NCBI GenBank assembly: GCA_964016885.1
Contig: OZ024749.1
Coordinates: forward strand, 38,502,001-38,566,000
Reading direction: 5' to 3'
Length of the DNA: 64,000 nucleotides
Source of the DNA: Eledone cirrhosa
Taxonomy: Eukaryota
This document shows, one piece after another, positions 1 to 64,000 of this stretch. Each line of letters starts with the position of its first letter. Within the stretch, counting starts at the first letter, position 1. A model generated the notes under the pieces. It searched no databases. It saw only the letters and a program-made list of their open reading frames with translations, and was not told the DNA's origin. Made by a program: the position numbers and the translations under genes.

Positions 1-229
1 TATGTATGTATATATGTATGTATATATGTATGTATGTGTGGTGTGTATGTGTATGTATGTGTGTATGTATGTATATATGTATATATGTATATATGTATAT
101 ATGTATATATGTATATATGTATGTATGTGTCTGGTGTGTATGTGTTTGTAGGTGTATGTATGTATGTATATATATATATATATGTATATGTGTATGTATG
201 TGCGTGGTGTGTATGTGAATGCATGTGTG

Positions 230-260
<31 letters not shown>

Positions 261-310
261 TTATGTATGAATGTATGTGTATTTATGTATTTATTTGTGT
301 ATGTGTATAC
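1..310. repeat. Mixed (TATG)/(TA)/(TG) microsatellite
   Basis: Low-complexity tatg/tgtg/tata runs seen directly. Confidence 0.95.
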
Positions 311-380
311 GTAAACATATGATTAATGTATTTTTAATTGGAGTACAAACCTCCAAATATCAACTTGAACTAGAGTCTAG

Positions 381-1300
381 GTGATGGGTGTTGTGGTTGT
401 TGTGATGCTTGTTGTGGTTGTTGTTGTGGTTGTTGTGGTGGTTGTTGTGGTTGTTGTAGTTGTTGTTGTGATGATTGTGGTGGTAGTTGTGGTGGCTGTT
501 GTGATGGTTGTTGTGGTTGTTGTGGTGGTTGTAGTTGTTGTTGTGATGATTGTGGTGGTAGTTGTGGTGGCTGTTGTGGTGGTTGTTGTGGTTGTTGTGA
601 TGGTTGTTGTGGTTGTTGTGGTGGTTGTAGTTGTTGTTGTGATGATTGTGGTGGTAGTTGTGGTGGCTGTTGTGATGGTTGTTGTGGTTGTTGTGATGGT
701 TGTTGTGGTTGTTGTGGTGGTTGTAGTTGTTGTTGTGATGATTGTGGTCGTAGTTGTGGTGGCTGTTGTGGTGGTTGTTGTGGTTGTTGTGATGGTTGTT
801 GTGGTTGTTGTGGTGGTTGTAGTTGTTGTTGTGATTATTGTGGTGGTAGTTGTGGTGGCTGTTGTGATGGTTGTTGTGGTTGTTGTGGTTGTTGTGGTGG
901 TTGTAGTTGTTGTTGTGATGATTGTGGTGGTAGTTGTGGTGGCTGTTGTGATGGTTGTTGTGGTTGTTGTGGTGGTTGTAGTTATTGTTGTGATTATTGT
1001 GGTGGTAGTTGTGGTGGCTGTTGAGATGGTGGTTGTAGTATTTTGGTGGTTGTAGTTGTTGTTGTGATGGTTGTGATGGTTGCTGTAGTGGCTGTTGTGT
1101 TGTGATAGTTGATGTGGTGGTTGTTGTGGTATTTGTTGTGATGGCTGTTGTAGTCGTTATTCTGGTGGTTGTAATGGTGGTGGTTGTGGTAATGGTTTCA
1201 TGGTTTTGCTGTGTTTGTGACAGTTGTTGTAATAGTAGGCTATGGCGATTGTTGTGATGATTGTCTGTGGCGACATCTGTAGCGTCTGTAGTAGAAGCTT
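381..1300. repeat. Degenerate GTT/GTG/GAT trinucleotide array with higher-order unit
   Basis: Recurring gttgtggtggttgtagttgttgttgtgatgattgtggtggtagttgtggtggct unit; the poly-Val ORF is a by-product. Confidence 0.9.
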
Positions 1301-1379
1301 ATGTTGTGATGTTTGTCGTGATGGCTGCTGTGCGGTTGTAGTTAATTGTGATCGTGATAGTATAAGTAGCATTGTTAAC

Positions 1380-1459
<80 letters not shown>

Positions 1460-1471
1460 GAGTAGTAGTAG
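1380..1471. repeat. (AGT)n microsatellite
   Basis: Near-perfect agt run. Confidence 0.97.
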
Positions 1472-1656
1472 TGTCGCTGATTCAACGCAGTAGATTGCGA
1501 ATACAAATATTTATATTTATAAATAATCCATTTGTATAATGCGTGGCAGACGGTAATATATCACAATTTATACAATACGTCTATATATTGTAATTGTATA
1601 TAGTATGTATGTATATATTATAAGTGTATATATTATGTATGTGTGTGTTGTATTAT

Positions 1657-1833
1657 AGCAGAATTGATAGAGGGTCGGACGCCATGCTTTATAGCATAGT
1701 TACGTCCCTTTACGATCTGAGTTCAAATCCCGTCGAGGTTAACTTAATTTTTCATCCTTACGAGGTCGATAAAATAAAGTACCAGTAATGTACTGAGTAA
1801 TTGCTGGCCTTGTGCCAAAAGTAGATACAATTA
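1657..1833 (+). mobile_element. tRNA-derived SINE, family 1
   Basis: B-box-like gagttcaaatccc, core tttcatccttacgrggtcgataaaataaagtaccag, tail gccttgtgccaaaagtaga; about 20 copies in window. Confidence 0.9.
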
Positions 1834-1896
1834 TATATGTATATAATATATATACATATATTGTTTGTGTATATGTTTATATAATTTATGTTTATA

Positions 1897-2110
1897 TAAT
1901 GATTTCTAGTACAGGCACAAGGCCAGTAATGTAGGGGGAGGGGAAAGTCGATTCAATCGACCCCAGTACGTTACTGGTGCTTTATTTTGTCGACCCTGTA
2001 AGGATGAAAGGCAAGGTTAACCTAAGCGGGATTTGAAATCAGACCGTAAATGACCGTAACTCTACGCTGCAAAGCATGGTATCCGACTCTTTACCGATAC
2101 TGCCAATCCA
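1897..2110 (-). mobile_element. SINE family 1, long variant
   Basis: Reverse complement of consensus with extra ggggtcgattgaatcgactttcccc segment. Confidence 0.88.
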
Positions 2111-2554
2111 TGTGTATATATACATATAATATAGACACATATACAGAAACAATATATGTATATAAAGGAACAGGGCGCCTAACAATAAAACACACGAAAT
2201 GCAACTTTGTACGGGGCCAGCTAAACTTACATAATTGTGAACTGTAACAACATTTGACCGAGGTTCCTATCATAAAAAACACCAAACACAGTATCGTAGG
2301 AGGTCAGATACAGCTACATAATTGTGAGTGGATATTTCATTTTCATACTAGCAGAAGACATGAACGACGTCACAATCAGAATAACAAATATAGATAAGTA
2401 TCTCGCTTATGTGCTACTGGGTATGACCGGATATAGAGTATGATCTGATACATTGTCCAATAAGATTTCCTCCTAATCGCTTGACCAGTGAATCTATTCG
2501 TGTCACTTCTACACCAAAGACCGTCCACTGGACCACATTAACTCTTCTCAAAAT

Positions 2555-2626
<72 letters not shown>

Positions 2627-4228
2627 AAAGTTCTATTTAAATTGTTGGGATACAACAAGCAAATATTTTCATAACTGATATAAAGCACTCAACAAATATT
2701 TGGAGTAAAAATACGATATTAACAAATGGAAACTATATTTATAAAACCATATTTATTTCATTATACATATTTCAAGGACACCAAGTTAAATTATGGTGTG
2801 CTTTCATCAGATAAAATATAATATAGATCAGTTTTATAAATAAATATTTACATACCCTTAAAGAATGCAACCATTACTGTTGGAAGCTCCCGGATAGTGG
2901 AGTTGAAGCTTAATTATATTATTATTAGTATTGGATATTTTTATTTTAAAAATAAGCCGTTGGGTTACGGAGAAAGAGAAAGATAAAGAAGGAGAGAGAG
3001 AAAAAAGAGAGAGAGAGACCAAAAACAACAGAGAGAGAAAGATATATATAGAGCGAGAGGAGACAGAGAGAAGGGGAGAGAACGAAAAACTCTAAGTCAT
3101 ATCTTGTTGAGTTAACTTAACAATTGGGATGAAATGAATAAATAAAATTAGAAATGTTAATAATCATGAATGGAATATACATATATAATACGAGAAATTA
3201 ACCATTGTTTAAATATGATTAGATGTTTAGTTAATCATTTAAAAATTGAGATCAATATATTAAAAATTGGGATCTATATATTAAGAAATCCATATATTAC
3301 TAGAGAACTACATATCATATAACACGTATACACACGCAAACATACATATAAATATATTTACACACTTATAAAATACATATACATATCTAACTACGTATAT
3401 AATATATACACACAAAACATAAAGGATTCTTTAATTTAATTTAAGATATAGGAATCTTATAAAATGTTATAATTGTTAAGATATTAAAGGAAATTTTATG
3501 TTATACACACGTTATGTTATTAAACAAAATTTTTTTATATAAGTTTTATAAGATTACCTGTTATGTATTTATGGCTGTTATTATATGTCTATCTGTCACG
3601 AATCTTTGGATAATCACTATACATAAGTGCAATCAAATTGTATGGATATACACGCATATGTATATACACAATTCCCACATATACATATATATATATGTAC
3701 CCTCAACCAATAGGTAGATACGCATCACGTATACATATACATACAGACAGACATATATTCATAAAAACGCATAAAACATATGTACATGTATGTCAATACA
3801 CACATATACATATATACTCACATATAGAGAGAAGTATATATAAATACAGTACATAGTATAATTGAGTAGATAAAATACAAAAGAATTATATTACAATTTG
3901 AAAATATAATTATAAGCAATATAACTTTAAAAACCATACAATTTAAAAATATTATAGAATATTTTAAGTTATAATTTCAAAATAATAGTATGTTTAATAG
4001 ATTTAGTATAGAAATTTATTTTACGTATATTTAACTTAAAATTTTTTCTCCTTTCAAGAGCTCTCAAATATTTCTCTAGAATAGTTTATTATATTTATAC
4101 TTAATTATATTTAAGAAGAAAAGTTATTTTTACTTGAGTGTATAATTAGTCAAAAAAAAAAGATGAAGGGATCTAATGATTTATCGACAGGTTCAATATA
4201 TTAATAAAATTAATTAATTAATTATATA

Positions 4229-4420
4229 CTACATTTTAAATTTATATTTATATTTAAACGTTGAGTTTAATCTATGTCTGCAGCAACTGAATAAATTATT
4301 TCTTAAGTTCAGGGAATTTTTGGTCTTTAATATAAAGAATATTTCCTCTATACAAAGATCGCAATATTCTGAAGAGGACTTAAAAGGAGTAGCTTTTGAA
4401 ATAATATTCCAAACCAACGA
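4229..4420 (-). pseudogene. C-terminal fragment of PLE GIY-YIG endonuclease
   Basis: WNIISKATPF..CDLCIEE..I..LNLRNNLFSCCRH matches the W-I..C-x2-C..E..LN-R..CRH tail recalled for PLE GIY-YIG proteins. Confidence 0.8.
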
Positions 4421-4870
4421 ATATTTGAGAGCTTTTGAAAGGAGAAAATATTTCCTATTTCTTATTTTTTTATTGTTTTTTTATTGTTCTGATAGCTTCT
4501 CCTATTTTCGAAAGTTTATCCTTTCAAAATTTTAAGTTAAATATACGTAAAATAAATTTCTATACTAAATCTATTAAACATACTATTATTTTGAAATTAT
4601 AACTTAAAATATTCTATAATATTTTTAAATTGTATGGTTTTTAAAGTTATATTGCTTATAATTATATTTCCAAATTGTAATATAATTCTTTTGTATTTTA
4701 TCTACTCAATTATACTATGTACTGTATTTATATATACTTCTCTCTATATGTGAGTATATATGTATATGTGTGCATTGACATACATGTACATATGTTTTAT
4801 GCGTTTTTATGAATGTATGTCTGTCTGTATGTATATGTATACGTGATGCGTATCTACCTATTGTTTGAGG

Positions 4871-4947
<77 letters not shown>

Positions 4948-5832
4948 CGAATTGTGTATATACATATGCGTGTATATCCATACAATTTGATTGCACTTAT
5001 GTATAGTGATTATCCAAAGATTCGTAACAGATAGACATATAATAACAGCCATAAATACATAACAGGTAATCTTATAAAACTTATATAAAAAAAAATTTTG
5101 TTTAATAACATAACGTGTGTATAACATAAAATTTCCTTTAATATCTTAACAATTATAACATTTTATAAGATTCCTATATCTTAAATTAAATTAAAGAATC
5201 CTTTATGTTTTGTGTGTATATATTATATACGTAGTTAGATATGTATATGTATTTTATAAGTGTGTATATATATTTATATGTATTTTTGCGTGTGTATACG
5301 TGTTATATGATATGTAGTTCTCTAGTAATATATGGATTTCTTAATATATAGATCCCAATTTTTAATATATTGATCTCAATTTTTAAATGATTAACTAAAC
5401 ATCTAATCATATTTAAACAATGGTTAATTTCTCATATTATATGTATATTCCATTCATGATTATTAACATTTCTAATTTTATTTATTCATTTCATCCCAAT
5501 TGTTAAGTTAACTCAACAAGATATGACTTAGAGTTTTTGATTCTCTCCCCTTCTCTCTGTCTCCTCTCGCTCTATATATATCTTTCTCTCTCTGTTGTTT
5601 TGGTCTCTCTCTCTCTCTCTCTTTTTCTCTCTCTCTCTCTCTTTTTTCTCTCTCTCCTTCTTTATCTTTCTCTTTCTCCGTAACCCAACGGCTTATTTTC
5701 AAAATAAAAATATCCAATACTAATAATAATATAATTAAGCTTCAACTCCACTATCCGGGAGCTTCCAACAGTAATGGTTGCATTCTTTAAGGGTATGTAA
5801 ATATTTATTTATAAAACTGATCTATATTATAT

Positions 5833-5890
5833 TTTATCTGATGAAAGCACACCATAATTTAACTTGGTGTCCTTGAAATATGTATAATGA
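5833..5890 (+). ncRNA. HHR-like motif, family C (mirror copy ~2760-2815, minus strand)
   Basis: CTGATGA 5838-5844; stem II aagcacacca/tggtgtcctt (9/10); GAAA 5875-5878; stems I and III ambiguous. Confidence 0.5.
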
Positions 5891-5959
5891 AATAAATATA
5901 GTTTTATAAATATAGTTTCCATTTGTTAATAATATCGTATATATATATATATATATATA

Positions 5960-6479
<520 letters not shown>

Positions 6480-6555
6480 TATATTTTTCTTCCATAGTGC
6501 GGCTACCCATATGTTTATATATGTTTATATATGGTTTCATATACACCTATATATA

Positions 6556-6682
<127 letters not shown>

Positions 6683-6930
6683 TGTCTGGCCTCTATAACG
6701 TATGTTAATTGCTCTGGTCTTCTTTTAGTCCATTGAGCGCTTGCCGCATATCTCTAAATTTGCGTTCCGCTTGGTTTTGGCCACCGCCGAAATACGATCT
6801 CGCTGAAATTATATCTATATATATATATATATATATATACTTATATATATATATATATATATAAACGCTCATAAAATATGTTCATGTCGTTCATTACTAC
6901 AATATTATCCCACAGAGGATATGTCCGTGC

Positions 6931-7001
<71 letters not shown>

Positions 7002-7284
7002 TTACATCTGATAGATATCTCACAGATTATTTCACCGCTATGTCGATAAAAAGCTTTTAGGGTCTTTTATTATGATTAAAAGTGTGTGTGTAGAGAGAGA
7101 GAGAGGGGTGAATAGGCATAGACACTGAGAGAAAAAGAGAGACAAAGACTTTATTGAAGAGTCAATGAGATCTTTATACCCAGAGATTGCTGATGTGTTA
7201 CAATAAAACTATATATAATGTATTTTGTTGGTTTTACGTGCCTTCCTAAAATTACTAAACTATAACCAAATAGTGACACACACG

Positions 7285-7317
<33 letters not shown>

Positions 7318-7339
7318 CTGTATGTGTGTACATATGTAT

Positions 7340-7395
<56 letters not shown>

Positions 7396-7414
7396 CTATA
7401 TGTGTGTAAATATG

Positions 7415-7519
<105 letters not shown>

Positions 7520-7729
7520 TGTGGGTGTATTGAATTTATCTCTTAGATTTTTACTGGCATTTGTGATAAGTATCTTGGTTTCAATCTAAATTCAGGTCAT
7601 TTAACATGAATTCGACCCGGGATAGAAAAATATCCAGATTTATATTATGAAAATAATGTGTTTGTTCGTGTTTGTCTGTTAATATATATGTATATATATA
7701 TATATATGTGTGCGTGTGTGGTGTATGTA

Positions 7730-7802
<73 letters not shown>

Positions 7803-8328
7803 TATATGTATATATGTATATATGTATTTCATTTTCATATTTTATATTTTTATATCTGTATCAACCTTCAGCCTGACACTGCTTTGACTGATTCACTCCC
7901 TTCCCTGTATATATCACATACATATATGTGGTTACGCGTGTGTGTGTGTTTATACGCGTGCTTTCATACTTGTATGTGTATATATTTCAATCCTTAGTCC
8001 CTGAGTCTGTATGTAAGCTAACTCTATTATCTTACAATTTCTTTTTTCAACATATATTATATATGTATTTGTGGTAACGCATACACTGATATGCTTGCCC
8101 TCATGTATGTACTTACGCACACATTTTTTCACTATACACATGCATTTGTACATACATACATATGTACATTTGTAGGTTCATATACACACATTTATACACA
8201 TACCCTTACTATATTTCCTTATTTTATTTTTATATATCTCTTGCATTACTTTTATTTATATATTTTTTTTTGCACGTTAAACTTTTGCCTTTCTTGGGGA
8301 GATTTTTCAAATATTTCACTATGCTTTA

Positions 8329-8406
8329 AATTGCCTCGTCTGACGAACGAATGAGGACGTTTCTTGTATTCGTCTTATTCGGGAAACCTCTGGTAATGAG
8401 GTAATT
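8329..8406 (+). ncRNA. Type I hammerhead ribozyme, intact core
   Basis: Stem I aattgcctcgt/atgaggtaatt (11 bp, 2 GU); CTGACGA 8340-8346; ~11-bp stem II; GAAA 8383-8386; stem III Acc-tct-ggT; GUA triplet. Confidence 0.85.
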
Positions 8407-8451
8407 ATATTGTATTGTTTATTATACATAATATATATATATATATATATA

Positions 8452-8685
8452 TAGGAAAAGAGTCAAGACCCCGACGGCTGAGCTCCGGCAATTTCGACAG
8501 TTAGATCCGAACTAAACCAGCTAGGTCACTACCCTAACACTACTGGTTTAGTTCGGATCTAGCTCTCGAAACTGCCGGAGCTCAGCCGTCGGGTCTTGAC
8601 TCATTTCGTATTACCCACTCTACTACAACAACTATCGAGTACTCTGGTGCGTTATGGTCCACCTGGTTCCTTACCACACTTTCTT

Positions 8686-8690
<5 letters not shown>
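8452..8690 (+). mobile_element. Fold-back element, family B (HHR 3' half)
   Basis: Arms 8452-8520 and 8543-8610; GAAA..gagctc..ccGTCggg; ~80-nt tail; TA flanks. Confidence 0.85.
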
Positions 8691-8730
<40 letters not shown>

Positions 8731-8903
8731 GTATCGGTAGAGGCGTCGGACGCCATGCTTTGACGCATAGAGTTACGGCCCTTGCCATTCTGAGTTCAAA
8801 TCCCGCCGAGGTTAACTTTGCCTTTCATCCTTATGGGGTCGATAAAATAAAGTACCAGTAATGTACTGGGTATTTACTGGCCTTGTGCCAAAAGTAAAAA
8901 CAA
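8731..8903 (+). mobile_element. SINE family 1
   Basis: Matches consensus. Confidence 0.9.
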
Positions 8904-8919
8904 ACAATTATGTAATATA

Positions 8920-9100
8920 GAAATGACTTCTACAGGACTATAACTGTTTCATTCTTATGAAATCACCAGGATGCCTTGCGAATGAAACAGTTCTAGTCCT
9001 GTAGAAGATATGTTTATATTAAATAATGATGTTCACACTCGATTAATGTATAGAGTACCTTATTTATTGTTGTTACCCCCGATTTAGCTCGGAATCTACA
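8920..9100 (+). mobile_element. Fold-back element, family A (HHR-bearing)
   Basis: cttctacaggacta..tgtttcattc / gaatgaaacagttctagtcctgtagaag inverted arms plus gagtac tail. Confidence 0.8.
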
Positions 9101-9897
9101 TAAAGTACGAGTGTCTGTGTGTGTGGTTTTTTTAAGTGTGTGGGGGAGGGGTGAAGTTATATGTAAAAGGAGAGTGGCGAGAACGTGTCATAGCAATGCA
9201 AACAGAACATTCGATACTACAAATAAAAATACCAAAATTGTGAAAATGTTACCTTTCAAGAGAGTTACTTTATTCGAAATATATCAGAAACATTAAAATA
9301 TTTCTAAGGTAGCATTTCATATATTTCTTATTATTTTTTATATATTCAATTTACAATGTTGTATCTTTCAACATGAAAATATCGTTTTAAATGAAGTATA
9401 TATTCCAATAAAATTTTTGTAAACAATTCTTTAAGCTGTTTTTTTTTCTTTCAATAAGACAATACTTTGAAATATTTCGTAACTAAAATTAATTCGTTTT
9501 CTAATATATTATTTCATAGTTATTAATTATACATACTAAAAAGCTTAATTTTTACTTCACAGTAACTCTTCTTTTCATTTTTCATCAATAATATCGGTTA
9601 TTAACAATATAGTGTCTTTATTAAACTATAGATATTCTAGTAATATACTTGTGAATATATGTGGCCTACTGATTAGGTGGTCAACTCATGAATATCCATC
9701 TGAACTATTGCCACACTGTTCCTCTGATTGTTTCTATAATGCCTTTATATAAGTAATTACGGTACCCCAGCGTATCCGTAATCTAATGACAGAAACAACT
9801 GTATCTATTCTTCTAACACAGCGTGAAGAGTCAGGTTTTGTGAAATCTTGAAGTAACTATCATCTTTTTTAATACACACGTACATGCACACGGAAAC

Positions 9898-9952
<55 letters not shown>

Positions 9953-9985
9953 TATATATATACATATATACATATAGAGATATAG

Positions 9986-10049
<64 letters not shown>

Positions 10050-10050
10050 C

Positions 10051-10137
10051 GCTTTCATCCTTACGGGGTCGATAACATAAAGTACCAGTAATACACTGGG
10101 ATAATTGCTGGCCTTGTGCCAAAAGTAGAAACAATTA
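10051..10137 (+). mobile_element. SINE family 1, 3' half
   Basis: Core plus tail match. Confidence 0.85.
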
Positions 10138-10241
10138 TATTTAGAGGCAAGCTAATAAAGTGACGAACAAAATGAAAGGTACACAGGAGTTTTTTTATTG
10201 TTGTCTTTCTTTCAATTATATATATATGTGTGTGTGTGTGT

Positions 10242-10285
<44 letters not shown>

Positions 10286-10288
10286 CAA

Positions 10289-10405
10289 AGGTCTGATGAC
10301 ATGGTGTGTTGGCTTACAGTGTACTTTCGGTTTTTGATAATATTTGTGTATTATTCAAATAGCGAGGTATAGGTAACTCATACACTATAGAAACAATTGT
10401 TACCT
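10289..10405 (+). ncRNA. Type I hammerhead with ~90-nt stem II
   Basis: aggt/acct stem I; CTGATGA 10293-10299; stem II base atggtgt/acactat; GAAA 10390-10393; palindromic ACAATTGT stem III; GUU triplet. Confidence 0.65.
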
Positions 10406-10519
10406 AATAAATTCTATATACCCGCATTTCCATTTCGTAAATTTTTTCTCCATATATATATATATATATATATATATTCACACACACCTACGTACACACA
10501 CACACACATATATATATAT

Positions 10520-10573
<54 letters not shown>

Positions 10574-10593
10574 GTGTGTGTGTGTGTACGTAG

Positions 10594-10678
<85 letters not shown>

Positions 10679-11029
10679 CGTCTACTCTTATATAACACAT
10701 CAAATCTTAGTACAATATCATTTATTTCTATGAGCTAGACTTGTGCTGTTTAATTGTAGTTTCTTTGAGTTCTCCCATTATGTTCTACCACGGTGGTCTT
10801 ATCCAGTCAAGATCACAGACACCCAATAACCATTCTTTGACTATTTTTTTATTACTTTTACTGTTATTATATTTTATTACTTTCTACTGGGAGTTAATGT
10901 GGTCTGTGTAGTGTAATAATGTACTCTATATAATATAATTTCTTTATTAGAAATTCTTCTGTGATTATTAGACGGCGCTATGTCCAATTTCTTGAAACTT
11001 CTACGTAACTAGGTGAAAATTGCTTTAGC

Positions 11030-11255
11030 TCTTTGTGTTCTGGGCTCAAATCCTGTGTAATAGGTCAACCAAGCTTTTCCATCATTTCGGGTGCGATAAA
11101 TAAAGTAGCAATCCAGGGCCGATGGTTTGGCGGTATTGTTAAAGACTGGGGGAATATTTCTTTATCTCTTTGTATTCTGGACTCAAATCCTTCCTAATAA
11201 GTCAACCAAGCTTTTCCATCATTTCGGGTGCGATAAATAAAGTAGCAATCCAGGG
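11030..11255 (+). repeat. Two ~120-nt direct repeats of a degenerate SINE core
   Basis: gtcaaccaagcttttccatcatttcgggtgcgataaataaagtagcaatccagggg occurs twice. Confidence 0.75.
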
Positions 11256-11542
11256 GCGGTTGTTTGGCGGTATTGTTAAGAACTCCAGCAATATGCTTTG
11301 TGGTATTTACCCCCGACTCTGTGCATTCTGAGTTCATTACCCGCCTCTTTTTACCAGGAGTTTCGAATTAGTGACCAATGAAATGTCTGAATATTCTTAG
11401 TTGAGACCGATATATCATCATTCATTAGAAATCTGTCACAGAACTATTTCTGCACCAAATAGACACAGACTTTTACTTAAAATTTCAGGCATTTTTCTTC
11501 GTTGGAATCTCATCATTCAGTTTTTTTACTTACTTATTGACT

Positions 11543-11596
<54 letters not shown>

Positions 11597-11768
11597 CACT
11601 ACCACTACTACTACTACTATTACTACTACTACTACTACTACTACCACTACTACTATTACTACTACTACTAATACTACTACTACTCCTACTACTACTATAT
11701 TACTACTACTACTACTACTACTATTACTACTACTACTAATACTACTACTACTCCTACTACTACTATAT

Positions 11769-11813
<45 letters not shown>
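11543..11813. repeat. (CTA)n microsatellite
   Basis: Seen directly. Confidence 0.95.
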
Positions 11814-11814
<1 letters not shown>

Positions 11815-11849
11815 GATGCTGCCGCAGATGTTGATGGTACTATGGTGGG

Positions 11850-12230
11850 CATGTTAAAAAAGGTTGAAGATCAGCACTTTCCACTTCGGCGATGCTCAAA
11901 TTAACTTTTTCAGGTCTCACTTGAAGAGAAAACCCAGGGTAGAGAGGGAAGTGCTGCCTTCCAAGCAGTTTGTTGCAAGGTGGCTGAAAGAGGCGAGCAT
12001 GGCTCGAGTGAATGGGCCTGCTCTAGGTGTGCACCTATAGATAGGATGAGCAAAACTGGGACAGGGCACTTACCCTAGAGATCAGGGCACCCGCAGTTTT
12101 ATGGGTGTTTTTTTTTTCCTACGAGCAGCCCTTCGGCGTCTCTTCCCTATTGAGGAATTCCACTTATTTAATTTTTCATTGTTACCTATTTTTTTACTAT
12201 TGTTAAACCCGTTTACACGCAAAACTCACA
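11850..12230 (+). mobile_element. Tx1/L1-like LINE 3' end, decayed
   Basis: Homologous to 14838-15350. Confidence 0.7.
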
Positions 12231-12368
12231 CACCAACACACACACACACACACACACATACACACATAGACACATACACACATACACACATAGACAGATA
12301 GACACATAGACACACACTGTTTTTGTCCTGTGCCGTCCTAATGTTTTCTTAATGTTAACCATTGTGGT

Positions 12369-12485
12369 GAATCCCGCCGAGGTCAACTTTGCCTTTCATC
12401 CTTTACGGGGGTCGATAAAATAAAGTACCAGTAATGCACTAGTGTAATTGCTGGCCTTGTTCCAAAAGTAGAAACAATTATTATT
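12369..12485 (+). mobile_element. SINE family 1, 3' part
   Basis: Matches consensus. Confidence 0.85.
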
Positions 12486-13026
12486 GATGTTCTCCTTCAT
12501 TAATCAACACTTAAAAGTTCAAGTTAATTTGGAGCAACAATTAGGACTTGCAATATTTCTCTTCTTTGTGTTTGTTTGTTTTTGCCTTTCCAATTATGTT
12601 CATTATAGTTAATTGCTTTATTAGTCCTACTTTTAATCATTATCTTAATTAGCTATGCTTTCAAACAGAAAAAGGGAAATTATTAATTTTTATCTTTTTT
12701 TCTTGTTTTCTTTAATTTTTTCTACTTTTGATTTTGTTTTGTTTTGTTTTTGTTTTTTGTTGGATTTTTATAAATTCTTATATTTTATTTTTTCATTGCA
12801 TTGCATTTTTTTTTTTTCTGTAGTTGTACTTCTTTAACAAGTGAATTGATCTGAGGCTGCGCATTGAAACTTGATCTGCTTCATCGTTAATTATCGTTTT
12901 AACCACTTATAAACAAACGAAATATATTGTAGTTAACAACAACAAAAAAGCACACACACACACATATAATAAAGACTTTTGTTTTTATTGTGTATGCAAA
13001 AATATCTGTACACGAATATATAATTA

Positions 13027-13084
<58 letters not shown>

Positions 13085-13095
13085 TAACAGATTAA

Positions 13096-13146
13096 AGTTT
13101 AAACAAAGAATCGGTGCTTTCACCCTTAACGGGATCTTCAGAAACT
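13096..13146 (-). ncRNA. Minimal type I hammerhead, family F
   Basis: Reverse complement reads agttt CTGAAGA tcccgttaagggt GAAA gca..tgt TT aaact; 5-bp stem I. Confidence 0.75.
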
Positions 13147-13324
13147 AAAAAAATCAATCTGTGAACGCAGAAGTAAATATTTCGAAAAACGTTACACACT
13201 ATATATATATATATATATATACAGACACTTTATATATACATATATATACACACACACACACACACACAGATAGTGTAATAATGTCATAATGCAGACAGCC
13301 AGACATACAGACAGATATTATAAG

Positions 13325-13573
13325 GGCGCGACGTTGTAGCTATGTATCTATCTAAAAAGACAGACTAAGAATTATAGAGAGAGATCGCTAACGCCTAATG
13401 CGGTTCCTAGGGCATTGAAAATTTGAAATGTTTTTTGCTCATAACACTCACAAGACCAGAAATAGTACATGTGTAAAGTTTGAAAACAATCGGTTGGGTG
13501 GTTCTCGAGTTTTAGAGAGTCAAACAGACAGACAGACATGCAGCCAGACAATCTCCGTTTTAGATATATAGAT
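13325..13573 (-). mobile_element. Non-autonomous Helitron-like 5' segment (Lep1-type)
   Basis: Minus strand starts aTCtatata, has a (ctgt)n run and aaccgatt..aaacttt motif recalled for such elements. Confidence 0.5.
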
Positions 13574-13940
13574 ATATATGAGTCCCAGCAGTTCTAGTCC
13601 TGTAGAAGGCATTTCTGCATTAAACATGATATATATATATACAAATGTGTATGCTTGTGAGTACGTATGGGTACGTATGTATGTGTATTCGTATGTCTGT
13701 GTAGCGTGTCTGTGTATTTATATGTTTGTGTGTATATGTCCATGTGCATGTGTGTGTGTGTATGCGTGTGAAGATACCTATACACCCTACAGAAGATTTA
13801 TTTAAACTCAGTAACACACAAAGCAGAATGAACATGACAGTATTTGATCGATATACTTCTGCCAACCAACATATATATAGGTGTGTGTCTCTCTCTATAT
13901 ATATGCATGTTTGTGTGTGTGCGTGTGTACATACGTATGT

Positions 13941-14024
<84 letters not shown>

Positions 14025-14225
14025 ACACACGTACGTACACACACACAAACATATATATATATATATATATATATCGATCATCAAATTGTAATTCACACAG
14101 GTATAATTTTATGGTGAATGTGACTTGCTGTTGCTACTAAAACTATCACAACTACCACAACTACTAAACTACTACTACTTCTTCTACTACTACTTCTTCT
14201 ACTACCATTACTATCATTATTATCA

Positions 14226-14279
<54 letters not shown>

Positions 14280-14289
14280 TTTGAGTCTC

Positions 14290-14579
14290 AGTCATTTAAC
14301 TGGAAAGTTTGTTGAAATGAATATCAAGCCGCTACCTGCAGCCTCAGATATTCAGGACGTATCGGAGTGTTCCAAAAAGCGGGGCTGAACTAATCATCTT
14401 TAACCATCCTTGGAAACTCTTTGAGATAGTACCTAGTGCGCCTATGACAATCGGGACGACCTTGACTTCATGGCAGTTCCAAATCCTTTCTACCTCCCAC
14501 TTTAAGTCCTGATATCGGTTAATTTTTTCTTGCACTCTCGTGTCAAATAGGCAGGCTACATCTACAATCAGGCACGATC

Positions 14580-14580
<1 letters not shown>
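14290..14580 (-). pseudogene. R4/Dong-like LINE restriction-like endonuclease C-terminus
   Basis: CLIVDVAC..EKINRYQDLKWEVERIW..VVPIVIGALGTI. Confidence 0.85.
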
Positions 14581-14643
<63 letters not shown>

Positions 14644-14645
14644 AA

Positions 14646-14837
14646 GACGGTGGATTGTCAGTATCGGTAGAGGGTCGGACGCCATGCTTTCCAGCATAGT
14701 TACGTCCCTTAACGATCTGAGTTCAAATCCCACTGAGGTTAACTTTGCCTTTCATCCTTACGAGGTCGATAAAATAAAGTACCAGTAATGCACTGGGTAA
14801 TTGCTGGCCTTGTGTCAAAAGTAGAAACAATTATTAT
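14646..14837 (+). mobile_element. SINE family 1, full length
   Basis: Matches consensus. Confidence 0.92.
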
Positions 14838-15350
14838 TTGGGAAGGGCAGGCAAATTTTATCTGTCTGGTGGCCATGGCGAAAGAGATAGTACGGTGGAC
14901 GCGTTTGAAAGGGCTGAAGACGAGCACTTACCTCGTCGGTGATGCCCTGATTAACTTTTTTAAATTTCATTTTAAAAGGAAAATCAGGGTAGAGAGGGAA
15001 GTGCTCTCCTCCCAGTACTTTGTTGAAAGATGGGTGAGAGAGGCAAGAATGGCCCGAGTGAGTGGACCTACTCTGAGTATGTGTCTGTAAATTAAATGTG
15101 GAAAACTGGGAGAGGACACTTGCCCTGGTGGTCAGGGTCACTGTGGCCTTTTTAATGGGCTTTCTCCACGAATGTCCCTCGGAAGTCTCCCCCCTATTGG
15201 GGAATGTTTTCATTGTTCATTTTTACATCCTCTGTTTTTTGTTTTTTTACACGCAGAAATTCCCATTTGTACCGTGCTGTATTGTCCTGTACTGTCCTTA
15301 ATGTGTACTTTATGTAAACCCTTGTGGTTAATAAAGAAAGCATTATTATT
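14838..15350 (+). mobile_element. Tx1/L1-like LINE ORF2 C-terminus, 3' UTR and (ATT)n tail
   Basis: AMAKEIVRWTR..FFKFHFKRKIRVERE..FVERW; ends cttgtggttaataaagaaagcattatt; three copies in window. Confidence 0.75.
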
Positions 15351-15568
15351 ATCATTATTATTATTCCCCCCTATTGGGAAATTTTTCATTGTTTCAATTT
15401 TCATTTTTATTGTTTATATATATATATGTTTCTATGACCTTTTTTTTCTTTTCTTATATAAATAATAAAAATATTTACACGCACAAAACCCACATCGTAC
15501 CATCCTGTACCGTCCTGTGCCGTCTGTAATGTTTTTCTTGATGTCAGCCCTTGTGGCCAATAAAGAAA

Positions 15569-15618
<50 letters not shown>

Positions 15619-15891
15619 ATTATGCTATTACCATTACCCCCAAAGTTGCTGTTGTGGCAGTTGTCAATCTATTGTAATAACATTGGTCTACTGCGAATAA
15701 ACATGGCGATAATGAATTGTGAAGAATAATAGTGAAGAATCTCTGTAACGTCCAAACACACACACTCATACGTGCACACAAATATACACACATGGGAATA
15801 TACAGGCATACACCTTGACTTATATATAGTTGAAGAATGAAAATAAATATGTGTGTGTGTGTGTGTATTTGTGTGTATGTGAGTGCGTCTG

Positions 15892-15943
<52 letters not shown>

Positions 15944-15968
15944 GACAGACGCACTCACATACACACAA

Positions 15969-16031
<63 letters not shown>

Positions 16032-16499
16032 CATATCTACATATATATATATACATACATACATATCTACATATATATATATATATATACATACATACAT
16101 ACATATCTACATATATCTACTTATATCTACATATATCTACATATATATATACATATGTATATATGTGTGTATATATATATATGTGTGTGTGTGGGGGGGG
16201 GGGTATATAATATGCTAGCGGGAACAAATATGTATATATATGTGTGTGTGTGTATATATATATACATACATACATATCTACATATATCTACATATATTTT
16301 GGCTCGTTAATTTATTAACCTTCCATAGAACTACATTGGCATACGGTTGGACAATACATGTGTCCCTATATGCATTTTGCAAGTAGAAAAAATACTTTAT
16401 TATTATTAATCTCCCCTGGTCGAGATAACATTTTGGTCGTTTTAACTGCTGCTATTTCTATATATATATTTATATATCCATATATATTTATATTTATAT

Positions 16500-16920
16500 T
16501 TGTTTTGCAAGGTTTTTGATATGAAATCGTGTGTCGAAACAAATATTGTTATACTTGGGCAGGGTTATATTGTTATAATAATTGTTTCTACTTTAGGCAC
16601 AAGGCCAGCAATTACCCAGTGCATTACTGGTACTTTATTTTATCGACCCCGTAAGGATGTAAGGCAAAGTCAACCTCGGCGGGATTTGAACTCAGATCAT
16701 AAAGGGACGTAACTCTATGCTGGAAAGCATGGCGTCCGACCCTCTACCGATACTGCCAAATAATAATATTGCCAAAAATAATAACAGAACACACTCACTG
16801 TTTGGTTGGTTTTTGCTTCTGTATCTTTTATATCTCCATAGTTAATTTATTTGTCCATCAATGTTTATCATTGATTGACCAGCGGTTAAAAATACAGATA
16901 TACATTTTTATATATATATA
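16500..16920 (+). mobile_element. Family E TA-associated element interrupted by a SINE
   Basis: 16540-16570 plus 16761-16905 are collinear with 61735-61915; contains GAAAcaaatattgTT (HHR 3'-half-like). Confidence 0.65.
16577..16759 (-). mobile_element. SINE family 1, nested
   Basis: Reverse complement of consensus. Confidence 0.92.
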
Positions 16921-17631
16921 TTCACGTTGCTCCTTCTACCTGGAGTTGCGACCGATAGATAGTATTAGCAATTGGAAAGACCAACGGAAACATTGTTCCC
17001 TCGGTCCGATTTGACAAAAAAGTCGATCGTTTTTCTATAGTGGTACTATTATGTGTCCTCCCATTGTATTGCATTGAACTGTCTACGCCATTTTTAATTT
17101 TATTTAAAATAAAAATCGTGATGGTGGTGGTGGTGGTATGTTGGTGATGATGGTGGTGGTTGTGACGATGGTTGTGACGATGGTGGTGGTGGTTGTGGTG
17201 GTATTGGCGGTGGCTGCCGTCATCGTGTTCTTACTGTAGTTTGACATTGTCAAGTTGTCATTGTTTTTATGGTTGTCATTACTAACGTCCCTGCGTTTGT
17301 TGTTGTTACTGTAGTTGTTTTAAATGTCGGTGTTGTTTTTTTTTCTTTTCTGCTGTTTTTAATGTCTGTCTGTGTCTTCATATTTCTGTGTTTGTTTATC
17401 TTACTTTTTCCTCTTCTATTTCACCTTCTTTTCTTTCTTATTCTTAATGTAGTTGATCTTGTTGTTCTTGATATCAGTGCATTTTGCTGTTGTTGTTGTT
17501 GTTGTTATTATTATTATTGATGGCTTTATTGTTGTTGTTATTATTAATAGTTTTTGTTATAAGAAATTACAAAGTGTTTCAATTCAAATATATGCAGAAA
17601 CACTTTTTTTTTAAATCAAAATTTACTGAAT

Positions 17632-17724
<93 letters not shown>

Positions 17725-17948
17725 GTGTGTGTGTCTATATATATATATATATATGGGGGGTGTATATGTGTGTGTGTGTGTGTCGGTAGTTGTGTATGTT
17801 TGTGAACATATATTATCATTAACAATGAAATATTTGATATAAAAATATCTAATTTCTCGCCAAAATGGATCATCGTTATTCATATTTTTCTAGTTACATT
17901 GTAGTTATATCAGACACACTCTCACCTCACTCCCTCCACCTCTCATTC

Positions 17949-17982
<34 letters not shown>

Positions 17983-18373
17983 GCTCGCTCTCTCTCTCTC
18001 TCTCTATGTATATATATATATACATATTTATAACACAAGTAAGATGTAACTATGTTTGTGTCAAATACTTATAAACACACAGGCATCTTAAATATATACA
18101 CACTTTATATACGCACACATACACATATATATATACATGTATGTGTGTGTATATATATATATATATATATGTGTATATATGTATACACACACATATATAT
18201 ATACATAGAAATGTATATATAGTTATGAGACATTTAAAGGGTAGAAGAAAAGTTGTAATTTTAACACAGATCATATAAAAGAAATTAAGTTGATAGACAT
18301 GTACGTACATAGTTCATTCTACACAATTATTTCGATAAAAAGTTTTTCTTTAAACACAGAATTAGACAAATGT

Positions 18374-18976
18374 AATAATTATTTCTACTTATGGCACAAG
18401 GCCAGCAATTACCCAGTGCATTACTGGTACTTTATTTTATCGACCCCGTAAGGATGAAAGGCAAAGTTAACCTCGGCGGGATTTGAACTCAGTCCGTAAA
18501 GGGACGTAACTGTGCTGCAAAGCATGGCGTCCGACCCTCTACCGATACTGCCAATTCACCATGTAATAATTGTTTCTACTTTTGGCACAAGGCCAGCAAT
18601 TACCCAGTAGATTACTGGTACTTTATTTTATCGACCCCATAAGGATGAAAGGCAAAGTTAACCTCTGCGGGATTTGAACTCAGAATGGCAAGGGGCGTAA
18701 CTCTATGCGTCAAAGCATGGCGTCCGACCCTCTACCGATACTGCCAATTCACCGCCCTAATTCACCATGTAATAATGGTTTCTTATAAGGCACAAGGCCA
18801 GCAATTTGGGGGAGGGGAAAGTCGATTAGATGGAATCCACTTAATTACTGGTACTTTATTTTATCGACCCCCGTAAGCATGAAAGGCAAAGCTAACCTCG
18901 GCGGGATTTGAACTCAGAACGTAAATGGCCATACATTTCAAAGCGTGTTGTCTGCGGCCCTACCGATACTGCCAAT
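18374..18976 (-). mobile_element. Three head-to-tail SINE family 1 copies
   Basis: Copies at ~18374-18560, 18564-18756 and 18771-18976. Confidence 0.92.
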
Positions 18977-19559
18977 CTATCAATAATGATTAAAGTATGT
19001 AAGAACTTATTTCTGTTATATGAATTTATTTTATATATATACATTGTTGTTCTCTGGTCACGATGACGGTGGGAATTCGGCTCTTCCGCGTTCGGACATA
19101 TTGCACCTGTCATGTGAATCATGTGCCAAATTCAACTTCACTATTCAATCTCACCTGACCCTATTTCTCTGGGAAGAATACGTGTGTCACCACTTGTAAT
19201 GTATGATTCAGTTATTTCAAACGTCAGTCTGGGATTTTAGAGAAATCGCATTGTTCATTTGGTGAAGTGCCATGAGCGCCTGTCAGTATTGCAGATGCCA
19301 ATCTTGGTCAGAGCTTGACCCAGGATTATAGCTCGGTCAGGGAGAAGACATGTTGCATAAAGGTGCTCACACTGGTTGGGTGTCGTTTTCGTTGCCTTCG
19401 TCAATGAAGAACCTTTTGTTATGTTGTCTGTACAATCAACCTGTTGTAATGATATCCACCAGATGGAGGTTAGTGTATCTATAACTACATTAACTAGCTA
19501 TGTGGTTATGATGTTCCACTAACAATCGTAACGCCGTAGGTTTGATGTCGGTGACGCGT

Positions 19560-19785
19560 TTTGCCCCTGAGCATGACACTATCAGTTAGAAAAATTAGTT
19601 ATTATAGTAATTCAATTGAGCCAGTCTTGTCACACAATGCATTACGCTGAATCCCCTCGTGAATTACGTTAAAAGTGTATGTTTGTGGAATACTCTGTCA
19701 CTGGTAGGTTAATTTCATAAGCCAACTGTTTCGTTGTGTGAACAACTGTATCCTTCATCATCACAATCGACGGAGTTCCAATAGG
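19560..19785 (+). mobile_element. Dispersed SINE-like repeat, family 3
   Basis: ccagtcttgtcac..gctgaatc..gaattacgtt shared with 44200-44285. Confidence 0.5.
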
Positions 19786-19787
19786 CG

Positions 19788-19828
<41 letters not shown>

Positions 19829-19887
19829 ACACACACGCTCACGCACACGCACACGCACACGCACACACATAGCCATTATTTAATAAG

Positions 19888-20077
19888 GGCGGTGGATAGG
19901 TAGTATCGGTAGAGGGTCGGACGCCATGCTTTCCAGCATAGTTACATCCCTTTACGGTCTGACTTCAAATTCCGCCGAGGTTAACTTTGCCTTTCATCCT
20001 TACGTGGTCGATAAAATAAAGTACCAGTAATGCACTGAGATAATTGCTGGCATTGTGCCAAATGTAGAAACAATTAT
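19888..20077 (+). mobile_element. SINE family 1 with TSD attatttaata
   Basis: Full consensus plus flanking 11-nt direct repeat. Confidence 0.92.
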
Positions 20078-20524
20078 TTAATATGTTCTTTATTTAAAGT
20101 GTGATTGTGTGTGATTTGAACAAATAATTGGCTGGCTGCTATTTCTAGCATGTCATGTGACTATGTAGAAAGGTTCTGCTTTTATAAACTCGTTTTTGTT
20201 ACTGCTATTGTTGCTGGTGGTGTTGGCGTTGGTGGTAGCAATTGTTTACATACTTAAAGGTGAACGTTAATTTTTGTAAATGTTTTATTGTTGATGTCTG
20301 CAAGCCATTCCATTGTTCGCCTAAAAATATCTTCCACTTTTATTTGAAAGCTTTTAATTTACCCTCACTTTTACAATTTACGTTTTAGTCTGTTTCTCCT
20401 TTAGATCTGTTGTTTGTTTTAAAGTAGAGACAAGGAAAAAGAACAGAAAATGTTCTTTAAGAGGCGATAGAAAAATACACACAACATAAATGCTGTTATT
20501 GTTGTTTTCGTTATTATTAATATA

Positions 20525-20972
20525 TAAAATAAAGTACCAGTCACGCACTGGGTTCGATTTAATCGACTTTCCCCCCTTCCCTTTAAATTGCTGGCCTTGT
20601 GCCTAAAGTAGAAACAGTTATTATTATAATTGGCAGTATTAAAGGCGGTGGATTGGCAGTATCGGTAGAGGGTCGGACGCCATGCTTTCCAGCATAGAGT
20701 TACGTCCCTTTACGATCTGAGTTCAAATCCCGCCGAGGTTGACTTTGTCTTTCATCCTTACGGGGTCGATAAAATAGAGTACCAGTAATGTACTGGGGTA
20801 ATTGCTGGCCTTGTGCCAAAAGTAGAAACAATTATTATTGGTAGTATCGGTAGAGGGTCGGACACCATGCTTTGCAGCATAGAGTTACCGTCCTTTACGG
20901 TCTGAGTTCAAATCCCGCCGGGGTTAACTTTGACTTTCATCCTTACGGGGTCGATAAAATAAAGTACCAGTA
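20525..20972 (+). mobile_element. Cluster of three SINE family 1 copies
   Basis: Copies at 20525-20620, 20643-20838 and 20839-20972. Confidence 0.9.
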
Positions 20973-20991
20973 ACGACTTCCCACCCCCAAA

Positions 20992-21315
20992 TTGTCCTCT
21001 CACGTCCCTATGATATGTATTGACTCTCGAGCTATTACTGCACACACTGGAGACGTTGAGAGGCATCCCATGTGAATTAGGACATGGGCGATCCGTGACA
21101 GCATATGCCGATGACTTCACCGTAGTGGTGTCGAACGCCAAACATATTGAGATAATCGTCCGCTCTCTCGGGGAGTATGAAGTGGTAACAAGAGCGAAAA
21201 TTGACCAGGAAAAGTAGGCTGGCCTGCAGCTCGTCATCTGGAGAGTCAAGTCCATGCCGTCCAAAAGTGTAGTCGGGCGCTGAACGGACCGACTGGTTAA
21301 ATTGCTCGGGGTCTA
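20992..21315 (+). pseudogene. Non-LTR reverse transcriptase fragment (Tx1/L1-like)
   Basis: CPL..YVLTLELLL..AYADDFTVVVS..YEVVTRAKIDQEK, then stop-interrupted VKLLGV. Confidence 0.88.
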
Positions 21316-21414
21316 TAGAGATGTAATGGCGGGTAAAAACGACGACGATCTTAGAGAGATTCTTGGCATCAATGAAATTAGCCAAGTAGCCACTCTTTTC
21401 CGGAGAAAATCCGG

Positions 21415-21530
21415 TTTCTACTTTAGGAACAAAACCAGCTATCTTGGGGATGAAGGGAATGTCTATTAAATCAACCCAAGTACTTAACTGGTACTTTATT
21501 TTATCGACTCTGGAAGTATGAGAGGAAAAA
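21415..21530 (-). mobile_element. Degenerate SINE family 1, long variant
   Basis: ctggtactttattttatcgac core. Confidence 0.7.
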
Positions 21531-22501
21531 TTGTAACTAAATAACACAAAGTATTTTGTACAATGCTCTAACGATTCTACCAATCCAACACCTTCTGTAT
21601 TTGGTAATAGTAACAACTGAGTCGACCCTCGTGTTTCTAGTATGAACTATTGAGGGAGCCTCAGCGTAGTAATTCGCTTAACATCACCACTATTTGACCC
21701 TGGGTAGCTTCAGTGGAGTTCGCTCTGTTGTAAATATACGAACTAGAACTTTTGAGTGGTAGAATTTATCGGTCAACCGGTTAAACACGAGTACCTGGAT
21801 CCTGGGTAACTTTAGTGGAGTCCAGTCTACTGCAAGCATTCGCACAGGGCCTCCGATTTTATGACATATTCTTACCGCGACACTAGAGGTCCCAGAAAAT
21901 AAGTATGGGACCATGTCCCTTCCTCCTGACTAACAAATAAAAATATAACTGCCTATTATATGACAGGTACCCATTCCAGTCTTATACAGATAACAGCCAA
22001 AGTCGACGAATGCAACATTTGAACTCAAAGCGTCAATGCACAAACTTAAACAGCATAAATCATTTATTACGCTTCTCTACCGTGATGGTTATAACAGTAG
22101 ATTTTTTGATAGTGAGATAATTAAAAATTAATTAATTTATCGAAGTTATATTTGTGAATGCACTAAATGTATCTGTAATATTTTTTAATTAAAGCAAAGA
22201 TAAACTGTTTTGATTTTTTTCTTTAAACAGACAGAAATAACGGTGATAACAATCAAATAGAAATACGAATTAAAACTATATTTATGAAATGAAATTAATT
22301 ATAGGACATTCATCTAATTCACGCAATAGGCACCAGCAACGACAGTGTGGTTAAGAGATTTGCTATGTAACACTATATAACACTGTGTTTCTCAGTTCGA
22401 TCCTATTACATTGTACTTCGATAGATATATTTCTTTATTGTACTTCGATAGATAGATAGATAAATACATACATACATAGGTATATAGATAGAGATAGATA
22501 G

Positions 22502-22533
<32 letters not shown>

Positions 22534-22537
22534 GGGG

Positions 22538-22585
<48 letters not shown>

Positions 22586-22590
22586 GGTAT

Positions 22591-22653
<63 letters not shown>

Positions 22654-22679
22654 TGAAGGACATAATAGATTAAGTGGAG

Positions 22680-22755
22680 GTGAAAACGAGACGGATTTGA
22701 AACCGGGACCTTTAGATTGCTATGCCTGATCATTTGGCCATGCTCTATCCACACT
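22680..22755 (-). mobile_element. tRNA-like SINE head or tRNA pseudogene
   Basis: Reverse complement carries ggtcccggtttcaaatccg (B-box-like) and an A-box-like segment. Confidence 0.5.
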
Positions 22756-24044
22756 ACCCAGATTAGTAGTTTAATAGATCGTAAAATAAAAAGCTTCTGA
22801 TGAATGGCTTAGCCCATTCCATATAAAAAAGAATGTGAAACATATGAGATTAACATTGGAAATAAAACAAGTGATATTAATTAAATTATTTTTTATAAAA
22901 ATCACAAAAAAAAAATAATGGTTCAGTATATTTTAAATGAAACTTGCTTTAAATATGATCTAGAAATCAGTAAAATCATTAATAGATATTCTATAGACAC
23001 CTAAACGATATTTAGAAAGTTTTATGTATTTATTATTTGTATTGTTTCGGCGAATTTTATATTTTATCTTAGATTTTCGTTTTCGTTTCGTTTCGTTTTT
23101 TGTTTTTTTCGTTGATAAATATATTTTGATTTTAATTATTTGTTTTGCTTTACAAAAATTTAATTCAATATATTTCAATGAAAATATGAGAATTGTGTTT
23201 TCGTTATGTCTACTGATAACATTTAATGTGCGTATTTCACATCCATGGTGAGATTAATGTTTTCAAGTGGAAGATGGTGGACTATTTTGAAACAATCACA
23301 CACAAACTCATAATCTTTCGATTTCTCTTTCATACTTCTCTCCATCTCTCTCTCAAATACGCACGCACATACACACACACGCGCGCGTGCGTGCGCGCAC
23401 GCACGCATGTACATGCGCATACACTCTTACTGTACACTCTAGATAAGTGGTTCCCAAATCAGCATGATTACCGCGAGATGTAACTAGATGCGTCGCAAAA
23501 GACTAAGATTACGTTTTAAGATGTGAAAAATACAAACTGAAATTCGTATGAAAGTTCATATATAACTCGGGAAACAAGTGGCAAACAAGTAAAGTATAGT
23601 ATCAAGTTTTGCGGAAAATAGCACAAATTGTCAACTCTATTAAGAATGAGAGGTTGGTTTGTGCGTTCAGTTTATTTTAGCTAATTAAGTTAGACATGTT
23701 ATTAAATTCTTTGTTTTAAATTTCATAGTGTAGCATCTGTTTTTATCAGTTTGATATTTGATACGATCTCAATTTTGGATCATCGATATTAAATTGATTT
23801 TTTGAAATAGGTGAAGATTTAGGGGGTCGCTCCGCCTTTGCCACGGGTTGGCCTAGTATTGCAGTAAATTTCATAAGAACTCATATTACGCTGTAAAGAG
23901 TCTATGCCTTGCTCGTTTACCAGATGGGGTAGTTTTCCAGAGGGGATTTGGTACAGGTGAGATCCAACAGGTGCGTTTGCTTTTATTGGCAGCATTACTC
24001 TCCCAAAGTATAACAATATATATATATATATTTATATATTTATA

Positions 24045-24305
24045 TTAGGTAATTCCGAAGGAAAAGCAAAGGAAAAAAGAGGAAAAAAGAAAAAAATACG
24101 CTTTATGTATAGAAGAGAGCTATATAATTAGAAAGTGAACAACACAAAATATAACTACTCGGTTACCAAAGGTTTCTGGTTCACAGACAATATTAATTTA
24201 CGTCTGACGACCGATCCAGACGTATATTATTGTCTGTGATCCAGAAACCTTTGGTAACGGAGTAGTTATATTTATATTTTATGTTGTTTATTTTTTAATA
24301 TATAT
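24045..24305. mobile_element. Fold-back element with HHR, family G
   Basis: Arms 24121-24192 and 24226-24300; tail 24045-24120; TA flanks. Confidence 0.8.
24198..24262 (+). ncRNA. Type I hammerhead, stems partly eroded
   Basis: cgt CTGACGA(24204-24210) ..gatccagac/gtctgtgatc.. GAAA(24244-24247) cctttgg TA acg. Confidence 0.7.
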
Positions 24306-24366
24306 ATATAAGTTAACGACTAAACCCTAGTGTACAGCCGATCCGTGTTATTCTTCACTCATTTAC

Positions 24367-24401
<35 letters not shown>

Positions 24402-24413
24402 GGGGGAGAAGGG

Positions 24414-24480
<67 letters not shown>

Positions 24481-24702
24481 AAGAAAGAGTGAGAGGAAAT
24501 CACGAAAAACATGATTTCTATGTAGAGAATAAGATAAAGAAGCTTCTACGACAAAACAGAAAACATTATGAAATAATTTGAACAAAACCTACACTGAACC
24601 GATATATAAATATGAGATGGATTATATAATAATCCTTATATCTACGTGTAGAGACAAGAAAAAATGAACACCGAAGATACAATATTATGTACATATATAA
24701 TA

Positions 24703-24772
<70 letters not shown>

Positions 24773-24883
24773 CATTATATATATATATAGTTTATTATAT
24801 ATATACGTATATATTGATTATATATATATATATAGTTCATTATATATATATAGTTTATTATATATATATATATGTATATATTG

Positions 24884-24983
<100 letters not shown>

Positions 24984-25507
24984 GATAGATACCTTCATTT
25001 TATTATATGTGTATATATGTATTATTATATATGATAGTGGCGGCGGCGGCGGCTGTGGCATGATGCTGTTTGCTGTTGCTCGTGGGTGTTTTAGATAAGT
25101 TTATATATGTTGGTTTATTACCTAACATTCTATGGTTCTTGGAAATCATATATCAGAAGCTACAACACGCAATGCAGCACTGCAGATGGCACGACGGAAA
25201 TATACAATATGGTTGTTCTTAAGCATTGTAAAACAAATAGACATGAAACAACTTATATTGTAATCAACATGCAAGATTTGTGGGCTCGGTTAATGTGTGT
25301 GTATAGGGGCGGGGATCACGATCTGAATCGATTTGGTAGCCACTGTTAAAAATAGGTACTCAGTACGTTAGATGACTGGAGTTGAAGTTAGGTGTTCTGG
25401 AATATGTAAGTCTAATGGTATTCCTTTTTACGATAGTGTAATATTTATGCAGTGTGTGGAATAAAACAGTCTTAATTCCTGTAGAAGTTATTTCTTTAAT
25501 AAAATGA

Positions 25508-25544
<37 letters not shown>

Positions 25545-25547
<3 letters not shown>

Positions 25548-25892
25548 CGTTTCTGAATTTGTTTAGCAAGATTCTTTATCTGAAATCGTGTGTTGAAACC
25601 GATATTGTTATACTTTGGGAGGGTCATGTTGCCAAAATGGCGTAGGATAGAAGAAAGGAAAGGCACAGAAACGAAGAAAGAAATCCCCAGTCACTGAAGA
25701 GGTCACAGAGTGTGTGACGAAAGAACTATGACTATATATATATAAACAACTATCTGGTTGTGGAACCAACCAACCAACCAGAAATTTATAAATTTATAAA
25801 TTTGTAAACTTATAAATATTTAATAAATTAAATTGAAGTGAAAGCAACTGGTGCGTGTGTTTCTTATTGGCAACATGACCCTCCCAAAGTAT

Positions 25893-25900
<8 letters not shown>
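25545..25900. mobile_element. Two convergent family E fragments
   Basis: tattgttatactttgggagggtcatgttgccaa at ~25603 and its reverse complement at ~25866-25898; another copy at 23980-24018 (-). Confidence 0.7.
25689..25733 (+). ncRNA. Minimal hammerhead, 45 nt
   Basis: agtca CTGAAGA g gtcaca/tgtgac GAAA gaac TA tgact. Confidence 0.72.
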
Positions 25901-25947
<47 letters not shown>

Positions 25948-25950
<3 letters not shown>

Positions 25951-26120
25951 CAAAGAGGCTGTGGTAGATACCAGGTGGACAATAACACACCAGATTACTC
26001 AATACTTAGGGTAGTAGAGTGGGTTGAGCTCCGGCCGTTTCGACAGCTAGATCTGATTTAGGATCTAAGAGTCGAAACGGCCGGAGCTCAACCGTCGGAG
26101 TCCTCCTGACTCTTTTCCTA
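25948..26120 (-). mobile_element. Fold-back element, family B
   Basis: gagctccggccgtttcgac / gtcgaaacggccggagctc arms plus family B tail. Confidence 0.82.
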
Positions 26121-26153
<33 letters not shown>

Positions 26154-26162
26154 TTATATATA

Positions 26163-26330
<168 letters not shown>

Positions 26331-26409
26331 CATATATATGTATTTATATATATATATGTATGTATATATATGTATTTATATATATGTATGTATGTATATA
26401 TATATATAT

Positions 26410-26570
26410 GTCCTGGGTATGACATTAAACTACATTCAGTGGCAAGGCTCCAGTTCGGGAGTTCAGGAAATGTGGGGAATGTGGAGTTACCCCTTAGTTG
26501 TCATGACTCCTAGGTCTGCCCTGGCCCGGGGTGGTAGTACCTGTTAGGGCTCCATTTATGGGTTAAATAA
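26410..26570 (+). mobile_element. RTE-related dispersed repeat fragment
   Basis: gtcctgggtatgacattaaac..gtggtagtacctgttaggg resembles an abundant octopod repeat (recall only). Confidence 0.45.
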
Positions 26571-26659
26571 CTACCTTATTCGAGTGGCGCCGGTAAGGTA
26601 TTGTCAGCCATTGAAAAGAAATATGGAGAGTCGATCTAACAGCACTAGGGTTAGAGCCC

Positions 26660-26689
<30 letters not shown>

Positions 26690-26691
<2 letters not shown>

Positions 26692-26804
26692 ACGAAGGAA
26701 ATGTGGTAAGGAACCAGGTGGACCATAACGCACCAAAGTACTCAATACTTGAGGTAGTAGAGTGGGTAATAGGAACCAGTAAGACCCCTGGGGTCTTACT
26801 GGTT

Positions 26805-26810
<6 letters not shown>
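26690..26810 (-). mobile_element. Family B element folded at the predicted HHR cleavage site
   Basis: Perfect 20-bp arms around t26789 plus family B tail. Confidence 0.88.
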
Positions 26811-26890
<80 letters not shown>

Positions 26891-27299
26891 GATTCATTTT
26901 ATTTAGGCTAAATAGCCTTAATAAAATGAATATTTAAACTCTACTTCGGTATTGAGTACTCTATATATTTTTTCCTCTGCACAAATATATGCATTTTACT
27001 TTCTAGCTTTAAATTTACATTCGAAAGAACCGTTTATTCGTATTTACATATCTCAGCACATATTTTCATTTTTTGTCAACGTTGCATTTCTTTCCAACAG
27101 CACTGTGTTTGTTATTAGTTATTTCGGTAGGTAACTCGTATTTCTTGCTACTGCATTATTCAACTGTCTAAAGACACTCGTAATTTGTATATTTGTTTCA
27201 TGTGTTATTTATTTTTTATTATTAGAGCTCTATCAGCTGCTCATGTATATCTAAGTCTGGTACTACTTTATACATCGAAACCGAGTTCTTACGTGACCT

Positions 27300-27960
27300 A
27301 CAGTCGATGGTTAAAGAGGCAAACATTGTTTTTCGTGTTGTCTCCTCGTCCAGTGCCAAACATTGCTGTCTTGTCGAACAGCCGTTATTACATGTAGCAT
27401 GGATCTGCATATCGAATGAGTCCATCGTAAATATAACCCCAGCATTTTCCTTTAGCCTGGAAGGGCATGTTGTTTTTTATCTGCCTGGTGGCCATAGTGG
27501 AAAAGACCGTATATTGATCAAGCTTGAAAGGGTTGAGGACAAGTACTTTCCATTTCGACGAAGACCTGATTAACTTCTTCGGATTTTACTTGAAGAGGAA
27601 AATCATGGTGGAGAAGAAAGTGCTGTCTTCCAGCCAGTTTGTTGAAAGGTGGATGAGTGTGGCAAGCATGGCCCGAGTAAAAGGGCCTGCTTTGAGTATG
27701 TACCTATAGATTTGAATAGCTGGAAGTGGGCACTTGCTCTAGTGCTCAGGATAACCGTGTCTTTATGTAGGCTTTCTCTTCGTGTCACTCTCGGAAGTCT
27801 TTTCCCTTGTTGGGGCATTTTATCTTGTTTGAATTTTTGACATTTGTTGTTTTTCTATTATCACATTTTATACGAAAATCTCCACTTTGTATCGTGTTGT
27901 GCCGTCCTGTGGTGTCTTAAATGGTTTCTTGATGACAGTTATGTGTGGTTAATAAAGGAA
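27300..27960 (+). mobile_element. Tx1/L1-like LINE 3' end
   Basis: KGLRTSTFHFDEDLINFFGFYLKRKIMVEKKVL..FVERW; homologous to 14838-15350. Confidence 0.75.
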
Positions 27961-27966
27961 TCATCA

Positions 27967-28018
<52 letters not shown>

Positions 28019-28125
28019 CATTATTACTATTAAACCCTTGTGGTTAATAAAGAAAGCATTATTATTATTGTTGTTATTGTTTTTGTTATTACTATTATTA
28101 TTATTATTATTACTAATTACTATTA

Positions 28126-28164
<39 letters not shown>

Positions 28165-28414
28165 CGCTATAGTCTTCCTGTCCAATAGAAATGAACCACG
28201 TTGAAAGTTAGCCATCATAGATTATAAAAGGAAGATTGAGATTTAATCAAACAAAAGCCTCACTATCAGCCAAAAATTTAATTAACCTTTTGTGTTAATT
28301 AACAATTTTTTTTTAATTTTCTCATTTTTTTCGTTTAATTTTTTAATTTTATTTACTCTTAACTTATTTTTTTTTTAATTAAATTTTCTGCGTTATTAAA
28401 GAATTTACGTTTTT

Positions 28415-28992
28415 CTTCTGTTGTTCTCTGTGTCATATTGTTGCTGTTATCTTGTTGTTGATGTGTGTGTTGTTGTGTTGTTGTTGTGTTGTTATTTGGT
28501 TGTTTTTGTTGTTGATGTGTGTGTGTTGTTATGTTGTTATTTGGTTGTTGTTGTTGTTGTTGTTGATATGTGTGTGTTGTTGTGTTGCTGATGTGTGTTG
28601 TTGTTTCTTGTTGATATGTGTTGTTGTTGTTGTGTGTGTGTTGTTGTTCTTCTTCTTGTGTGTTGCTGTTGAGGATGGTGATGCTGTTCGTGTTGTTGTT
28701 AGTGGTGGTGGTCGTCGTCGTGGTAGTGATGCTGTTGTTGTGTAGTATTGTTGTGTGTGTTCTTGTTGTGTTGCTGGAGTGTTGTTTTGCAGCGTGTTGT
28801 TGTTATTAGTGTTGTTATGTTCCTATTGGTGTTGTGTGTTGTTATTACAGTTGTGTGTTCCTGTTGTTGCTGTTATTGTTGTTTTAAATTATGTCTTTTT
28901 CCTTGTCATTATTGTAGTTGATGTTGTCGTTGTTGTTGTCGTCGTTTTTGTTTCTTGGTGCTTATTGTTGTAGATGCTGTTGGGAATGTTGG

Positions 28993-29023
<31 letters not shown>

Positions 29024-29045
29024 GCTGTTGTTGTTGCTGTTGCTT
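28415..29045. repeat. Degenerate (TTG)/(TG) low-complexity tract
   Basis: Seen directly. Confidence 0.9.
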
Positions 29046-29133
29046 CGGCCATCAATTAATATGCAAATGAGTGAGAAAGCATTGGCTGTACGTTTTCTTT
29101 TATTCTTCGACATTCAATATTGAGGATTAAGAT

Positions 29134-29340
29134 CATGATGATGATTATGATGGAGATGACGATGCTGGTGATGGGGGAGATGAGGATGAGGATAATGATA
29201 ATGATGATGATAATGGTGGAGATGACGATGCTGGTGATGGAGGAGATGAGGATGATGATGATGATAATGATGATGATAATGACAATGATGATGATAATGA
29301 TGATGATTATGATGATGATAATAGTGGAGATGATGATGGA

Positions 29341-29400
<60 letters not shown>

Positions 29401-29404
29401 AATG
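29134..29404. repeat. (GAT)n microsatellite
   Basis: Seen directly. Confidence 0.95.
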
Positions 29405-29568
29405 CACTTTTACTTCATGCTTGAATGATCCTGTGATTAGGTAAAATTCCTATTTAATTAGGAATCACAACATGTGTCCATAATAATTATCGACTCCAAA
29501 TTGTTTAGTCAGCAACTATATCCTCTCACTGTTACTACTGCTGCTGCTACTACTACTACTACTACTAC

Positions 29569-29635
<67 letters not shown>

Positions 29636-29638
<3 letters not shown>

Positions 29639-30060
29639 TGTTTCTACTTTAGGCACAAGGCCAGCAATTACCCAGTGCATTACTGGTACTTTATTTTATC
29701 GACCCCGTAAGGATGAAAGGCAAAGTCAACCTCGGCGGGATTTGAACTCAGATCGTAAAGGGACGTAACTATGATGCAAAGCATGGCGTCCGACCCTCTA
29801 CCAGTACTGCCAATTCACCGCCCGTAGGTGCTACATAATAATAATAATCGTTTGTACTATAGGCACAAACCAGCAATTTGGGGGGAGGGGAAAGTTGATT
29901 AAATCGACCCCAGTGCATTACTGGTGCTTTATTTTAGCGACCCCGTTAGGATGAAAGGCAAAGTTAACCTTGCCGAGATTTGAACCCAGACCGTAAAGGA
30001 GCTTAACTCTATGCTGCAAAGCATGGTGTCCGACCCTCTACCAATACTGCCAATCCACCG
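29636..30060 (-). mobile_element. Two SINE family 1 copies (short and long variant)
   Basis: Copies at 29636-29822 and 29843-30060. Confidence 0.92.
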
Positions 30061-30827
30061 TGCTACAGCAGTAGTAGCCTCTGCTCCTCAAACCTAACTA
30101 GTGACATACCAGAAATATTCACCCATCTACGTCACCCCCCCCCCCTACAGACACACATACACACACACACATCGTGCTGTCGAAACCCTGGACTAAACAT
30201 TTCAGGTAAAGATTGTGCTCCAGAACTTCTACCCTTATATACTCCATCTCAATTATGCCCTTCCTACAAACTTCTACTGCTCCAGAGGATCAACCTCAGT
30301 GTAAACCAAATCGATATGCAATGATATTTGGTCGAAGTACGATCTATTTATCACTTTCAATGTACATTCAGTTTGAAAAAGACTAAGAAAATGCTACTGC
30401 AATTTCAAAATATATTTTGCTTTCCTAAGATAAAGGGAGAGCAATCCTACAAAAAAAATAGATTGTTGATGGAAAGGCTGAACAATACAAAGAACGCTGT
30501 ATTTCCTGAGATTGATACGTAATCGAAACTCTAAACATCCTGAACCTATACACTCATACATTAATATGAAAGATGAGAGGTTTTCTCTTTGTTTTCATCC
30601 AAAGAAACACACACTTCAAGCTGTCAAGCTTGTTTTCCTGTTTCTGATTTATGAACCACAAATTAGTTGCATCAACAATTCGTTGAGGAAGAATTTGGTA
30701 CTCAAAATTTATGGTAAAATGTGAATTAATCTACAATTAAATAAAAATTCAATAGTTTCTCTTTCAGAAAATTGTTCTTTTTTATGAAAGCATTTTCAGA
30801 TGTAAATTACCATCCTTCAAGTGTGAA

Positions 30828-30975
30828 GGCGCATGGTTTGGGGTTAGAGAATTGGGCTTGCAATCGAAGGGTTGTGAGTTCGATTCTCGGACCCGTTGGT
30901 GTATTGTGTCCTTGAGCAAGACACTTTATTTCATTTTGCTCCAGTTTACTCAGCTATAGAAATGAGTTACGATCC
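30828..30975 (+). mobile_element. tRNA-derived SINE, family 2
   Basis: gagttcgattc B-box then gtgtccttgagcaagacacttt; second copy at 45715-45945. Confidence 0.8.
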
Positions 30976-31296
30976 TGCCAAATCAATGGGTGGCAGTAGT
31001 TCCAGCTGCATGCATCGAAAGACTGGTGTAGTGGTTCTAAGAGCAATGAAGCTTTGCAGACGATCAATGCAAATTGACAATGGAAAGGCGCTCCCGCTCG
31101 TATTAGAAGAGAACTATTGACCTTAAGGAGAAGCAGTGACCCCTGATTGTATTCAGCAACCGAAACAAATATATGAAGTACACCAAATCCAATTCTCCTA
31201 GGGGCGCCCCTGGTTCTTCTTATTTGCGAGTGTAAACTCGGCCAGATTAGATTAGATTCAAGTGTCACTCAAAGGTCTTCTGTTAACCAATCAGTC

Positions 31297-31377
31297 GTGG
31301 CCCCATCATGGTGTCTTTCAATGGTGGCCCCATCATGGTGTCTTTCAATGGTGGCCCCATCATGGTGTCTTTCAATG
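31297..31377. repeat. 27-nt tandem repeat, three copies
   Basis: gtggccccatcatggtgtctttcaatg three times. Confidence 0.95.
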
Positions 31378-31529
31378 AATTTGCTTTTTTTTTTATTTTC
31401 CAACATTGAGAAAACTCGATAGAAAGAATTTGTAATTAGGTTGAATATGGTTTTACTCTGCATCATGAATTGAGTACTCTTGTGGGTTATAAACTCAGCA
31501 GAAACACACATAAATATTATATATTTACA

Positions 31530-33500
31530 TATATAGACACATGCATACATACATGTATGTGTAAATATATACATACATAGACACAATCATGTGTACATGC
31601 ATACATACATACACACAATCATACATACATACACACCTACACAATCATAGATACATACACACAATCATACATACACACATACACAATCATACATACACAC
31701 AATCATACATACATGTGCGTATGCTTTATACATACACACACACACACATACATATATATAGACATACGCATACATATATTTATATATGTGTATGTATATA
31801 CACATGTATACATACCTAGACACACAATCATACGTACATACATACATAAAAGCATACATACAGTCAAGCATACATACACGATCGTACATACATACATACA
31901 CGATCATATATTTATATATGTGTATGTGTATGTGTATACACATGTATACATACCTAGACACACAATCATACGTACATACATATATACACACAATCATACA
32001 TACATACATAAATACATACATACAGTCAAGCATACATACAGTCAAGCATACATACATACACGATCGTACATACATACATACACGATCGTACATACATACA
32101 TTGATGAGGAGTTTACAAATCCAGTATCCAAGATACACCTTTAGCTTCATACCCATCATTATTGGAGCTACGGGTTATATACCAACCCGCTTAGACCAAA
32201 GTATGACTGAACTTGGATTTGCGGACAAAAAGCGCAGCTCCCTAATTCATAGTCTACAAATGGCTGCGATAGCTGGCACCTTCGAAATTTGCAAAACATT
32301 CTTGCGATTCAAGGGATGACAATTTCTTTTCTTTTACAACCTTGCCACCAGGAAGGTGGCCGGTCAAAAAAATATACTCGAAATTAAGAGAAAGAGACAC
32401 ATACATACATACATACATACATACATACATACATACATACATACATACATACATACATACATACATACACATGTGCAGATACAAAGCATATACACATGCA
32501 CACATACAACTAAAAACATACACATCCACACATACAATAACATCCATATCTACACATGCATGCATACATATCTACCTAGTTGATGTTGTGTAAATTCCAA
32601 TGAGAGAGTCTTGTGTCTATGTTAGAAACCGACTCTCTCTCTATTGGTAAAAATTTGTGACATTATAAAACCAGAAGAACATACATACATACATACATAC
32701 ATACATACATACATACATACATACATGCATACATATAGTCATGCTTACATACATACATGATCTTACATACATACATAAATACATACATACATACACACAT
32801 AAATACATAAATACATACATACATACACGATCGTACATACATACATACATACATAAATACATACATACAGTCATACATAACGTACATACATACATACATA
32901 AATACATACATACAGTCATACATAAATACATACTTACATAAATACATACATACAGTCATACATACATACATACATAAATACATACATACATACTCACATA
33001 CATACATAAATACATACATACATACAGTCAAGCATACATACGTACACGATCGTACATACATACATACATACATACATACATACATAAATACATACATACA
33101 GTCATACATACATACACGATCTTACATACATACATACATACATAAATACATACATACATACTCACATACATACATAAATACATACATACATACATACATA
33201 CAGTCAAGCATACATACATACACGATCGCACATACATACATACATAAATACATACATACAGTCATACATACATACACGATCTTACATACATACATACATA
33301 AATACATACATACATACATACATACATAAATACATACATACATACTCACATACATACATAAATACATACATACATACAGTCAAGCATACATACATACACG
33401 ATCTTACATACATACATACATAAATACATACATACATACATACAGTCATACATACACGATCTTACATACATACATACATACATACATATATACATACATA
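31530..33500. repeat. (TACA)n-based degenerate satellite hosting a LINE insertion
   Basis: Seen directly. Confidence 0.9.
32101..32396 (+). mobile_element. R4/Dong-like LINE 3' end in (TACA)n
   Basis: Near-identical to 46578-46872; FIPIIIGATGYIP..LQMAAIAGT..ICK. Confidence 0.85.
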
Positions 33501-33559
33501 CTAATGTTTGTATGTGTGTGCGTGTGTTTGATTTCTTACGAGGGTATCTATGTTAGTTT

Positions 33560-33629
33560 CAGTCACTAACTGTATGTGTATGCTTGTAAGAGACATTAAC
33601 TGTGTGTAAGTAAGTGTACATGTGTGTGT

Positions 33630-33676
<47 letters not shown>

Positions 33677-33812
33677 TACAAATATTACATCAATTCTGTC
33701 CCCCAGTGTCTGAGAAAACTGACAGTTTAATGAAGTTGACCAGAAGTTATTTAAATGAGTTTTTTTTTTTTGTTTTTAGTGTATGTATTGATAAATGTAC
33801 ACACACACACAC

Positions 33813-33869
<57 letters not shown>

Positions 33870-33937
33870 TATGTATGTAAGTATGTATGTATTTATGTAA
33901 GTATGTATGTAAGTATGTATGTATGTATGTATGTATG

Positions 33938-33968
<31 letters not shown>

Positions 33969-34245
33969 GTATGTATGTATGTGTGTGTTTGTGTATGTAT
34001 GTAAGTATGTATGTAAGTATGTATGTAAGTATGTAAGTATGTATGTATGTATGTATGTATGTAAGTATGTATGTGTGTATGTATGTATGTGTGTATGTAT
34101 GTATGTATGTATGTATGTAAGTATGTATGTAAGTATGTAAGTATGTATGTATGTATGTATGCATGTAAGTATGTATGTGTGTATGTAAGTATGTGTGTAT
34201 GTATTTATGTATGTGTGTATGTAAGTATGTGTGTATGTATGTATA
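33560..34245. repeat. (TG)n and (TATG)/(TAAG) microsatellites
   Basis: Seen directly. Confidence 0.9.
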
Positions 34246-34390
34246 CAGCCAGACATTCCTTCATTAAAGATGTGTAAAACCAAAACAAAAGCATCCGTTA
34301 TGCAGTCACACCGTGTTAATGTATTTTTATTATATTTTTTATGTATTTATATACACACAGACACAAACAAACAAGCAAACATATACATTG

Positions 34391-34485
<95 letters not shown>

Positions 34486-34597
34486 GAGAGAGAGAGAGAA
34501 AGTGAGAGAAATAGAGAGAGAGAGAGAAAGAGAAAGAAGTAGAGAGAGATTCCCGAGTTGTGTCAGGGGTAACCACAGTTAAAAAAGTACTCTGACA

Positions 34598-34643
34598 TTC
34601 CTGATGATTTTAATAAGAATGAAATAGTTCTAGTCCTGTAGAA
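34598..34643 (+). ncRNA. Minimal hammerhead, family A, intact core
   Basis: ttc CTGATGA(34601-34607) ttttaataagaat GAAA tag-ttctagtc-ctg TA gaa; preceded by inverted family tail 34550-34592. Confidence 0.7.
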
Positions 34644-34781
34644 GGGGAAGACCAAGGTTAACGTATGTTGATGCCCTAAGGACAGACACTGTTGGAGATG
34701 CAGGACATGGTAACAATAATGAGGGACAGAGACCGCTTGAGAGAACTCGTCCATGGATCTCGGGAATTTTCTATATATATA

Positions 34782-35127
34782 TATACGATATTAACAAATG
34801 GAAACTATATTTATAAAACCATATTTATTTCATTATACATATTTCAAGGACACCAAGTTAAATTATGGTGTGCTTTGATCAGATAAAATATAATATAGAG
34901 CAGTTTTATAAATAAATATTGACATACCCTTAAAGAATGCAACCATTTCTGTTGTAAGCTCCCGGATAGTGTCCTTGAAATATGTATAATGAAATAAATA
35001 TGATTTTATAAATATAGTTTCCATTTGTTAATATCGTATTTTTACTCCAATTATTTGTTTAGTGTTTTATATCAGTTATAAAAAATATTTGCTTGTTGTA
35101 TCCCAACAATTTAAATAGAACTTTTAC

Positions 35128-35128
<1 letters not shown>
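34782..35128 (+). mobile_element. Fold-back element, family C
   Basis: Nearly identical to 2624-2900; inverted arm 34782-34970, sense arm plus tail 34969-35128. Confidence 0.88.
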
Positions 35129-35220
<92 letters not shown>

Positions 35221-35221
35221 C

Positions 35222-35381
<160 letters not shown>

Positions 35382-35405
35382 GTATACATTATTTACATGT
35401 ACGTA

Positions 35406-35595
35406 GGGCGGTGGATTGGTAGTATCGGTAGAGGGTCGGACGCCATGCTTTCCAGCATAGTTACGTCCCTTTACGATCTGAGTTCAAATCACGCCGAGGT
35501 TGACTTTGCCTTTCAGCCTTACGGGGTCGATAAAATAAAGTACCAGTAATGCACTGGGTAATTGCTGGCCTTGTGCCAAAAGTAGAAACAATTAT
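35406..35595 (+). mobile_element. SINE family 1 with 17-nt TSD
   Basis: attatttacatgtacgt at 35388-35404 and 35591-35607. Confidence 0.94.
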
Positions 35596-35944
35596 TTACA
35601 TGTACGTGTGTGTCGATATTGGTCTTTTCGTAAAACAAAATCTCACTCGTAAATGATTCATATATGATGTTGTTTTTGATGTTGTTATTGTTGCTCTTGT
35701 TCATATTGTAATTCTTGTGGTGTGTGTGTGTTGGTGATTTATGGGTTAAAGAGTGTGTGAGGAATGTCACTATGAGGCGTCAATGTGTGTGTGTGCGTGT
35801 GCGAGTGCGTGTGTATCTGCAGCGATATTTGCAATTTTTGATTTCCAATAAATATTTTCCTCGGGCAATCAATTCTAAATTTGATTATTTCAATATTAAA
35901 TAAAAGAAATTGATCATTCTCTTTACATATACTATAAACTTATA

Positions 35945-35975
35945 TGTAATGTGTGTGTATGTATAGATACAAATG

Positions 35976-36006
<31 letters not shown>

Positions 36007-36041
36007 TACATGTGTGTATGTATAGATACAAATGTATGTGA

Positions 36042-36074
<33 letters not shown>

Positions 36075-36146
36075 GTGTATGTATATATACAAATGTATGT
36101 GAATATATATATATATATTACATGTGTGTGTGTATAGATACAAATG

Positions 36147-36179
<33 letters not shown>

Positions 36180-36207
36180 TACATGTGTGTATATATAGAT
36201 ACAAATG

Positions 36208-36248
<41 letters not shown>

Positions 36249-36323
36249 CATGTGTGTATATATAGATACAAATGTATGTGTATATATATATATATTACAT
36301 GTGTGTGTGTATAGATACAAATG

Positions 36324-36354
<31 letters not shown>

Positions 36355-36494
36355 TACATGTGTGTGTGTATAGATACAAATGTATGTGTATATATATATA
36401 TATATATATATTTATTTTACATGTGTGTATGTATAGATACAAATGTATGTGTATATATATATATATTACATGTGTGTGTGTATAGATACAAATG

Positions 36495-36527
<33 letters not shown>

Positions 36528-36667
36528 TACATGTGTGTGTGTATAGATACAAATGTATGTGTATATATATATATATATTTATTTTACATGTGTGTATGTA
36601 TAGATACAAATGTATGTGAATATATATATATATATTACATGTGTGTATGTATAGATACAAATGTATG

Positions 36668-36698
<31 letters not shown>

Positions 36699-36755
36699 TA
36701 CATGTGTGTATGTATAGATACAAATGTATGTGAATATATATATATTTATTTTACA
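35945..36755. repeat. Minisatellite: fixed ~35-nt core plus variable (TA)n
   Basis: ttacatgtgtgtrtgtatagatacaaatgtatgtg repeated roughly 15 times. Confidence 0.92.
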
Positions 36756-36818
36756 AGTATGTATATATATATATATATACATACATGTATACATACATGT
36801 ATATATATATATATATAT

Positions 36819-37061
36819 AATAAATGTAATCTGAGTTTTTCGAATATTAATAATAACATTCGATTCGTTTGCAATTATGCAAACAAGCCTCAATTTTGGT
36901 TCTGTTCACATACCAACACAAGAGCAAAAATGAAGGGTTCATTCCACTGACATGGCTATAAAATTGAGGCTTGTTTGCATAATTGCAAACGAATCGAATG
37001 TTATTATTAATATTCAAAAAACTCAGATTACATTTATTGTATTCATGTAGAGCGAACATTT

Positions 37062-37070
<9 letters not shown>
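36819..37070 (+). mobile_element. Fold-back element in (TA)n, no HHR found
   Basis: ~80-bp arms 36819-36898 and 36961-37039 plus a short unpaired tail. Confidence 0.7.
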
Positions 37071-37132
<62 letters not shown>

Positions 37133-37230
37133 CATATATATACATGTGTATGTATATATATATATATACATACATGTAAAATATTTATATACATATATTT
37201 ATTTACGTACATATGTATCTATACATACAC

Positions 37231-37349
<119 letters not shown>

Positions 37350-37379
37350 TATATATGGATATATGTGCTTCAATTTATT

Positions 37380-37570
37380 ACCGGGCAAACGAAGGAAAAG
37401 ACATGGTCAAATATCAAGAGAAAATGTAGACTGGTGCATAAGATGTTAGCAAGCGATGTTGTATTGATAAATGACAACCGATGGAAAAAGCTGCGTACAG
37501 GATGAAGACCGAAGAAAACAGGTAGACAGATGACGCATGCTTGATCCCGTATTGACATACGGCGTTTCTG
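37380..37570 (+). pseudogene. RTE-clade LINE C-terminal fragment
   Basis: [20 protein letters not shown] resembles the RTE DNRWT..W.P..GRQ motif. Confidence 0.55.
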
Positions 37571-37987
37571 GGGCATTTTTAAACCTGGTGGAGCCAGATT
37601 TCTTCCAGAGAAGGATAGAGCGCATGAGATAATAACAGCAAAAAAAGAGATATAGAGGAATAATCGATCTCAGTATTAGACCGCTACTAATATTTTATCG
37701 ACATTGACTATATGAAAGACAAAGTTGACCTCGGCGGGATTTGAACTCAGAAAGCATACCGTAAAGTATTCTATCCTATGCTCTAACGACTCAATTCGCC
37801 ACCGGAGAGATGATACCGATAGGTTTATTGGCGCTTTAGAGGAATAGATAGGACTCATTGATATTTGGGTGAGTGATGAGGGAAGGCTGTCTTTCAGTGG
37901 GCTGATAATTATATATATATTCCTATATGTGTGTACTATAATTGTCAGAAGTAATAAAAGACTGTTTATCACCTGGGTAAAAAATAT

Positions 37988-38175
37988 AATTGTTTCTACT
38001 TTAGGCACAAGGCCAGCAAATTACCTAGTGCATTACTGGTACTTTATTTTATCGACCCCGTAAAGATGAAAGGCAAAGTCAACCTCGGCGAGATTTGAAG
38101 TCAGATCGTAAAGGGACGTAACTATGCTGGAAAGCATGGCGTCCGACTCTCTACCGATACTGCCAATCCACCGCC
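37988..38175 (-). mobile_element. SINE family 1 with ~21-nt TSD
   Basis: cacctgggtaaaaaatataat on both sides; older SINE remnant at 37680-37805. Confidence 0.92.
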
Positions 38176-38350
38176 AATCCACCTGGGTAAAAAATATAAT
38201 AATTATTAGGCGTTGACCCAAGCGATGAAAAATGTTTTATTTATGAAAATTATACTTTATTAATATATTGCTCTCTACACTATCAAACCTGTATATATAT
38301 ATATAATACTAAATACAGTTTAAACATTGATTTATTATGTGTAAGTAGTG

Positions 38351-38405
38351 AGTCTTGTTACTCTGGAGTTTCAACTACGCACTGAAAGGGTCATCAAACA
38401 AGACT
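38351..38405 (-). ncRNA. Degenerate hammerhead
   Basis: Reverse complement reads cttgt TTGATGA .. GAAA ctccagag TA acaag; stem II eroded; inverted arm at 38430-38454. Confidence 0.6.
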
Positions 38406-38573
38406 GAAAGTGTCATCAAACAAGTCTGCGTGCGCAGGTGAGACTCCAGAGTAAAAATAAAACATGATAAATGTGTATATAGGTATGTAAAGGGTAAACA
38501 GAAATAACAACACAATCAGTACAGTATATGGAAGGAATGTATTAGGTTAACGCTTGAAACAGCAGGAAGAGGG

Positions 38574-38612
38574 TCTTAAATTTTCGGATGCTGGTAGTCC
38601 TTCATCAGAAGA
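38574..38612 (-). ncRNA. Minimal hammerhead-like motif
   Basis: Reverse complement reads tctt CTGATGA a gga..tcc GAAA at TT aaga. Confidence 0.55.
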
Positions 38613-38842
38613 AAGAATGAGAAATTAGAAAGATTAAAGGGACGGGCGGTGCGATGCCCACATACCATAAATATAGATAAATGGACAGATAGATAGATGT
38701 GTGTGCGTATAAGAAGAATGAAGTGTATATATATATATACATATAGTAATAATAATAATAAATTTGAAGACTAAAATCCAAAGAGGGCTCGATAAGGATA
38801 AATATATATCAGATATATAAGAACCGTAGAACAAATATTTTG

Positions 38843-38893
38843 AGTTTCAGAAGATCCCGTTAAGGGTGAAAGCAGCGATTCTTTGCTTAAACT
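38843..38893 (+). ncRNA. Family F hammerhead with core substitution (CAGAAGA)
   Basis: Homologous to 13096-13146. Confidence 0.7.
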
Positions 38894-38909
38894 TTAATCT
38901 GTTATTTTA

Positions 38910-38952
<43 letters not shown>

Positions 38953-38955
<3 letters not shown>

Positions 38956-39088
38956 CGAAGGAAATGTGGTAAGGAACCAGATGGACCATAACGCAATAAA
39001 GTACTCAAAACTTAGGGTAGTAGAGTGGGTAATAGGAACAAGTATGACCCCGACGGCAGAGCTCTGCCGTCGGGGTCATACTTGTTCC

Positions 39089-39092
<4 letters not shown>
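38953..39092 (-). mobile_element. Family B element, perfect 60-bp palindrome centred on gagctc
   Basis: Arms 39032-39061 and 39062-39091. Confidence 0.9.
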
Positions 39093-39114
<22 letters not shown>

Positions 39115-39119
<5 letters not shown>

Positions 39120-39770
39120 GAAAATTAGAGTTAAAACTCCAATTGAAACCCTGTAACTATTAAGCTCCAAGTATAAAATACTGAGCCGATTAATAATATA
39201 TATGCAGTAAGAAACACAGTAAACCGTGTGTCTAATATTACAACCCTTGTAATATTAGACACACGGTTTACTGTGTTTTTTACTGCATATATATTATTAA
39301 TCGGCTCAGTATTTTATACTTGGAGCTTAATAGTTACAGGGTTTCAATTGGAGTTTTAACTCTAATTTTCATTTATATTTCTGCTCCCTCACAAGTCGAG
39401 CTTATTAAGTTGTGTGTGTTGGACTGTTGTTTCTATTCAATACACGCTTATCACGTTTGACTAGCGGCGCACGGGGTGATAAATTTCATCTTTCTGTGTG
39501 AACGTTGGTACATAGTGTTTGTTGCATTTAATCAGATTCTCTCGCTCATGATGCCTAAGGATTATCTGTTACAAACACACTCAGGGCGAAACAGATTAGG
39601 GATAATCTGTCCGAGAGATATAATGGTTATTGAGGCGGTTTGTATAATAATAATATATTTTTATTTTATCATTCTGTCTGCTTCTTGGTTAAATATTTCA
39701 AACAAATGTGGTTTTTCAACCCTTGTAATATTAGACACACGGTTTACTGTGTTTCTTACTGCATATATAT

Positions 39771-39780
<10 letters not shown>
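39115..39780 (+). mobile_element. Fold-back plus partial tandem (476-nt period) HHR element
   Basis: Arms ~39113-39243 and 39247-39377; direct repeat 39241-39299 = 39717-39775. Confidence 0.85.
39538..39618 (+). ncRNA. Type I hammerhead with one core mismatch (CTCATGA)
   Basis: Stem I tctctcg/cgagaga; stem III cagatta/taatctg; GAAA 39588-39591; GUC triplet. Confidence 0.82.
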
Positions 39781-39826
<46 letters not shown>

Positions 39827-40445
39827 AGATAAATCTAACAAAATATACGGTAGTGTCCAATCCGTATGAAGAACTCAATGTAATCTAAATATCATGAAAA
39901 GAGAAGATGTATTCCAAATTTTTTCGATGAAAATCACAGGAAAACAGAGTCAAGATAAATTATTAAAAATGATTTTTTTAATATAAGGAACTGTTTCTTT
40001 GTTTTTATTCATTGTTTTTATTAATTTATATATATATATATATATATTTATTTATTTATTTATTTATTTATATAATCATATATAGCCAATCGAATCCAGA
40101 CCCTTCTCAGTCTTGTTCGAGGAACCTCACCATGGTTATGTTTTGTTTTGGTCATGTCAGGGGTATGGCAGTAATCACTACGCTTGGCAAATTGCAGGTT
40201 GGTAAGGCTTTTTAACCGATAGTTGGAATATATATATATATATACTAACCAGTTCTATAAAGGAATGTATAAACACCAGTGTATATATATATATATACAC
40301 AGACATACACACACAAACAAAGAGCTATATATCAAAAAGTGTATGATATTGACAGATAACAAATACTTTTATTATTTGTAAACATTGATTTACAATAACT
40401 TTCTCCACACAGATACAGACGAACTTACAAACACACACACACACA

Positions 40446-40572
<127 letters not shown>

Positions 40573-40587
40573 ACATATGTATATGTA

Positions 40588-40620
<33 letters not shown>

Positions 40621-40870
40621 CCATATATACACACATACATATATCTGCATGTATATATAAATATACAGACTACACATACATATATATAGAGAGATACATA
40701 CATAAATACATACATACAATGATGTAATATATTCATATATTAAAAGTAAAATATCTGGCAGGCTCTTATATTAGTTCACCATTTAAACTAATGATTGACA
40801 GCTAACTATAGTGTATTCCACCTTTTGTCTTTTTCCCAAACTTATTTATCTCTCTCTCCCACTCTCTCTC

Positions 40871-40940
<70 letters not shown>

Positions 40941-40951
40941 CACAGACACTC

Positions 40952-41002
<51 letters not shown>

Positions 41003-41049
41003 CAGAGAGAGAAGAAGCAAAAGAGAAAAAGGGAGAGAGACAGAGAGAA

Positions 41050-41148
41050 ATTACTTCGACAGGACTAGAGCTGTTTTATTCGTATGAAATCAATGATTTC
41101 ATACGTACCTTTTTTAACTGTGGTTATCTCCCGACACAACTCGGGAAT
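41050..41148 (-). mobile_element. Decayed family A element
   Basis: Reverse-complement homology to 34550-34644. Confidence 0.7.
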
Positions 41149-42414
41149 ATATATATATACACACATACATTATATATATATATATATAATTATATATAAT
41201 TACATGTGTATGTATGTATACATATCTGTAAGGCATGGATGTACGTATCGCTTTTTCACTCTTCCTATCCATTCGCTCCCTTTCTCTGTCTATTAAGATC
41301 TCTCTTCTCTTCTAGTTTTACTTTATTGTAATATTTTTCAATCTTAGTTATTATTGTTATTATTTGATTTCGATTTCTTCCAATAAGTAATAGTCAGCTT
41401 TGACAGGAGTAACAACAAAGACAGCAGCCAACAATAACAAACGCAACAACAGCAACAATAACTACAAACAAGGCCAAAAATTCATTGTAATGACGCTAAG
41501 ATAAATTGACGTTTCGGACAGGTGTACTTTGTCAAGATAGAAAGAAGAAGTTTTACAGATATTACATTTTGTAATGGGAAACGGATGGTTGAATGAATGT
41601 ATGGATTTTTTGATATTTAGATGACTGAGTGGAAGGATAGATGGATGAATAACTTGCTAGTTGGGAAACATGAGAAACAGAAAAACAGATAGCTTCATGT
41701 ACGAATAAACAACCATCTAGTTTATATTATATAGTCATTTGTAAATGTTCAATCATGCTCCCCAGGTAACGCCGGAAATAACAGTTTTTCAAAATTCCTG
41801 GCAAAATAAATCTTGGATTTGTTTGATGAATTCCGTTGAAATAGCTCTTGAGGAAACACTTGATGTTGGCATTTATGAAACATTAAGAAATAATATCTTA
41901 TTTCTAGACTTTATTTGGATTGCAATGTGGCACCAGATGAGATTATGAATGCATATAACTGAGTTATCTTCTCCTAATCCGGGAGAGCTTCTAATACAAA
42001 TTACATCAATGTGATGCAGTGAAGAATTTAGATATTTGGTATAAGACAAATAAACCGAAATATGAAAACAAGCGATGTTTTAAGCCGGCAGCTTAACCCT
42101 TTACCATAGGCCATGTACATGCTAGCTGCTGGAACATTTCTTCCATAACCTTTAGCCCAACATCACTGGTGTTTTAGTATATTATATTAACCTCAAACTT
42201 TAGAAATAACTGATCCCAGTGGTCATAATCGGATTTGATGTTTTACGCTAGTCTTGTTTGCTTTATATAACATACATACGCGCACACGCAAATATATATA
42301 TATATACATATCTATCTATCTATCTATATATATATATATATATACATATATATATACATATATACATATATATATACATATATACATATATATATATGTA
42401 TATATACATTATAA

Positions 42415-42534
<120 letters not shown>

Positions 42535-42620
42535 TTATATATATATATAAGCATATATATGTATGAGAGAGAAAGCGATGGAGAGGGGAGCTGATAGAGA
42601 GGGGGAAACAAAGAGAGAAA

Positions 42621-42659
<39 letters not shown>

Positions 42660-43505
42660 GGACAGAGAAGGAAATAGAGCAAAATAGCTAGATAGAAACA
42701 TGCATACATATATACAAGCATGCATACATATATGCGTGCATTCATACATACTTACATAGATACATACATATATGCGTGCATTCATACATACATGCATACA
42801 TACATGCGTGTATTATGTATTCATATAGACAGCACATACGTTCCACATGCTATCTCGTGTAGCTAGAATCAATAAATATCAGTAATTAGAGTGGCAGTTT
42901 TAAACGTTGACCTTTTAGCTTAGTAAAACAAGAATGATACTAAATCAATATTCATTGCACAGAGTTGCTGCACTCTCACGTCAGTTCAGACCTGTAATGC
43001 TAATTCCAAAGTCTATTTCAGGTCATTCATAAACATAAATATACAACTATATATATATATATATGTGTGTATGTGTTATATATATGTATGTATCCATGTG
43101 TGTATTATTTACACATAGGAATACATACTTTTATTACTATTCTCCCCTACGGTAGTAGATAAATCTTTGGTCATTTGAACGGCTGCTATTTTTAGTAGCA
43201 GTACATTGACCTGTCCACCTAGCCTTTGCTTTTGCACACGGTACCAGGAAGAATTGTTTCATCTCTCATTCACTCTCATTCGGGAACAATTGTATGTGGC
43301 GCAAGTTTGTGATTTGAACTCGAGAATTTTATATTCTTCAAGTGAGAAAAGCCTTCTGACGACGATCTCTTTCTCAATGAATGTCCGCTTGGATTATCTG
43401 TTTATTTTGGGATCAGAAACCGCGGTAAAGGCACATATAGTAAGTACTGTAAAAAATGTTTAAATTTATTTTAAAACTTTTTTTCTATTTGCTCGACCTT
43501 GATAT

Positions 43506-43577
<72 letters not shown>

Positions 43578-43602
43578 TATGTGTGTATAAACATTATTAT
43601 CA

Positions 43603-43790
43603 TTGGCAGTATCGGTGGAGGGTCGGACGCCATGCTTTGCAGCAAAGAGTTACGGCCCTTTACGGTCTGAGTTCAAATCCCGCCGATGTTAACTTTGCCT
43701 TTCATCCTTACGGAGGTCGATAAAATAAAGTACCAGTAATACACTAGAATAATTGCTTGCCTTGTGCCAAAAGTAGAAACAATTATTATT
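43603..43790 (+). mobile_element. SINE family 1
   Basis: Matches consensus. Confidence 0.92.
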
Positions 43791-43813
43791 ACTATTATTA
43801 TTATTATTATTAT

Positions 43814-43856
<43 letters not shown>

Positions 43857-43882
43857 TAGTAGTAGTAGTAGTAGTAGTAGTA

Positions 43883-44006
<124 letters not shown>

Positions 44007-44387
44007 GTGAGTGTATGTGCAAAACGTTTACAACAATTACTGGTCCTCTCCATAACAGTATCCCCCGACACTACAATTAATGATCAAATATCTGAAAAGA
44101 TGCCTTCACTAACAAGTAAAGCCGTGAGTTTGACCGAGTGACGTGTTATTTCCTTGTACATGAGACTTTATTTTACATCACTGCTATCCTCTTGGCTGGG
44201 AATAAATGAATTGTAACTGTAATTCAAAGAACCAGCCTTGCCATATGGTGTGTCAAGTTGAATCTTCCAGAGAATTACGTATGAGTAAGTTCTAGTTCAA
44301 ATAACAGCTTAATAATGAGAAACATTAGTTATATTGCTAAATCCCTCCAAATTCTTGATAATTTTCAGAACTATTTGAAAGCCATAT

Positions 44388-44615
44388 TCTTTCATTAGAA
44401 ATAGTGTAACGAAAGACTTAAATAACATAGGCATATTTCATTAGAACTGTGGTAACGAAAGGGTTAGTGAGACAGTCTGTGTCTTTCTTTCATTAGAAAT
44501 ATGATAATGAAGGTGTTAAACAATGTAGGCAGTCTTTCATTAGAAATATGGTAACGAAAGTGTTAAAGTACATAGTCAGTGTTTTTCATTAGAAACAGGA
44601 AAATGAAGGTGTTGA
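44388..44615. repeat. Degenerate ~50-nt tandem repeat, five copies
   Basis: tttcattagaa..gtaacgaa.g.gtta recurring. Confidence 0.75.
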
Positions 44616-45387
44616 GGCATTTACAAGGAAAATGTCATATTCTCTTACCCTCTTATTCTGTTCTCCCGTTGAACCGCTGTTCTGATATTCTAGTTTGTTT
44701 ATGATTACAAACCGAAAAAAAATATTGGTACTGACAGGAAGTTTAATTGAGTCCGACATAATGTCTTCAGTTTTATTGAATCGAAGGCTCCAGCAATAAA
44801 AACCAAAATGGCTACGCAATCCAATGATGACAATACGTCAACGAATTATGTTGTCTTCATATTTTGCCTTTTGACTTTTTCTGGCTAAAACATTGGGGCT
44901 TTTGAAGAAGATTGTGATGTCTTCTCAATGAAGTTAAGAAAATGAAAATAACAACTTTTTTTAAATAAATGTTATTCTCCTTCTGTTATTTGACCTATTG
45001 AGGTCACTGGCTTAGTTAAAAGGTGGCGATCTTAGAAAATGTGTCTCTCATTTTGGCAGAATAAGAAATAAGAGCTGTATACACACACGAAGTCATTAAT
45101 CATACAGTAGAATCGATTAAGGTTAGGTCAACTCATAAACAATACCGTGTTTGGAGGTTCAGCCAACACAGTTCTTCATAAATGAGACATCTTTAAGCTT
45201 TTCTTATTTATCAGTCTGAGAAAAATGGTCAATGCCTGTCAATTTTTAACTCTTTTGATACCAAAATTCCTCAAAACACGCTTGGCTCTATCATAAAGAA
45301 CTGTTTGTTTTAATGTGTTTATAGTTATCTAAAAGCCTTCCATGACAATTCTACGTATAGAAGCGCACATAGATACACACTCACACA

Positions 45388-45471
<84 letters not shown>

Positions 45472-45499
45472 CTCGATAAAAGTAAAAAAGAAATAGATA

Positions 45500-45660
45500 A
45501 TTTTAATGAGAGGGTTGTAAGTGGATATTTGAGAGGAAAAACGCAGACCATTGAACAGCTAAAGCATACTGAAAACCTAATGTGGAATTCCGACAAGATC
45601 GTAACATTCCACCTTGAAGGATACTTCCATAAAATCCAGGAACAAGATGTTAGCCATATT
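45500..45660 (+). pseudogene. R4/Dong-like LINE internal fragment
   Basis: W..TFHLEGYFHKIQEQDV resembles the EG..AIQEQ motif. Confidence 0.55.
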
Positions 45661-45714
45661 GTTGTCAATTGTGAAAGAATGTCTTCTCATTCCTATCAAC
45701 CCATGAGACAATAG

Positions 45715-45945
45715 TGTGGACTTGTGATCATAATGTCGTGGGTTCGATTCCTGGGCTGCGTTGTGTGTGGTGTTCTTGAGCAAAACACTTCATTTTACGT
45801 TGCTCCAGTATACTCAGCTGAAAATGAGTACCAGCAATAGTTGGGGATTTAACTCTGCGATGGACTGGCGTCCTGTTCAGGAGGATAGTCTTGTATTTTC
45901 TGTTGCTTCACTACGGAAACCGAGATAATCACCGGTCTGATGAAC
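45715..45945 (+). mobile_element. SINE family 2
   Basis: ggttcgattcc, ttcttgagcaaaacactt, gatggactggcgtcctgt. Confidence 0.8.
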
Positions 45946-46039
45946 CGCCAAACTAGAGACAGACTTTAAACTTTTGAAATAAACTTTAACTAAACATGAG
46001 ATATGATGTGAATGGCAGATCAATCTGGAACGCACGACG

Positions 46040-46230
46040 GAAGACGAAATTATTAAGAAATAGAAAAGGATATGTTCAGACTGAGGCATGAAAGGAATAT
46101 TGCTGGCTTCTGGAACCTTCAAAATCTGTAAAATATTCTTAGGTTTCAGAGGATGAACGCTTACACAAGGGATGACAAATATTTCCTTTTCTCTCCAAAT
46201 TTGCCTCCGGAAGATGACCGGTCACAAAAC
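46040..46230 (+). mobile_element. Diverged R4/Dong-like 3' end
   Basis: accttcaaaatctgtaaaatattctt and gggatgacaa..ccggtca shared with 46750-46850. Confidence 0.7.
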
Positions 46231-46341
46231 ATATATACATATGTACATATATATACACATGCATACGCACATACATACATACATACATACATACATACAT
46301 ACATACATACATACATACATACATACATACATACATACATA

Positions 46342-46872
46342 CGCACTTCGGAAAACAAAATTAACAACAAACGAGGAAGAATATATTGAGACAGATGGCA
46401 CTAAGGAATACTGGTGGAACCTGAAAATAAAAACTGCCACCAAATTAAAGCACAACCGGCCTGATATTGTAGTTTGGGACCACACATTGAAAACGTGTTC
46501 TGTTGTGGAGATCAGCTGCCCACTTGATGTAAACGTTGTCAGAAAAATACAGGAGAAGGAGGACATCTACGGACCATTGATGAGGAGTTTACAAATCCAG
46601 TATCCAAGATACACCTTTAGCTTCATACCCATCATTATTGGTGCTACGGGTTATATACCAACCCGCTTGGACCAAAGTATGACTGAACTTGGATTTGCGG
46701 ACAAAAAGCGCAGCTCCCTAATTCATAGTCTACAAATGGCTGCGATAGCTGGCACCTTCAAAATTTGCAAAATATTCTTGCGATTCAAGGGATGACAATT
46801 TCTTTTCTTTTACAACCTTGCCACCAGGAAGGTGGCCGGTCAAAAAAATATACTCAAAATTAAGAGAAAGAG
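46342..46872 (+). pseudogene. R4/Dong-like LINE: restriction-like endonuclease domain plus 3' UTR, 5'-truncated
   Basis: Open frame EYWWN..HNRPDIVVWD..VVEISCP..EKEDIY..IPIIIGATG (RPD..E..K-Y motif); flanked by (TACA)n. Confidence 0.9.
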
Positions 46873-46884
46873 AATATACATACA

Positions 46885-47195
46885 TGATGGCTGCCCCCTT
46901 GTTATCGAGTATAGCCATTGCACGATATACCATTAGTAATCATTATTACTTAATGCTATCGTGCAATGCCTGTGCATGAAGATTCTTTTTAAAGTGAGGA
47001 AAGACTGTGCACTGAGCCAATCCCACTCTCTGAGCGACAGTAGCTATAACCCGAAAAGAAGAAAAGATCAACATCATCGGTAACTACTGAGCCGCGCGTT
47101 TTATGTCGGAGTTATCCCAGTTTCCTGAGCTGCCTTCTCCTAGAAGAATTTCCTGACAAAGGCTAGGGGTCCTTCACTCCCAGTGGTTTAACCGC
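46885..47195 (-). mobile_element. Diverged relative of the (TATG)-tailed non-autonomous element
   Basis: Shares gcaatgcctgtgc, cccactctct and ccttctcctaga with 47328-47738. Confidence 0.6.
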
Positions 47196-47327
47196 ATACA
47201 TACATACATACATACATACATACATACATACATACATACATACATACATACGTACGTACATACATACATACATACATACATACATACATACATACATACA
47301 TACATACATACATACATACATACATAC

Positions 47328-47738
47328 ATGGTGGCTGCCAACTCGTTTTCGAGTACGGCCACTACTCTATATCCATGTAGGAGAACCCCTACCGATGCGC
47401 TGAACGAGTGTGACTTTTTAGTCCAGCCTGCGACATGAAAACTCTGGTACAAACACTACACTTGTAACAATTATTGACACATAGTGCTGGGCCCATGGTA
47501 CCATGTGACGACAAGTGCAGAGAGATCTCCAGATATAAAGCAATGCCTGTGCCGTGAAGCTTTTATAGTGAGCAAAGGCACTGCACAAAGCCAGTCCCAC
47601 TCTCTTAACTAAGATGATATTTACCAAAAAGAAGAACAAGTCAACATCATTGTATACCATCAGAGTTGCAGGTGTTACATCAGAGTTTTCCTTCTCCTAG
47701 AATTCTGCCTTGACAAAGGCTAAGGGGTCATCTCTGCC
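47328..47738 (-). mobile_element. (TATG)n-tailed non-autonomous, RTE-related element
   Basis: Three near-identical copies; minus strand has ctaggagaaggaaaactctga recalled from RTE 5' UTRs. Confidence 0.75.
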
Positions 47739-48180
47739 ATACATACATACATACATACATACATACATACATACATACATACATACATACATACATACAT
47801 ACATACATACATACATACATACATTACGTTACATTATATACATGATCATCATTTTTCTAGCTATTTGTAAAGAAATAGATACAATGTAAAGTTTTAGTTG
47901 TGTATTTTATTCTGGTTTTGTGGTGTTTATTACCATTTTTGTTTTTACTGATTGCTAACGTGAATATCTGATGGCGGATGTGGCATCATAGTTGACACTT
48001 TGATATTGTAAACACATCGATAATATTGGATGTGTTTGCAAGAGGAATCGAAATCTTAGTTTTAGCAGTTCTTTGATAGTGTTCACACATCGATATAATG
48101 TTACTTAGTGGAGATAAAACGGCTCTGGAAACGAATAAACACGGACATATGTGTCTTTTGAGTGGTTGAGTAGTTAGTAA

Positions 48181-48235
<55 letters not shown>

Positions 48236-48383
48236 TGTGCGTGTGTTATCTATATATGCATATATACATATATACATATATATATATATACACATCTATA
48301 TATATATATATATGCGTGTGCGTGTGTTATCTATATATGCATATATACATATATACATATATACATATATATATATATATACA

Positions 48384-48419
<36 letters not shown>

Positions 48420-48443
48420 TGTGTGTGTGTTATCTATATATGC

Positions 48444-48501
<58 letters not shown>

Positions 48502-48580
48502 ACACATATATACTTATACATTTACATACATATTTATATACAGACACACACAAACTTATATGTATATATATACACACATT

Positions 48581-48664
<84 letters not shown>

Positions 48665-48744
48665 GATATAGATATACATATATATATATATATATACTTA
48701 TATACATATATATATATTCATATATACATATATATATATTCATA

Positions 48745-48775
<31 letters not shown>

Positions 48776-48987
48776 TTATATATATATATTATATATATAT
48801 ATGTACATATATATTATATTATATTCATACACACACACACATTCACACACACACACATATATATATATATATAGTGTATTTCTTTGGTATCTTTTGCCCC
48901 ATATGTAAAGACAAAAGCGGGGGGTTGTTTAAACATGAAAGAAGTTAGTAGATAATTTGACGATATCACGTAAACTGAATGTGTGTG

Positions 48988-49024
<37 letters not shown>

Positions 49025-49204
49025 TATATATGTATATATTGGGTGTATTTTCTACGTCCGTTAGCGTATATATATCAAGACAAGACATGAAACATTAGGG
49101 CAAAGTATAATTTGATGACATCACGTAGTTTGGGGGGGGGAATAGCTAAGTGTGTGTGTCTGTGTGTGTGTGTCTGTGTGTGTGTGTCTGTGTCTGTGTG
49201 TGTA

Positions 49205-49238
<34 letters not shown>

Positions 49239-49383
49239 TGTGTCTGTGTGTGTATCTGTGTGTGTGTGTGTGTGTGTGTGTCTGTGTTTGATCGTTTCTT
49301 GAGTGTTCGTCACTCGAATATATTGTCAAGTGGTTCTGTTTCCGACTTACCTCTACACTATATCCTCAGATCTATTACAACGG

Positions 49384-49476
<93 letters not shown>

Positions 49477-49587
49477 CATATGCGTCTCAGTCTGTTTGTG
49501 TTTAGCTATGTATATGGACACATACGTATGTAAATATAGATATACTACTTGTCTATGTTTATACACACACACATATATATATTATAT

Positions 49588-49632
<45 letters not shown>

Positions 49633-49885
49633 TGTATATTATATATATTTTACACACACATACACGCATATATATATATATATATATACATTGGTGTGTT
49701 GTGTTTAGTTACTGATGATTCACCAGTTTAACCATTCATTGCTAATATTTGAATCCAGCTACCGAAATTGGATTCTGCGTTTGATACTTCACCATGGTGA
49801 AGCTTGAGAAGCTGGGTGTTAATAAAAAGGAGAATAAGGGGCAAGAACAAAGTATCAATGTGACATCATTATGTTTATTCACATA

Positions 49886-50073
49886 GGCGGTGGATTGGCA
49901 ATATCGGTAGAGGGTCGGACGCCATGCTTTCCAGCATAGTTACGTCCCTTTACGATCTGAGTTCAAATCCCGCCGAGGTTGACTTTGCCTTTCATCCTTA
50001 CGCGGTCGATAAAATAAAGTACCAGTAATGCACTGGGTAATTGCTGGCCTTGTGCCTAAAGTAGAAACAATTA
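49886..50073 (+). mobile_element. SINE family 1 with 17-nt TSD
   Basis: attatgtttattcacat at 49868-49884 and 50070-50086. Confidence 0.94.
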
Positions 50074-50533
50074 TGTTTATTCACATGTGACGCGCGTTTC
50101 GCAATCTATCAGCTCAAGGTTCTACCGGTATTGATCAAGCCCGACTGTGGAATCGATAGCTCATCAGACATTTATATATTCATTTATTTATATATGTGTA
50201 TATATGTATCTATGTATGTATGTATGTACAAGCTACATACAGCTTGCACATTTATAAACAAATGATGAGAATGTCCCGCACTGCAAGCTGTATGTAGAAT
50301 GGACATATATTCATACACATAATCATACACACACACACGCACACGCACACACACATACCAAGATTACCTAACGTTTGCCTTGTTTTCACTCTTAATTCAC
50401 TTTTAATCTTTACTCGGACCTTTTTTCTGTTTCTCATTTGTGATCCTGTCTCTATTTTGTACTCACATGTCGTACTTTCTTTCCCCTTTGCAATATAAAG
50501 CGTGAAACTAATAAGAGTTTGTGTCTTCTTGAA

Positions 50534-50569
<36 letters not shown>

Positions 50570-50644
50570 GAATGAAGTAATTCCGTCGTAAAGGTCCAGG
50601 AAAAAAGAGTACTCTATGTAGGTTACAGAGCTTATTAGTTATTA

Positions 50645-50702
50645 TTCATTTACCAGTGGTTTCTTGAAGGGAAACAAATTTGCTTTCAGTCATCAGAATG
50701 AA
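50645..50702 (-). ncRNA. Type I hammerhead, mirror copy
   Basis: Reverse complement reads ttcatt CTGATGA ctgaaagcaaa..tttcccttcaa GAAA ccactgg TA aatgaa. Confidence 0.82.
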
Positions 50703-50779
50703 AAAATCCTGGTGTTTTTATTGAATGTGGATTTGAAAAACAAAAAAAAAATCCACATTCAATAAAAACACCAGGATTT

Positions 50780-50839
50780 TTTCATTCTGATGACTGAAAG
50801 CAAATTTGTTTGCTTTCAAGAAACCACTGGTAAATGAAA
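50780..50839 (+). ncRNA. Type I hammerhead, intact
   Basis: tttcatt/aatgaaa (7 bp); CTGATGA 50787-50793; tgaaagcaaa/tttgctttca (10 bp); GAAA 50820-50823; GUA triplet. Confidence 0.88.
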
Positions 50840-50864
50840 TAATTATCTTATGTTGTTTATTACA

Positions 50865-51572
<708 letters not shown>

Positions 51573-52335
51573 GCATATTGTTTATAGAATTAGAAACAAT
51601 GCTAATAGTTAAATGTGAGTGCAGTTGTGGAGGACATCATGTATATATATGCATATATATATACATCAATCTACATACAACACGGCGATAAAACAATGAA
51701 TATATATTAGAGGCCCAGTGAAGAATCACGAGTTGTTACCTTCTTTCTCTCACTTCCCATTCGCCATATATACACCACCGACACACCGTCACCTCACTTA
51801 GTCATTTTCTTTCACCACCACCACCACAAACATCATCCCATCCCCTGACCTCCTCTTCCACTACTACTACTACCACCACAGACATACCATCACACCACCA
51901 TCATCGACACTACCACTATTACCAATGGCATAGCACCACCACCACCACCACCACCACCATCTCCACCATCTCCACCCTTCCATCCAATCTTCAGATGTAG
52001 ATTTAATTGTCTTGGAATAAATCAATCTCCAGAAGAAATAGACTCACCAGATTGAATATTTCCAGAAACAAATTTACTAGATATAGCAATAGGGTGGGTC
52101 CATTGGAAGGTGAAGGGTGTCCGGATATAGATGGCGCTCTCACTCGCTTTAGATTTATGTTTTTGTACTGTTGTTGTTATTAACATGGTTACTGTAGTTG
52201 TTGTTTTTCGAGAAGTATTGAATTTTTCCTAAAACCAGAATAGAAAAATGTAATTATAGTTGTTTTTTTCTTTTATTATTATTCTTTCTTATTGTTATTA
52301 CTTATCTATTATTATTGTTATTATTGTAGTTGTTG

Positions 52336-52406
<71 letters not shown>

Positions 52407-52493
52407 GCTTCCTGTCTCGACACAACGTCTTAAATCGCTCCGTAAGTTTCTTCTATTTTCACACTCTTATCCAACCTATATTATTAAACTTCT

Positions 52494-52685
52494 GTGGATT
52501 AGCAGTATCGGTAGAGGGTCGGACGCCATGCTTCGCAGCATAGAGTTACGCCCCTTTACGATCTGAGTTCAAATCCCGCCCAGGTTAACTTTGCCTTTCA
52601 TCCTTTACGAGGTCGATAAAATATAGTACCAGTAATGCACTGAGTAATTGCTGGCCTTGTGCCAAAAAAACTAGAAACAATTATT
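52494..52685 (+). mobile_element. SINE family 1 with TSD attattaaactt
   Basis: Consensus plus flanking repeat. Confidence 0.92.
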
Positions 52686-52699
52686 AAACTTTTGTAGTT

Positions 52700-53135
52700 A
52701 AACATTTCCAGATCCAGAGAGCATGCAGGTATTTCAGCGCTCTTTAGGAATGAAACTCTGGTCATAAAACACTTGGTGGTTCCCTGTAGACGTGACAGTT
52801 ATGTTCTTTTCCCTTTGTATTAAGGGAGGAGAACAGTAAGGATAAGGACTTTTTAGATCACGCCAGAGGTGAATATTTGAGAGATTTGGTGGATTCTGGC
52901 ATGTGTGGACCGGAAAGAGAGTGATCTCCTCCTGGAAGTAAACCGAACACGCAGAAAACACTGGTCTGGGATCAGCTTGGAGTTTGCCCTCCATATAAAA
53001 CTGGACAAAATAGACAAAATCCCAGGCGTAATTCGTCTTCCAGGAGGAATGAACCTGCATGTTGTCGTTGAGGGCAAAAAGCTATGTGGTGAAAGTAGCC
53101 ACTTGTAAGCTTTTTGTCTTAAACAGAAGACGGGG
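52700..53135 (+). pseudogene. Possible LINE ORF1 (gag-like) fragment with degenerate zinc knuckle
   Basis: ..IPGVIRLPGGMNLHVVVEGKKLCGESSHL*AFC gives C-x4-H-x4-C-like spacing. Confidence 0.5.
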
Positions 53136-53411
53136 TACAATCCAACCACAGCGTTGCCAACACCGGGAGCCGAACAACAACAACAACAACAACGGCAGCA
53201 GCATCAGTAGCAGTGACTACATCAACAGCAGTACCAGAACTAACAAAACCAACAACACCAACACCATTAGCAGCAACAGAAGCACCAACACCAGCAATCC
53301 CATCAACACCACCAAAAGCAGCAGAAAAACCACCACCAACAAAAACAATAACAGCAAGAAATTACCCAGAACTCCCAACGTAGCTTTCCCTTTCTCCCTT
53401 TCTTCAAAACT

Positions 53412-53472
<61 letters not shown>

Positions 53473-53724
53473 ACACACACCAACATATATCTGAATTTTT
53501 CATGACTCAGATACAGAAATCCCCTTTAATCGCAGCGAGGAAAAGGGGACACTTCAAAGGCCAACAACAACAAAATAAAATGTAAAAAAAAAAAAACCAT
53601 GCTGCAGCAATCCAAGTCACTCACTCCAGAAAACGCAGAAACCACACAGAGAGATATATATAGAGATAGATAGAGAGAGAGAGAAAGAGAGAGAGAGGGA
53701 GAGAGAGAGAGAGGGGGGAGAACT

Positions 53725-55772
53725 CTACTTCTCATTACCCACAATGCACCACTCTCCACCACAACTGTCCACCTCACTGACCACCGACCTCTCATTACCC
53801 ACAATATACCACTGTCTACCACCACTGTCCACCACCTATGTCCACCACCACTGTCCACCTCACTGACCTCTGACCGCTCAGTCCACCATCACTGTCCACC
53901 TCACTGACCTCTGACCGCTCATTACCCACAATACACTACTGTCCACCACCACTGTCCACCTCACTGGCCTCTTGCCTCTCATTACCCACAATACACCACT
54001 ACCACCACACTGACTGCGGACTTCTCATTACCCACAATATACCACTGTCCACCCCACTGTCCACCACCACTGTCCACCACCACTGACCACCACCAATGCC
54101 CACCAAACTGGCCTCTGGCCTCTCATTACCCACAATATACCACTGTATACCCCCACTGACCACCACCACTGACCACCACCACTGTCTACCACCACTTCCA
54201 CCACCACTGTCCACCACCACTGACCACCACCACTGTCTACCACCACTTCCACCACCACTGTCCACCACCACTGACCACCACCACTGTCTACCACCACTGA
54301 CCACCACCACTGTTCACCACCACTGACCACCACAACTGTCTACCACCACTTCCACCACCACTGTCCACCACCACTGTCCACCACCACTGTCTACCACCAC
54401 TGTCCACCACCACTGTCTACCACCACTTCCACCACCACTGTTCACCACCACTGTCCACCACCACTGTCTACCACCACTTCCACCACCACTTCCACCACCA
54501 CTGTCCACCACCACTGTCCACCACCACTGTCTACCACCACTTCCACCACCACTGTCCACCACCACTGTCCACCACCACTGACCACCACCACTGTCTACCA
54601 CCACTGCCCACCACCACTGTCCACCACCACTGACCACCACCACTGACCACCACCACTGTCCACCACCACTGACCACCACCACTGTCTACCACCAATGTTC
54701 ACCACCACTGACCACCACCACTGTCTACCACCACTTCCACCACCACTACCACCACCACTGTTCACCACAACTGACCACCACCACTGTCTACCACCAATGT
54801 TCACCACCACTGACCACCACCACTGTCTACCACCACATCCACCACCACTACCACCACCACTGTCCACCACCACTGACCAACACCACTGTCTACCACCACT
54901 GCCCACCACCACTGTCCACCACCACTGTCCACCACCACTGTCCACCACCACTGACCACCACCACCACCACTGTCCACCACTGTCCACCACCGTCCACCAA
55001 ACTGGCCTCTGACCTCTCATTACCCACAATACATCACTACCACCACACTGACCGCGGACTTCTCATTACCCACAATATGCCACTGTCTACCACCACTGTC
55101 CAGCACCACTGACCACCACAACTGACCACCACAACTGACCACCACCACTGTCCACCTCACTGGCCTCTTGCCTCTCATTACCCACAATACACCACTACCA
55201 CCACCACTGACCACCACAACTGACCACCACCACTGTCCACCTCACTGGCCTCTTGCCTCTCATTACCCACAATACACCACTACCACCACCACTGACCACC
55301 ACAACTGACCACCACCACTGTCCACCTCACTGGCCTCTTGCCTCTCATTACCCACAATACACCACTCTCCGCCACCACTGTCCACCACCACTGACCACCA
55401 CCACTGACCACCACCACTGTCCACCTCACTGGCCTCTTGCCTCTCATTACCCACAATACACCACTCTCCGCCACCACTGACCACCACCACTGTCCACCTC
55501 ACTGGCCTCTTTCCTCTCATTACCCACAATACACCACTACCACCACCACTGTCCACCACCACTGACCACCACCACTGACCACCACTACTGTCCACTAAAC
55601 TGGCCTCTGACCTCTCATTACCCACAATACACCACTACCACCACCACTGTCCACCACCACTGACCACCACCACTGACCACCACTACTGTCCACTAAACTG
55701 GCCTCTGACCTCTCATTACCCACAATACACCACTACCACCACACTGACCACAGACCTCTCATTACCCACAAT
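53725..55772. repeat. ACC-rich 12-nt minisatellite punctuated by a conserved ~25-nt motif
   Basis: accaccactgtc/accaccactgac units with recurring ctctcattacccacaata. Confidence 0.92.
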
Positions 55773-55915
55773 TCATCAAAAGTCACGTTTCTATTAAGAG
55801 AAAAACCATATCAGAAATAACGGTTGCTGACATCTTTCAGTTGTGACAAATTCACACAATTTATACTTTCACTAGTTTCTGGTTTGCTTAAATTTTATTT
55901 TTTGTTATATTTCTT

Positions 55916-55917
<2 letters not shown>

Positions 55918-55980
<63 letters not shown>

Positions 55981-56092
55981 TTCGCTCTCCCTCTCAAACT
56001 CTCTCGCTCTCCCTCCTTTCTCCCCTCTCTCTCCTCTCTCTCGATACCTTCTATCCTCCCTCTCTCTCTCCCCCTCTCTCTCTCCCTCTCAC

Positions 56093-56134
<42 letters not shown>

Positions 56135-56483
56135 ATTCAGTCACTCACACTCTCTCTCTCTCTCTCTAGCTCTCAGCTTCAGTTTGTCATTTCATCCATT
56201 AATTACATTTTATTATTTTTCTTCGCTCTCTCACACACCCTCTTATCTTTCCCCACTCACTCATTCTCATTTTCTCCATCACCTTTCCTCTATCTCATTC
56301 TCTACTTCTTCCTCTGCATCTCTTCGTCCCGCTCAGGATCTCTCTCTCTTTCTCTCGCTCTTTCTCTCTCAGCCTCTCTGTCTCTCAGCCTCTCTCTCTC
56401 TCAGCTTCTCTCTCTCTCTCTCAGCCTCGCTCTCTCTCAGCTTCTCTCTCTCTCTCAGCCTCTCTCTCTCTCAGCCTCTCTCA

Positions 56484-56516
<33 letters not shown>

Positions 56517-56540
56517 ACCCTCTCTCTCTCTCTCTCTCTT
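55918..56540. repeat. (CT)n polypyrimidine tract
   Basis: Seen directly. Confidence 0.92.
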
Positions 56541-57244
56541 TCCTTCAATCTATCTCAGCTTCAAACTACCTTTACATTTAATAATTACTTTTTATTATTT
56601 TTCTTCTCTCCTTCTTCATCACTCCCTCTCCACCCCACCCCACCCCACCCCACCCCACCCTATCGCTCTGTTTTCAGTCTGCCCTTACATCTAATAATTA
56701 CCTTTAACACTCTCAATAAAATCGCAGTAAAAACCAAAGATCTTAGGAGGGTCTTAGGAGACGAAACCGTATTAAATCTTGAAAGGAAATCCAGGCCACA
56801 AATTGAATGGTTCCTAATTGAAACAGATCCTGGATTACACATGAATTTCATTAGGAAAGAGAGAAGGATGTATTTAATTGGTTGCAGGTATAGCTGTGTT
56901 GGTATGGATGGAGGTACAGGCATGACTGTGTGGTTAACGAGATTGTTATGAATCCATATGTATGGTTACGTGCTCGATTTCACGGTGCGGCATTTTGGTA
57001 AAGTCTTTTCTAACATAGCAACGGATTGACAAGTAATTTCTGAATGGATTTATACAGAAGACCCCTCAACTCACACACACACGCACACATACACACACAC
57101 ACACGCACACATACACACACACACGCGCACATATACACACACACACACACACACACGCACACATACACACATACACGCACAGATACATACACATACACAC
57201 ACATATATATCTTTTTTCCTTTGCTTTTTCTTCGGAAATACTTA

Positions 57245-57275
<31 letters not shown>

Positions 57276-57573
57276 ATCTGTTATTTTAATAAATATATAT
57301 ATATGTATATATATATATTCACATAATTTAAAATTGCTGTTAAATTAATGAAAATAACAGGTGTAAACACATTTTTGTTACCTCTCCTTACGGAGGTAGT
57401 AACAGAATGTGTGCATACTCTTGTTCATTTTCACAGCGAGGTTTATAATTTAAAAGCAGTAGTTATATATCTACATTTAATTCATATTAGGCCTTCTAAT
57501 ATACGCGTTCTTGTGCATAAATATTATGTATCAATGTATATATTTATATATATATATGTATATATTCATATAT

Positions 57574-57659
<86 letters not shown>

Positions 57660-57823
57660 CAGCAAAGGGTATAAACGGTGCTTTTCAAACGAAGTCCTTG
57701 TCACAATCATCGTCATAAATTTCATGAAGCTGATTGTCAACAAACTCAACGATACATAACTGGAAATGTGATTCTAGCGAATCCAAAAACATAGTTTTCG
57801 GTGACATAATATAGTTTTAACCT

Positions 57824-57893
57824 GAAGAAGAAGAAGAAGAAGAAGAAGAAGAAGAAGAAGAAGAAGAAGAAGAAGAAGAAGAAGAAGAAGAAG

Positions 57894-57940
<47 letters not shown>
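57824..57940. repeat. Compound (GAA)n(CAA)n microsatellite
   Basis: Seen directly. Confidence 0.97.
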
Positions 57941-58333
57941 AAATAACAAGACTACTACAACAATAACAACAAAAAAACAAAAAAACAACATATCTGAAAA
58001 AAGGATGTTTAAACGCCAAAGAGACAAAAGGTGTGTGTTAATGAGGGAGATTGATTAAAAGTCTATTTAAAAGCAATTAATTCGGTGTTGTGTGAGAATT
58101 AAATGTGATGTTGACTAAACAATAAATTGATTCGGTTAGAATCAAAGACAATATTTTTTAAGATGTCTGACCGAGCGTAAATTTCGTTTCTCTTCTGAAG
58201 TTGCCTTAATTACGAATTAAACGCCACAAACAGCGGTGGTACAATATATATTGCTTTGTTGTGATATTTGGGGTTGTATTATGTTATATAATGTCACATT
58301 ATACATACATACTTACGAGGCGTACATACATGC

Positions 58334-58374
<41 letters not shown>

Positions 58375-58453
58375 AAAGTACCTCCATAGAATCCTTTGAT
58401 AAAATATATATCTATGGCTCTGTCTAGTTTATGTTTATGTATATGTAAATCTA

Positions 58454-58567
<114 letters not shown>

Positions 58568-58579
58568 TTACATATATAC

Positions 58580-59150
58580 ATGGTGGCTGCCAACTCGTTT
58601 TCGAGTACGGCCACTACTTTATATCCATGTAGGAGAACCCCTACCGATGCGCTGAACGAGTGTGACTTTTTAGTCCAGCCAGCGACTTGAAAACTCTGGT
58701 ACAAACACTACACCTGTGACAATTATTGACACATAGTGCTGGGCCCATGGTACCATGTGATGACAAGTGCAGAGAGATCTCCAGATATAAGGCAATGCCT
58801 GTGCCGTGAAGCTTTTATAGTGAGCAAAGGCACTGCACAAAGCCAGTCCCACTCTCTTAACCAAGATGATATTTACCAAAAAGAAGAACAAGTCAACATC
58901 ATTGGATACCATCAGAGTTGCAGGTGTTATATCAGTTTTCCTTCTCCTAGAATTCTGCCTTGACAAAGGCTAAGGGGTCATCTCTCCCGGTGATTTTGGA
59001 TGGCTATTGACTCTTAAGAGCTCCTTTGCTCTTTGACACGTTTTGTTTTTAGTCCTGCAGGATGTCCAAAGTCACCCTCCTCACCAAGAAGCCTAGGTGG
59101 GGTTGCTAGTTTAGTCGCCAACGGCCCGACCATGAGACAGGTTGTACTGG
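58580..59150 (-). mobile_element. (TATG)n-tailed RTE-related non-autonomous element
   Basis: Longest of three copies. Confidence 0.78.
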
Positions 59151-59274
59151 AATACATACATACATACATACATACATACATACATACATACATACATACA
59201 TACATACATACGTATATACATACGTACATACATACATACGTACGTAAGTACATACATAATTAATCTAGAACGGT

Positions 59275-59448
59275 TTTCCCAAGAGGAACAGAAGAGAACC
59301 AAAGTTAAATAAGGTACTCAATACATCAGTAGAGAAGATAAATATTTATTTCCTATAGAAAAGGTGAAATGACTTCTACAGTATTAAAACTGTTTCATTC
59401 GTTTGATTTCAAACGAATGAAACAGATTTAGTCATGTAGAATTCATTT
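59275..59448 (-). mobile_element. Family A fold-back element
   Basis: aaatgacttctaca..ctgtttcattcgtttga / tcaaacgaatgaaacag..tgtagaattcattt, plus tail with tattgagtac. Confidence 0.78.
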
Positions 59449-59793
59449 TTGGCCGCCCTCTCATCTCTCGGTATTTTCAGCCCCATGGATTGTGTCTATT
59501 ATATTCCTTTGTTAAATTTCGAATTTCGAATACCTGAGGATGTCACCGGATTCATACACCAGTCCAGCCTCTTGTTATTTTATAATTATTTTATTATATA
59601 TATATATATATAATAAAATAATTATAAAATAACAAGAGGCTGGACTGGTGTATGAATCCGGTGACATCCTCAGGTATTCGAAATTCGAAATTTAACAAAG
59701 GAATATAATAGACACAATCCATGGGGCTGAAAATACCGAGAGATGAGAGGGCGGCCAAAGATTTAGCAGTTTCCAGTCCGGTTGGCCGCCCTC
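59448..59793. mobile_element. Family D tail-to-tail palindrome (~310 bp)
   Basis: 59448-59759 self-complementary around (TA)n at ~59603. Confidence 0.88.
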
Positions 59794-59870
59794 AATACAA
59801 TCATAACTATATACATGCATACATAGATACATAGATACATCGGTAAGTAGGTACATACATACATACATAC

Positions 59871-60433
59871 ATGGTGGTGGCTGCCAACTCGTTTTTGAGT
59901 ACGGCCACTACTTTATATCCATGTAGGAGAACCCCCACGGATGCGCTAAACGAGTGTGACTTTTTAGTCCAGCCAGCGACTTGAAAACTCTGGCACAAAC
60001 ACCACACTTTTGACAATTATTGACACATAGTGCTGGGCCCATGGTACCATCTGACGACAAGTGCAGAGAGATCTCCAGATATAAAGCAATGCCTGTGCTG
60101 TGAAGCTTTTATAGTGATCAAAGGCACTGCACAAAGCCAGTCCCACTCTCTTAACCAAGATGATATTTACCAAAAAGAAGAACAAGTCAACATCATTGGA
60201 TACCATCAGGGTTGCAGGTGTTATATCAGAGTTTTCCTTCTCCTAGAATTCTGCCTTGACAAAGGCTAAGGGGTCATCTCTCCCGGTGATTTTGGATGGC
60301 CATTGACTCTTAAGAGCTCCTTTGCCCTTTGACAGGTTTTGTTTTTAGTCCTGCAGGATGTCCAAAGTCACCCTCCTCACCAAGAAACCTTGGTGGGGTT
60401 GCCAGTTTAGTCGCCAACGACCCGACCATGAGA
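59871..60433 (-). mobile_element. (TATG)n-tailed RTE-related non-autonomous element
   Basis: Near-identical to 58580-59140. Confidence 0.78.
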
Positions 60434-60504
60434 CATACATACATACATACATACATACATACATACATACATACATACATACATACATACATACATACAT
60501 ACAT

Positions 60505-60825
60505 GAGGGCGGCCAACTGGACTGGAAACTGCTAAATATTTGGCCGCCCTCTCGTCTCTCGGCCATTCCAGCCCCATGGATTGTGTCTATTTGTTAAATT
60601 TCGAATACCTGATGATGTCACCGGATTCATACTGAACCCGGTCATTGAAATGTTCATAGTATAATAAACCTTTAAGGAATTACACCAGCACAACCTCTTG
60701 TTATTTTATAATAATTAACTCCGTACTCGCACCACCAACAACACAAACGAAGACGGGTGAGTTTCATTACGTCGAGTGCTCTCCCTAATATTACATCAGG
60801 GTTGACTATACGGAATGACTAGATA
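60505..60825 (+). mobile_element. Family D HHR element
   Basis: 5' hairpin gagggcggccaa/ttggccgccctc, HHR, tail with gagtgc then (TA)n. Confidence 0.75.
60605..60662 (+). ncRNA. Type I hammerhead, family D
   Basis: atac CTGATGA(60609-60615) ..accggattca/tgaacccggt.. GAAA(60647-60650) tgttca TA gtat. Confidence 0.72.
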
Positions 60826-61373
60826 TATATGTATATATATATATATGTTCATACATGAAATAAAGACGCTACCCAAGATTTCAAGACACAAATTTGAGCA
60901 TACCTCCAGAATACAAGAAGGCACAAAATAGTGGCGTTTCTTCAGGCGCTTATATGACTTCATAAGATACCGTTTTCCTTTTTTACCTTTTCACACCTAT
61001 GGTTATCACTACATTTATATATATGTATATATTTATGTATGTATGTGTGTGTGTATATGTATGTGTGTGTGTGTATATATCTATGTGTGTGTGTGTGTGT
61101 GTGTCAAGATAGAGGTACAAACTAAAGAAAAAGGCGCAATCTAGAGAAAATACGGAAGAGCATTGGCATAAAATTCGTTCTTATTTCATTTGTCCTCCAA
61201 TGCATGTAATGACATAAAAATGGCCACCTCTTGAAACCGGTATTATAAATATATATATATATATATATATATAAATTTTTCGGCTCTGTTTCATAACATT
61301 GAACTATATCTTATACTGTCATTTCTCTAATACGACGAGTGTGTTTAACTCTAATGCACTCAAGTATTTTTAT

Positions 61374-61418
<45 letters not shown>

Positions 61419-61476
61419 GGTATAGAAATTGTTTTAGCGAGAAGCTAACAGTATTCTATAATATATATATATATAT

Positions 61477-61720
61477 TAGGAAAAAAGATGAAATCGAAAA
61501 TGCAACTGGAGTCTTATTTTTTAAAAAAATATATATTTATTTGGTTCCTTTACCGGTTTCGCAGTTCTTCTGCTTTTCAAAAGTAGAGTTGAGATGGAGG
61601 GTCTGTGGTTTTTCTCACATCCAGTTGCATTTCGATTTCATCTTTTTTCCTTATACTTTCACTCGTGTAGGACACCTCGGTTATTTTTCATTTTGTAAAA
61701 AAAACCTCACTTTCTAATAT
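61477..61720. mobile_element. Inverted-arm element enclosing a U3-A8 hammerhead
   Basis: aggaaaaaagatgaaatcgaaaatgcaactgga (61478-61510) versus its reverse complement at 61620-61652. Confidence 0.75.
61548..61583 (-). ncRNA. Minimal hammerhead, U3-A8 core variant
   Basis: Reverse complement reads ctt TTGAAAA gcag-aagaa-ctgc GAAA ccgg TA aag. Confidence 0.68.
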
Positions 61721-61734
61721 ATATATATATATAT

Positions 61735-61915
61735 ATATTGTTATACTTGGGGAGGGTCATACCTGTGTAATACTGCCAGAATTAATAACAGAACATACTC
61801 ACTGTTTGGTTGGTTTTCGCTTCTCGCTTCTGTGTCTTTTATATCGGTAATCTAATATACTCGGTCCTCAATGTTGCCATTGACTGACCGGCGGTCAAAA
61901 ATAATACAGATACAA
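61735..61915 (+). mobile_element. Family E element
   Basis: Collinear with 16540-16905. Confidence 0.7.
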
Positions 61916-62792
61916 TATAGACACAAACACATATATATAGTTTATCATAAATCTTTCGTTGCACATCTGCAACATCGTCAGTGGTGCTATATTTTCCTCC
62001 TGCTATATATATAGGTATACGAGTTATCGTTTTCAGTCAGTCTAGTTCAAGAGTTAGATTAACTCTTATTGAGGACTGTTTCAGCATAGAGTGGTTTTTG
62101 ACTCAACAAAACGTTTACTTCGGGAGCTCGGTCGTAGGGTGATCCTTAGATGGTTCCGTAATCAGTAATCCTTGGAGTAGTTATTATATATATATATAGA
62201 ATATGTATTTGGTATATAAAAAATATACCGTGTTTCTTATACGATATATAGCTCTTTCTCTCTCTCTATATATACACATTTTTCATTTGATTATATATAT
62301 ATATATGTGTGGGTGTGTGTGTATGTGCGTTTGTTTATCTATAAATATATATATGTAGACAGAGAGCGAGGGAAGGGGGGAGTGTGTGTGTGTGCGTGTG
62401 TGTGCGCGCGAGCGTATGTGTGTGTATGTGTGTGTGTGTGTATGTGCAACAATGAAAAATAGAAAGATGAGAATCAAAATGGTAACTTGATTAAGAAAGC
62501 TAAGTGTGAGCACACACGCACTCGCACACACAGACACACAAAGCCAGACAGGCACACAGACACATGCAAAGACTCACACATACACCCAGGCGCACAAACA
62601 CACATACATCCATGCTTGTTTATAACAACCTGCATGAAAATACATGCACGAAGCATGCATAAAAAATATCTATTTATATATGAGCGTGTGTATTTATGTA
62701 AATGCATAAATATATACAAACACATACACACAAACATAGACACGCGCATACACACACACATACATACACACGTATATATATATGTATATATA

Positions 62793-62888
<96 letters not shown>

Positions 62889-62984
62889 ATATATAAAGGG
62901 TCGTCAAGTATGTAATTTGTAGAAATTTGTAGAACAAAAACAAATTTCTGCAAATTTCATACTTGATGACCAAATATATATATA

Positions 62985-63156
62985 TAACGAAAGAAGTGTG
63001 GTAAGGAACCAGGTGGACCATAACGAACCAGAGTATTCAATACTTAGGGTAGTTGAGTGGGTAATAGGAACGAGTAGGACCCCGACGGCTGAGCTCAAGC
63101 CAGAAATAACCGTCGAAACGGCTTGAGCTCAGCCGTCGGGGTCTTGAACATTTTCC

Positions 63157-63160
<4 letters not shown>
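62985..63160 (-). mobile_element. Family B fold-back element
   Basis: GAAAcggcttgagctcagccGTCggggtc at 63116-63143 and its inverted copy. Confidence 0.88.
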
Positions 63161-63225
<65 letters not shown>

Positions 63226-63249
63226 ATATATATATCATTCTTAATATAT

Positions 63250-63440
63250 AAATGACTTCTACCAGACGAGAACTGTTTCATTCAAAATAAATCATCAAGG
63301 AAGCTTTCCTGGCGATTTTCTTTTCAATGAAACAGTTCTAGTCCTGTAGAAGCCATTTCTATATTAAGCATAATTTTTACACTCTACTACTGTATTGAGT
63401 ACCGTACCTCCTGTGGTTACCCCCCGATTATACCCGGGTT
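63250..63440 (+). mobile_element. Family A fold-back element with two degenerate HHRs
   Basis: Centre ~63305; right arm ttc CTGGCGA..GAAAcagttctagtcctgTAgaag. Confidence 0.8.
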
Positions 63441-63573
63441 GCACACACACACACGCATACACACACACACACGCACACACACATACACACGCACACACAC
63501 ACACGCACGCACATATATATATGTGTGTGTGTGTGTCTGTGTGTGTGTGTGTATGTATGTATATATATATATA

Positions 63574-63795
63574 TAACGAAGGAAATGTGGTAAGGAAGCA
63601 GGTGGACCATAACGCACCAAAGTACTCAATACTTAGGGTAGTAGAGTGGGTAATAGGAACGAGTAGGACCCCGACGGCTGAGCTCAAGCCGTTCCGACGG
63701 CTAATTCTGGACTAAAAAAAAAAAAAAAAAAAATGTTTTTTAAAAGAATTAGCCGTCGAAACGGCTTGAGCTCAGCCGTCGGGGTCCTACTCGTT

Positions 63796-63800
<5 letters not shown>
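63574..63800 (-). mobile_element. Family B fold-back element with poly-A spacer
   Basis: Arms 63652-63707 and 63746-63800. Confidence 0.88.
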
Positions 63801-63848
<48 letters not shown>

Positions 63849-64000
63849 ATATATATATATATGTGTGTGTGTGTGTATGTATGTACATGAGTGTGTGCGC
63901 ATGCGTGCATACACATACAGACATAAAAATAGTGTACACCTGCCTCAGGGGACTAGACAATTGCTCAAATGTAGATGACTGTTGATGACGCAGCTAGTCT

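What the first reader, a model, noticed from the sequence alone, without database searches (positions are those of the whole stretch)
2624..5940. 3.3-kb palindrome enclosing a Penelope-type GIY-YIG C-terminus
Arms 2711-4071 and 4421-5940 are near-identical reverse complements, differing mainly in microsatellite length and a ~76-nt indel. The 350-nt unique core encodes WNII..CDLC..E..LN.R..CRH. Each arm carries an HHR-like core near its outer end. Its ends match the short elements at 5960-6372 and 34782-35128, so it links the small non-coding fold-backs to an autonomous PLE with an unusually long (~1.5 kb), microsatellite-containing 3' region. A read-through transcript would form ~1.3 kb of dsRNA, a potential ADAR or siRNA substrate (inference).
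Basis: partly seen in the sequence, partly recalled or inferred. Interest (0 to 1): 0.72.

Follow-up and report, generated by a model that had tools for sequence, protein, structure and literature searches.

The report
Head-to-head truncated Penelope-like retrotransposon insertion
This 3.3-kb mirror-image stretch is a broken, back-to-back pair of copies of an abundant Penelope-like jumping gene sitting in a TA repeat, a known insertion shape; its relatives nearly always carry the extra 'tail' on exactly one arm, which likely means both ends of the cut DNA were extended from two different start points on the element's RNA.

Summary
The palindrome is real (arms 2711-4071 and 4421-5940, 15 substitutions in 1358 aligned bases). 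It is two 5'-truncated copies of one Hydra-clade Penelope-like element (PLE) joined head to head in (TA)n. The peptide is the last 61 residues of a 742-aa RT-endonuclease ORF that is open at other loci; this copy is not autonomous. The family has over 8,000 exact ends in the genome, and 46 of 80 sampled relatives also have an inverted arm. Inverted copies, a one-sided tail, hammerheads and TA targeting are published PLE traits. New in detail: a family unit of about 4 kb (published complete Hydra families are at most 2.73 kb), an 87-nt tail, and a near-strict rule of one tailed and one tail-less arm, with the tail-less arm the longer in 20 of 28. That argues against simple cDNA fold-back and for priming from both ends of the cut. 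The small fold-backs are independent short truncations of the same family. dsRNA and editing are untested; reads did not bridge the junction. The scan already noted this insertion type and rule on other DNA of this genome.

The parts
2585..2623 (.). Left (TA)n target flank, next to (CT)14
2624..2710 (-). 87-nt tail, on the left arm only; equals the start of the 5' leader of a full unit; holds a small bulged hairpin at 2687-2706
2711..4071 (-). Left arm: 3' non-coding region of the longer copy, with a private 79-nt deletion near 4044
2746..2826 (-). Type I hammerhead motif of the left arm (predicted cut between 2762 and 2761)
   Evidence: activity untested
4072..4228 (-). Unpaired core: start of the 3' non-coding region
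4229..4426 (-). ORF remnant: last 61 codons of the RT-endonuclease ORF (4414-4232) and stop codon; 5'-truncated at the junction
4421..4426 (.). Head-to-head junction; AATATT is shared by the ORF side and the left-arm template; unique in the genome
   Evidence: the script scored only 1 nt against a relative
4421..5940 (+). Right arm: inverted, shorter 5'-truncated copy, tail-less end; keeps the 79-nt segment at about 4449-4527
5822..5902 (+). Type I hammerhead motif of the right arm (predicted cut after 5886)
   Evidence: activity untested
5941..5958 (.). Right (TA)n flank, shared with the neighbouring fold-back
5959..6371 (.). Separate, more diverged short fold-back of the family: tail-less left arm, tailed right arm
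34783..35128 (.). Separate short fold-back of the same subfamily: tail-less left arm with a core change (CTGATCA), tailed right arm with half a hammerhead

Best explanation
It is a dead insertion of an abundant Hydra-clade Penelope-like retrotransposon, made of two 5'-truncated copies joined head to head in a TA microsatellite, and it likely arose when both ends of the cut target primed reverse transcription at two different fixed points of the element's RNA. Shown: identity of the family, the truncation points, the TA flanks, the two fixed 3' ends 87 nt apart, and one end of each kind per palindrome. Inferred: the endonuclease cuts both strands of (TA)n; one end starts copying at the upstream point (no tail), the other at the downstream point (tail), each at a short TA-like stretch a few bases before a small bulged hairpin; each cDNA stops at a random place; host end joining fuses the two cDNA ends, here over 6 shared bases. 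The arms then drifted apart by about 1%, and the left arm lost 79 nt near the centre. The short fold-backs are the same event with earlier stops. No host function is needed to explain it.
For: Family: at least 150 matches at 89-98%; 742-aa open frames in L057 and L061 with RWR, DKT, YRDD, CxCX5C, CxxC..E..N..CxH and no CCHH, the Hydra traits of PMC8557442 section 11 and alike by eye to its Hydra alignment. Ends: 4711 exact tail-less and 3321 exact tailed ends beside TA; 64 of 67 3' flanks TA-rich. One tail per palindrome: set 1, 28 of 29 loci with both ends classed (Fisher p=3e-6 without the window), the exception L078 having inverted flanks too; set 2, 20 of 38 tailed ends have a tail-less inverted partner and none a fully tailed one (read by eye); set 3, 13 of 14 head-to-head pairs on 103 Mb of C1, the exception resolving into two ordinary fold-backs. 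The tail-less arm is longer in 20 of 28, which a fold-back of a tailed cDNA cannot give. Same template: an arm's best match is its own partner in 21 of 27, tie in 2; both window arms share 6 positions absent from six relatives. Junctions are one-offs, and one that recurs three times has the tail on opposite arms. In vitro precedent: a PLE cuts and extends both strands and starts at two internal sites that bound the tail (PMC11167929).
Against: No read or contig bridges this junction. 34 of 80 relatives show no adjacent inverted arm, so two-armed insertion is not obligatory. In 4 of 27 loci another copy matches the arm slightly better than its partner. Junction overlap is modest: 17 of 58 have 3 or more shared bases against 13% of random joins, and 27 of 58 have extra bases instead; a stricter first script was noisy. 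L114's arm ends about 12-15 nt into the tail. In vitro the two strands showed no difference in start site, so why each insertion uses one of each is unexplained. Arm similarity could partly be gene conversion.
Confidence: 0.8

Rival explanations
1. Same family, but the second arm comes from self-priming or fold-back (one cDNA, or an antisense template, copied back on itself), with the endonuclease trimming the tail from one end during resolution.
For: Self-priming on an antisense template is proposed in PMC3846280 and endonuclease-mediated resolution for the tail in PMC8557442. Arms are usually each other's best match. The window itself fits: the tailed arm is the longer one.
Against: The tail-less arm is longer in 20 of 28; this version then needs both arms made with tails and either one trimmed. 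Both ends map to fixed points before two like hairpins, and RT start sites bound the tail in vitro.
Confidence: 0.13
2. The palindrome is an assembly or library fold-back artefact.
For: No bridging read was found; L078 shows an inversion running into its flanks, so such structures exist in this assembly.
Against: Arms differ by 15 substitutions spread over both arms, 7 gaps and the tail; the inversion stops at the element's fixed ends with unrelated flanks; 46 of 80 relatives have inverted arms.
Confidence: 0.03
3. The long palindrome, or the short fold-backs, move as a non-autonomous unit, or the locus is kept as a host dsRNA source.
For: The junction of the 34783 element occurs three times in the genome; a read-through RNA would pair over about 1.36 kb.
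Against: The main junction is unique; the three recurring junctions carry the tail on opposite arms and different variants; junctions differ from locus to locus; no A-to-G excess between arms; none of 100 nearby open frames reached a Pfam cut-off.
Confidence: 0.04

Closest known systems
Hydra clade of C-terminal EN+ PLEs (Craig et al. 2021, PMC8557442), e.g. Penelope-13_HM and Hydra-1_Obim
   Same: Protein motifs, hammerhead near the 3' end, (TA)n target; Penelope-13_HM is listed with a 5'-truncated inverted copy at its 5' end.
   Different: Unit about 4 kb with a 1.1-2.2 kb 3' region, against at most 2729 bp for complete families; hammerhead and protein differ from Hydra-1_Obim; RWR for RWK; tail 87 nt against the 30-40 nt quoted for PLEs.
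Poseidon_Ac of the green anole (Frangieh et al. 2024, PMC11167929)
   Same: Two fixed RT start points bounding a tail; AT-rich target; hammerhead just upstream.
   Different: Other clade; start points lie inside the ORF there and in the 5' leader here; the one-of-each rule per insertion is not stated in the two parts of the text that I read.
Adineta vaga Penelope families (Arkhipova et al. 2013, PMC3846280)
   Same: Head-to-head inverted pLTRs, tail on one of them, junction microhomology; Pen1_Av has a 0.9-1.5 kb spacer before the 3' pLTR.
   Different: Pen1_Av spacers are unrelated captured host DNA; here the spacer is homologous across subfamilies (66-94%). Few copies there, thousands here.
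Twin priming of LINE-1 (recalled, no call)
   Same: Both target strands prime cDNA; ends join over microhomology.
   Different: L1 inverts an adjacent, non-overlapping part; here both cDNAs start near the 3' end, so the arms overlap as a palindrome.

Membership tests
Hydra-clade PLE | Single ORF, RT with C-terminal GIY-YIG-type endonuclease | tested here: met
   742-aa frames with YRDD and VVY...YVG, R, E, N; read by motif, since Pfam and PDB sequence searches gave no significant hit. The window holds only the last 61 aa.
Hydra-clade PLE | RWK motif and DKG changed to DKT | tested here: met
   RIRWRA (R for K; RWK in the 9 homologs aligned) and KSDKT
Hydra-clade PLE | CxCX5C linker; CCHH absent; CxxC and CxH around the conserved E and N | tested here: met
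   CNCRNKSNC; one Cys between VVY and YVG; CDLC..E..N..CRH
Hydra-clade PLE | Hammerhead motif near the 3' end | tested here: met
   Core and three stems; 99 of 134 terminal copies have the exact core with one of two self-complementary stem III variants; pairs kept in 55-58 of 58 distinct sequences except one C-C mismatch. Rfam lists no hammerhead. Cleavage untested.
Hydra-clade PLE | Insertion into (TA)n | tested here: met
   Both window flanks; 64 of 67 3' flanks
Hydra-clade PLE | Generally under 3 kb | tested here: not met
   About 0.15 + 2.23 + 1.67 kb; a descriptive trait in the paper, not a diagnostic one
Hydra-clade PLE | Placement in the Hydra clade on an RT tree with published references | not tested
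   Reference sequences were seen only as supplement text and compared by eye
Penelope/Poseidon, Neptune, Nematis | CCHH zinc finger in the endonuclease; DKG motif | tested here: not met
Naiad/Chlamys | N-terminal endonuclease; no canonical hammerhead | tested here: not met
   Endonuclease is C-terminal and a hammerhead motif is present
Non-LTR retrozyme or other non-autonomous unit | Fixed small unit repeated in tandem or dispersed with the same junction | tested here: not met
   Junctions differ between loci; the one recurrence has opposite tails

The most novel reading that the evidence does not exclude
PLE integration is an asymmetric two-ended reaction: an enzyme pair reads two tandem hairpins on one RNA and obligatorily starts one cDNA before each, so every two-armed insertion has exactly one tail whichever arm is longer. 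This young, 4-kb Hydra family with open ORFs gives thousands of natural test cases, an arm-divergence clock like LTR dating, and seeds the genome with kilobase hairpins that could feed RNA editing.
Probability: 0.5. Interest if true: 0.6.

Novelty: new member of a known kind. Interest (0 to 1): 0.3.

Why it matters
The locus itself is one dead copy among thousands. Its use is as evidence on an open step: PMC8557442 names the formation of tandem/inverted structures as unresolved. The counts here (one tail per palindrome, tail independent of arm length, arms from one template) narrow the models and give a direct in vitro prediction. The family also extends the Hydra clade to 4-kb elements. The scan had already reached the same rule from other loci, so the added value is confirmation in one more family.

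Tried and rejected
Rfam on 2500-6500: only microsatellite-driven hits below cut-off, no hammerhead. Pfam on the 61-aa peptide and on two full ORFs: nothing significant; PDB sequence search with alignment A1: nothing. Sequencing runs: no RNA holder listed. Contigs and RAD reads of unknown individuals did not bridge the junction, and the opposite-strand joint 4068/4425 is what an ordinary copy gives, so neither for nor against. A generic hammerhead regex missed the window's motifs through a script flaw; energy folding gave stems I and II for the right arm but not the catalytic fold. Exact-match junction scoring was spoiled by later substitutions and was redone with local alignment (4 of 62 unresolved). 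A-to-I signature between arms: not seen. Host exon nearby: 100 of 202 candidate frames scanned, none at cut-off; the RING hit at 59695-59907 is a (TATG)n read-through; this does not exclude an intron. Sequence look-up in earlier findings: nothing. Paper searches for two-ended priming of PLEs listed no paper stating the one-of-each rule; the library lacks most subscription journals, including the 2005-2006 PLE reviews.

Full report
Observation. Self-alignment confirms the palindrome: 1358 aligned bases, 15 substitutions and seven gaps of 79, 52, 26, 3, 2, 2 and 1 nt. The left arm runs 87 nt further (2624-2710). Both flanks are (TA)n. The core encodes 61 residues ending in a stop at 4231-4229.

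Family. The peptide gave 150 scored matches of 41,540 candidates, 89-98% identical apart from itself. I fetched 10 kb around 80 of the 150: 60 by rank and 20 chosen mostly for long open frames. L057 and L061 hold 742-aa frames with RWR, DKT, YRDD, a CxCX5C linker, no CCHH, and CxxC and CxH around the conserved E and N. These are the Hydra traits in section 11 of PMC8557442, shared with homologs at about 31-48% identity and alike by eye to the paper's alignment. It is not Hydra-1_Obim, whose hammerhead and protein differ. Pfam and PDB gave no significant match, so the domain names rest on motifs; no tree was built. Exact patterns count 4711 tail-less and 3321 tailed ends beside TA, controls 0; the second pattern misses the window's own variant, so these are lower bounds.

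Anatomy. A full unit (L061) reads: hammerhead, 87-nt tail, short leader, ORF, long spacer, hammerhead. Stop to tail-less end is 1123-2155 nt, median 1670, n=67, so the unit is about 4 kb; complete Hydra families in File S1 are at most 2729 bp. ORFs are 91-100% alike while spacers are 66-94%. The window is thus two sense copies pointing outwards: a left copy truncated in the ORF at about 4426 with tail, and a right copy truncated 158 nt after the stop, without tail. The deletion junction occurs only in the left arm among 119 loci. AATATT at 4421-4426 is shared by the ORF side and the left arm; scored against a relative the overlap was 1 nt.

Hammerhead. Rfam lists none. By direct parsing, 99 of 134 terminal copies have CTGATGA, GAAA and one of two self-complementary stem III variants; 10 more carry changes and 25 did not parse. 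In 58 distinct 81-nt sequences every pair but one C-C mismatch is kept in 55-58, with a T-A/C-G swap (46/11) in stem II and wobble swaps in stem I. Short palindromic helix III and dimer action are described in PMC4209133. Cleavage is untested; in a read-through hairpin the motif would be paired with its antisense copy (inference).

How common is the shape. 46 of 80 relatives have an adjacent inverted arm and 34 do not; the median shorter arm is 385 nt and five are longer than the window's. Inverted 5'-truncated copies and a tail at one end are published (PMC8557442 Fig. 2 legend; Penelope-13_HM; PMC3846280).

One tail per palindrome. Set 1: of 81 loci with the window, 29 had both ends classed; 28 were one tailed plus one tail-less, 1 tail-less twice, 0 tailed twice; left out were 1 tandem, 5 with odd ends and those lacking an end. 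The exception L078 has inverted flanks as well. Set 2: 38 of the 40 best tailed ends (the window and one locus already held were left out): 20 have a tail-less inverted partner, two of them duplicates, none a fully tailed one; L114 ends 12-15 nt into the tail and L105, L109, L115, L130, L132 are unresolved or complex (read by eye). Set 3: among the first 100 and 65 pattern hits on C1, 13 of 14 head-to-head pairs within 10 kb were mixed (p=5e-4), and the fourteenth is two separate mixed fold-backs. The tail-less arm is the longer in 20 of 28.

Template and joint. An arm's best match is its own partner in 21 of 27 loci, tied in 2, beaten by 1-3 bases in 4; 3 short arms were skipped. The window arms share 6 positions against six relatives, and their differences fall on both arms with one A-to-G. 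Junctions show 3 or more shared bases in 17 of 58 (13% in 150 random joins, p=0.001), and extra bases in 27 of 58. The window's junction is unique. The 34783 junction recurs at L141 and L142 with the tail on the other arm, so the short fold-backs are independent events.

Start signal. Following a lead from earlier notes, I found two like bulged hairpins in 12 complete leaders, a few bases past each end, with an A-U/G-C swap between them and a short TA-like stretch at each end. That they direct priming is inference.

Mechanism. In vitro, Poseidon_Ac cuts and extends both strands and starts at two sites bounding the tail. With the counts above, the simplest account is priming from both target ends, one at each site, then end joining. 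Fold-back of one tailed cDNA predicts a tailed arm at least as long as its partner, which fails in 20 of 28. Self-priming with later trimming is not excluded.

Reads and expression. No RNA run was listed; no listed piece bridges the junction. None of 100 of 202 nearby frames reached a Pfam cut-off. dsRNA, editing and siRNA remain untested.

Papers seen. PMC8557442: abstract, introduction, sections 11 and 15, passages, supplement part 2 and passages. PMC11167929: parts 1-2 of 4. PMC3846280, PMC4209133, PMC13282606 and bioRxiv 10.64898/2026.07.22.740005: passages only; supplements not seen, and they could hold tail counts. L1 twin priming is recalled.

Verdict. Real, explained, a new family of a known clade in a known insertion form; the scan noted a like palindrome and the asymmetry rule elsewhere in this genome. 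Interest 0.3.

Noticed in passing
L078 (G000:C4:163295097-163305076): The inversion runs at least 145 nt into both flanks: a secondary inverted duplication or an assembly fold-back.
   Followed up: partly
L141:1001, L142:1001, window 34956: The same fold-back junction at three loci, with the tail on opposite arms: a possible joining hot spot.
   Followed up: yes
L042/L055 and L107/L108: Pairs of loci 14 kb and 50 kb apart with the same element structure, likely local duplications.
   Followed up: no
window 46340-46795 (+), 32145-32319 (+), 14344-14751 (-): Open frames that resemble the C-terminal restriction-like endonuclease of R2/R4-type retrotransposons (motif recalled; Pfam not significant).
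   Followed up: partly
window about 59501-59700: A short palindrome around a TA run with a CTGAGGA motif in each arm, unrelated to this family (seen).
   Followed up: no
window about 59935-60015 (-): A C2H2 zinc-finger-like peptide read by eye, possibly a LINE 3' end.
   Followed up: no
several fetched loci: At least three other hammerhead families with long stem II and palindromic stem III lie near copies of this family.
   Followed up: no
window 381-1190; 18370-18753; 35952-36749: A GTT/GTG minisatellite, a 191-nt tandem pair of a SINE-like repeat, and a 57/171-nt array.
   Followed up: no
L114:8267: Inverted arm ends about 12-15 nt into the tail, at neither fixed end.
   Followed up: partly

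What the first reader, a model, noticed from the sequence alone, without database searches (positions are those of the whole stretch)
39115..39780. Retrozyme-like 476-nt permuted monomer
39241-39299 recurs at 39717-39775 (period 476). The unit is non-coding, with one well-formed HHR (7-bp stem I, 8-bp stem III, GUC, single G5C change) in its middle, preceded by a 130-bp inverted arm. A little over one unit permuted relative to the cleavage site is what copying a circular or multimeric RNA would leave. Established: animal non-LTR retrozymes make circRNAs and are proposed to use PLE machinery. Alternative: a partial tandem PLE pseudo-LTR.
Basis: partly seen in the sequence, partly recalled or inferred. 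Interest (0 to 1): 0.75.

Follow-up and report, generated by a model that had tools for sequence, protein, structure and literature searches.

The report
Dead copy of Penelope-inserted hammerhead retrozyme
This is one likely inactive copy of an abundant non-coding repeat that carries a predicted self-cutting RNA motif; its two fixed ends and back-to-back arms match the insertion footprint of Penelope-type jumping genes, so it belongs to a known kind of element, and whether it ever passes through a circular RNA is untested.

Summary
The repeat (period 476), the 132-nt inverted arm and the hammerhead with G5C are all real. The locus is one copy of an old, dispersed, non-coding family (449-485-nt units; 866 exact hits to one motif; short tandem arrays) inserted in (TA)n. 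Most sampled hammerhead cores are intact (92 of 104); G5C is private to this copy. No RT ORF is attached in any sampled element, so this is a non-autonomous family, not a solo pLTR. The 'permutation' is not evidence of a circle: 3' ends are fixed at two points 81 nt apart, the Penelope 'tail'/two RT-start signature, and 5' ends are scattered. Back-to-back insertions join one end of each type (36 of 38), as do 28 of 30 copies of an ORF-linked Penelope family, one of which lies next door. With one, mutated hammerhead this locus is not expected to release a monomer. No RNA data were obtained; circle, linear multimer or template jump cannot be told apart. The scan has reported this pattern before for other arrays in this and other genomes. 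Verdict: new member of the non-LTR retrozyme / non-autonomous PLE kind.

The parts
39241..39775 (+). Long arm: one 476-nt unit plus 59 nt, 5'-truncated at unit position 1, 3' end at fixed site S1 (..TACTGCATATATATTATTA) running into (TA)n
39112..39243 (-). Short inverted arm: unit positions 7-138, 3' end at fixed site S2 (..CTAATTTTCATTTATAT) running into (TA)n; joins the long arm head-to-head at a 3-nt CAA microhomology (39241-39243)
39300..39378 (+). About 80-nt 'tail' between S1 and S2, present on one arm end only; inferred equivalent of the PLE tail between two RT start sites
   Evidence: PMC11167929; PMC8557442
39538..39618 (+). Type I hammerhead motif: stems I-III, extra U after A9, GUC with predicted cut after 39611; G5C at 39547 private to this copy, predicted inactivating
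39515..39579 (+). Conserved 8-bp complementarity between GUGUUUGU 5' of stem I and ACAAACAC in loop II: predicted pseudoknot or, alternatively, a helix that blocks the ribozyme fold
   Evidence: 96.5% of cells paired in 25 copies, 1 pair with a two-sided change; pair probability 0.86-0.98 in whole-unit folds, where stems I and II are <=0.12
39089..39116 (.). (TA)14 target microsatellite, left
39763..39814 (.). (TA)n target microsatellite, right
38955..39092 (.). Neighbour, separate element: miniature back-to-back insertion (long-ended arm on -, short-ended arm on +) of an abundant ORF-linked Penelope-like family; explains the 39031-39094 palindrome

Best explanation
The locus is a single, likely dead insertion of a non-coding hammerhead repeat family (non-LTR retrozyme type) that was most likely pasted into a (TA)n microsatellite by the enzyme of a Penelope-like element acting in trans. 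Shown: dispersed family, fixed 3' ends at two sites 81 nt apart, scattered 5' ends, head-to-head arms with one end of each type, both arms from the same subfamily, no linked ORF, read-through across the hammerhead cut site and the unit boundary. Inferred mechanism: a PLE RT-endonuclease (probably a dimer) cuts both strands of (TA)n; one DNA end primes at S1 and the other at S2 inside a more-than-unit-length or circular RNA; both cDNAs stop at variable points and are joined by microhomology. Here the S1 cDNA ran 535 nt and the S2 cDNA 132 nt. G5C most likely arose after insertion. The RNA template was uncut or re-ligated at the hammerhead; circle versus linear multimer is not resolved (my odds about 40:60 that a covalent circle is the usual template).
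For: Family: 146 matches from 40 of 1433 candidates scored; exact motif counts 348, 866 and 324 against 0 for reversed controls. Ends: of 104 deduplicated elements, 45 are head-to-head; of the 38 with both ends at a fixed site 36 are S1+S2 (binomial p=5e-9), and the two exceptions look like interrupted or deleted S2 arms (L225, L230); 55 of 59 one-strand pieces end at S1 (27) or S2 (28). ORF-bearing PLEs of this genome end in (TA)n with similar paired ends, and an ORF-linked family shows the short+long layout in 28 of 30 loci. About 10 of 36 pairs are not nested, so fold-back copying of one cDNA cannot explain them. Ten locus-private variants are shared by opposite arms and units of a locus always fall in one subfamily. 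Hammerhead core intact in 92 of 104, variation mostly at N7, the post-A9 bulge and loop III; helices 96% paired versus 26-54% when slid. Two internal RT start sites bounding the tail, AT-rich targets, both-strand extension and use of uncleaved RNA were shown in vitro for an anole PLE (PMC11167929, parts 1-2 of 4 read).
Against: No autonomous partner was found: the unit has no DNA similarity to 40 GIY-YIG loci or 25 loci of a further PLE family, so the mobilising family is unidentified and only 150 of 10,596 endonuclease candidates were scored. Covariation is nearly absent and the structure does not beat column shuffles (41-220 of 500). Nested whole-unit folds do not form stems I and II. Part of the hammerhead sample was selected by an intact stem III pattern, which inflates the intact count. 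This copy is itself nested with a 3-nt centre, so fold-back is not excluded for it. The known tail is 30-40 bp; here it is about 80. 151 private variants are not shared within loci, expected from ageing but uninformative on the template.
Confidence: 0.8

Rival explanations
1. One reading: the copy is a permuted monomer left by reverse transcription of a 476-nt covalent RNA circle made by hammerhead cleavage and ligation.
For: 55 of 85 arms in the 3'-anchored sample read through the cut site and 6 of 85 carry two complete hammerheads; each subfamily (unit lengths 449-485) has internally uniform multimers, up to 5 full units in one arm, which needs a monomer-to-multimer step; the unit is structured (z -4.8); mussel, coral and axolotl retrozymes make circles (PMC7229834, sections 14, 17 and passages); circular templates were proposed for PLEs (PMC4209133).
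Against: The ends are set by S1/S2, not by variable permutation; ORF-bearing PLEs show the same layout; read-through fits uncut linear RNA equally; only 1 of 9 Xenopus retrozyme dimers cleaved in vitro (bioRxiv 10.64898/2026.07.22.740005, parts 1-3 of 5); hammerhead mutants did not affect PLE insertion in vitro.
Confidence: 0.35
2. Multimers come from linear RNA only: read-through transcripts of tandem loci, or RT jumping back through the terminal redundancy of 1.1-1.3-unit loci such as this one; the hammerhead is a regulated passenger.
For: No arm begins exactly at the cut site (u372) among 124; 4 begin at u373-378, close to the ~1.6 expected if uniform (my arithmetic); many loci have more than one unit with a redundant end; stems I/II are disfavoured in whole-unit folds.
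Against: The catalytic core has been kept across subfamilies only 70-75% alike, which suggests cleavage matters in the cycle.
Confidence: 0.45
3. The locus is a truncated pseudo-LTR of an autonomous PLE.
For: All end features are those of PLE pLTRs; retrozymes are reported to be pLTR relatives in Xenopus; the ORF search was a sample.
Against: The unit repeats head-to-tail with no ORF between copies; among 59 upstream flanks (median 1.6 kb) the three same-strand PLE hits within 1.3 kb were a separate element with its own (TA)n end (L140) and one locus (L168, both arms), whose Poseidon-like flank does not continue into the unit in 24 other copies. An origin from a lost pLTR remains possible.
Confidence: 0.1
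4. Assembly artefact or DNA-level fold-back (palindrome formed at microsatellites, MITE-like).
For: Flanked by long (TA)n; 3-nt hairpin centre; other palindromes in the window.
Against: Same layout at dozens of independent loci with different junctions, arms differing by mutations, non-nested arms; unequal arm ends are unlike terminal inverted repeats.
Confidence: 0.03

Closest known systems
Metazoan non-LTR retrozymes (Cervera & de la Pena 2020, PMC7229834; Li, Clavereau & Pollet 2026, bioRxiv 10.64898/2026.07.22.740005)
   Same: Non-coding, low-GC unit with one type I hammerhead, found as monomers, dimers and short multimers, in a genome rich in PLEs; unit length inside the 51-972 bp range reported in 2026.
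   Different: Longer than the ~170-400-nt circles described in 2020; stable 8-bp stem III instead of the usual 1-2 bp; no pLTR homologue found; expression, cleavage and circles untested; this copy is a monomer, which the 2026 definition (two complete hammerheads) calls inactive. The parts I read do not describe fixed two-site ends or inverted arms for retrozymes.
EN+ Penelope-like element insertions (Craig et al. 2021, PMC8557442; Frangieh et al. 2024, PMC11167929)
   Same: [quoted passage not shown]
   Different: No ORF; tail about 80 nt rather than 30-40; both start sites end in TATA-like sequence matching the target, whereas the anole element starts at non-homologous AC-rich sites; one-of-each pairing is near-obligate here.
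Non-autonomous Chlamys PLEs such as MRC1 (PMC8557442, passage)
   Same: Non-coding elements with pLTR-like partial tandems and multicopy head-to-tail insertions.
   Different: Those generally share 3' sequence with autonomous families; none was found here. They occur in green algae.

Membership tests
non-LTR retrozyme | type I hammerhead in each unit | tested here: met
   family: core intact in 92 of 104 (sample partly selected); this copy carries G5C
non-LTR retrozyme | tandem units with at least two complete hammerheads | tested here: met
   family: 15 arms among 104 elements (enriched by targeted fetching), 6 of 85 in the 3'-anchored sample; not met by this locus, one hammerhead
non-LTR retrozyme | non-coding, no LTR/PBS/PPT, no RT ORF | tested here: met
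   PBS/PPT not searched
non-LTR retrozyme | self-cleavage | not testable with these tools
   motif and conservation only
non-LTR retrozyme | expressed as monomeric circular RNA | not testable with these tools
   no raw RNA reads were available
EN+ PLE insertion footprint | two fixed 3' ends bounding a tail, tail on one end | tested here: met
   36 of 38 inverted pairs, 55 of 59 one-strand pieces
EN+ PLE insertion footprint | variable 5' truncation with adjacent inverted copy; AT-rich/microsatellite target | tested here: met
autonomous PLE pLTR | flanks an RT + GIY-YIG ORF | tested here: not met
   (samples, not exhaustive)
retrozyme derived from an identifiable PLE pLTR (Li et al. 2026) | homology to a host PLE pLTR | tested here: inconclusive
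   none in 40 + 25 loci; most PLE families in the genome unsampled

The most novel reading that the evidence does not exclude
Each insertion is made by one Penelope protein dimer that primes both ends of a double-strand break at two different fixed sites on a single circular hammerhead RNA, so the genome records obligate twin priming and rolling-circle reverse transcription, and the conserved loop II pseudoknot is the switch that keeps the circle from cutting itself.
Probability: 0.25. Interest if true: 0.7.

Novelty: new member of a known kind. Interest (0 to 1): 0.4.

Why it matters
That PLE enzymes mobilise animal retrozymes is proposed from co-occurrence and pLTR similarity; here the insertions themselves carry the PLE footprint, and the near-obligate pairing of one S1 and one S2 end constrains how PLE inverted insertions form, a step described as undefined in PMC8557442. 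A 470-nt non-coding unit with two mapped start sites is a compact substrate for in vitro tests. This locus adds little by itself: it is a decayed monomer, it offers no evidence for a circle, and the scan has already reported the pattern on larger arrays.

Tried and rejected
Rfam: no hammerhead hit; only hairpin-driven miRNA-type matches below cut-off. RNA: no RNA holder listed; the three runs of unrecorded kind are ~1.4-Gb contig sets from one sample and cannot show expression, ends or circles; they show G at 39547 in all laid contigs, but contigs drop rare variants. Autonomous partner: none by blastn or a profile in 40 GIY-YIG loci; L168 junction with a Poseidon-like 3' region was a chance insertion; L215 has a PLE C-terminal fragment directly after its 3' end, the wrong order for an autonomous element. 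Coding potential of the 94-codon frame rejected. Pile-up of 5' ends at the cut site: not seen. Correlation between the 5' ends of paired arms: none (permutation p 0.43-0.46). A-to-G editing excess, suggested by an earlier scan note: not seen among private variants (A>G 2.37 vs T>C 2.08 per 1000). One search used a wrong column register for stems II and III and is superseded. In one search three rows had negative lengths (L068, L132, L141) and L051 was under-counted; correcting by hand leaves about 10 of 36 non-nested. Promoter not tested. Literature searches found no paper on this family or on twin priming by PLEs; subscription papers and bioRxiv supplements were not visible, and repeat libraries such as Repbase or Dfam may hold the family.

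Full report
OBSERVATION. The features are present as described: a 62-nt direct repeat at period 476, a 132-nt 99% inverted arm with a 3-nt spacer, both outer ends running into (TA)n, and one type I hammerhead motif at 39538-39618 with G5C and a GUC site. Rfam does not call it. The unit folds better than shuffles (z -4.8), though nested folds do not form hammerhead stems I and II. Unit coordinates below: u1 = 39241, cut after u371.

FAMILY. The window lies in a 3.0-Gb animal genome. A DNA search gave 146 matches from 40 of 1433 candidates. Exact motifs occur 348 times (stem III), 866 times (u1-24) and 324 times (loop II of an older subfamily), with zero reversed-pattern controls. Among 58 full units, lengths are 449-485 nt; older subfamilies are 70-80% alike, with a ~463-nt unit and the same layout. 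Tandem arrays exist, up to five full units in one arm. G5C was seen only in this copy among 104 hammerheads; 92 have an intact CUGA(U/G)GA, CGAAA and GUC (some loci were selected by an intact stem III). Variation falls on N7, on a 1-2-nt bulge after A9 and on loop III. The bulge is a described PLE-hammerhead trait (PMC4209133, passages) and a U there is compatible with activity in a viroid hammerhead (PMC3705267, passage). The four helices, including an 8-bp pairing of loop II with sequence 5' of stem I, are 96% paired in 25 copies, but there is almost no covariation and shuffles are not beaten. That G5 is essential is established knowledge, recalled.

ENDS. After removing edge-cut and duplicate loci (144 clusters to 104 elements), 3' ends fall at two points: S1 (u54-59) and S2 (u138), both ending in TATA-like sequence that merges with (TA)n. 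5' ends are spread over the whole unit. Of 45 head-to-head insertions, 38 have both ends at a fixed site and 36 are S1+S2 (p=5e-9); 7 have one non-standard end and were set aside. One-strand pieces split 27 S1, 28 S2, 4 other. About 10 of 36 pairs are not nested (with four rows corrected by hand), so two separate priming events are needed. Units and arms of a locus belong to one subfamily, and 10 locus-private variants are shared across opposite arms; gene conversion between arms is an alternative cause. This window's copy is the standard product: S1 arm 535 nt, S2 arm 132 nt, joined at CAA.

THIS IS THE PLE FOOTPRINT. Craig et al. describe 5' truncation, partial tandems, an adjacent inverted copy, a 30-40-bp tail often at only one end, and (TA)n targeting (PMC8557442, passages). 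Frangieh et al. show in vitro that the tail lies between two internal RT start sites, that both strands are cut and extended, that the protein is a predicted dimer and that uncleaved RNA is the main substrate (PMC11167929, parts 1-2 of 4). The genome holds many GIY-YIG elements (150 scored of 10,596 candidates), including a full pLTR-ORF-pLTR copy with a 938-codon open frame ending in (TA)n and several families with the Cx4CxxC motif of Neptune/Nematis type (clade label from the motif, no tree built) and similar ends. The palindrome next door (38955-39092) is a miniature insertion of another family with 13,948 motif hits; 28 of 30 sampled loci pair a long-ended with an inverted short-ended arm, none pairs two long ends, and longer copies lead back to an RT-endonuclease region (Penelope/Poseidon-like by recalled motifs).

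NON-AUTONOMOUS. The unit repeats without any ORF between copies. It has no similarity to 40 endonuclease loci. Flank searches gave no true ORF link. The 94-codon frame from the hammerhead core is not conserved. The mobilising family remains unidentified.

CIRCLE OR NOT. 55 of 85 arms in the 3'-anchored sample read through the cut site, and 6 of 85 hold two complete hammerheads, so templates were uncut or re-ligated and longer than one unit. No arm of 124 starts exactly at u372. Uniform multimers in each subfamily need a monomer-to-multimer step; rolling-circle copying (proposed in PMC4209133 and PMC7229834) would supply it, but so would template jumping through the redundant ends of 1.1-1.3-unit loci. 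Within-array differences (0-12 per unit between tandem full units) fit ageing after insertion and do not decide. Only 1 of 9 Xenopus retrozyme dimers cleaved in vitro (bioRxiv 10.64898/2026.07.22.740005, parts 1-3 of 5). This locus has a single mutated hammerhead and is not expected to release a monomer.

COMPARISON AND NOVELTY. It works like, and meets the sequence criteria of, a metazoan non-LTR retrozyme, with cleavage and circles untested; it carries the EN+ PLE footprint but is not an autonomous pLTR. Searches found no paper on this family or on a quantified one-of-each pairing; one-sided tails are known qualitatively. Earlier scan notes report the same two-armed pattern for other arrays in this genome and elsewhere; I reached my reading before seeing them, they are unchecked AI notes, and a sequence look-up found no earlier report on this unit, although a 467/468-nt family in e1-8803865 may be the same or a related one. 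Verdict: real, new member of a known kind, interest 0.4.

Noticed in passing
window 38955-39092; also 8467-8675, 26102-26705, 63000-63786: Miniature back-to-back insertions of a very abundant Penelope-like family (13,948 motif hits); most copies are tiny hairpins that look like MITEs or miRNA precursors.
   Followed up: partly
window 59500-59720: Long near-perfect palindrome centred on (TA)n, giving a spurious MIR6288 hit; geometry is tail-to-tail, as at L168.
   Followed up: no
L168 2132-3566: Two S1-ended arms face each other tail-to-tail across ~790 nt of (TA)n, the reverse of the usual layout.
   Followed up: partly
window 23706-23889 +: U2 snRNA-like copy with a damaged 5' stem, probably a pseudogene.
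   Followed up: no
L104, L136, L142, L148: A SINE-like repeat is inserted repeatedly at the S1 position (..ATTATTATAT) of older copies, splitting the tail.
   Followed up: no
L082 6010-6919; L086, L090, L099, L100, L177: Other hammerhead-bearing non-coding families (one with a 459-nt period) also end in (TA)n; microsatellites accumulate nested insertions of several families.
   Followed up: no
window 39597-39603 versus L103, L133, L137: Loop III reads GGGA in the young subfamily and UCCC in older ones, a small inversion inside the stem III hairpin.
   Followed up: no
L081, L087, L093 3' regions: Neptune-type families with long open frames have degenerate hammerhead-like cores (CAGAAGA, GCGCAAC) upstream of their ends.
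   Followed up: no
window 39820-40010: Right flank is another very high-copy repeat.
   Followed up: no
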